41,899 nucleotides of DNA from an uncultured Ruminococcus sp. (GCA_902796545.1 CADBPF010000068.1:1-41899); one strand, 5' to 3'. Shown: positions 1-41,899, counted from the first letter of the stretch. Numbers and translations: made by a program. Notes: a model not told the origin generated them from the sequence alone.

Positions 1-1661
1 GACCGACGCCGGGTAACCCGCGCCCCACGCCGGGCGCCGCGCGTCCCGTACCGGGCAATCCGCGTCCCGCGCCAGGCGCTGCGCGTCCCGTGCCGGGCAA
101 TCCGCGCCCCGCACAAGGCGCCGCGCGTCCCGTACCGGGCAATCCGCGTCCCGCACAAGGCGCTGCGCGTCCCGTGCCGGGCAATCCGCGCCCCGCACAA
201 GGCGTCGCGCGTCCCGTACCGGGTAACCCGCGTCCCGCGCAAGGCGCCGTGCGTCCCGTACCGGGCAATCCGCAACCCGCGCAAGGAGCGGTTCGTCCGA
301 CCCCGGTCGAGGAGCGCCCCGCGCAAAGCGCGCCGCAGAACCCGGAAGGCAAGACCCGCGCTCTGCCCTTTGCCGCGCCGGGCTTTGCCGCGCCCGCGGT
401 ACCGGAAATTCGCCCGGAGAGCGCGCCTTTGACGAGCGCAAACGAAGCAAGCCCCGTGCCGCCTCCCGAGGCGACGCGCCGCGCTCCGGAGCCGGTTGAG
501 CGTAAGGCGACGCGGAAAGAAAAACGCCAAAAAGTCACTTCTGACGGCAGACCCGTCGAGATCCGCGATCGCGGCGGCGTGAGCTCCAGCATCCTGAAAG
601 CCTTATTGTATATCGTGTTCGTGCTGATCGTTTCCGGCTTTCTCGCGGTTTACGGCATCCGTGCCGCAAACGATATTTTCGCATTCGTCAAGGACGACGT
701 GACCGTGGAGGTCGAGATCCCCTCCGAGGCCAGCCTGAAAGAGGTCTCCGCGATCCTCTACGACAACGGTCTGATCGAGGACGCGAACTGGTTTCAATGG
801 TACACGGGCTTCAAGTACCGCAAAAAAGAGCTCGTGTTCGTCGGCGGCAAGCACACGCTGTCCTCCGCGATGAACTATAATTCCATGATCGCGGAGCTGA
901 CGCCGAAAAACGGCAGGACGATCGTCACCGTCACGATCCCCGAAGGCTTTACCGTGGACGAGATCATCGATCTGTTTTTGGAAAAAGGCATGGGCACGCG
1001 GGAAGGCTTTATCGACGCGATCCAGAACTACGATTATTCCTATCAGTTCTTGGACGTGCTGAATTCCATCGAGTTGTCGGAAAACCGGAAATACCGCCTG
1101 GAAGGCTATCTTTTCCCCGACACCTACGACTTTTACACCGATTCGAGCGAGATCGCGATCATCGACAAGATGCTCGCCGACTTCCAGGCGCGTTTCGAGG
1201 AAGAGGACTACGACCGCTGTATCGCGCTCGGCATGAATATCGACGAGGTCGTCACGCTTGCCTCGATCATCCAGGAGGAGGCGCACTTTTCCTCGGATAT
1301 GTACTATATCTCGGCGGTCTTCCACAACCGCCTGAACAATTCCGCGCAGTTCCCGTATCTGCAGTCGGACGCGACCGTGCAGTACGCCCTGCCGGAGCAC
1401 AAGGAACAACTCACGGGCGCCGACTTGCAGGTGGATTCACCGTATAACACGCATTTATACAAAGGTCTGCCTCCGGGAGCGATCTGCAGTCCGGGGATCG
1501 ACGCCATCACGGCGGCGCTCTACCCCGAGGACTATCTCGCGGAGTCGGGACAGAAGAGCTACTATTTCATCGCGGGAACGGACGGCTATTCGCTCTTTGC
1601 CGCGACCTACGACGGTCACTTGCGCAACCAGGCGGCCGTGGAAGCACAAAAGGCGGCGTAA
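1..1661 (+). CDS. mltG: Endolytic murein transglycosylase MltG (YceG-like), 5'-partial; reading frame (codons from nt 3) is open to the window edge
   Basis: C-terminal two thirds carries YceG/MltG hallmarks (TM helix ILKALLYIVFVLIVSGFLAVYGI, LFPDTYDFY, ASIIQEEA, LPPGAICSPG). The GTG at nt 90 in the ORF track is internal, because the same frame and the same repeat unit continue upstream to nt 3. Confidence 0.85.
   Translation, partial: PTPGNPRPTPGAARPVPGNPRPAPGAARPVPGNPRPAQGAARPVPGNPRPAQGAARPVPGNPRPAQGVARPVPGNPRPAQGAVRPVPGNPQPAQGAVRPTPVEERPAQSAPQNPEGKTRALPFAAPGFAAPAVPEIRPESAPLTSANEASPVPPPEATRRAPEPVERKATRKEKRQKVTSDGRPVEIRDRGGVSSSILKALLYIVFVLIVSGFLAVYGIRAANDIFAFVKDDVTVEVEIPSEASLKEVSAILYDNGLIEDANWFQWYTGFKYRKKELVFVGGKHTLSSAMNYNSMIAELTPKNGRTIVTVTIPEGFTVDEIIDLFLEKGMGTREGFIDAIQNYDYSYQFLDVLNSIELSENRKYRLEGYLFPDTYDFYTDSSEIAIIDKMLADFQARFEEEDYDRCIALGMNIDEVVTLASIIQEEAHFSSDMYYISAVFHNRLNNSAQFPYLQSDATVQYALPEHKEQLTGADLQVDSPYNTHLYKGLPPGAICSPGIDAITAALYPEDYLAESGQKSYYFIAGTDGYSLFAATYDGHLRNQAAVEAQKAA
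9..302 (+). repeat. Seven in-frame tandem copies of a 42-bp unit encoding PGNPRPAQGAARPV in the N-terminal part of MltG
   Basis: Units start at nt 9, 51, 93, 135, 177, 219 and 261. They are nearly identical at DNA level with scattered point differences. The array may continue upstream of the window. Confidence 0.9.
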
Positions 1662-1700
1662 GCCCGCCGCCCGCGCCCAGATCTCACAAAGGAGTATCGC

Positions 1701-2984
1701 ATGGATCTTATCACCGTTCTCGTCGCCTTTGCCGCGGCGCTTCTCGCCTCGCTCGTCGTGGGGCTGATCTGCGCCAAAGCCGCAAAGAGCGCGCGAAAGG
1801 AAACCGATTTTTCCAAAGATCTGGACGCCGCCAAGCGCGAGCTGCTCACAAGCCAGCAGACCGGGATGCAAACCATGGTCGGCACGCTCACGTTAAGCCA
1901 GAAAGAGGTCTTCGCGGGGCAGGACAAGCATATCGCGGATCTCAGACAGAGCGTGGAAAACTTCACGCAGCAGCAGGAGGCGCAGAACGCGTCGCTGCGT
2001 AAAAACCTCTTCGATCAGATGACCGTGATGCGCGAGGAGAACGAGAAAAAGCTCGCCGAGATCCGCGGCGTGGTCGATGAAAAACTGCAAAAGACGCTGG
2101 AAGACAAGCTTTCCAGCTCCTTCAAGCAGGTCAGCGAGCGCCTCGAGGCGGTCTATAAGGGGCTCGGCGAAATGCAGAGCCTCGCAAGCGGCGTGGGCGA
2201 TCTGAAAAAAGTGCTCATGAACGTGAAAACGCGCGGCAATTTCGGGGAATATCAGCTCGGCGCGATCCTTGAACAGATCCTCTCGCCCGAGCAGTACGAA
2301 GAAAACGTCGCCACCGTGCCGGGCAGCGCGAACCGCGTGGAATACGCGGTGAAACTACCCGGTAAAGAGGACGGCAAAAGCGTGTATCTGCCGATCGACT
2401 CGAAATTCCCGATGGACGCCTATTCCAACCTTTGCGACGCGCGCGACACGGGCGACGAGGGCGTGATACACGCCGCCGAAAAGGAACTGGAAGCGCGGAT
2501 CAAATCCTTTGCCAAAGACGTTTCGGATAAATATATCGACCCGCCGAACACCACGGATTTCGCGATCCTCTTTTTGCCCACCGAGGGGCTTTACGCCGAG
2601 GTGGTCCGCCGCGATCTGTTGAGCGAACTGCAGGCAAAATACAAGGTGAACGTCGCGGGGCCCACCACGATGGCGGCGCTGCTCAACAGCCTGCAAATGG
2701 GCTTCAAGACCTTGGCGATCCAGAAGCGTTCCTCCGAGGTCTGGGAGGTGCTCGGCGCCGTGCGCACGGAGTTCGAGCGCTTTGAAGACGTGCTGAACGC
2801 CACGCAATCCAGGCTCAATCAGGCAAACAAGGAACTGGACAAACTCGTCGGCGTGCGCACCCGCGCGATCAACGCGAAGCTGCGCAAGGTCGCCACTCTG
2901 CCGCAGAGCGACGCGGAAAAGCTTTTGTCGGAAGAAACGGCGGAGGCCGAGGGCGCGTTTTTCGGGGAGAACGGCGATGAGTGA
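1701..2984 (+). CDS. rmuC: DNA recombination protein RmuC
   Basis: N-terminal TM helix, long coiled-coil, then RmuC-type nuclease region ([31 protein letters not shown]). AAGGAG RBS lies upstream of the ATG. Confidence 0.85.
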
Positions 2985-3441
2985 GGGCATTAAGATCCTT
3001 GCGCAGAACCGCAAAGCCTATCACGACTATTTCGTGGAGGAAAAACTGGAAGCGGGCATCGCGCTTTGCGGCACCGAGGTCAAGAGCGTGCGGCTCGGCA
3101 ATCTGAATCTGAAGGACTCCTATTGCGCCGCGCGCGGCGGGGAACTGTTTCTTCTGAATATGCACATCAGCCCCTACGAGCAGGGGAACCTTTTTAACCG
3201 CGATCCCTTGCGCGAGCGCAAACTGCTTTTGCACAAGCGCGAGATCCTGAAGCTGACCCAGGCCGTCGCGCGGGACGGATACAGCATCATCCCGCTTGCG
3301 GTCTATCTCAAACGCAGCCGGGTGAAGCTGGAAATCGGGCTTTGCCGCGGCAAAAAGCTGTACGATAAGCGCGAGAGCATTCAACAACGCGATCTGGAGC
3401 GGGAGAACCGCCGCTTCTTAAAAGAACGGGACCCATCATGA
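2977..3441 (+). CDS. smpB: SsrA-binding protein SmpB
   Basis: 154 aa with [29 protein letters not shown] and a basic C-terminal tail. Overlaps the rmuC stop by 8 nt. Confidence 0.95.
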
Positions 3442-5243
3442 CAAACCAGGACCACATTCGGAATTTTTCCATCATCGCCCATATCGACCACGGGAAAAGC
3501 ACGCTTGCCGACCGGCTTTTGGAATTGACCGGCGCCGTTGAAAAGCGGGAAATGACCGCGCAGGTGCTGGACGATATGGAGCTGGAGCGCGAGCGCGGCA
3601 TCACGATCAAATCCCGCGCCGTGCGCTTGAGTTATACGGATCCTTCCGGCGAGACTTACGAACTCAACCTGATCGACACGCCCGGCCACGTGGACTTCAA
3701 CTACGAGGTGAGCCGCAGTCTTTCCGCCTGCGAGGGCGCGCTTTTGGTCGTGGACGCGACCCAGGGCATCCAGGCGCAAACGCTTGCCAACGCGTATCTT
3801 GCCGTGGATCAGGATCTGGAGATCGTGCCGGTCATCAACAAAATCGACCTTGCCGCCGCCAACGTGGAAAAGGTCAAAGACGAGATCGAAACGGTCGTCG
3901 GCGTGGACGCGAGCATGGCGCCCGCGATCAGCGCGAAAACGGGCGAGAACGTGCCCGCGGTCCTGGACGCGATCGTCAGATTCATCCCGCCGCCCAAGGG
4001 CGACCCGGACGCGCCCGCCAAGGCGCTCATTTTCGACGCGGTCTATGACGCCTATCGCGGCGTGATCGTATATTTCCGCATCTTCGACGGATCTCTGAAG
4101 GTAGGGGACACCGTGCGGCTCATGGCCTGCGGCACGACCTACGAGATCCTGGAGCTCGGGCACATGGAGCCCTTCGGGCTTGCTCCCTGCAAGGAGCTTT
4201 TCGCGGGCGAGGTCGGCTATTTCACCGCCTCGATCAAAACGCTTTCCGACGCGCGCGTGGGCGATACCATCACCCTGGAAAACCGCCCGACGGATGCGCC
4301 CCTGTCCGGCTTCCGCGCGGCGCTTCCCGTGGTTTTTTCCGGCGTTTATCCCGCCGACGGCGCACGCTATCCCGACCTGCGCGACGCTTTGGAAAAGCTG
4401 CGCCTCAACGACGCGGCGCTTTCCTTTGAAGCGGAAACGAGCGCGGCTTTGGGCTTCGGCTTCCGCTGCGGGTTTTTGGGGCTTTTGCACATGGAGATCG
4501 TTTTAGAGCGCCTGGAACGCGAGTTTTCCCTGAACCTCATCACGACGGCGCCGAGCGTGATCTACGAATTGAAGCTGACAAACGGCGAGACGATCCACGT
4601 CGATAACCCCGCGGACTATCCGAGCGCGGACCGGATCGCGGAGGCCTACGAGCCCGTGGTGAAGGCGAGCATCATCACCCCCGCGGAATACGTGGGCGGC
4701 ATCATGGATCTGTGCCAGGATCGCCGCGGCGTGTTCAAGGATATGAAGTACCTCTCCGCGGACCGCGCGGAGCTGCATTACCTCTTGCCCTTAAACGAGA
4801 TCGTGTACGACTTTTTCGACGCGCTCAAAAGCCGCACGCGCGGATACGCCTCGTTTGACTACGAGCGCGCGGATTATCAGAAGAGCGATCTTGTGAAGCT
4901 CGACATCCTTTTAAACGGCGAGAGCGTGGACGCGCTGTCCTTTATCGTCCACTCGGAAAAAGCGTATCCCAGAGCCCGGCGCATCGTGGAAAAACTCAAA
5001 GAAAACATCCCGCGCCAGCTCTTCGAGATCCCCGTGCAGGCGGCGATTGGCGGCAGGGTGATCGCCCGCGAAACGGTACGCGCCTTGCGCAAAGACGTGC
5101 TTGCCAAGTGCTACGGCGGCGACATTACCCGAAAAAAGAAGCTCTTGGAAAAGCAAAAAGAGGGCAAGAAGAAGATGCGCTCGCTCGGTACGGTCGAGGT
5201 CTCGCCGGAAGCCTTCATGGCGGTCTTGAAATTGGATGAATAA
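3438..5243 (+). CDS. lepA: Translation elongation factor 4 (LepA)
   Basis: [21 protein letters not shown]1 motif, [13 protein letters not shown], and the LepA-specific C-terminal domain. ATGA overlap with smpB. Confidence 0.97.
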
Positions 5244-6360
5244 CACGCTCGGGCTCTATTTGCATATCCCGTTTTGCCTGCGCAAATGCGGGTACTGCGA
5301 TTTCTATTCCGTGACCGATCGGACCCGGACCGACGCCTTTGTCGATTCGCTCTGCGCGCAGATCCGCGGCGCGGCGCAAATCGCAAAAGAACCGGTCGAT
5401 ACCGTGTTTTTCGGCGGCGGCACGCCCTCGCTGCTTTCCGTAAAGCAGTTGGAGCGCGTGTTTTGCGCTCTGACGGCGTTTTCGATCGCGCCGGACGCGG
5501 AGATCAGCATGGAGGTCAATCCCGCCACGGCAAACGAGGCGGCTTTCCGCGCTTATCGCGCGCTCGGCGTCAACCGGTTGAGTATCGGGATGCAGTCGGC
5601 GTCGGACAGGGAGCTAAAATGGCTTTCCCGCGTCCATAGTGCCGCCGATACCGTGAAGACCGTGCGCGAACTGACGCGCGCGGGATTTGACAATTTCAAT
5701 CTCGATCTCATCTACGGCTTAAAGGAGCAAACGGCGCGGGATTTTGAAGCGTCGGTTTGCGCCGCGCTCGAGCTTTGCCCCACGCATCTCTCGCTTTACG
5801 CGCTTACCCTTTCCGAAACCGTGCCGCTGTATGCCGAGCGGGCGCGGCTTTCTCCGGACGAAGTGCAGGAAACGCAGTATCTGCGCGCCTGCGAGCGCTT
5901 GCGGGAAGCGGGCATGGCGCAGTACGAGATCTCCAATTTCGCTTCTCCCGGGTTTGCGTGCGCCCACAACCTGAAATACTGGACGCGCGCGCCCTATCTC
6001 GGCTTCGGACCGGGCGCGAGTTCGTTTTATTCCGGGCGCCGCTTCGAGATCGCGCCGGATCTGGACGCCTATTGCGGCAAGCCGCCCGGGCTCGAAGAGC
6101 TTTTGGAACGGGCGCCCGCGCTCTCGGAAACGGATGCGCTGACCGAGGAGCTGATCCTCGCTTTGCGCCTGACCCGCGGCATCGACGCGCGCGCCTACGC
6201 CGGAAAACTCAAAGACGGACGCCGGTTTTTATCCGAGCTCGACGGGCTGATACCAGCGGGCTTTGCGGCGGAAACGGACGGGCGCGTCCGGCTGACGCAA
6301 AACGGCTTTTTGGTCTCAAACGAGATCCTTGCGCGCTTACTTTGCGCCGCGGGACTTTGA
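5236..6360 (+). CDS. hemW: Radical SAM family heme chaperone HemW / oxygen-independent coproporphyrinogen oxidase-like
   Basis: [17 protein letters not shown] (CxxxCxxC radical-SAM motif), [15 protein letters not shown]. Conserved lepA-hemW(hemN) adjacency. Confidence 0.88.
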
Positions 6361-6370
6361 AAGGAACGCT

Positions 6371-7510
6371 ATGAAACGAAAACTGATCGCGCTGTTGTTG
6401 TGCGTCTGCACCGTGCTGTGCGCGCTTTGCGCCTGCGCAAATCAAACGGAAGACGGCGTGCCGCAGGGAAAAATGCGCGCCAAAAGCGCCGCCTTGGGTC
6501 TTTGGATCTTCTATCCGGAGGCCTGGTCGGTCGTGGAAAACGACACGGTTTTGAAGATCGCGTCCTACGAAGAGACCACGCTTTCCAATCCGGACGCGTA
6601 CGTGTATGCGCAGGACGCCTCCGTTTCGCTTGCCAATCTCGTGGTCGTGCGGCTCGATACCGGCAAGGAGGGCGCGCAAGACCTGGACGAATACGCAAAC
6701 GAGGTCTATCCTGCGCTTTTTTCGGACGATTACGTGTTCGATACCACTCCCGAGCGCCCCGCCGCGGGCACGACGCCGCGCGTGATCTATACCTATCACA
6801 AGCTGGACGCGCAAGGCAAGGTGCAATACCGCTTCTGTCAATGCCTCGCCGAGCATTCCGGCGCGATCTACGCCGTGACCTTCACCGCGACGGACAATCT
6901 CTTTTCGCAGTTCTTGTCCGAGGCAAAGGAAGCGATGCTTTCTTTGACCTTCGAGTTTGTTCCGGACGGGGAGAACACGCCGATTGCCAATCCCGCGTCC
7001 GCGCCCGTTATGACGGGCACGATCCCGCAAAAGGCGGGATACGCCGTCCTCACGAACGACGGCGTGCCGTATTACCTGTATTATCCGGAAAACGAGTTTA
7101 CCCCGGTGGCGGAATCCGGTTTTCTGGCGCTGGAAGCGAGCGATCACGCGAGCGTCAGCGTCAGCACCTTCGATCGGGGAAGCACGGAGTTTACCAATCT
7201 CAGCGCGTATCTCGATGAACGGTATTTCGTCGAGTTCGATAAGCTTTACGGCTCCCATACCGAATTGAGCCGCCGCACGGAGGAGCTTGCCGACCGCAGT
7301 CTGTGCGAGGTGGAGTTTACGAGCGTGATCTCGGGCGAAGCGTACCGCTTCCGGCTTTCGCTGTTGTACCACGCCTCGATTTTGGAGGGCCCGATCAGCC
7401 TCGTGACCGGGGATCTGATCTGTCTTGTGCTTTATACCGCGCGCGACGCGGACTACGAAACGCACCTTGCGTCGGTGGATGCGATCGTGCGGGAACTGAG
7501 CTTCAAATAA
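6371..7510 (+). CDS. Putative lipoprotein of unknown function
   Basis: ATG at 6371 gives MKRKLIALLLCVCTVLCALCACANQ (signal peptide plus lipobox-like LCAC). The ORF-track start at 6329 overlaps the hemW end and lacks a signal peptide. I recognise no family. Confidence 0.6.
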   Translation: MKRKLIALLLCVCTVLCALCACANQTEDGVPQGKMRAKSAALGLWIFYPEAWSVVENDTVLKIASYEETTLSNPDAYVYAQDASVSLANLVVVRLDTGKEGAQDLDEYANEVYPALFSDDYVFDTTPERPAAGTTPRVIYTYHKLDAQGKVQYRFCQCLAEHSGAIYAVTFTATDNLFSQFLSEAKEAMLSLTFEFVPDGENTPIANPASAPVMTGTIPQKAGYAVLTNDGVPYYLYYPENEFTPVAESGFLALEASDHASVSVSTFDRGSTEFTNLSAYLDERYFVEFDKLYGSHTELSRRTEELADRSLCEVEFTSVISGEAYRFRLSLLYHASILEGPISLVTGDLICLVLYTARDADYETHLASVDAIVRELSFK

Positions 7511-7535
7511 TCTGAACGACGGAGAAAAACGATCG

Positions 7536-8639
7536 ATGAAAAAAGACAAAAAACCGCGCGATTGCAGACTCGGCGCCGTGGGTGGACAGGCGGTGCTCGA
7601 GGGCGTGATGATGCGCTCGAAATCCAATTGCGCCACCGCCGTGCGCGTGACCGAAACGGGAAAGATCGTGCGCAAAAAACTGCAAGTCAAGTCCGTGATG
7701 CAGACCAAAACCCTCTCCAAGATCCCGATCTTGCGCGGGGTGGTCAACTTCGTGGAAACGATGAAGCTGTCCTTTTCCATCCTCACCTTTTCCGCGGAAG
7801 CGCAGGGTCTGGAGGAAGAAACGCGCTTTGAGAAATGGCTTGCCAAGACCTTCGGCAAATCGCTTGCCGCCTTCGCCGCCATGGTCGGCGTGGTGCTCGG
7901 CGTGGCGCTTTCCGTGGGGCTGTTCATCTGGCTGCCGAAATTCGTGTCCGATCTGATCGTTTCGCGCGAAGTCAGCGTCTTTCTGAACGCGCTTCTGCAG
8001 GGCGGCATCCGGATTCTGATCTTTATTTCCTATATCTTCTTGACCGGGCTCATGCCGGATATCCGCCGGACCTACGAGTATCACGGCGCGGAGCACAAGA
8101 GCATTTTCTGCTATGAAAAGCACCTGGACCTCACCGTGGAAAACGTGAAAAAGCAGCGCCGCTTCCATCCGCGCTGCGGCACGAGCTTTTTCTTCGTGAT
8201 GATGATTTTAGGCATTTTCATTTCGATCTTTTTGAATTTCATCCCGTTGGACGCCGCGGTCCTCGGCGTGTTTGGCGCAAATCTCATCTATACGCTGCTG
8301 AAGCTCCTCACGATCCCGGTCGTCGTCGGCGTCGGCTACGAGATCATCCGCTACGCGGGCCTGCACGATAACGGGCTCGTGCGCGTCCTGACCGCCCCCG
8401 GGCTCTGGATGCAGCGCTTGACCACGCGCGAACCGAAGGACGATGAGATCGAAGTGGCGCTCGTTGCCTTGAAGAGCGCGCTGGAACAAGAATTTTCCGA
8501 TGAAGATCTCGTCGCGCATCTGCCGCCAGAGGAGCGCGAGGAGCAGTTGAAATCGATCCTCGGCACCACCGGGGTCAAAACGGAAGAAACGGCCGAAGAA
8601 AGCGCGCCTGTCGATGATCCGGACCAAAGCGGAATGTAA
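7536..8639 (+). CDS. DUF1385 (YqhQ-like) membrane protein
   Basis: GGQAVLEGVMMR signature, YHGAEHK motif and multiple TM helices. Its position immediately upstream of prmC is typical for this family. Confidence 0.8.
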   Translation: MKKDKKPRDCRLGAVGGQAVLEGVMMRSKSNCATAVRVTETGKIVRKKLQVKSVMQTKTLSKIPILRGVVNFVETMKLSFSILTFSAEAQGLEEETRFEKWLAKTFGKSLAAFAAMVGVVLGVALSVGLFIWLPKFVSDLIVSREVSVFLNALLQGGIRILIFISYIFLTGLMPDIRRTYEYHGAEHKSIFCYEKHLDLTVENVKKQRRFHPRCGTSFFFVMMILGIFISIFLNFIPLDAAVLGVFGANLIYTLLKLLTIPVVVGVGYEIIRYAGLHDNGLVRVLTAPGLWMQRLTTREPKDDEIEVALVALKSALEQEFSDEDLVAHLPPEEREEQLKSILGTTGVKTEETAEESAPVDDPDQSGM

Positions 8640-9453
8640 GCGGCGCTACGACGCCGCGCCGGGAGCGGAAGATTTTTTCACCTTTCCCGTCTTCTTTGCC
8701 GCCTTGTGCGAAAAGCACGCGCTCGACCGGTTTTCGCGGGACGTTTTGAGTAAGGAAGCGCGCGGCGCGCTGTTATCCGACGCGGACAAGCTTTTGTCCG
8801 GCTATCCCTTGCAGTATTATCTCGGCGAAGCGGAGTTTTTCGGACAGATGTTTCAGATCTCCGAGGGGGTGCTGATCCCCCGCGCCGATACCGAGGTGCT
8901 GGTGCGCGAGGCGCTTGCCTGCTTGCCGGAAAACGGGGTTTTGTACGATCTCTGCTGCGGCTCCGGCTGTATCGCGATCAGCGTTTTGCACAAGCGCCCC
9001 GACGCGTTCGCGGTCGCGGTGGATCTCTCGGACCGGGCGCTGGAATGCGCTTCGGTCAACGCCTTGCGCTTTCAGGTGCGCGACCGGCTCATTTTCCGAA
9101 AACGCGATCTCTTGCGCGAAAGCGCCGCGCAAAAGAAAGCGGATCTGATCTGTATGAATCCGCCCTATATCCGCACGGCGGTGATAGAAACCCTGCCCGA
9201 AAACGTTAAGCGCGAGCCGCGCCTCGCGCTGGACGGCGGCGCGGACGGGCTTATCTTTTACCGCGCGATCCTTTCGCGGCTTTCGCAGATCTTAAAGGAA
9301 GACGGCGTCGCCCTCTTTGAGATCGGCTTCGATCAGGGCGCGGATCTTATGCGTCTTGCGGACGCTTACGGCTGTTTTGCCTCGATTTTGCCCGACCTTG
9401 GCGGGCGCGATCGGGCGGCGAAAATAACGCTTGCGAAATCTCGGAGTATATGA
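8614..9453 (+). CDS. prmC: Peptide chain release factor N5-glutamine methyltransferase PrmC (HemK)
   Basis: PLQYYLGEAEFFG, VLIPRADTE, DLCCGSGCIA (SAM-binding motif), NPPY catalytic motif (CMNPPYI). Confidence 0.9.
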   Translation: MIRTKAECKRRYDAAPGAEDFFTFPVFFAALCEKHALDRFSRDVLSKEARGALLSDADKLLSGYPLQYYLGEAEFFGQMFQISEGVLIPRADTEVLVREALACLPENGVLYDLCCGSGCIAISVLHKRPDAFAVAVDLSDRALECASVNALRFQVRDRLIFRKRDLLRESAAQKKADLICMNPPYIRTAVIETLPENVKREPRLALDGGADGLIFYRAILSRLSQILKEDGVALFEIGFDQGADLMRLADAYGCFASILPDLGGRDRAAKITLAKSRSI

Positions 9454-9459
9454 TAGAAT
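9431..9459 (+). promoter_or_regulatory. Putative sigma-A promoter upstream of recA (TTGCGA-17 nt-TAGAAT)
   Basis: -35 TTGCGA at 9431-9436, 17-nt spacer, -10 TAGAAT at 9454-9459, about 40 nt upstream of the recA ATG. Sequence match only. Confidence 0.4.
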
Positions 9460-9500
9460 AAATACGAAAAATCGGAAATCGAGCAAAAAGGAGAAACAAA

Positions 9501-10625
9501 ATGGCGATCAAAGCAAAAGAAGAAGCGACGGAACCGGTAGCGGATAAGAAAAAGGCGATCTCTACCGCCATGGGACAGATCGAGAAAAAGTACGGCAAAG
9601 GCTCGATCATGACGCTCGGGAAAAACGTGGAAATGAACGTGAGCGCGATCCCCACGGGGTCGATCGCGCTGGATCTCGCGCTCGGGATCGGCGGCGTGCC
9701 GCGCGGCAGGATCGTGGAGATCTACGGACCGGAGTCCTCCGGGAAAACCACCGTTGCGCTGCATATCGTGGCGCAGACCCAGAAGATGGGCGGCGAAGCC
9801 GCGTTTATCGACGCGGAACACGCGCTCGATCCGGTTTACGCCAAGGCGCTCGGCGTGAATATCGACGAGTTGTTGGTCTCCCAGCCGGATTCCGGCGAGC
9901 AGGCTTTGGAGATCGCGGAGGCGCTCGTGCGCTCCGACGCGATCGACGTGCTCGTGGTGGACTCCGTGGCGGCGCTCGTGCCGCGCGCGGAGATCGAGGG
10001 CGAAATGGGCATGAGCGCCATGGGGATGCAGGCGCGCATGATGAGCCAGGCGCTGCGCAAGCTTTCCGGCGCCGTGTCCAAGAGCAAATGCGTCCTGATC
10101 TTCATCAACCAGCTGCGGGAAAAAGTCGGCGTGATCTACGGCAATCCCGAGGTCACCACCGGCGGGCGCGCCCTGCGCTTCTACGCGAGCGTGCGCATCG
10201 ACGTGCGCCGCGGCGAGCAGCTCAAAGACAAGACCGAGATCATCGGCAACCATATCAAATGCAAGGTCGCGAAGAATAAGGTCGCACCGCCCTTCAAAAC
10301 GGCGGAATTCGACATTCTCTACGGTCAGGGCATTTCCCACGAGAGCGAACTGATCGACATGGGCGTGGCGCTCGGCGTGATCGAAAAGAGCGGCTCCTGG
10401 TTCGCTTACGGCGGAGAACGGATCGGTCAGGGCAGGGACAACACCCGCGCCTACTTAAAAGAAAACAAGGCGCTTTCCGACGAGATCGAACAGAAGATCC
10501 GCGCGGCGGCAAGCGTCAAAGAGGGCGAGGGCTTGAGTTACGATCAGACAAGCGACGCTCCTGCCGCCGCTCCCGCTCCCGCGTCCGAGGAAGAGGACGA
10601 ATTGGATCTCGGTGATCTCGAATGA
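9501..10625 (+). CDS. recA: Recombinase RecA
   Basis: [16 protein letters not shown] Walker [26 protein letters not shown], acidic C-terminal tail. AAAGGAG RBS. Confidence 0.98.
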
Positions 10626-11155
10626 GGGATCCGGCCCGCGCGGAGTCGGTCTATTCCAAACTGGATCCGGAAGAAAAATATCTGTACGCCAAGGCGGTCC
10701 GCCGCCTTGGCGTACACGACGATACCTGCCGCGGTCTGTACGAACGCTTGAAGCGCGAGAGCTTTGAGGACCGTCCGGCGGACCCGGAGTGCGCCAAGCG
10801 CGTGATCGCGCTTCTGGTGCGCGAGGGATTTCTCAACGAGCGGCGCTACTGCGAAGAGCTGACGCGCCGCCTTGTGCGTTCCGGCTACGGGCCGCGCCGG
10901 GTGGAGGCGGAGCTGAAACGCCGCAGATTCGCGCCCGCCGTGATCGAACGCACCCTGCGGGAATCGGGCGAGCGCGCGCAGATCGACGAGGTTTTGCAAA
11001 AACGATTCGCTTTGCGCCCGACGGATCTCGAAACGCGAAAGGGACGCGCCAAACTCTATCAATATTTAGTGCGCATGGGCTTTTCGGGCTCCGACGCGCA
11101 AAACGCGGTCGATCGGCTGAAAGCGGATCCGGCGCGGGAAGAGGACGAACTATGA
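10622..11155 (+). CDS. recX: Recombination regulator RecX
   Basis: 177 aa helical-repeat protein directly downstream of recA with an ATGA overlap. Contains the RecX-like segment [13 protein letters not shown]. Confidence 0.8.
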
Positions 11156-12492
11156 AACCACAGGCGAAAATCGGATTCGTGTCGCTCGGCTGCTCCAAAA
11201 ACGCGGTCGATTGCGAGCGTATGATCTCGCGCGTGCACGAGGCGGGATACGAGGTCGTGGCGGACGAAACGCTTGCCGACGTGATCGTGGTCAACACCTG
11301 CGCGTTCATCCAAAGCGCGAAGGAAGAAGCGATCGAAACGATTTTGGATCTGAACTGGCTCAAAGAAAACCGGTCTTTGCGCGCGATCATCGTTACGGGC
11401 TGTCTTGCCCAGCGCTATTACGAGGAGATCCTAACGCAACTTCCGGAGGCGGACGCGGTGCTTGCCCTCGGCGGCGAAGCGCAGATCGTCGAGGCGATCG
11501 AAGCGGTGCTCTCCGGCAAGCGCTACGACCGGCACGGAGACCCGGAAGAGCTTTTACTTTCGGGCGACCGCGTGCTGACCACGGGCGCGGGCTACGCCTA
11601 TCTTAAAATCGCGGACGGCTGCGACAACCGCTGCAGCTTCTGCGCGATCCCCGCGATCCGCGGCGCGTTTCGTTCGCGCCCGATCGAAGAGCTGGTGGAA
11701 GAAGCGAAAACGCTTTTTGCGCTCGGCGTGCGGGAACTGATCCTGATCGCGCAGGACACCACGCGCTACGGGCTTGATCTTTACGGGCGCTACGCCTTAT
11801 CCGAGCTGTTGGAGGCGCTTTGCGGTACGCCCGGGCTCGACTTTACCTGGATCCGGCTCATGTACTGCTATCCCGACAAGATCACGGACGAATTACTCGA
11901 CGTGATGGTGAAACACAAACGCATCGCGCGCTATCTCGACCTGCCGATCCAGCACGCTTCCGATCGGATCCTGCGCTCGATGCACCGGCACGGCGATCTT
12001 GCGCTGATTGAGGACGCGATCGCGCGCCTGCGCCGCGCGATGCCGGATATCGTGATCCGCACCACCGTGATGGTGGGCTTCCCCGGCGAAACGGAGGAGG
12101 ATTATCAGACCCTGCGCGCCTTTTTGCGCAAAACGCGCTTCGAGCGGCTGGGCTGTTTTGCCTATTCCGCGGAGGAAGGCACGCCCGCGGCGAGCTATCC
12201 CGATCAGATCGATGAGAAAACCAAGCAATCCAGACTTGACAATCTGATGCAGGAACAATATACTATACATAGTGCTTCAAACAAGCGTTTTTTGGGTCAG
12301 ACTCTGGACGTTTTGTGCGAAGGCTACGATCCTCCGGCGGGCTGTTACTACGGCAGAAGCGAGTATCTCGCACCGGAGGTGGACGGATACGTGTTCTTTA
12401 CCTCGGCCAAAAAACTGTCCGAGGGAGAGTTGGTAAAAGTCAAGATCGAAGAAATGATCGAATATGATCTTTCGGGGACCGCGGTCTTTTAA
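11152..12492 (+). CDS. rimO: Ribosomal protein S12 methylthiotransferase RimO
   Basis: ATG at 11152 (ATGA overlap with the recX stop) gives [17 protein letters not shown]. Has the MTTase N-domain, radical SAM motif CDNRCSFC and a C-terminal TRAM domain. The ORF-track start at 10789 is an upstream extension running through recX. Confidence 0.9.
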   Translation: MKPQAKIGFVSLGCSKNAVDCERMISRVHEAGYEVVADETLADVIVVNTCAFIQSAKEEAIETILDLNWLKENRSLRAIIVTGCLAQRYYEEILTQLPEADAVLALGGEAQIVEAIEAVLSGKRYDRHGDPEELLLSGDRVLTTGAGYAYLKIADGCDNRCSFCAIPAIRGAFRSRPIEELVEEAKTLFALGVRELILIAQDTTRYGLDLYGRYALSELLEALCGTPGLDFTWIRLMYCYPDKITDELLDVMVKHKRIARYLDLPIQHASDRILRSMHRHGDLALIEDAIARLRRAMPDIVIRTTVMVGFPGETEEDYQTLRAFLRKTRFERLGCFAYSAEEGTPAASYPDQIDEKTKQSRLDNLMQEQYTIHSASNKRFLGQTLDVLCEGYDPPAGCYYGRSEYLAPEVDGYVFFTSAKKLSEGELVKVKIEEMIEYDLSGTAVF

Positions 12493-12513
12493 GAAAGAGA
12501 GGACGGATCGGCT

Positions 12514-13107
12514 ATGAAACATGCTGCGAATGTGCTGACGCTTGCGCGCATCGCGCTCACGGCGGTCTTGGTCTTTCTGATGCTCTTCAATCCCTTTTCC
12601 GATGAAACGACGGCTCGCATTTTGTGCGCGGTCGTTTTTTTGGTGGCGGCGCTGACCGATCTGTTCGACGGCAAGATCGCCCGGCGCACGGGCAGCGTGT
12701 CCGATTTCGGCAAGTTTCTGGATCCCGTCGCGGACAAGTGCCTGATCACCTCCGCGTTCATCGCCTTTGCGGTCACCCCGTATCTCGACGAGAGCCTGCG
12801 CGTTTTTTGCGCGATCGCGGCGATCGTGATCTTATTGCGCGATCTCTGCGTGACCTCGCTAAGGCTGGTCGCGGCAACGCAGGGCAGAGTCCTTGCCGCG
12901 ATCAAAAGCGGCAAATTCAAGACCTTCTGGCAATGCGTCACGATCCTGTGGATCTTTTTGGAGGGCGTCTTTTTGCCGCGGGAAAGCGAGCTTTACCGCA
13001 CGCATCTTTTGAGTTACTGTGCGCTCGGCGTCTGTCTTGTGCTGGTCGTGTATTCCGCGATCAGCATCGCCTACCATGATCGAAAACAGAAGACTGCCGG
13101 ACAATGA
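12514..13107 (+). CDS. pgsA: CDP-diacylglycerol--glycerol-3-phosphate 3-phosphatidyltransferase
   Basis: CDP-alcohol phosphatidyltransferase motif DLFDGKIARRTGSVSDFGKFLDPVADK. Multi-TM protein of 197 aa. Confidence 0.9.
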   Translation: MKHAANVLTLARIALTAVLVFLMLFNPFSDETTARILCAVVFLVAALTDLFDGKIARRTGSVSDFGKFLDPVADKCLITSAFIAFAVTPYLDESLRVFCAIAAIVILLRDLCVTSLRLVAATQGRVLAAIKSGKFKTFWQCVTILWIFLEGVFLPRESELYRTHLLSYCALGVCLVLVVYSAISIAYHDRKQKTAGQ

Positions 13108-13117
13108 GGATTTTGTG

Positions 13118-13885
13118 ATGGAAGAAAAAAACGAAAACCGCGATCCCGCGCGCGAAGAAGCGTTTGATTTTGCCGATCTCCTAAAGCCGATCAAAAAAGG
13201 CATCGAGAGCGTGCGTTACGATATCCGCGCGATCCGCGAACGCGATCCCGCGGCAAGATCGGATCTGGAAGTGGCGCTGTTGTATCCGGGCCTGCACGCG
13301 CTGGTCGCCTATCGCGTGGCGCACGCCCTGCACGAGCGCAAGGCGTATTTTTCGGCGCGGATGATCTCGCAGGCGGCGCGCTTTGCCACCGGCATCGAGA
13401 TCCATCCGGGCGCCAAGATCGGCAAGGGGCTCTTTATCGACCACGGCAGCGCCGTCGTCATCGGCGAGACCGCCGAGATCGGCGACGACTGCACGATCTA
13501 TCAGGGCGTGACCCTGGGCGGCACCGGCAAGCACGTGGGAAAACGCCACCCGACTCTGGGCGATCGCGTCCTTGTCGGCGCGGGCGCGAAGGTGCTCGGC
13601 CCCTTCAGGGTCGGCGACGACGCGAAGGTCGCCGCGGGCGCCGTGGTGCTCTCGGAGGTTCCCGCGGACACGACCGCGGTCGGCGTGCCGGCGCATATCG
13701 TGAAAAAAGGCCGCGGCGAGATCGTGGAGGAGCTGGATCAGATCCATATCCCCGACCCCGTCGCACAGAAATTGAGCGATCTGGAACGCAAGGTGCGCAA
13801 ACTGGAACAGCAGTTGAAAGAAGCCGTTTCGGCGCCCGAAGAAAACGCCGCCGAAAAACCGAGAAAAGAGAATGAGCACGAATGA
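13118..13885 (+). CDS. cysE: Serine O-acetyltransferase CysE with C-terminal coiled-coil-like extension
   Basis: ATG at 13118 preceded by GAGGA (13106-13110). Left-handed beta-helix hexapeptide repeats (GIEIHPGAKIGKGLFIDHGSAVVIGETAEIGDDCTIYQGVTLGG). The ORF-track start at 13019 lies inside pgsA. Confidence 0.88.
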   Translation: MEEKNENRDPAREEAFDFADLLKPIKKGIESVRYDIRAIRERDPAARSDLEVALLYPGLHALVAYRVAHALHERKAYFSARMISQAARFATGIEIHPGAKIGKGLFIDHGSAVVIGETAEIGDDCTIYQGVTLGGTGKHVGKRHPTLGDRVLVGAGAKVLGPFRVGDDAKVAAGAVVLSEVPADTTAVGVPAHIVKKGRGEIVEELDQIHIPDPVAQKLSDLERKVRKLEQQLKEAVSAPEENAAEKPRKENEHE

Positions 13886-15276
13886 AACTGTATAACGCGA
13901 TCACCGGTCAAAAAGAAGAGTTTGCCCCGCAGGGCGATACCGTACTGATCTATTCCTGCGGCCCCACGGTCTATAACTTTTTCCATATCGGCAACGCAAG
14001 GCCCTTTGTGACCTTCGATCTCTTGCGCCGCTATCTCAAATACCGCGGTTACAAGGTCAAGTTCGTGCAGAACTTCACCGACGTGGACGATAAGATGATC
14101 AACGCCGCAAACGCGGAGCATACCACGGTCGGCGTGATCGCGGAGCGGTATATCCGGGAATACTTTACCGACGCGCGCGGGCTCGGCATCGAGCCTGCGG
14201 ACGTGCATCCCCGCGCCACCGAGAATATCGACGCGATTTTGGAGCTCATCGGCATCCTCGTGGAAAAAGGCTACGCCTACGAAAGCGGCGGCGACGTGTA
14301 TTTTGCCGCGCGCAAGTTCCCCTCCTACGGCAAGCTTTCCAAGATCGACGTGGACGATTTAGAGTCCGGCGCGCGCATCGAGATCGGCGAAAAGAAGCGC
14401 GATCCTTTGGATTTTGCGCTCTGGAAAGCCAAAAAAGAAGGCGAGCCTGCCTGGGATTCTCCCTACGGAGAGGGCAGGCCCGGCTGGCACATCGAATGCT
14501 CCGCCATGGCGGGCAAATATTTGGGGCGTCATATCGACATCCACGGCGGCGGCGCGGATCTTTCCTTCCCGCACCATGAAAACGAGATCGCCCAGTCCGA
14601 GGCGGCTTACGGCGCGCCGTTTTCCCGCTTTTTCGTCCACAACGGCTATATCAACGTGGACAGCAAAAAAATGAGCAAATCGCTCGGTAATTTCTTCACC
14701 GTGCGCGATGCCGCGAAAACTTACGGATACGCGGCGATCCGATTTTTCCTCTTGTCCGCGCAGTACCGCTCGCCGGTGAATTTCACGCAGGAAAGCCTTT
14801 CGCAGGCGCAAAGCGCGCTGGACCGGCTTTACCGCTGTGAAGAAAACCTGCGCTTTTATCTGGACAAGGCGGACGAGGGCGGAAAGCGCGTGGAAACGGG
14901 CGATCTGATCGCGCGCACGCGCGAGGCGTTTTGCCGCGCGATGGACGACGATCTGAACACCGCGGACGCGTTGGGCGTGCTGTTTGATTACGTAAGGGAA
15001 TGCAACACGATCCTCGCCGCTGCCCCGCACGCGGACACGGTGAGTGAACTCTACGCGTTTTACCGGGAGCTTTGCGGGCTGCTCGGCTTTCTGAAGCCCG
15101 AAGAAGAAGCGCGGCAAAGCGACGAAGATCGCGAGATCGACGAATGGGTCGAGCGCCGCGCGCAAGCGAAAAAAGCGCGCGATTTCGCGCTTGCCGATCA
15201 GATCCGCGCGGATCTGTCTTCGCGCGGGATCGTGCTGGAAGATACCCCGCAGGGCACGAAATGGCATCGGGCGTAA
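13882..15276 (+). CDS. cysS: Cysteine--tRNA ligase
   Basis: HIGN (HIGH-class motif), KMSKSLGN, WHIECS zinc site. ATGA overlap with cysE. Confidence 0.97.
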   Translation: MKLYNAITGQKEEFAPQGDTVLIYSCGPTVYNFFHIGNARPFVTFDLLRRYLKYRGYKVKFVQNFTDVDDKMINAANAEHTTVGVIAERYIREYFTDARGLGIEPADVHPRATENIDAILELIGILVEKGYAYESGGDVYFAARKFPSYGKLSKIDVDDLESGARIEIGEKKRDPLDFALWKAKKEGEPAWDSPYGEGRPGWHIECSAMAGKYLGRHIDIHGGGADLSFPHHENEIAQSEAAYGAPFSRFFVHNGYINVDSKKMSKSLGNFFTVRDAAKTYGYAAIRFFLLSAQYRSPVNFTQESLSQAQSALDRLYRCEENLRFYLDKADEGGKRVETGDLIARTREAFCRAMDDDLNTADALGVLFDYVRECNTILAAAPHADTVSELYAFYRELCGLLGFLKPEEEARQSDEDREIDEWVERRAQAKKARDFALADQIRADLSSRGIVLEDTPQGTKWHRA

Positions 15277-15309
15277 ACGATTGCCGACGGACGACGGAAA
15301 GATAAAACG

Positions 15310-16770
15310 ATGAAAAACCGGCTCAAGAAAAATCCCTATCTGAAGGTTTCGCTGTATGCGTTTTGCACGCTTGCGGCGGCGATCCTCTTTTATCAGCTTT
15401 CGCGCGATTTTTCCTTTGTCAAGACCTTTTTCGATTATCTGTTCATCCTGCTCGGCCCAATCGTGACGGGCGCGATCATCGCGTACCTCGTGAACCCGCT
15501 GCTCAATTTCTACGAACTGACCGTGTTCCAAAAGGCGTTTCAAAAGAAACGTGCGCGCCGCACGATCTCGCTGGTCTGCGCGTATTTGAGCGCTCTGGTG
15601 ATCATCGGCGTGCTTGGGCTTTTGATCGTGCCGCAGCTCGTGCGATCCGTGGAAAACATGATCGCGAACTTTTCCTTATATAAAGACAACGCGCAGAGCA
15701 TCGTGAACGAATTGAGCGCGTTTTCCGAAAAACTGTTCGGAGAATCCGGCAACCTTTCCGCACGGCTGCCGGGCATCCTGGAGGACGCGAAGAACAGCAT
15801 CCTCGGCACCTTTTCCTCGCTCGTGACGGCGATCCCGGACGTGTTGAGTTTTCTGACCGATCTGACCACGCGGGTCACCAACGTGTTCGTCGGTCTGGTG
15901 ATCTCGGTCTATCTTTTGGCGGATAAAGAGCGCTTTGCCGCGCAGACCAAAAAAATGCTCTGCGCCTTTTTCAAACAGCAGACCGTGGCGCATATCGTGG
16001 ACTTTTTCCACGATATGCACGACAGCGTCGGCGGCTTCATTATCGCAAAGGTTTTAGACGGCGCCGTTGTGGGCGTGCTCGCCTTTTTGGTGTTTTCCAT
16101 CTTCTCGGTCCCCTTTGCGCTGCTCATTTCCGTGATTTTGGCTTTGTGCAATATCATCCCGTTTTTCGGGCAGATCATCGGTCCGGTGATCGGCGGGCTC
16201 ATTTTGCTCGTGACCGCGCCGGAGCAGTTATTGTGGTATATCGTCATGTGCGTCGCGATCATGGTGGTGGACGCGAATCTCATCTCCCCGAAACTGATCG
16301 GCGCAAGGATCGGTATCTCGCCGTTCTGGATCGTGTTGAGTTTGCTGGTCGGCGGCAGGCTGTTCGGCTTCTGGGGAATGTTTTTGGGCTCGCCCGTGTT
16401 CGCCGTGCTCTACGGGATGTTCAAACGCTTCTTGGAAAACCGCCTGAAAAAGCGCGACTTTTCCGCGAGCACCGCCGATTATTACGACTTTTTGCATGAA
16501 GAGCCTTTGGGCATCTTCCATATCGCGTTCAAGAAAGAAAAAGACTTTTCCGCGCCCGTGCCGATGCAGGACGTGCCGGAGGCCCGAAAAGACGATCTGT
16601 CAGAGCCTGCCCTCGGCGCGGATGCGGCGGGAGACTCCGATCGGAAGGCGCGGGGAAAAACGAAAAAGCAAAAAAAAGCGGATACAAAACCAAACGAACA
16701 AGAAGGCGTCAAACCGGACGACGCGGATAAGCGGGACGATGGAACTGAAACTGAAAAAACTCTCGGATAA
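15310..16770 (+). CDS. AI-2E family transporter (PerM/UPF0118) with Lys/Asp-rich C-terminal tail
   Basis: Eight or so TM helices with typical AI-2E architecture (IIPFFGQIIGPVIGGL). The last roughly 90 aa are a charged low-complexity tail. Confidence 0.8.
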   Translation: MKNRLKKNPYLKVSLYAFCTLAAAILFYQLSRDFSFVKTFFDYLFILLGPIVTGAIIAYLVNPLLNFYELTVFQKAFQKKRARRTISLVCAYLSALVIIGVLGLLIVPQLVRSVENMIANFSLYKDNAQSIVNELSAFSEKLFGESGNLSARLPGILEDAKNSILGTFSSLVTAIPDVLSFLTDLTTRVTNVFVGLVISVYLLADKERFAAQTKKMLCAFFKQQTVAHIVDFFHDMHDSVGGFIIAKVLDGAVVGVLAFLVFSIFSVPFALLISVILALCNIIPFFGQIIGPVIGGLILLVTAPEQLLWYIVMCVAIMVVDANLISPKLIGARIGISPFWIVLSLLVGGRLFGFWGMFLGSPVFAVLYGMFKRFLENRLKKRDFSASTADYYDFLHEEPLGIFHIAFKKEKDFSAPVPMQDVPEARKDDLSEPALGADAAGDSDRKARGKTKKQKKADTKPNEQEGVKPDDADKRDDGTETEKTLG

Positions 16771-17179
16771 GGCGGTTTTGCCGCAGTATATGACGCAGGG
16801 CGCCGCCGCCATGGATTTGTGCGCCTGCCTTCCGGACACGCCCGTGACGATCCCGGCATACGGCCGCGCGCTGATCCCCACGGGGCTTTGCGCCGCCGCG
16901 CCGCAAGGATACGCCCTGTTCTTGTTTGCCAGAAGCGGGCTTGCCTCCAAACACGGCGTTTGCCTGTCCAACGGCGTCGGCGTGATCGACAGCGATTACC
17001 GCGGCGAGATCAAGGTCGCGCTGTGCAATCTCTCCGATACGCCCTTTGTCGTCGAGCACGGGATGCGCGTTTGCCAGATGGCGCTGATGAAGGTGGAGCA
17101 GGCGCGGATCGCGGAGGTGCAGAGCCTGGACGAAACCGCGCGCGACGTCGGCGGCTTCGGCTCGACCGGCGTGCGATAA
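16739..17179 (+). CDS. dut: dUTP diphosphatase
   Basis: ATG at 16739 gives MELKLKKLSDKAVLPQYMTQGAAAMDL, plus GVIDSDYRGEI and the C-terminal GGFGSTG motif. The ORF-track start at 16496 is an out-of-context upstream extension. Confidence 0.92.
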   Translation: MELKLKKLSDKAVLPQYMTQGAAAMDLCACLPDTPVTIPAYGRALIPTGLCAAAPQGYALFLFARSGLASKHGVCLSNGVGVIDSDYRGEIKVALCNLSDTPFVVEHGMRVCQMALMKVEQARIAEVQSLDETARDVGGFGSTGVR

Positions 17180-17280
17180 AAGCGCGCTGAACGTTTAAGG
17201 ATCCCTACTGGGGCGCCGAACGCCGGTTTTCGGGGCGCACCGAAGCGAATCAACCCGCAGCAAAAGAAAGGAACAGACGC

Positions 17281-18240
17281 ATGATACCACACGGAAAAGA
17301 CTTGAAGATCTTCACGGCTAATTCGCATCCCAGACTCGCGGCGGACATCGCAAAGAATTTAGGGCTTGCGCTCGGCGCAAGCACGGTCGGCACCTTCTCG
17401 GACGGGGAGATCTCGGTCTCCATCCACGAGACCGTCCGCGGGAGCGACGTATTCGTGGTGCAGTCCACCTGCGCGCCGGTCAACAACCATCTGATGGAAC
17501 TGCTCATTATGATCGACGCCTTCAAGCGCGCGAGCGCCGGGCGCATCACCGCGGTCATCCCGTATTTCGGCTACGCACGGCAGGATCGCAAAGCCAAAGC
17601 GCGCGACCCGATCTCCGCGAAGCTCGTGGCGAATCTGATCACCTCGGCGGGCGCCAACCGCGTCCTTTCCATGGACCTGCACGCCGCGCAGATCCAGGGC
17701 TTTTTCGACATTCCGGTGGATCACCTGCAGGGCGCGCCGATTTTGGCGTCCTATTTCATGGAACGCTTCCACGGCAATATGGAAAACGTGGTCATCGTTT
17801 CCCCCGACCTCGGCAGCGTGTCCCGCGCCCGCAACTTCGCGCAGCGCTGCAACACTACGATCGCCATGATCGACAAACGCCGCGCCAGAGCGAACGTTTC
17901 GGAGGTCTGCAACATCATCGGCGACGTGAAAGGGAAAACCTGTATCATGGTGGACGACATCATCGATACCGCCGGCACGATCTGCAATGCGGCGCACGCG
18001 CTTTTGGAGATTGGCGGCGCAAAAGAGGTCTATGCCGGCGCGACTCACGCGATCTTGTCCGGCGAGGCCATGGAGCGCATGAAGAACACGCCCTTCAAGG
18101 AAGTGGTCTTACTCGATACCATCGAGCTGCCCAAAGAAAAGATTTTGCCGAACTTCAAGATCATTTCCGTCGGGCAGGTGTTCGCGGAGGCGATCGAGCG
18201 CATCTACGAGGAATTGCCCGTCTCCACGATCTTCAATTGA
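17281..18240 (+). CDS. prs: Ribose-phosphate pyrophosphokinase
   Basis: KIFTANSHPRLAADIAKNLG, PYFGYARQDRK, MDLHAAQIQGFFDIPVDHL, MVDDIIDTAGT PRPP-binding loop. Confidence 0.97.
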   Translation: MIPHGKDLKIFTANSHPRLAADIAKNLGLALGASTVGTFSDGEISVSIHETVRGSDVFVVQSTCAPVNNHLMELLIMIDAFKRASAGRITAVIPYFGYARQDRKAKARDPISAKLVANLITSAGANRVLSMDLHAAQIQGFFDIPVDHLQGAPILASYFMERFHGNMENVVIVSPDLGSVSRARNFAQRCNTTIAMIDKRRARANVSEVCNIIGDVKGKTCIMVDDIIDTAGTICNAAHALLEIGGAKEVYAGATHAILSGEAMERMKNTPFKEVVLLDTIELPKEKILPNFKIISVGQVFAEAIERIYEELPVSTIFN

Positions 18241-18241
18241 A

Positions 18242-19534
18242 ATGAATCGACCGTCTGCACCCGTCGCGGAGCTGATCTGCGTCGGAACGGAGCATCTTCT
18301 GGGGGAAGTGGTGGATACCAATTCCCCCTATCTTTGCGGAAGGCTCAAAGAACTCGGGATCTGCGTGTACCGAAAGCAGGTCTGCGGCGATCACGCAGGC
18401 CGCCTGCGGGAGGCGCTCACGCTCGCGCTTTCCCGCGCGGATCTGGTGATCTTGATCGGCGGGCTCGGCCCGACCGAGGACGATCTGAGCCGCGAATGCG
18501 TCGCCGAAACGCTCGGACTGCCGCTTTGGGAGGATCCGGAGCTGGTCGCGCGCCTGCGGGAGTATTTCGCGTCCCGCGCCCGCCGGATGGCGTCCTGCAA
18601 TCTGCGTCAGGCGCGCCGGCCGCAGGGGTCGGTCGTGCTCGAAAACGCCTGCGGGACCGCGCCGGGGCTTTGGATCGAATGGGAAAACAAGCCGGTCGTT
18701 TTGCTTCCCGGACCGCCCAAGGAGTTTTGCATGATGGTGGATCGGGAGCTTATGCCGCGTTTGAGCGCGCGTTATCAGAGTGTGCCGATCGTGACGCGGT
18801 CTTTGCGCCTGTACGGGATCGGCGAATCGGAGCTGGCGGAGCGATTGAGCGCCTTCTGGGACGGGATCGGGGAGGTCACCGTCGCGGATTATATCAAGGA
18901 CGGCGAGATCGAGCTGCGGCTTGCCTGCCGCATGGAAGAAACGCAGGCAAAAAAGAAGATAAGCGACGCGATCCGGCTTCTGGCGCCGCATCTGCGCCCC
19001 TATCTGTACGCCACGCAAAACACGGATCTCGCGCACGCGCTGATCGAGCGTTTTGCCGCGCGCGGACTGCGCTTTTCGTCGGCGGAGTCCTGCACGGGCG
19101 GAGCGATCGCCTCTTTGCTTGCCGCCGTGCCCGGCGCGTCCGAGGTTTTGTGGGGCGCCTGCGTCACCTACGATAACGAAGCGAAAACGAGCCTCGTTTG
19201 CGTCAGCGAGGAGACTTTGCGCACACACGGCGCGGTCAGCGATCAGACCGCGCGGGAAATGGCGCGCGGGATGGCGGAGCGATCCAAAAGCGATCTTGCG
19301 CTTTCCGTCACGGGGCTTGCCGGCCCCGGCGACGACGGCGTGCATCCGGTCGGAACGGTCTTTTTCGGCGTCAGCTTCCGGGGCGAGATACGCGTTTTCG
19401 AGCGGCATTTTTCGGGCGACCGCGCCCGGATCCGCCGCGACGCCGCCCTGTACGGCATCGCGCTGTCTTTGCAGACGGCGGGGCTTTTTGAAGCCTTGCC
19501 GGAGGACGGGGATCCCGCCGGGGATCCGGAATAA
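18242..19534 (+). CDS. cinA: Competence/damage-inducible protein CinA (MoCF-binding domain plus PncC-type nicotinamide-nucleotide amidase domain)
   Basis: AELICVGTEHLLGEVVDTNS N-terminal motif. C-terminal CinA domain (SAESCTGGAIASLL, VTGLAGP). Confidence 0.88.
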   Translation: MNRPSAPVAELICVGTEHLLGEVVDTNSPYLCGRLKELGICVYRKQVCGDHAGRLREALTLALSRADLVILIGGLGPTEDDLSRECVAETLGLPLWEDPELVARLREYFASRARRMASCNLRQARRPQGSVVLENACGTAPGLWIEWENKPVVLLPGPPKEFCMMVDRELMPRLSARYQSVPIVTRSLRLYGIGESELAERLSAFWDGIGEVTVADYIKDGEIELRLACRMEETQAKKKISDAIRLLAPHLRPYLYATQNTDLAHALIERFAARGLRFSSAESCTGGAIASLLAAVPGASEVLWGACVTYDNEAKTSLVCVSEETLRTHGAVSDQTAREMARGMAERSKSDLALSVTGLAGPGDDGVHPVGTVFFGVSFRGEIRVFERHFSGDRARIRRDAALYGIALSLQTAGLFEALPEDGDPAGDPE

Positions 19535-19554
19535 ACGAAAAGAGGGATACGGTT

Positions 19555-21390
19555 TTGGCAAATCAGGAAGCGTTCAAAGGATCCGTCTCCGTGACCACGG
19601 AGCATATTTTTCCGATCATCAAGCGTTGGCTTTATTCCGACAAGGAGATCTTTCTACGGGAGATCGTGTCCAACGCGTCCGACGCGATCGTCAAATTCAA
19701 GCGGCTCGTTTCGCTCGGCGAGACCGACGCGCCGGACGCGCCCGGCCGCATCGACGTGGTGCTCGACGCTGAACAGAAAACGATCCGCGTCAGCGACAAC
19801 GGCATCGGGATGACGCGCGACGAGGTGGATCGGTATCTCGTGCAGATCGCCCTGTCCGGCGCCTTGGAGTTTTTAGAGAAATACGAGGGCGAAAACGCCG
19901 CGGAAAGCGGGATCATCGGGCATTTCGGGCTCGGCTTCTATTCCGCGTTCATGGTCGCGGATCGCGTGGAGGTGTTCACGAAATCCCATACCGGCGAGAG
20001 CGCCGTCACCTGGGATTGCAACGAGCTCGGCGCCTATACCATAACGGAGGGCGGCAGAGAAGAGCGCGGCACCACGGTCGTGCTGCACTTAAACGAGGAA
20101 GAGAGCGAGTATCTCAAAGAAGAGCGCCTGCGCGCCATTTTGGAAAAATACTGCGCGTTTCTCGCGTTTCCGATCTATCTTTCCGTCGCGGGGGCGGAGG
20201 CAAAGGGGACGGAGGCAAAGGAAGAAGTCCCCGTCAACGATACCGAGCCGCTCTGGCTCAAAAAACCGGCGGATCTTACGGACAAGGACTACGAGGACTT
20301 TTATCATAAGCTCTTCGGCTACGATTCCGAGCCGCTTTTCTGGATCCACGTCAACGCGGATTACCCCTTGAATTTCCGCGGGGTATTGTATTTCCCGCGC
20401 TTAAAACACGAGTTTGCGTCCATGGAGGGCGAGGTCAAGCTCTATTACAACCGGGTGTTCGTCGCGGACAACGTGCCGGAGATCATCCCGGAGTATCTGT
20501 TGAGCTTGAAAGGCGTTCTGGATTGCCCGGAGCTGCCCTTGAACGTTTCGCGTTCCTTTTTGCAGAACAACGCCTACGTCGGCAAATTATCCGCGCACGT
20601 TTCCAAAAAAGTCTGCGACAAGATCGTGGAGCTTTCCAAAAACGAGCGCGAAAAATACGAAAGCTTTTCGCCCGATCTGAAGCCCTTTTTGGAATACGGC
20701 TCCATGAAGGACGAAAAGTTTTTGGAACGCATCAAGGACGTGGTGCTCTATAAAACCACGAAAAAGACCTTTGTGACCCTGGAAGAATATCTCGACGCCG
20801 CAGGCGAAAAAACCGTGTATTATACGACGGATCCCGTGCGGCAGAGCCGGTTTGTGACCCTGCTTGAAGAGCAGGGCAAGACCGTTTGCGTCCTCGATTC
20901 GATTTTGGACACGCAGTATCTCTCGTTTTTGGAAGCGCGGGATCCGGACCTGAAATTTTTGCGCGTGGACAGCGGCGCCGAGGCGCTTGCGGAAACGGAG
21001 GGCGAAACGGATCACGCCGCCTTGCGCGACGCGTTTTCCGGCATTTTGCCGGAGGGCGTGAAGCTTGCGTTTGCGCATCTGAAAAACGCGGACACCCCCG
21101 CGATCCTCACCTGCCCCGAGGAAAGCCGCCGCATGGCGGATCTGATGCGTCTGTACCGGATGCAAAAGGAAGAGGATCTGCCGCCCGTTCCGAAAAACGA
21201 GGTGCTGACCGTGAACACGATATGCCCCGTTTGCGAGGATCTTTGCGCGATCGCGGATCAGGAAAAGCGCACGCGGCTTGCCAAACAGATTTATTACACC
21301 GCCCTTTTGACCGCCCGCACGCCGGAAAAAGAGGAGCTGGAAGCGTTTTTGGAGAACAATCTGGAACTGATCCGGGACGCGATGGCGTAA
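19555..21390 (+). CDS. htpG: Molecular chaperone HtpG (Hsp90 family), TTG start
   Basis: IFLREIVSNASDA, IGHFGLGFYSAFMVA (GHKL ATPase motifs), 611 aa. AGAGGGA RBS upstream of the TTG at 19555. Confidence 0.93.
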   Translation: MANQEAFKGSVSVTTEHIFPIIKRWLYSDKEIFLREIVSNASDAIVKFKRLVSLGETDAPDAPGRIDVVLDAEQKTIRVSDNGIGMTRDEVDRYLVQIALSGALEFLEKYEGENAAESGIIGHFGLGFYSAFMVADRVEVFTKSHTGESAVTWDCNELGAYTITEGGREERGTTVVLHLNEEESEYLKEERLRAILEKYCAFLAFPIYLSVAGAEAKGTEAKEEVPVNDTEPLWLKKPADLTDKDYEDFYHKLFGYDSEPLFWIHVNADYPLNFRGVLYFPRLKHEFASMEGEVKLYYNRVFVADNVPEIIPEYLLSLKGVLDCPELPLNVSRSFLQNNAYVGKLSAHVSKKVCDKIVELSKNEREKYESFSPDLKPFLEYGSMKDEKFLERIKDVVLYKTTKKTFVTLEEYLDAAGEKTVYYTTDPVRQSRFVTLLEEQGKTVCVLDSILDTQYLSFLEARDPDLKFLRVDSGAEALAETEGETDHAALRDAFSGILPEGVKLAFAHLKNADTPAILTCPEESRRMADLMRLYRMQKEEDLPPVPKNEVLTVNTICPVCEDLCAIADQEKRTRLAKQIYYTALLTARTPEKEELEAFLENNLELIRDAMA

Positions 21391-21405
21391 AAAACAAAAA
21401 ACCTG

Positions 21406-21434
21406 TTTTCAAACTCGCGAAAATATGCTACAAT
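21406..21434 (+). promoter_or_regulatory. Putative sigma-A promoter for cdaA operon (TTTTCA-17 nt-TGcTACAAT, extended -10)
   Basis: -10 TACAAT at 21429-21434 preceded by TG at 21426-21427. The -35 is weak (TTTTCA at 21406-21411). Located in the 72-nt htpG-cdaA gap. Confidence 0.4.
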
Positions 21435-21462
21435 AGCAATATCATCGGTAGAGGAGGATCTT

Positions 21463-22371
21463 ATGGGCTCGATTGCGGACTTTTTTTCCTATCTCGGCAC
21501 CCGGCTTTCCACGATCAGCGTCATCGACGTGATCGATATTCTGATCGTGTCCGTCCTGTTCTACTACGTGATCGTCTTTTTCAGAGACCGCCGGGCGGGG
21601 AAGCTTGCCGTCGGCGTGCTCTTTTTACTGCTCGCGCTGCTGATCAGCACCTTATTGGAAATGCGCGCCACGCAGAGCATTCTGGAAACGATCGTCGGCG
21701 TCGGGGTTTTGGCGCTCATCATCATTTTCCAGCCGGAACTGCGGACGATGCTTGAAAAAATGGGGCGCAATTCGCTGTCCGGCTTAAACCGGCTCGTGGA
21801 TCTGCGCACGGACGATGAAAAACTGAAAGTCTTAAACGAGGTCTGTCTTGCCGCGGGAGAGCTTTCGCAGAGCAAAACGGGCGCGCTGATCGTCATCGAG
21901 CGCAAAACGAAGCTCGGCGACGAGATCCGCACCGGCACCGAACTCAACGCGGACGTTTCCGCGCCCCTGATCCGCAATATCTTCTATAACAAAGCGCCTC
22001 TGCACGACGGCGCCATGATCCTGCGCGGCGGCCGCATCTACGCCGGCGGCTGCTTTCTGCCGCTTTCGGCAAGCACGGAGATCGACCGCAGACTCGGCAC
22101 GCGCCACCGCGCGGCGCTCGGCGTATCCGAGATCAGCGACGCGGTCGTGGTCGTCGTGTCCGAGGAAACGGGCGGCATTTCGATCGCGATCGACGGGAAG
22201 CTCTATCAGGGATTCGATAAATACACCCTGCAAAACCGGCTGTTGCAGATCTTTGAGCTGGACGTGAGCCGCTCGCGCGCGCTCGCCCGCCGCAAGAAAG
22301 AGAAAAAGAACGCGAAAACCGAGGACGCACCGGACGCACCGCAACAGGAGGACGACCGTGAAGGTCTTTGA
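21463..22371 (+). CDS. cdaA: Diadenylate cyclase CdaA (DacA)
   Basis: Three N-terminal TM helices, then a DAC domain with DGAMILRG and GTRHRAALGVSE motifs. GAGGAGG RBS. Confidence 0.95.
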   Translation: MGSIADFFSYLGTRLSTISVIDVIDILIVSVLFYYVIVFFRDRRAGKLAVGVLFLLLALLISTLLEMRATQSILETIVGVGVLALIIIFQPELRTMLEKMGRNSLSGLNRLVDLRTDDEKLKVLNEVCLAAGELSQSKTGALIVIERKTKLGDEIRTGTELNADVSAPLIRNIFYNKAPLHDGAMILRGGRIYAGGCFLPLSASTEIDRRLGTRHRAALGVSEISDAVVVVVSEETGGISIAIDGKLYQGFDKYTLQNRLLQIFELDVSRSRALARRKKEKKNAKTEDAPDAPQQEDDREGL

Positions 22372-23620
22372 TCGTATCGAAACCGATCCGGAAAAAAAGC
22401 GCCGCGAAAGCCGCTTGTTCCGGCCGCTGATCGCGGTCTTGTCTTTGATTTTGGGCTTTGCCTTCTGGTCTTACGTCGCGATCTCCGACAACCCGAACAA
22501 CACGCGCATCTTTTCCTCGATCCCCGTGAAATTCGAGAATCTCAACGTGTCCGGCTATACGATCCTGTCCGGTTCGGACGTGAACGCGGACGTGACGATC
22601 TCCGGCCGGCGCAACGAATTGAGCCGGCTTGACGACGAGGACTTTTCCCTCTCCGTGGATCTGTCCGACGTGACCGTCGCCGGGAACTACTTAAAAGAAG
22701 TGCGCGTCAGCGGTCTGCCCTCCGGGATGGAGATGATCACCTGCTCGCCGCGCTATATCTCCGTGGATATCGACGTGGAAAAGACCGTTTCCGTGCCGGT
22801 TTTGGAGCCGGAGGAAACCTATACGCTCAAAGAGGGCGTGCGCATCCGCCGCGCCTTCTCGCAGGATTCCGTATCCGTCAAAGGCCCGCAGCAGGTGCTG
22901 GATACCATCGTGGGCATCCGCCCCGTGCTGGACTTGGGCGAGCTGACGGAGGACGTCGTCAAGACCGTGAATCTGCGCTTTGTGGACGCGAACGGCAACG
23001 AGGTCACCAACCGTTACCTCGTTCCGGCGCAGAACACGTTGAGCATCAGCTATACGCTGTATAAAGAAAAGACCGTGCCCTTGATGCTCAACGTCGAGAC
23101 CGTGTTGAGCTCGGAGCGCGTCACGCAGACCGTCACGCCCTCCACGATCACGGTCCAGGGTCCGCCCAATCAGATCGACGATCTCGAACAGATCTGGGCG
23201 CGCACCGTGTCCACCGCGGAGATGAGAAGCGAGGAGAACACCTATACCGGCACGGTGATCCTGCCCGAGGGACTGGAAGCGGCGGGCACGACCACCTATA
23301 CCGCGATCGCGCGTTTGAGCGGCGTCAACTCCAAGACCGTCACTCTGCCGTTAGATGCTTCCTACGTGGAGATCACGGGTCTTGCAAGCGGACTTTCCTT
23401 GAATTTGGAAAGCGAGAGCGTGAACGTGACCGTGCGCGCGGCAAACGGCAATTTGAGCCGCGTGAGCGCGTCAAGCCTCGGCGCCGTACTCGATCTTTCG
23501 GGCTATACCGAGGCGGGCTCTTATACCGTCGATCTGGAATTCAACGTGTCCGACGAATGGAAAAACGTGTTCTACGTCGTCGGTACGGCAAGCGTGGATC
23601 TGACGCTTGGCGCCTCATGA
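22358..23620 (+). CDS. cdaR: CdaA regulatory protein CdaR (YbbR-domain repeats), GTG start
   Basis: Single N-terminal TM helix followed by repeated YbbR-like beta-rich modules. Conserved position directly after cdaA. AGGAGG RBS upstream of the GTG. Confidence 0.85.
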   Translation: MKVFDRIETDPEKKRRESRLFRPLIAVLSLILGFAFWSYVAISDNPNNTRIFSSIPVKFENLNVSGYTILSGSDVNADVTISGRRNELSRLDDEDFSLSVDLSDVTVAGNYLKEVRVSGLPSGMEMITCSPRYISVDIDVEKTVSVPVLEPEETYTLKEGVRIRRAFSQDSVSVKGPQQVLDTIVGIRPVLDLGELTEDVVKTVNLRFVDANGNEVTNRYLVPAQNTLSISYTLYKEKTVPLMLNVETVLSSERVTQTVTPSTITVQGPPNQIDDLEQIWARTVSTAEMRSEENTYTGTVILPEGLEAAGTTTYTAIARLSGVNSKTVTLPLDASYVEITGLASGLSLNLESESVNVTVRAANGNLSRVSASSLGAVLDLSGYTEAGSYTVDLEFNVSDEWKNVFYVVGTASVDLTLGAS

Positions 23621-24054
23621 TCCTGCGCGGGATCGTTTCGGAAATAAACGGCGATAAGGTTCTGGTCGCCCTGGAAAGCGCCCCCTGCGAGGGGTGCCGG
23701 ACGCCCTGTGCCGCCTGCGTGCAGACGGGAAAGCCGCGCTTTGCTTCGGTCCCAAACACCGTCGGCGCGCGCGTCGGCGATCCGGTGCGCTTGGAATGTA
23801 AGGACAAAAGCGTTTTGCTTTCCGGCGTTTTGCTGTTTCTCTTCCCGCTGATCGCGGGGATCGTCGCGGTGCTTTGCACGCTTTTTTTGGGCGAGGCGAC
23901 GGCGGCGCTGATCGGCGCGGCGGCGCTTGCGATATGCTTTGTGCTTGCCACGATCGTTTTATCGTTTTACAGACGTAAATCGGGAAACGCGCTGACCCTG
24001 CTTCCCTTAAGATCCGATCCGCCGGAAGACGAGAATTCACTTGACAAACGTTAG
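23617..24054 (+). CDS. RseC/MucC-family (SoxR-reducing-system-like) small membrane protein
   Basis: ATG at 23617 (ATGA overlap with the cdaR stop) gives MILRGIVSEINGDKVLVALESAPCEGCRTPCAAC, followed by two TM helices. This is the typical RseC_MucC layout. Confidence 0.7.
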   Translation: MILRGIVSEINGDKVLVALESAPCEGCRTPCAACVQTGKPRFASVPNTVGARVGDPVRLECKDKSVLLSGVLLFLFPLIAGIVAVLCTLFLGEATAALIGAAALAICFVLATIVLSFYRRKSGNALTLLPLRSDPPEDENSLDKR

Positions 24055-24069
24055 GCGCTTGTGTATAAT
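24041..24069 (+). promoter_or_regulatory. Consensus sigma-A promoter (TTGACA-17 nt-TATAAT) for yceD-rpmF
   Basis: Perfect TTGACA at 24041-24046, 17-nt spacer, perfect TATAAT at 24064-24069. About 35 nt upstream of AAGGAG plus the ATG at 24103. Confidence 0.7.
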
Positions 24070-24102
24070 ATCTTGCACGCGCCGCAAAAAGGAGAATCCG
24101 GA

Positions 24103-24627
24103 ATGGCACACGGCGCGGGCGCGAGTATCTTCTTTCTGGAAGAATTGTATCACGCGAAGGATCAAAGGCTTGTCTTTGAGCGCGAGCTTGCGACCGGCTT
24201 TTGTGAAGACGGCGTGAGTGAAAGCGCCCCGGCGCGGATCTCGGGATCGCTTACGGACTATTCCGGCGAGATCCAGTTTCGCGCGGCCGTGCGGTTTTTC
24301 TACCAAACGGTCTGCGACCGTTGCTTGAAGCCGATCGAGGGCGTTTTGGAGTTTTCGATCGACGCGCCCGTCGTCACGGATCCCGCAAAACGGGAAGAAG
24401 CGGAAGGCGAAACGGTCGTGGCGGAAAACGAGGCGCTCGACTTGTGCGAGATCATCCGTTACGGCGTGCGGGAATATCTCCCCGCCAAACGGGTTTGTTC
24501 CATGACCTGCAAGGGGCTTTGTCCCACTTGCGGCGCCGATCTGAACGAGGGCAAATGCTCCTGTAAAAAGCCCGTCGATCCGCGCTTGGAAGGTCTGAAA
24601 GAGTTTTTTAACGAGTCAAACGATTAA
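24103..24627 (+). CDS. yceD: YceD/DUF177 family 23S rRNA accumulation protein
   Basis: Conserved position directly upstream of rpmF. C-terminal Cys cluster (CKGLCPTCGADLNEGKCSC). The ATG at 24103 has an AAAGGAG RBS. The GTG at 24061 lies inside the promoter -10 region. Confidence 0.85.
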   Translation: MAHGAGASIFFLEELYHAKDQRLVFERELATGFCEDGVSESAPARISGSLTDYSGEIQFRAAVRFFYQTVCDRCLKPIEGVLEFSIDAPVVTDPAKREEAEGETVVAENEALDLCEIIRYGVREYLPAKRVCSMTCKGLCPTCGADLNEGKCSCKKPVDPRLEGLKEFFNESND

Positions 24628-24644
24628 GGAGGTGTAACCATACC

Positions 24645-24830
24645 ATGGCAGTACCGAAGAGAAAAACCTCGGCACAGAGGAAACATAAACGTCGTTCCAG
24701 CGTCTGGAAGCTGTCTGCTCCCACCCTGACGGCTTGCCCGAAATGCGGGGAAAAGATCTTGCCCCATCACGTATGCGAGCATTGCGGCAATTATGATGGC
24801 AGGGAAGTCATCGCCGTCGAGGAAAAATAA
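24645..24830 (+). CDS. rpmF: 50S ribosomal protein L32
   Basis: MAVPKRKTSAQRKHKRRS, plus CxxC...CxxC zinc ribbon (CPKCGEK...CEHCG). Confidence 0.97.
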   Translation: MAVPKRKTSAQRKHKRRSSVWKLSAPTLTACPKCGEKILPHHVCEHCGNYDGREVIAVEEK

Positions 24831-24846
24831 GGATCCGTTTGTGCTT

Positions 24847-24908
24847 AAAAAAGATATGTCATACTTGGTGGCGTAAGCGACCCGGGTGAGATATCTTTTT
24901 TCGTTTTT
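24847..24908 (+). terminator. Putative rho-independent terminator after rpmF
   Basis: A-rich arm AAAAAAGATAT (24847-24857) pairs with ATATCTTTTTT (24891-24901). It encloses an inner GGTGGC-GTAA-GCGACC hairpin and runs into TTTTTTCGTTTTT. Confidence 0.4.
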
Positions 24909-24925
24909 GGAGTAGAGTTTGTCGG

Positions 24926-26233
24926 ATGGTTACGATCAGTTCGGTCCTGCCGGGATCCCCGGCTGAAAAAGCGGGCGTGCGCGCACACGATCAGCTTGTG
25001 ATGATCAACGCGAGCACGATCACCGACGTGCTGGATTATCAGTTTTATCTGACGGATCCCGTGCTCGATCTGTCCTTGCTGCGCTCCGGGCGCCCCTTGA
25101 CCGTGCGGATCGAAAAAGAGGAATACGAGGATATCGGGCTTGAGTTCGATACCTTTTTGATGGACCGTCAGCGCTCTTGCGAAAACCATTGCGTGTTCTG
25201 CTTTATCGACCAGAATCCCTCGGGGATGCGGGAAAGCGTCTATTTCAAAGACGACGATACGCGACTGTCTTTTTTGCACGGCAATTACGTTACGCTCACC
25301 AACTGCGACGAAAACGAATTGGAGCGCATCGCGCGCTTAAGGCTTTCCCCCGTCAACGTGTCGGTCCACGCGACCGAGCCGGAGCTGCGCGCGCTTTTGT
25401 TGCAAAACGATTCGGCGGGCAGGATCCTGGAACAATTAAGGTTTCTGGCAAGCCGCGGGATCGCGCTCAACTGCCAGATCGTGCTTTGCCGCGGGATCAA
25501 CGACGGCGGGCACTTGACCCGCACGCTCACGGACCTTTCCGCGATCGGGGACGCGATTTTAAGTATCGCCGTCGTCCCGGCGGGGCTCACCATGCACCGC
25601 GAGGGCTTGTTTCACTTGCGGGATTACGACGAAGAGTCCGCGGGGGAAGTGATCGATTTGGTCGATTCCTTTGAAAGGCGGCGCAAAAATCCGTCGTCCG
25701 GCAGGCTTTGCTTCTGCGCCGACGAATTCTATCTGCGCGCGCGCAGACCTTTGCCGGGACGGGACTATTACGGGGATTATCCCCAGCTTGATAACGGCGT
25801 CGGGCTCCTGCGCGCCCTGGAAGAGGACGTGGAAGAGGAGCTTGCCCGGCGCCGAAACGAGCCGTATGAAAAAAAGAATTATCTCCTGCTCACCGGCACC
25901 GCCGCCGCGCCGTTTTTCGAGAGCTTAACGCAAAAAATCGTCGCGGCTCTGCCCGGCGTGCGCTGCAGCGTCTGCGCCGTGGAGAACCGTTTTTACGGAA
26001 AAAGCGTCACCGTGGCGGGACTGCTCACGGGCAGCGATTATCTTGCCGCGGTGCGGGATCTGGATCTTTTGGAGTTCGACGCGATCCTGCTTTCCGCCTC
26101 GTCGCTTCGCTATGAACGCGACCTGTTTTTGGACGGCATGAGTTTAACGGAACTGAAAAACCGCATCGGTCTGCCGATCATTCCCGTGGAGGGCAGAGGC
26201 GACCTTGCGGTCAAACTGATGGGAGGACATTGA
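24926..26233 (+). CDS. DUF512 / PDZ-domain radical-SAM-like protein
   Basis: N-terminal PDZ (ISSVLPGSPAEKAGV), Cys cluster CENHCVFCF, C-terminal DUF512-like region. Position upstream of der is typical in Clostridia. Confidence 0.75.
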   Translation: MVTISSVLPGSPAEKAGVRAHDQLVMINASTITDVLDYQFYLTDPVLDLSLLRSGRPLTVRIEKEEYEDIGLEFDTFLMDRQRSCENHCVFCFIDQNPSGMRESVYFKDDDTRLSFLHGNYVTLTNCDENELERIARLRLSPVNVSVHATEPELRALLLQNDSAGRILEQLRFLASRGIALNCQIVLCRGINDGGHLTRTLTDLSAIGDAILSIAVVPAGLTMHREGLFHLRDYDEESAGEVIDLVDSFERRRKNPSSGRLCFCADEFYLRARRPLPGRDYYGDYPQLDNGVGLLRALEEDVEEELARRRNEPYEKKNYLLLTGTAAAPFFESLTQKIVAALPGVRCSVCAVENRFYGKSVTVAGLLTGSDYLAAVRDLDLLEFDAILLSASSLRYERDLFLDGMSLTELKNRIGLPIIPVEGRGDLAVKLMGGH

Positions 26234-27564
26234 TGGCGTTACCGGTAGTCGCGGTGGTCGGACGGCCGAACGTGGGCAAAAGCACCCTGTTCAACAAGCT
26301 CTGCGGAGAGCGTATCTCGATCGTGGAGGACGTGCCCGGGGTCACCCGCGACCGCATCTATTCCACCTGCGAGTGGAACGGCAGGAAAATGCTGCTCGTC
26401 GATACCGGCGGTCTGGAGCCGCAGGAAAAAGACCCGATCCACGCGCACATCCGCACCCAGGTCGGGATCGCGGTCGAGACCGCGGACGTGATCGTGTTTT
26501 TAACGGACGTGACGACCGGCCCCGTCGCGGCGGACCGCGAGATCGCGCAGTATCTGAAACGCAGCCGCAAGCCCGTGGTGCTCGCGGTCAACAAGGTGGA
26601 TTCCGTGGGGAATCCGCCCCCGGAGTTTTACGAGTTTTACGAGCTCGGCGCGGAACACGGGCCCTTTGCCGTTTCCGGCATCCACGGAACGGGCAGCGGG
26701 GACGTGCTCGATTGCGTCGTTTCGCTTCTGCCCGAGGCGGAAAACGAGGAGGAGGACGCGGATCGCGTGCGCGTGTGCGTGATCGGCAAACCGAACGCCG
26801 GAAAAAGCTCGCTTGTCAACAGGATCCTCGGCGAGGAGCGCATGATCGTCTCCGAGGTCCCCGGGACCACGCGGGACGCGGTGGATACCGAGATCGACAA
26901 CGAATACGGCAAGTTCACCTTCATCGATACCGCGGGCATCCGCCGTCAGAGCAAGGTGGAGGATAAGGTCGAGCGTTACAGCGTGTTGCGCGCGCGCCTT
27001 GCCGTGGAACGCAGCGACGTGTGCGTTCTGATGGTGGACGCGACCGAAAAGGTCACCTTCCAGGACGAGCGCATCGCGGGCATCGCGCACGAAAGCGGCA
27101 AGCCCACGATCATCGTGCTCAATAAATGGGACCTCGTGGAAAAGGACACGAACACGCAAAAAGCCTTTGCCGAGGATACCCGCAAGGCGCTTGCGTATAT
27201 GACCTACGCGCCGATCCTCTTTCTTTCGGCAAAGACCGGACAGCGGGTGGATAAACTGTTCGGGCTCATTTTGAAGGTCTATGCCGCGAGCCGCCTGCGC
27301 GTGCCCACGGGACTCATTAACGATATGCTTGCCGACGCCGTCGCGCGCGTCCAGCCGCCCACGGACAAGGGCAAGCGGCTGAAGCTCTATTACATGACGG
27401 AGGCCAGCGTTTGCCCGCCGACCTTCGTCGTGTTCTGCAACAGCGAAAAGCTGTTCCATTTTTCCTATCGGCGCTATCTGGAAAATTATATCCGCGAGAC
27501 CTTTGATTTCGAAGGCACCCCGATCCGGCTGACCGTTCGGGAGCGCGGGGAGGAGGAGCGATGA
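26233..27564 (+). CDS. der: Ribosome biogenesis GTPase Der (EngA)
   Basis: Two tandem G domains (GRPNVGKST and GKPNAGKSS Walker A, DTGG/DTAG, NKVD/NKWD) plus a KH-like C-terminus. The ATG at 26233 is 5 nt after GGGAGGA. The TTG at 26230 in the ORF track is too close to the RBS. Confidence 0.95.
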   Translation: MALPVVAVVGRPNVGKSTLFNKLCGERISIVEDVPGVTRDRIYSTCEWNGRKMLLVDTGGLEPQEKDPIHAHIRTQVGIAVETADVIVFLTDVTTGPVAADREIAQYLKRSRKPVVLAVNKVDSVGNPPPEFYEFYELGAEHGPFAVSGIHGTGSGDVLDCVVSLLPEAENEEEDADRVRVCVIGKPNAGKSSLVNRILGEERMIVSEVPGTTRDAVDTEIDNEYGKFTFIDTAGIRRQSKVEDKVERYSVLRARLAVERSDVCVLMVDATEKVTFQDERIAGIAHESGKPTIIVLNKWDLVEKDTNTQKAFAEDTRKALAYMTYAPILFLSAKTGQRVDKLFGLILKVYAASRLRVPTGLINDMLADAVARVQPPTDKGKRLKLYYMTEASVCPPTFVVFCNSEKLFHFSYRRYLENYIRETFDFEGTPIRLTVRERGEEER

Positions 27565-28277
27565 ACTTTCTCTTACACGGTTTCGGCGCGATCCCGTTTT
27601 TTGTCAACGGGTTGTTCGGCGCGGACACGGAATTCGGTCTGCAGGTGCTCGCCTGCTTTGCCGTGATTCTGATCGCGTATCTGCTCGGCAGTATCAATTC
27701 CTCGGTGATCGCCTCCAGAGCGATCTTTTCCAAGGATATCCGGGACAGCGGCAGCGGCAACGCGGGGCTGACCAATATGTACCGCGTGTACGGCGCGCGC
27801 GGCGCGGTGTGGACGCTTTTGGGCGATCTTTTGAAAAGCATCGTCGCCGTGCTCTGCGGGATGGCGCTCATGGGCTACGCCTACGGCGGGCATCTGGCGA
27901 TCCTGTTCTGCGTGCTCGGGCACGCCTATCCCTGTTATTTCCGGTTTCGCGGCGGCAAGGGCGTGTTGTCCGCGGCGGCGTGCATTTTCTGTTTAAGCCC
28001 GATCACGTTTCTGATTCTGATCGCGCTGTTTCTTCTGATGGTGCTTGCCACGAAATACGTTTCCGTCGGCTCGATCACGGCGGCGTTTTTCTACCCGCTG
28101 ATCTACCGCGCCTTTTGCCCGGGACTGCCCTTTTTGAGCGTGTCCTCCTCGATTTTGACCTGTCTTTTGGTGATCTTCTGGCACCGGGCAAACGTGAAGC
28201 GCCTGATCGCCGGCACCGAGCATAAATTCGGCGAAAAGAAGGATCCGGACCCGAAATCAAAACAAAAAAAGGACTGA
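27561..28277 (+). CDS. plsY: Glycerol-3-phosphate acyltransferase PlsY
   Basis: GSGNAGLTN and GHAYPCYFRFRGGKGV motifs, multi-TM. ATGA overlap with der. Confidence 0.92.
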   Translation: MNFLLHGFGAIPFFVNGLFGADTEFGLQVLACFAVILIAYLLGSINSSVIASRAIFSKDIRDSGSGNAGLTNMYRVYGARGAVWTLLGDLLKSIVAVLCGMALMGYAYGGHLAILFCVLGHAYPCYFRFRGGKGVLSAAACIFCLSPITFLILIALFLLMVLATKYVSVGSITAAFFYPLIYRAFCPGLPFLSVSSSILTCLLVIFWHRANVKRLIAGTEHKFGEKKDPDPKSKQKKD

Positions 28278-28280
28278 ATC

Positions 28281-29423
28281 ATGGCGACCGTTGCGTTTTT
28301 TGAGTGCTTGGACTATGCCGACCGCGCCGCCGTGCGCCGCGCGATCGACGGGATCTTTGAAGCCGCCGGCGGCGCGGAAGCGATTTTGGGACACGGCCGC
28401 CGCGTCGTCGTCAAACCGAACCTTGTGATGAAAAAAGAGCCGGAGGGCGGCGCGACCACGCACCCCGCGATCCTGGAAGCGGTGTTGGAAGTGGTTTTGC
28501 AATATACGAGCGACGTTTGCGTGGCGGAATGCCCCGGCGGGCTCGGAAACGACGCGGTGCTGGAATCGATCTATCGCGTGACCGGCATCCGCGCGGTCTG
28601 CGAAAAGCTCGGCGTGCCGATCGCGCGCGACCGCACAGCGATCAAGCTCGATTTCCCGCAAGGATACGCCGCGCACAGTCTGGATCTTTTGAAGGTCATG
28701 GCGGAGGCGGAGGTCTTTCTCAACCTCGGCAAATTGAAAAGCCACTCGCTCACCGGATTTACCGGCTGCGCCAAAAACCTCTACGGCGCGATCCCCGGGC
28801 TGTTTAAGGTGGAATACCACGCGCGCTATTCCGAGATCCGCACCTTCTGCGAGGTGGTGCTGGATCTGAATCGCGCGCTGCGCCCCGCGCTTTCCATTTT
28901 GGACGCCGTGATCGGCATGGAGGGCAACGGCCCGACCGGCGGGGAGCCGAAATTCATCGGCGGTATTTTAGGCTCCGTCGATCCCTTTGCCGTGGACGCG
29001 ATCGGCGCAAAGCTGATCGGCATCACCCAAGAAGAGGACGCGCCGATCCTGCGCGCCGCCGAAGAGCACGGGCTTTTGCCCGAAACCATAAACGTGGTCG
29101 GCGACGACTATCAAGCGCATATCCAAAGCGATTTTCGCCTGGCGGACGCCCAGCGCTTCAACGTGCTGCGCGATATGCCGAATCTCTTCGGCGGCAGGCT
29201 CAAACGCTTTTTGGAGCCGCACCCGGTGATCTCGAAACGCTGCGTCGGCTGCGGAGAGTGCGCACGCGTCTGCCCCGGCAAGGCGATCGAAATGAAAACG
29301 GTAAACGGCGCCGCCCGCCGCGCCCGGATCCGGAAACGCCAGTGCATCCGCTGTTATTGCTGTCAGGAGCTCTGTCCGCAAAAAGCGGTGGATACGAAAC
29401 AAAAGAGTTTTTTGAAATTGTGA
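28281..29423 (+). CDS. DUF362 domain protein with C-terminal 2x[4Fe-4S] ferredoxin domain
   Basis: DUF362-like core (VVKPNLV, LKSHSLTGFTGCAKNLYG, GMEGNGP). Two CxxCxxCxxxCP motifs (CVGCGECARVCP, CIRCYCCQELCP). Confidence 0.75.
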   Translation: MATVAFFECLDYADRAAVRRAIDGIFEAAGGAEAILGHGRRVVVKPNLVMKKEPEGGATTHPAILEAVLEVVLQYTSDVCVAECPGGLGNDAVLESIYRVTGIRAVCEKLGVPIARDRTAIKLDFPQGYAAHSLDLLKVMAEAEVFLNLGKLKSHSLTGFTGCAKNLYGAIPGLFKVEYHARYSEIRTFCEVVLDLNRALRPALSILDAVIGMEGNGPTGGEPKFIGGILGSVDPFAVDAIGAKLIGITQEEDAPILRAAEEHGLLPETINVVGDDYQAHIQSDFRLADAQRFNVLRDMPNLFGGRLKRFLEPHPVISKRCVGCGECARVCPGKAIEMKTVNGAARRARIRKRQCIRCYCCQELCPQKAVDTKQKSFLKL

Positions 29424-30280
29424 TGCAAACGCTCACCCTGCGCGCAAGCGCCAAGCTCAATCTCACGCTCGCGGTCGGAGAACGGATGCCCGACGGGTAT
29501 CATCCGATCCGTTCGGTCATGCAGAAAATCTCCCTGTTCGATACCCTGGAATTTACGCGGTCCGAAGAAACGCGCATGGTCTCGGATTTGAGTTATCTGC
29601 CCTCGGACGAGCGCAATCTGTGCGTGCGCGCGGTAAACGAATACCGCCGCCTTACGGGAAAGGACGCGAATCTTTCGATCCGCGTGCAAAAAAAGATCCC
29701 GGTCGGCGCGGGGCTCGGCGGCGGAAGCGCCGACGCGGCGGCGACGATCCGCGCGCTGGAAGCCTTTTTCGGGGCGCTGGACGAGGATACGCGTCAACGT
29801 CTCGCGCGATCGCTCGGCGCGGACGTGCCGTTTTGCCTGCATCCCTGCAACACGGCGTTATGCGAGGGCGTGGGCGAGCGCATCACCCCGGTCGAAAACC
29901 GGATCAAAAACGCGCATCTCTTGCTTTATAAAGAAGGGCGCAAAGCCTCCACCGCCCGCGTGTACGCGGCGTTTGACGCGCTGGATCCCGTTAGCTCGGA
30001 TCCGACGGACGCCGTGATCGGCGCGCTTGAGCGCGGCGACGCGGACGCGCTTTGCGATTGCCTGTTCAACGACCTTACGCGCGCCCTGGAAAGCCTGGGG
30101 CAGCCGGTCGGGGCGATCCGGAAGCGGATGACGGATCTCGGCGCGCGCGGCGCGCTGATGAGCGGCGCGGGGCCCACGGTGTACGGCGTTTTTACAGACG
30201 TAAACGCGTTGGAGCAGGCGCGGGCAAAGCTTTCCGGAAGCCCGGACGCGTTTTGCGCGCCGGCGCATTTTTTGCTCTGA
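29423..30280 (+). CDS. ispE: 4-diphosphocytidyl-2-C-methyl-D-erythritol kinase
   Basis: ATG at 29423 gives MQTLTLRASAKLNLTLAVGERMPDGYHPIRSVMQ. GHMP kinase motif KKIPVGAGLGGGSADAAA. The ORF-track start at 29258 lies inside the previous gene. Confidence 0.92.
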   Translation: MQTLTLRASAKLNLTLAVGERMPDGYHPIRSVMQKISLFDTLEFTRSEETRMVSDLSYLPSDERNLCVRAVNEYRRLTGKDANLSIRVQKKIPVGAGLGGGSADAAATIRALEAFFGALDEDTRQRLARSLGADVPFCLHPCNTALCEGVGERITPVENRIKNAHLLLYKEGRKASTARVYAAFDALDPVSSDPTDAVIGALERGDADALCDCLFNDLTRALESLGQPVGAIRKRMTDLGARGALMSGAGPTVYGVFTDVNALEQARAKLSGSPDAFCAPAHFLL

Positions 30281-30309
30281 AAGCGCATAAGAAAAACGAA
30301 AACGACCGA

Positions 30310-30350
30310 CCCTCCTTTTGCCGGGAAACCCGGCGCAAAGGAGGGTTTTT
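30310..30350 (+). terminator. Rho-independent terminator after ispE; its 3' arm contains the spoIIR Shine-Dalgarno sequence
   Basis: CCCTCCTTTTGCCGGG (30310-30325), AAA loop, then CCCGGCGCAAAGGAGGG (30329-30345). That is 9 bp + 6 bp around a small internal loop, followed by TTTTT and immediately by the ATG at 30351. Confidence 0.7.
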
Positions 30351-30980
30351 ATGTTCGATGCCAAAACCGCGTTCCGGAAAAAAGCGTGCGCGGTGTTCGC
30401 GTTTGTCTGCGCGGCGTTTTTATTGGTCAGCGTGTTTTTGCCCTTGAAGGGCAGGGCGCGGATCACCTCGTCCGTTCTGCGCTTTCACGTGGTCGCCGAT
30501 TCCGACGCGCCCGAGGATCAGGAGCTCAAAGAGGATCTGCGCGCTTCGGTGCTGGACTGGACAAAGGAGGGGCTGAGCGCCTGCCGCAGCGTCACGCAGG
30601 CGCAGGCGTATCTGGAGGAAAACCGCCCCGTGCTGGAGCGGAAGATCGACGCGTTTTTATCGGAACGCGGCGCGCCGTACGGCGCCTTGCTTTTCATCGG
30701 CACGGAATACCACGCCGCGAAGACCTACGACGAGATCACCCTGCCGCAGGGGGAGTATCTCACCTTCCGGATCACGCTCGGCCGCGGAGAGGGGCATAAT
30801 TTCTTTTGCGTGCTGTTCCCGCCGATCTGTCAGAACGCCGCGCGCCGGGAAACGAACGGCGAGGTCTTGATGCAATACGGTTTTTCCTCAGACGAGGTGC
30901 GTCGGTTGGAGGACGGCGGCGGGGTGAAATACCGCTTTTTCCTCTGGGATCTGATCTGCGGGCTTTTCGAAGATCGGTAG
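30351..30980 (+). CDS. spoIIR: Stage II sporulation protein R
   Basis: Signal/TM segment followed by LRFHVVADSDAPEDQELKEDLRASVL (SpoIIR signature, LR-HV-A-SD), ending in the conserved FPP..C region. Confidence 0.88.
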   Translation: MFDAKTAFRKKACAVFAFVCAAFLLVSVFLPLKGRARITSSVLRFHVVADSDAPEDQELKEDLRASVLDWTKEGLSACRSVTQAQAYLEENRPVLERKIDAFLSERGAPYGALLFIGTEYHAAKTYDEITLPQGEYLTFRITLGRGEGHNFFCVLFPPICQNAARRETNGEVLMQYGFSSDEVRRLEDGGGVKYRFFLWDLICGLFEDR

Positions 30981-31015
30981 GCGTTTTTTGGAAATAAGAA
31001 GTTTCCCGCGGGTAC

Positions 31016-31044
31016 TTGCATTTTTCGTTCGTTGGTGTTATAAT
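31016..31044 (+). promoter_or_regulatory. Strong sigma-A-type promoter (TTGCAT-17 nt-TGtTATAAT, extended -10)
   Basis: -35 TTGCAT at 31016-31021, 17-nt spacer, TG at 31036-31037, TATAAT at 31039-31044. About 33 nt upstream of GGAGGA plus the ATG at 31078. Confidence 0.65.
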
Positions 31045-31077
31045 TACCCGGTAAAGTAGGAATCTGGAGGAAACTCG

Positions 31078-31890
31078 ATGAAAATCGCGGTCAACGGCTG
31101 GGCGATTTCGGACGCCATCGGTTTTGAGGAAACCTTTCAAGCGGTGAAAGCCGCCGGGTACGACGGGATCGAACTGGATCTGGACGCGTCCGGCGCGCAT
31201 AGTTTAACCATGGATATGACGGATCGGGACTGCGAAAGAATCGCGGAATTGAGCCGCAAGATCGGGCTTCCCGTGTTCAGCGTCGCGACCTCGATCTCCG
31301 GCGAGATGGGCTCGGACGACGCAAAAAAAGTCGCAAACGCGAAAGCCGTTTTGCTCAAGCAATTGCGCTTTGCCGAGATCCTCGGAGCAAGCGCGATCCT
31401 GACCGCGCCCGGCTTCGGGAACACCGACTGGGGCAAGGCGCACGAGAATCTGATTTGTGCGTTTCGGGAATTGAAGGACGAGATCGACGCTTACGGCATT
31501 AAAATCGGCATCGAGCACGTCTGGAACGGATTTTTCCTCTCCCCGCGCGATCTTGCCTATACGATCGATCGGATCGCAAATCCCCTGGTCGGCGTGTATT
31601 ACGACGTTGCCAACTGCGCGGATCGCTCCAAAAGCGAGGACTGGATCCGCTTTTTGGGCAAACGCATCACGCGGATGCACATCAAGAATTTTGACCGCAA
31701 GAGCGTGTTCGAGTTTTCTTTCCCGCCCTTATACGAACGCGGCACGATCGACTGGGCGCCGGTGAACCGGGCGCTTGCCGAGATCGGCTATCAGGACGCG
31801 ATCACCGCGGAATTCGGAGCCCCCGAGGGAGATCCGAGCGAAAAATTATCGCGTTCGTATCAGGCGATCACCGAAATTTTACAAGCATAA
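31078..31890 (+). CDS. Sugar phosphate isomerase/epimerase (xylose isomerase-like TIM barrel)
   Basis: 270 aa with the typical pattern AAGYDGIELD ... GIKIGIEH ... YYDVANC ... HIKNF. Confidence 0.75.
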   Translation: MKIAVNGWAISDAIGFEETFQAVKAAGYDGIELDLDASGAHSLTMDMTDRDCERIAELSRKIGLPVFSVATSISGEMGSDDAKKVANAKAVLLKQLRFAEILGASAILTAPGFGNTDWGKAHENLICAFRELKDEIDAYGIKIGIEHVWNGFFLSPRDLAYTIDRIANPLVGVYYDVANCADRSKSEDWIRFLGKRITRMHIKNFDRKSVFEFSFPPLYERGTIDWAPVNRALAEIGYQDAITAEFGAPEGDPSEKLSRSYQAITEILQA

Positions 31891-31908
31891 CCGCAGGAGG
31901 GTATCAGC

Positions 31909-33468
31909 GTGAAAAACTGGAAAAAGCACCTTCTTTTGATCCTGGCGTTTTGCCTTGTGCTCTTCGCTTTCGCGTCCTGCAAACCCGGGAATCAGCGCAA
32001 TTACGAAGAGGACGAAGACGATTACGTCGAGGTCGAAGCAGACGACGACAACGAGGATACTTACGAGTTTGCGCGCTCTTTGATCCCCGAAGTCGATTTT
32101 GAGGGCCGTGAATTCCGGATCCTGATCTGCAAGAGCGTGAGCAATTTCGACGTGCAGAACGGCGACCTTTCGCGTAACGTCGTCGCCAAGGGACAGATCG
32201 GCGTGGAGATCAACGACCAGGTCTATAACCGCAACCTGTATCTCGAAAAGAAGCTCGGCATCACGATCCGCGCCTATGAAAAACCCTTCCGCGCCGTGGC
32301 GGACGAGTTGAAGGCGAGCATTCTCGCTATGGACGACCGCTACGATATCTGCTACACCCGTCTGGACGATCTGACCCCGCTTGCGAGCGAGGGCTTGCTC
32401 GTGAACCTGTACGAACTGGAAGAATACGGCGTGGACTTCTCGCGTCCCTGGTGGGATCAGAACTCCATCGACGAATTGTCGATCCAGGGCGAATTGTTCT
32501 TCGCGGTGTCCGACGGAGATATCGTCGATAAGCAGACCACCATGGCCTGTATGTTCAATAAGTCTCTGATGGACGAGCATCGCATCGAATATCCTTACGA
32601 GACCGCTTCGGCGGGCGAGTGGACGATCGATCTGATGATGGACATGGCAAACCAGGTCAAGAAGGACGCGGACGGCAACGGCATTTATAACGCGTCCGAC
32701 GTCTGGGGCGTGCTCACCGAGTACGACTCCGCCACCTGTTTCTACTACGCCTTCGGCGGCTACGTGACCACGAAGAACAACGCCGACGAGCCGGTGCTCG
32801 CCATGCAGAACCCGGCGGCGCAGATCGCGATCGACAAGGCCCTGTCCGTGATGCAGAATAACGACGTCGTTTATAAGGCCGAACAGATCACGGGCGGTAC
32901 GGACGGGATCTGGGTCACCGCGAGTAATATGTTCGTCAACAACCAGGCGCTGTTCCGGATCACGAACCTGACCACCGTGGAACGCTGGCGGAACATGAAG
33001 GCGGACTTCGGGATCCTGCCCATGCCCAAGCTCAACACCGAACAGAAGAATTACGTTCATCTGTGCAAGAACGGCGCGACCGGCGTTTGCGTGCCGAACA
33101 CCAACGAGAATTTAGACTTCACGGCGATCTGTCTGGAAGCGTTCGTTTCCTGCTCGCGCTACACCTTGCGCAGCGCCTACTACGAAACGACCCTCGAGGG
33201 CATGGTCTCCCGCGATTTAGAGACCCCGAAGATGCTCGATATCATCTTCTCGACCCGCGCGTTCGACCTCGGTTACATCTTCAATTTCGGGCACGACGGC
33301 TCGATCTCCCAGGGTGAAACGAACGGCACGGGCATCGGGTATCTGTTGATGAAGCTTGCCCGCTCCAACAGCACCGCGTTCGCCTCCTCCTACGACTCGA
33401 TCAAGGATAAGGCGCAGGCGCAGATCGACGATATGCTTTCCACCTTGGAGCGCAGCAGAGAAGTCTGA
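31909..33468 (+). CDS. Extracellular solute-binding lipoprotein (large ABC-type sugar-binding family), GTG start
   Basis: MKNWKKHLLLILAFCLVLFAFASC lipoprotein signal with lipobox FASC. The 519-aa size and composition fit family-1 SBPs. No permease or ATPase genes are adjacent. Confidence 0.7.
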   Translation: MKNWKKHLLLILAFCLVLFAFASCKPGNQRNYEEDEDDYVEVEADDDNEDTYEFARSLIPEVDFEGREFRILICKSVSNFDVQNGDLSRNVVAKGQIGVEINDQVYNRNLYLEKKLGITIRAYEKPFRAVADELKASILAMDDRYDICYTRLDDLTPLASEGLLVNLYELEEYGVDFSRPWWDQNSIDELSIQGELFFAVSDGDIVDKQTTMACMFNKSLMDEHRIEYPYETASAGEWTIDLMMDMANQVKKDADGNGIYNASDVWGVLTEYDSATCFYYAFGGYVTTKNNADEPVLAMQNPAAQIAIDKALSVMQNNDVVYKAEQITGGTDGIWVTASNMFVNNQALFRITNLTTVERWRNMKADFGILPMPKLNTEQKNYVHLCKNGATGVCVPNTNENLDFTAICLEAFVSCSRYTLRSAYYETTLEGMVSRDLETPKMLDIIFSTRAFDLGYIFNFGHDGSISQGETNGTGIGYLLMKLARSNSTAFASSYDSIKDKAQAQIDDMLSTLERSREV

Positions 33469-33477
33469 ACCGACAAG

Positions 33478-33696
33478 TGAATAACGCGAGGAACGGGCAG
33501 CCGGATCTGATTTTCCACAGCTACAGAGAGGCCGGGCGCTGAGAGCGGCCGCTGTGTCGGATCACGGCATTTCACCCGGGAGCGGCGCGGAGGATAAGTC
33601 CGCGACGGGCGCCCGCCGAAACCGGGAAATGAAGAAAAAATAAGGGTGGTACCGCGATCATTCGCCCCTGTATGCAAATACGGGGGCGTTTTTTTA
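33478..33696 (+). promoter_or_regulatory. T-box riboswitch leader, Phe specifier (UUC), controlling pheST
   Basis: AGAGAG element near 33525. Candidate specifier TTC followed by A at 33571-33574. Canonical T-box sequence GGGTGGTACCGCG at 33644-33656. 10-bp terminator hairpin 33663-33688 followed by T7 (33689-33695), 19 nt before the pheS ATG. Confidence 0.88.
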
Positions 33697-33714
33697 CACA
33701 AAGGAGAAGAATCC

Positions 33715-34737
33715 ATGAAAGAAAAATTGATGCGTTTACAGGCGGAACTGGAAGAAAAACTCTCCCGCGCCGCCACGCCGGACGCCGTGGAGGAGCTGCG
33801 GGTCCGCTACCTCGGCAAAAAAGGGCAACTGACCGACATTCTGCACAGTATGGGCAGTCTGTCCCCGGAAGAGCGCCCCGTGATCGGCGAGCTTGCCAAT
33901 CGCGTCAGAGGAGCGATCACCGAGGCGATCAATCAGAAAAAGGCGTCCTTTGAGCGCGCCCTGCGCCAAAAGAAGCTGGAGGCGGAAACGCTCGATATCA
34001 CCGCGCCCTCCGAGCAGATCCCCGAGGGCGGCAGGCATCCGATCGCGCTCGTGCAGGAGGAGATCGAACGGATCTTCATTTCCATGGGCTTTACCGTGGA
34101 GGACGGGCCGGAGATCGAAACGGATCACTATAATTTCACCGCGCTCAACACGCCCGCGGATCACCCCGCGCGCGACACGCAGGACACCTTTTATATCACC
34201 GACGACGTGCTTTTGCGCACGCAGACCTCTCCGGTGCAGATCCGCGTGATGGAGAAAACGCGCCCGCCGATCCGCATGATCTGTCCGGGGCGCGTGTATC
34301 GCTCCGACGCGGTGGACGCCACCCACTCGCCCATGTTCCATCAGATCGAGGGTCTGGTCGTCGATCGCGGCATCACGATGGGCGATCTGAAAGGCACCTT
34401 GGATCTTTTCGCGCAGAAAATGTTCGGCGCGCAGACCAAAACGCGCTTTCGCCCGCATCATTTCCCCTTCACCGAGCCGAGCGCGGAGGTGGACGTTTCC
34501 TGCTTCGTCTGCGGCGGCGACGGTTGTTCCTTGTGTAAAAAAGAAGGCTGGATCGAGATCCTCGGCGCGGGCATGGTGCATCCGAACGTGCTGCGCGGCT
34601 GCGGGCTGGATCCGGAGGTCTATACCGGCTTTGCCTTCGGGCTCGGTCTGGAGCGTATCGTGATGGCGCGCTACGGCGTGAACGATATGCGTTATCTCTA
34701 TGAAAACGACGTCCGCTTCCTGCGGCAGTTCGCATAA
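33715..34737 (+). CDS. pheS: Phenylalanine--tRNA ligase alpha subunit
   Basis: ATG at 33715 with [44 protein letters not shown] motifs. The ORF-track start at 33646 lies inside the T-box. Confidence 0.97.
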
Positions 34738-34754
34738 ATAAGGAGGATCGGAAG

Positions 34755-37151
34755 ATGAAGCTGTCTTTACGGTTTTTGTCGGATTATGTCAAAAGCGAGT
34801 TTTACCGGGAACCGAAAAGCTATTGCGACCGCATGACCGCCACCGGATCCAAGGTGGAGGGCTATGAGCTCGCGGGCGAGGACGTTTTGAACGTCGTGAT
34901 CGCGAAGATCACGGAAGTCAAGCCCCATCCGGACGCGGATCGTTTGCAGATCTGCGCGGTCGATACCGGAAAAGAAACGATCCAGGTCGTCACCGCCGCG
35001 CAAAACGTGTTCGCGGGGGCGCTCGTTCCCGTCGCGCTCGACGGCGCGAGCCTGCCGGGCGGCGTGAAGATCCAAACGGGCAAGCTGCGCGGAGAAGTGA
35101 GCCAAGGAATGTTCTGCTCGATCGCGGAACTGGGTCTTACGATCCACGATATGCCGGGCGCCGCCGAGGACGGGATCCTGATCTTGCCGTCCGACGCGCC
35201 GATCGGGGAGGATATCCGCGATTATCTGCTCTTAAAAGACGTGATCGTCGAATTCGAGATCACCCCGAACCGCCCGGACTGCCTGTCCGTGATCGGACTT
35301 GCCAGAGAAACGGCGGCGTCCTTCGGGGTTCAAGCCTCGATCCCGACGCCGAAGGTTCGCGGCGGCGCGGGCAAAACGGGCGATCTGCTGCAGGTCTCGG
35401 TTAAAGCGCCGGATCTCTGCGAGCGGTATCTTGCGCGCGCGGTCAAGCACGTGAAGATCGAGCCCTCTCCCTTGTGGCTGAGATCCAAACTGCGGATGAT
35501 GGGCGTGCGCCCGATCAACAATTTAGTGGATATCACCAACCTCGTGATGCTCGAATACGGCCAGCCGATGCACGCGTTCGATTACCGCACCCTGCGCGGC
35601 AAGCAGATCGTCGTGCGCCGCGCCAAGCCGGGCGAGACCATGACGACGCTGGACGGCAACGAACATACTCTGAATCCCGAAATGCTCATGATCTGCGACG
35701 CCGTCGGTCCGGTCGGCGTGGCGGGCGTCATGGGCGGACTTGACAGCGAGATCCGCGACGATACCGACACCGTGATCTTTGAATCCGCGATCTTCTCCGG
35801 CGCCTCGATCCGCCACACCTCCCGCGCTTTGGGTCTGCGCACGGAATCGAGCGCGCGCTTTGAAAAGGGATTGGATCCCGAAACGAGCTTGCTTGCGATC
35901 AACCGCGCCTGCGAGCTGGTGGAGCTGCTCGGCGCGGGCGAGGTCTGCGACGATTGGATCGATTTCTATCCCGCGCCCCGCAAGCAGACGGTCCTGCCCG
36001 TCGAGGTGGAGCGCACGAACCGCTTTTTGGGTATCGAGATCGACCGGGCGCGCTTTGAGGAGATCCTGACTTCTCTGAATTTCGAGATCCGCGGCGATGA
36101 GGTTTGGGTGCCGCATTACCGTCAGGACGTGCAGGATTTTGCCGATCTCGCCGAGGAGATCGCCCGCATCTACGGTTACGATCACGTCCGCGCGAGCGCC
36201 TTTTCCGGCGCGGCGCAAGTCGGCGGCAGAAGCGAATTTGCCGAGTTTTTGCGCAAGGTCCACCGCGAATGCGTGGCTTTGGGCTTCTTTGAGATCCAGA
36301 CCTATTCCTTCATCAGCCCGAAGTTCTACGACGCGATCCTGTTGGATTCGGCGGATCCGCGCAAAAACAGCGTGCGCATCCGCAACCCGCTCGGCGAGGA
36401 CACCTCGATCATGCGCACGACGGCGATCCCCAGTATGCTCGACGCGCTCGGTCACAATTTCAGTTACCGCAATCCGCGCGCCTGTCTGTATGAAACGGCG
36501 CGGCTCTATCATCCGATCCCCGGCAGGGAATTGCCGCTCGAGGATCGCGCCGTGACCCTCGGCGCCTACGGAGATACGGACTTTTACGCGTTCAAGGGCT
36601 TATGCGAGGCGCTTTTGAACCGTCTGCTCGGCTGCGGCACGCCGAGAGAAAAGACCTATACGATCCGCCGCGCATCTTCCCCCTATCTGCATCCCGGCCG
36701 CAGCGCGGAGGTCTGGATCGGCGAAGAACGGATCGGTGAATTCGGGGAAGTGCATCCGGACGCCGCGCGCAATTTCGGGCTCAACACGAAAGCCTATCTT
36801 GCAAGCTTTTCGGCGGAACAGCTCTTTGCGCATCAGAAAGGCGCGCCGCACTTTGTCGCCCTGCCGCGTTTCCCCGCGATGACGCGCGACCTTTCGCTGA
36901 TCTGCGACGCTGCCCTTTCCGTCGGCGAGGTGGAAGACGTGATCGCGGCTTCCGCGGGCAAAAAGCTCGAGAGCCTGAAACTGTTCGATATCTACACGGG
37001 CTCCCAGATCCCCGAGGGCAAACGCGGGCTTTCCTTCACGCTGACCCTGCGCGACGCGGAAAAAACGCTGACCGACGAGGAAGCGGACCGCATCACCGCA
37101 AAGGCGCTCAAAGCCTTAAACGAACGCTTCGGCGTGACCCTGCGTTCTTAA
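34755..37151 (+). CDS. pheT: Phenylalanine--tRNA ligase beta subunit
   Basis: 798 aa with tRNA-binding domain (HPDADRLQICAVD), B3/4, B5 and FDX-ACB C-terminal domain. Confidence 0.97.
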   Translation: MKLSLRFLSDYVKSEFYREPKSYCDRMTATGSKVEGYELAGEDVLNVVIAKITEVKPHPDADRLQICAVDTGKETIQVVTAAQNVFAGALVPVALDGASLPGGVKIQTGKLRGEVSQGMFCSIAELGLTIHDMPGAAEDGILILPSDAPIGEDIRDYLLLKDVIVEFEITPNRPDCLSVIGLARETAASFGVQASIPTPKVRGGAGKTGDLLQVSVKAPDLCERYLARAVKHVKIEPSPLWLRSKLRMMGVRPINNLVDITNLVMLEYGQPMHAFDYRTLRGKQIVVRRAKPGETMTTLDGNEHTLNPEMLMICDAVGPVGVAGVMGGLDSEIRDDTDTVIFESAIFSGASIRHTSRALGLRTESSARFEKGLDPETSLLAINRACELVELLGAGEVCDDWIDFYPAPRKQTVLPVEVERTNRFLGIEIDRARFEEILTSLNFEIRGDEVWVPHYRQDVQDFADLAEEIARIYGYDHVRASAFSGAAQVGGRSEFAEFLRKVHRECVALGFFEIQTYSFISPKFYDAILLDSADPRKNSVRIRNPLGEDTSIMRTTAIPSMLDALGHNFSYRNPRACLYETARLYHPIPGRELPLEDRAVTLGAYGDTDFYAFKGLCEALLNRLLGCGTPREKTYTIRRASSPYLHPGRSAEVWIGEERIGEFGEVHPDAARNFGLNTKAYLASFSAEQLFAHQKGAPHFVALPRFPAMTRDLSLICDAALSVGEVEDVIAASAGKKLESLKLFDIYTGSQIPEGKRGLSFTLTLRDAEKTLTDEEADRITAKALKALNERFGVTLRS

Positions 37152-37163
37152 ACAACGAACGGC

Positions 37164-37197
37164 AAGGCGGCAGGACCAAAGGGTTTTGCCGCCTTGA
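37164..37197 (+). terminator. Putative terminator hairpin after pheT
   Basis: 10-bp perfect stem CAAGGCGGCA (37164-37173) / TGCCGCCTTG (37188-37197). The downstream T-tract is interrupted (ACTTTCGGGCTTTTT). The stem overlaps the -35 of the next promoter. Confidence 0.4.
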
Positions 37198-37222
37198 CTT
37201 TCGGGCTTTTTCCCGCTATAAT
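37195..37222 (+). promoter_or_regulatory. Sigma-A-type promoter (TTGACT-16 nt-TATAAT) for the nusB operon
   Basis: -35 at 37195-37200 and -10 at 37217-37222, about 37 nt upstream of the nusB ATG. Confidence 0.55.
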
Positions 37223-37258
37223 GAGGGCGTAAAAAGACATTGTCAAAGGATCGTGGTT

Positions 37259-37678
37259 ATGGCATATTCCAGACTCAAAGAACGGGAGACGGTTTTCCGT
37301 CTGCTTTTTATCGCGGAACACCAGCCGGAGCTCGGCGCGGACGAGCTTTTGGCGTTGAGCGAAGAAAGCGAGGAGACCGCGCTTCGCACGCCGTACGTAA
37401 CGGAGACCCTGCGCGGCGCGATGGACTTTGCGCCGCGCGCGACAAAGCTTGCGGCGAGCGCCTCGCGCGACTGGCGCGTGGAACGGATGTCGCCGGTACT
37501 GCGGGCTTTATTGAAGCTTTCGCTTTACGAGATGCTGGAAAACGACGCGATCCCCGTTAAGGTCGCGGCAAACGAGGCGGTCGAACTCTGTAAGCGTTAC
37601 GAGGACGAAAAAGCCGCCCGCTTCCTAAACGGGATCCTCGGCACGCTGTCCGCGGGCGGGCAAAACGGAAAACAATGA
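37259..37678 (+). CDS. nusB: Transcription antitermination factor NusB
   Basis: RETVFRLLF ..., LRALLKLSLYEML, AIPVKVAANEAVELCKRY, ARFLNGILG. The ATG at 37259 is 9 nt after AAAGGA. A GTG at 37253 is an alternative start. Confidence 0.88.
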   Translation: MAYSRLKERETVFRLLFIAEHQPELGADELLALSEESEETALRTPYVTETLRGAMDFAPRATKLAASASRDWRVERMSPVLRALLKLSLYEMLENDAIPVKVAANEAVELCKRYEDEKAARFLNGILGTLSAGGQNGKQ

Positions 37679-38598
37679 ACTACTATCTCGGGATCGATAC
37701 CAGTAACTACACCACCTCGCTTGCCGCGATCCCGCAAAACGAGGGCGAGGGGGTTTGTGTGCGCACGCTTTTGCAGGCACCGGTAAACAGCGTCGGTCTG
37801 CGGCAAAGCGACGCGCATTTTTTGCATACGAAGCATTTGCCGGAACTCTCCTGCCGCCTGCGGGAGGCCCTGCCCCGAAACGCGCGCTGCGTCGGCGTGG
37901 GCGTTTCGGTCAAACCGCGCCCGGAGGAAGGCTCGTATATGCCCTGCTTTCTCGCGGGGGTCTCCGCCGCGCACGCGGCGGCGCTTGCCGCGGGCGTGCC
38001 GCTTTATGAGACCACGCACCAGGAGGGGCATCTGAAAAGCGCGCTCTACGGCGCGCCGGATTTTCCTTGCGTCGAGCGCTTTTTCGCGATCCATCTGTCC
38101 GGCGGCACGCTGGAATGTCTGGAGGTTTGCAAGCGCGTCGGCGCCTTTGGAGTCCGCGTCGCGTCCAAAACGCTCGATTTAACGCTCGGGCAGCTGATCG
38201 ACCGCGTCGGCGTGGCGATGGGCTTTCCTTTCCCCTGCGGCAAAGCGCTGGATGAGCTTGCGTTTTCCCATCGGCGGAGCTTTTCGGTGAAGATCCCCGA
38301 AAAAAGCGAAGGGATCAACTTATCGGGCTTTGAAAACCGCGCAAAGGAGCTGATCTTAAGCGCGCAAAAAGAAGACGTTGCGGCGTATCTCTTCTGCGTG
38401 GCGGAGCAGAGTATCCGCGCGCTGTGCCGGATCGCAAATACCGGAGATACTCCGGTGCTGATCTGCGGCGGCGTCGGCGCGAGCAAGACCCTGCGGCGCG
38501 CTCTGGCGGGCGAAAGGTACTATTTCACCGCGCCCGAATGGGCGACGGACAATGCGCTCGGCGTTGCGCTGATCGCCAAAGAGAAAGGAACGGTTTGA
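37675..38598 (+). CDS. Divergent TsaD/Kae1 (peptidase M22 / ASKHA-fold) family paralog, function unknown
   Basis: LGIDTSNYTTS (compare GIETSCDET in TsaD), HQEGH (HxxxH metal site), CGGVGASKTLR (compare GGVAAN), TDNALGVA (compare DNAAMIA). Only 307 aa and clearly divergent from canonical TsaD. Confidence 0.65.
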   Translation: MNYYLGIDTSNYTTSLAAIPQNEGEGVCVRTLLQAPVNSVGLRQSDAHFLHTKHLPELSCRLREALPRNARCVGVGVSVKPRPEEGSYMPCFLAGVSAAHAAALAAGVPLYETTHQEGHLKSALYGAPDFPCVERFFAIHLSGGTLECLEVCKRVGAFGVRVASKTLDLTLGQLIDRVGVAMGFPFPCGKALDELAFSHRRSFSVKIPEKSEGINLSGFENRAKELILSAQKEDVAAYLFCVAEQSIRALCRIANTGDTPVLICGGVGASKTLRRALAGERYYFTAPEWATDNALGVALIAKEKGTV

Positions 38599-38600
38599 AT

Positions 38601-39812
38601 ATGGAGCGGCAGATCTATACCGTGACGCAGGTCAACGAATTCGTGAAGGAACTGCTCGAGGGCTTTCCGGCGTTCCGCAATCTTTGCGTGCGCGGCGAGA
38701 TCTCGAATTTTACGAATCATTATAAAAGCGGGCATCTGTATTTCACGCTGAAAGACGAAACGGGCGTGTTAAGATCCGTGATGTTCAAATACAGCGCGCA
38801 GCGTCTTACCTTCGAGCCGCAAAACGGCATGAAGGTGCTCGCCACGGGGCATCTTTCCTCCTTCGTGCGCGACGGGCAGTATCAGCTTTATTGCGACGCG
38901 CTCGAGCCGGACGGGATCGGCGCTTTGTATCTTGCCTACGAGCAGCTCAAAGAAAAGCTGCGCGCCGAAGGGCTCTTTGACGAAGCGCACAAGCTGCCGC
39001 TTCCGAAATGCCCTTTGAGAGTCGGGATCATCACCTCTCCGACCGGCGCCGCCGTGCGGGATATGATCCAGGTTTCCGGCAGAAGATTCCCGATCGCCGA
39101 ATTATTTCTGTGCCCCGTGCTCGTGCAGGGAGAGGGCGCCGCGCCGCAATTAAAACGCGCCGTGCGCTTTTTCAACGAGTCGTTTCCCGTGGACGTGATC
39201 CTGATCGGCCGCGGCGGCGGGTCCTTAGAGGATCTCTGGGCGTTCAACGACGAGGGTCTGGCGCGGGAGATCTACGCTTCGCACATCCCGGTCGTCAGCG
39301 CCGTGGGGCACGAAACGGACTTCACGATCTGCGATTTCGTATCCGATCTGCGCGCCCCCACGCCGAGCGCCGCGGCGGAGCTCGCCCTGCCGGAAAAAAC
39401 GGAAATGCAGCAGAAGATCCAAAACGTGCAAACGCTCATGCAAAAAACGCTGCTTGCCCGCATCGCGGCGTACCGCGAGCGCGTAAACGGCTTTGCGGCA
39501 AAGCCGTGTCTGCAAAAGCCGGAGGGCTTTTTGGAAGAACGGCAAATGCTGCTCGACCGCTTGTCGGACAGCTTTTTCAAAAGCGCGGACATCCAACTCG
39601 AGCGCAAGCAAACCGCCTTGCGCACGCTTGCGGGGAAACTGGACGCGTTGAGCCCGCTGGGCGTGTTTTCGCGCGGGTACGGCGCGATCCTGACCACCGA
39701 CGGGCGCGCGGTGCGCTCGATTGCGGAATTGTCCGTGGACGATCAAGTCACACTCAAAACCACCGGCGGAGAAGCCGATGCGAAGATCGTATCGATCAGA
39801 AAGGGATCCTGA
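38601..39812 (+). CDS. xseA: Exodeoxyribonuclease VII large subunit
   Basis: ATG at 38601 gives MERQIYTVTQVNEFVKELLE. OB-fold, GIITSPTGAAVRDM, LIGRGGGSLEDLWAFNDE, SAVGHETDFT. The ORF-track start at 38424 lies inside the preceding gene. Confidence 0.95.
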   Translation: MERQIYTVTQVNEFVKELLEGFPAFRNLCVRGEISNFTNHYKSGHLYFTLKDETGVLRSVMFKYSAQRLTFEPQNGMKVLATGHLSSFVRDGQYQLYCDALEPDGIGALYLAYEQLKEKLRAEGLFDEAHKLPLPKCPLRVGIITSPTGAAVRDMIQVSGRRFPIAELFLCPVLVQGEGAAPQLKRAVRFFNESFPVDVILIGRGGGSLEDLWAFNDEGLAREIYASHIPVVSAVGHETDFTICDFVSDLRAPTPSAAAELALPEKTEMQQKIQNVQTLMQKTLLARIAAYRERVNGFAAKPCLQKPEGFLEERQMLLDRLSDSFFKSADIQLERKQTALRTLAGKLDALSPLGVFSRGYGAILTTDGRAVRSIAELSVDDQVTLKTTGGEADAKIVSIRKGS

Positions 39813-40057
39813 TGGCAGAAACCGAAAAAACCAACGCAAGCTTTGAAGCGTCGCTGAAACGTTTAGAGGAGATCACGCGCCGCCTCGAACAGACGGACAC
39901 GCCCCTGGAGGAGTCGCTCAAGCTCTTCGAGGAGGGCACGGCGCTCGTGCGCACGCTCACCGGCGCGCTCGACGATGCGACTAGACGCGTTTCGATTCTG
40001 AAAAACGCGCTCGAGGGAAGCGGCGCGACCGAGCCCTTTGACGCGGATCGGGCGTAA
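39812..40057 (+). CDS. xseB: Exodeoxyribonuclease VII small subunit
   Basis: ATG at 39812 (TGATG junction with xseA) gives MAETEKTNASFEASLKRLEEITRRLEQTDTPLEESLKLFEEG. This is the 3' part of the long ORF-track frame 39008-40057. Confidence 0.92.
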   Translation: MAETEKTNASFEASLKRLEEITRRLEQTDTPLEESLKLFEEGTALVRTLTGALDDATRRVSILKNALEGSGATEPFDADRA

Positions 40058-40060
40058 GAC

Positions 40061-40089
40061 TTGCAAAGCTTGCATAGTTATGCTATACT
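40061..40089 (+). promoter_or_regulatory. Near-consensus extended -10 sigma-A promoter (TTGCAA-17 nt-TGcTATACT) driving the non-coding region
   Basis: -35 TTGCAA at 40061-40066, 17-nt spacer, TG at 40081-40082, -10 TATACT at 40084-40089. Starts 4 nt after the xseB stop. Predicted TSS is around 40094-40097. Confidence 0.65.
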
Positions 40090-40095
40090 ATGCAC

Positions 40096-40757
40096 GATGG
40101 CGCAGTATCCTAGTGAAAGCGGCCCTTTTTGAAGACGGGCCTAAAAATCCGTCAAAGGGCACATCGATGAAGCGTTTTGTGCCTGCTTCGTACGCCCAGT
40201 ATGGGGTGGGTGCTGAACGATTGGACTTGCGGGCATCCGCAACGGCATGCGAACAATGACCCGTCTGTCCTTGGAGGCCTTATTGCGTGGGCTGGTCCGA
40301 AAGCCTACGGGTAAGGGGTAAACCTGTCACGCGGTGCGTTTGACGCTGTGGGCAGCGTAGCCTGCCTTGCGTGGCGGCGGCGGATTTCGGAACCACGGCG
40401 CTCGTCTCCCGGCCGGAGACGCGCGGCGATTGCCGGATGAAACCGCAGCTGCAAAAGAGGCTGAGAAAAGGATCCGCTTTCGGAGGAAATCTCCTAGGCT
40501 GTTTTTTTAAAAAGGCATAAAAGGGATTGCAGTGCGCACTCACAGGCAATCGAGTCCCGGTATTCGGCGACGGTATCGGCTCCGCTTTCAAGGGGAACCG
40601 CTCCTTCGGTGACGGGGAGTAGCGGATGGGGAAATGCCAACTCGACCTTAAGCCGCAACGTTTACTTTTTATGCTGCCATCATCTTTCGTGAACGTGCCT
40701 TTTCGTTTTGAATGGCGGGAAGGCTTCCTTTTTCCCAAAATCAGACCAACGCAGATC
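40096..40757 (+). ncRNA. ole: Large structured non-coding RNA, probable OLE (ornate, large, extremophilic) RNA class; ends approximate
   Basis: About 660 nt with no ORF showing coding-like composition or an RBS. It has a dedicated promoter and many GC-rich hairpins (40122-40160, 40351-40366, 40404-40420, 40424-40435, 40525-40551, 40658-40696). Long-range pairings include GAAAGCGG 40115-40122 with CCGCTTTC 40474-40481. It lies between xseB and a 4-TM protein plus dxs, which is the known OLE/oapA context. The class assignment rests on synteny, size and structure, not on an alignment. Confidence 0.6.
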
Positions 40758-40767
40758 GGAGGATAGC

Positions 40768-41469
40768 TTGGATCACTCAGACCGAAGTCGGGGCGGTGCG
40801 AAAAAGCGCGCCGCCGCGCCGACCGAACCGGATCAGAACAAGATCGCGTCAAAAGAGAAGAAACCGCGCAAGCGCAAGGCGCGCGTGGATTGGAAATGGA
40901 CGCTGATCGTTTTCTTGCTTTCGCTTGTCATCTCCGTTGCGCTCGGGCTCTTGTCGAGCACGCTGGAAACGCTGGATCTGTTCTACGGGTTTTTGATCCT
41001 CTTATTCGTGATCGCGCTCGGCGTGGCGTTCGATTTTATCGGCATCGCCGTCGCCACGGCGGACGTCGGCGGCTTCCATTCCATGGCGTCCCGCGGGAAC
41101 CCGATGGGCGCAAAGGGCGCGTGGCTCATTAAAAACGCAAACAAGGTCTACAGCTTCTGCAACGACGTGATCGGCGATATTTCCGGGATCCTCTCCGGCG
41201 CGATCGGCGCCACGATCGCGCTTAAGCTGTTTATTTCCGAGTCCGCTCTCGGGTTTTGGGGCAATCTCATCGTCACCGCGGCGATCTCTGCGGTCACGGT
41301 CGGCGGCAAGGCGCTGTTCAAGGGCGTCGCGCTCGAGTACAGTCAGGAGACCGTCGCGTTTTTGTCCCGCGTGCTCTGCTTTTTCTCGTTTTCAGGACGG
41401 ACGGCGCAGGAAAAGGACCGCGCGGACGCGCAGGAAAAAAAGAATAAAACGGATAAGGATCGGACATGA
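40768..41469 (+). CDS. oapA: Small 4-TM membrane protein with basic N-terminal tail, probable OLE-associated protein OapA; start uncertain
   Basis: Four predicted TM helices ([74 protein letters not shown]). Immediately upstream of dxs with an ATGA overlap. The TTG at 40768 follows GGAGGA (40758-40763), and third-position GC rises from that point. Alternative starts are TTG 40708 (no RBS) and GTG 40885. Confidence 0.6.
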
Positions 41470-41899
41470 ACGGATATTCGCTTTCTCAGCTTCAGGCGAT
41501 GTCGCTTGACGAGGCGCGCGATCTGGCGCGGGAGATCCGGCAGTTTCTGGTGGAGAACGTATCCCTCACCGGCGGCCATCTCGCGTCGAATCTCGGCATC
41601 GTGGAGATCTCGCTTGCGCTGTTGCGCCTGTTCGATCCCCCCAAAGACGCGCTGATCTACGACACCGGCCACCAGAGTTACGTGCATAAGCTGCTCACCG
41701 GGCGCCTCGGGGACTTTTCCACCCTGCGCCAGTACGGCGGCATTTCCGGATTTCCCAAACGCTCGGAGAGCGAATACGACGCCTTCGGCGCGGGCCACAG
41801 CGGCACCGCCGTCAGCGCGGCATTGGGGATCCTGCGTGCGCGCGCTTTGAACGAAAAAGCGGAAAAGGCTTATACCGTCGCGATTTTGGGCGACGGTGC
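41466..41899 (+). CDS. dxs: 1-deoxy-D-xylulose-5-phosphate synthase, 3'-partial (runs off window)
   Basis: My own translation from the ATG at 41466: [80 protein letters not shown]...[12 protein letters not shown]. These are canonical Dxs N-terminal motifs. It is absent from the ORF track because there is no stop codon in the window. Confidence 0.93.

Follow-up and report, generated by a model that had tools for sequence, protein, structure and literature searches.

A predicted full-length OLE RNA gene upstream of oapA in an uncultured, probably Clostridia-type bacterium

[quoted passage not shown] The catalogue of representatives already exceeds 2,800, and two variants depart from the full-length architecture: variant 1 has shortened P7–P9 and no OapB site, and variant 2 lacks P7 and P8 (Fernando and Breaker 2024, PMC11332333). 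In Halalkalibacterium (Bacillus) halodurans, OLE expression is increased more than 100-fold by a proximal promoter, and 5′ ends have been mapped to the start of P1 (PMC3413148). In the cryo-EM dimer, L4 makes four intermolecular A–A pairs, a symmetric intermolecular kissing loop has been described for L9.3, and a k-turn formed from J4a/5 and J6/7 has been proposed to bind OapC (PMC12286853); the role of J4a/5 as a k-turn strand has also been reported in PMC9723947. OapB binding needs a GNRA loop together with a 1-nt bulge (PMC7936274), and the DxxxD motif separates OapA, the membrane protein partner, from CNNM domains (PMC11332333). RNAs of the ROOL, GOLLD and raiA motif class can likewise form homo-oligomers (PMC12286853).

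Here we describe a locus in a stretch of DNA of 41,899 nt, referred to as the window. Positions 40081–40696 of its plus strand are almost certainly a full-length OLE RNA gene whose core runs from P1 to P1, in an uncultured bacterium that is probably spore-forming and of Clostridia type. The locus is an ordinary ole-oapA pair of a known RNA class, and its departures from described examples are minor.

The gap between xseB and oapA and its gene neighbourhood

The xseB stop codon (40055–40057) and the oapA start codon (40768) are separated by 710 nt. No other intergenic stretch of the window comes near this length: the runner-up, 5′ of pheS, is 177 nt long, and a seeming 298-nt gap elsewhere is occupied by rpmF. 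The description in an earlier note on this DNA, that the region is the only long noncoding stretch in a packed window, was therefore borne out. The visible drop in G+C content described in the same note is real (0.551 in the gap compared to 0.593 in the whole window, a value near the 10th percentile for segments of 710 nt), but it is modest, and the middle of the RNA, at 0.62, equals the surroundings. The G+C content of the RNA is 56%.

The whole window was scanned against Rfam 15, in which the gathering score of RF01071 (OLE) is 50. The result showed a match to RF01071 at 40081–40696 (+) that covers model positions 1–616 of 616 with 443.2 bits (cut-off 50) and an E value of 5e-127 and is not truncated. 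This was the sole Rfam match above threshold anywhere in the window; no Rfam match to ROOL, GOLLD or the raiA motif was found in the window, and an Rfam scan at relaxed threshold showed nothing further in the OLE region. The covariance-model check proposed in the earlier note thus confirmed its call of an OLE-class noncoding RNA. Another check proposed there, on the orthologous gap in relatives, likewise came out in favour of the call, with OLE scores of 425–443 bits and compensatory base changes.

The alignment produced by cmscan showed that no helix is missing and that there is no helix-sized deletion. Relative to the model, one terminal loop is 5 nt shorter and another 3 nt longer, and apart from these the only indels are a few single bases. 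An alignment of the window gap with the gaps of seven relatives was also made with MAFFT (alignment A2, eight sequences of one clade with 87% mean column identity). In it, P7 and P8 are present as helices at columns 233–271 and 279–312, with 17 and 13 pairs, respectively. Because P7, P8 and both bulged GNRA hairpins are retained, the OLE of the window is classed, by its sequence features, as the full-length type and not as variant 1 or variant 2. The core from P1 to P1 (about 40096–40681) comprises 586 nt. The features of the locus are listed in Table 1.

Table 1. Features of the ole-oapA locus, in positions of the window
Feature	Position	Strand	Remarks
xseB	39812–40057	+	Directly upstream of the gap; PF02609, TIGR01280
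Sigma-70-type promoter of ole	40061–40089	+	-35 TTGCAA at 40061–40066, 17-nt spacer, extended -10 TGcTATACT at 40081–40089
OLE RNA gene by the Rfam model	40081–40696	+	RF01071 match; first ~15 model positions overlap the -10 element
Terminal helix P1, 5′ strand GAUGGC	40096–40101	+	Pairs with 40676–40681; RNAalifold de novo, MFE
P3-like long-range helix, 5′ strand AAAGCGG.CCUUUU	40116–40129	+	Pairs with 40466–40480
P4 hairpin with A-rich loop L4 CCUAAAAAUCC	40134–40153	+	Loop at 40140–40150; equals Rfam consensus loop; invariant in relatives
J4a/5 block CACAUCGAUGAAG	40160–40172	+	k-turn strand (OapC site by analogy) and palindrome AUCGAU; equals Rfam consensus; invariant in relatives
J6/7 block CUUGGAGG	40270–40277	+	k-turn partner strand by analogy with the cryo-EM structure; GGAG fits Rfam GUGGAG; invariant in relatives
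Self-complementary CCGGCCGG, L9.3-type	40409–40416	+	Tip of long P9-branch hairpin; Rfam consensus loop uGGCCa
P3-like long-range helix, 3′ strand AAAAGG..CCGCUUU	40466–40480	+	Alignment, MFE
P13-type hairpin	40557–40579	+	GNRA loop GCGA at 40567–40570, single bulged U; cmscan alignment; helix 95% paired
P14.1-type hairpin	40600–40620	+	Second hairpin, GNRA loop GUGA at 40609–40612, bulged U; cmscan alignment; two covarying pairs CG/UA
Terminal helix P1, 3′ strand GCCAUC	40676–40681	+	RNAalifold, MFE
3′ hairpin	40697–40734	+	11-bp stem GCCUUUUCGUU...GGCGGGAAGGC, then UUCCUUUUUC; dG -13.9 kcal/mol; terminator scan, fold
Shine-Dalgarno sequence of oapA, GGAGGA	40758–40763	+	Same place in relatives
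oapA	40768–41469	+	TTG start, 233 aa; 71 nt past the end of the Rfam match; DxxxD at D133–D137
dxs, 5′ part	41466–41899	+	Start overlaps the stop codon of oapA; cut off by the window's end; PF13292 6e-58, TIGR00204

The protein encoded directly downstream of the gap had no match of its own in Pfam (no CNNM at E <= 1e-3), NCBIfam or a PDB sequence search, and its identity was therefore set by homologues, motif, fold and context. A homology search returned 567 homologues at E <= 1e-3, none of them informatively named and some with a weak PF01595 (CNNM) match. The TTG start agrees with the N-termini of homologues (MDHSDRS.../MDTSP...). The sequence CNDVIGD, which holds the DxxxD motif (D133-V-I-G-D137), was invariant in 31 aligned homologues. 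The AF2 model (pLDDT 70.7) showed four hydrophobic helices at residues 42–66, 71–97, 124–156 and 160–190, and Kyte-Doolittle hydrophobic segments were found at about 40–69, 64–101, 134–156 and 160–178. Preceding them is an N-terminal tail, Lys/Arg-rich (15 K/R among residues 1–43) and about 40 residues long, which is of low confidence and exceeds in length that of most homologues. The top six PDB fold matches of the model were all CorB/CNNM proteins, although these matches are weak (E 0.02–1.4, TM 0.34–0.43, probability 0.92–1.00, for a model with pLDDT 70.7); the matches included archaeal CorB/CNNM (7m1t, 7m1u) and a bacterial CorC TM domain (7cff). The Breaker laboratory is said to have obtained 7M1U as the top match for predicted OapA as well. 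Comparison of the protein with the OapA listed in Supplementary Table 4 of PMC12286853, as machine-read from the PDF, gave 36% identity across 170 aa (E 6e-24). The four helices, the DxxxD motif and the identity to published OapA bear out the earlier proposal of a four-TM protein after the gap, and on these sequence characters the gene at 40768–41469 is identified as oapA.

Pfam and NCBIfam assignments gave the order pheS-pheT-nusB-(TsaD-like)-xseA-xseB-[gap]-oapA-dxs in the window. The earlier note gave the H. halodurans cluster as nusB-folD-xseA-xseB-ispA-ole-oapA-dxs; this context was right, but ispA and folD, common neighbours in that cluster, are absent here, and the window as a whole yielded no polyprenyl synthase. 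A divergent TsaD-family gene (37675–38598) lies between nusB and xseA throughout the clade, a part of the cluster that in H. halodurans includes folD. Neither oapB nor oapC was found within the 42-kb window. In the relatives, whose loci were obtained singly by exact-protein look-up, the order was pheS-pheT-nusB-(TsaD-like)-xseA-xseB-[~710-nt gap]-oapA-dxs-tlyA-nadK-argR-recN-tyrS. The succession pheST-nusB-xseAB-ole-oapA-dxs-tlyA-nadK-argR-recN is the classic neighbourhood of OLE.

A full-length OLE was found directly upstream of the OapA homologue in all 12 loci scanned, with 404–491 bits, including those of the distant Paenibacillus flagellatus, Anaeromonas and Congzhengia. In 58 loci the upstream sequence was long enough for comparison. 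Of these, 20 had an ispA-type DDLPxMD motif no more than 1.3 kb 5′ of OLE, nine had xseB directly adjacent to OLE (this clade and one further locus, L015), and 29 showed neither. The OLE neighbourhood is thus variable, and the xseB-ole arrangement is not unique to the window.

The OapA homologues nearest to that of the window, at 60% identity, were in MAGs labelled ‘Clostridia bacterium’, and the relatives with about 52–60% OapA identity are uncultured members so named. Near-identical 2-kb metagenome contigs also exist (L081–L083), and a GTDB scan with the OapA alignment gave identities of 47% or less among the matches listed. Features of the window that fit an endospore-forming Bacillota host are SpoIIR, CdaA-YbbR and a T-box-like pheS leader.

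Promoter, 3′ hairpin and transcription of oapA

The promoter reported in the earlier note (TTGCAA-17-TGcTATACT) is present at 40061–40089 and is of sigma-70 type. Comparison with the seven relatives showed that CTTGCAA-N17-TATGCTATA(A/C)T is conserved in 7/7, while the spacer and the upstream flank vary. A consensus scan of 39700–41600 returned one promoter-like site, compared to 0.5 expected by chance. The predicted transcription start is at about 40094–40097 and the -10 element ends 7 nt before P1, the 5′ strand of which likely marks the 5′ end of the mature RNA. The own promoter had also been put forward in the earlier note as a special feature, and this part of the claim did not stand: a proximal promoter is already documented for H. 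halodurans ole (PMC3413148), and an own promoter is therefore a trait of the family rather than a novelty of this locus.

Directly 3′ of the Rfam match lies a hairpin, the hairpin proper being 40697–40724 (GCCUUUUCG...CGGGAAGGC). Its stem was invariant in the seven relatives, in which the loop and the flanks vary. The relatives have A/U-rich sequence after the same stem, mostly without a clear U-tract, so that a terminator role of the hairpin is not secure. Stable hairpins at the corresponding distance from OLE were seen in many distant ole loci, some of them with a U-tract. The 3′ hairpin is probably a terminator or a 3′-end stabiliser of OLE that would be read through for oapA.

Because the stem is invariant and the U-tract mostly absent in the relatives, the hairpin could instead belong functionally to the OLE transcript, as an extension peculiar to this clade, and not simply be its terminator. 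In contrast to this invariant stem, the OLE stems covary freely in the relatives and the flanks are saturated with changes. Such an extension might act as a protein-binding or processing element, or as a switch of oapA translation via the CCUUUU strand; we consider it unlikely, and a terminator or stabiliser is the preferred reading.

No promoter-like site was found in the 43 nt between the hairpin and oapA, implying that oapA and dxs are transcribed by read-through or from upstream and that oapA would be co-transcribed with the RNA. This arrangement, with a spacer of only 43 nt, no separate promoter and a terminator-like hairpin between the RNA and oapA, is also what would be seen if the region were a mere riboswitch or attenuator, acting in cis as a long 5′ leader of the oapA-dxs mRNA and yielding no stand-alone RNA. 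However, no riboswitch or leader family matched even at relaxed threshold, P1 closes the RNA as a self-contained fold upstream of the hairpin, and members of the OLE family are abundant, stable and trans-acting RNP components with a half-life of about 3 h (PMC3413148). A leader without an RNA of its own is accordingly very improbable, and the region is best read as the gene of a separate OLE RNA.

Base pairing, covariation and conserved blocks of the RNA

In the window, 145 of the 158 pairs of the Rfam model are canonical and 13 are non-canonical. Covariation was counted on alignment A2 with the Rfam structure carried over from the cmscan alignment. The results showed that 90.3% of the cells pair under the Rfam structure, compared to 41–46% when the 3′ partners were slid by one to three columns, and that 27 pairs carry double changes, compared to one to six in the slid controls. 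None of 500 column shuffles attained the observed covariation. Folded singly, 40096–40681 reached an MFE of -241.3 kcal/mol; relative to dinucleotide shuffles z was -3.15, and one shuffle in 100 did as well. This result and the covariation bear out the earlier description of a highly structured region. The covariation in these aligned sequences shows purifying selection on the predicted RNA.

The two ORFs listed in the earlier note do exist, one of 73 aa at 40038–40259 (+) and one of 190 aa at 40280–40852 (-), and its accompanying term ‘ORF-free’ is a loose one for that reason; both ORFs are nevertheless spurious. As that note had stated, neither has an RBS, no GGAGG-type site being found within about 18 nt upstream of either start. 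In the orthologous gaps of the relatives the long frames are not kept, the longest one switching strand and frame between loci, and the substitutions between relatives are paired across helices and not codon-periodic. Set against these observations and an OLE score of 443 bits, the mere existence of the two ORFs lends next to no credence to the view that the gap is protein-coding and that one of them is a real gene. The OLE RNA remains the reading on which the following description is based.

RNAalifold run without the Rfam structure found most Rfam helices, and the single-sequence MFE fold agreed. Both predictions added P1, P2 and a P3-like helix, which are absent from the Rfam model, and RNAalifold further added a hairpin 3′ of the RNA. 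In P1, 100% of the cells pair and one pair covaries (UA/CG/UG). In the P3-like helix, 83.7% of the cells pair and three pairs are changed on both sides; this helix occurs in both the MFE and the centroid folds. A further 5-bp helix, CCUAG/CUAGG, was invariant. The published account of P1–P3 (PMC12265935) fits these long-range helices, and their P-numbers, which we infer from the text description in that paper, are to be read as provisional assignments.

The blocks to which dimer contacts and protein binding are ascribed in described OLE RNAs are all present as well and invariant in the clade (Table 1), and the GGCC of the L9.3-type loop was kept in all relatives. The hairpin at 40557–40579, with its GNRA loop and single bulged U, is by sequence criteria a predicted P13-type OapB-binding element. 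A decaying, non-functional OLE relic, for which the 13 non-canonical model pairs and the loss of ispA and folD from the cluster might be cited, is scarcely credible in view of the full-length match with every conserved block intact, a score within the 404–491-bit range of other loci, relatives at 60% OapA identity that retain the helices by compensatory changes, an intact oapA with invariant motifs and a conserved promoter.

Proposed working and comparison with known systems

The function of the OLE RNA of the window is carried over from work on H. halodurans and Clostridium acetobutylicum. By analogy with these species, the ole promoter would drive synthesis of the RNA in abundant, stable form, and partial read-through of the 3′ hairpin would give the oapA-dxs message. 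Two RNAs might then dimerise via the A–A pairs of L4 and the GGCC kissing loop of L9.3, and OapA dimers would tether the RNA to, or within, the membrane. OapB would be expected on the GNRA-plus-bulge hairpin and OapC on the k-turn of J4a/5 and J6/7. The resulting RNP may help the cell withstand stresses that include cold, alcohols, poor carbon sources and too much Mg2+.

Neither the architecture nor the partner gene nor the context of this locus departs from described examples in a way that raises a new question. The locus adds one full-length OLE with 56% G+C from an uncultured lineage, probably of Clostridia, and its close relatives, with clean compensatory changes that include P1 and the P3-like helix beyond the Rfam model, should be of modest use for alignment and structure work.

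Comparison with the OLE RNAs of H. halodurans and C. acetobutylicum showed a full-length model match with the same order of helices. The likeness extends to L4 (CUAAAAAU), J4a/5 (AUCGAUGAAG), the GGAG of J6/7 and the GGCC of L9.3, to the two bulged-U GNRA hairpins, the proximal promoter and the position of oapA directly downstream, and to the nusB-xseA-xseB...dxs-tlyA-nadK-argR-recN neighbourhood. Unlike in H. halodurans, there is no ispA between xseB and ole and no folD, a TsaD-like gene standing instead in the nusB-xseA interval. The RNA also differs from those of H. halodurans and C. acetobutylicum in its 56% G+C and in its host, which probably belongs to an uncultured gut or environmental Clostridia lineage.

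Compared to the Rfam OLE consensus, the GCGA and GUGA loops are swapped in order. Structural work on OLE reportedly indicates that loop identity within GNRA is tolerated. J5/6 reads AUU here and not UUAA as in Rfam OLE, and several other loci have AGU, AAU or AAA. The idea that this AUU breaks the k-turn for OapC in the form drawn in 2022 was considered and dropped, the cryo-EM k-turn using J6/7, which is conserved here.

OLE variant 1 (TANB77) and variant 2 (RF39) belong to the same family and likewise come from uncultured gut-associated Bacillota; in contrast to both, the RNA of the window retains P7–P9 and both bulged GNRA hairpins. The OapA product resembles CNNM proteins (MpfA, CorB) in its four hydrophobic helices, and CorB/CNNM TM domains were its best, though weak, fold matches, but it differs from them in having DxxxD and in being without CBS or CorC domains. 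ROOL, GOLLD and the raiA motif are, like the RNA described here, large, ornate and noncoding, whereas their architectures, genomic contexts and partners are other than those of this ole-oapA pair.

Variation within and downstream of OLE RNA

Comparison of the OLE loci showed that the junction 3′ of helix P5 takes two main forms. In one, P5 begins with U and closes with ...GGGAG, followed by UUAAGG; in the other, which is less common and is the form found in the window, P5 begins with C, closes with G and is followed by A(U/G/A)UGG. The k-turn in the cryo-EM structure uses J6/7 (PMC12286853).

An extra small hairpin lies between P5 and P6 in the OLE RNAs of four Oscillospiraceae/Clostridiales loci (L017, L034, L051 and L053), approximately 60–100 nt 3′ of the GGGCACATC motif (examples are GGCGTTTTTCGCC and GGCAACTTATGCC), and is absent from the window OLE and from most loci. 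Two further loci gave OLE matches over the full model that span 845 nt (L015, 5224–6068) and 714 nt (L076, 5336–6049) versus the usual ~616 nt, and therefore sizeable insertions are present somewhere in their folds.

Immediately after the window OLE lies a hairpin whose stem, GCCUUUUCG/CGGGAAGGC, is invariant across the relatives in the window's clade (L084–L091) and occupies the same position in them; the loop and the sequence on either side of the hairpin vary strongly among these relatives. Among the window, the near-identical metagenome contigs L081–L083 and L084–L091, a U-tract 3′ of this hairpin was found only in the window and L081–L083.

T-box leader matches, and genes of the window

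The region directly upstream of pheS matched the full T-box model (1–219; E = 3.9e-12) with 65.4 bits, which falls below the Rfam gathering score of 93. The match probably represents a divergent form of the Phe T-box, regulating pheST. In the Candidatus Apopatosoma intestinale locus L002, a T-box leader scoring 104.5 bits, higher than the threshold, was found at 9675–9911 (+), ~3 kb downstream of oapA.

The apparent 298-nt gap after yceD is due to the small rpmF gene, which would drop out of ORF lists using a high length cut-off. Two long ORFs, set within an otherwise fully annotated housekeeping block, matched no Pfam family, at E ≤ 1e-5 for the 393-aa ORF and at E ≤ 1e-3 for the 519-aa ORF. 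The proteins encoded in the window include SpoIIR, CdaA-YbbR and a GHMP kinase that may be IspE; they point to an endospore-forming Bacillota host, which, judging by the dxs gene adjoining oapA, appears to use the MEP pathway.

Features of the window and their coordinates
Feature	Position	Strand	Details
ORF	6329-7510	+	393 aa
CdaA-YbbR	21463-23620
rpmF (L32)	24645-24830	+	61 aa; PF01783; after yceD
GHMP kinase	29258-30280
SpoIIR	30318-30980
ORF	31909-33468	+	519 aa
T-box leader, probable	33480-33672	+
TsaD/Kae1-family protein, divergent	37675-38598	+	307 aa; between nusB and xseA
OLE post-P5 junction	40215-40222
Hairpin after OLE	40697-40724

TsaD-like gene of the OLE cluster

The TsaD-like protein scored 53.8 bits with Pfam TsaD and 72–79 bits with the NCBIfam TsaD models, far short of their cut-offs of 208–296. 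The HxxGH motif is kept, as HQEGH, and the gene is found at the same position in all of the clade relatives (L084–L091). In H. halodurans, folD occupies this part of the cluster.
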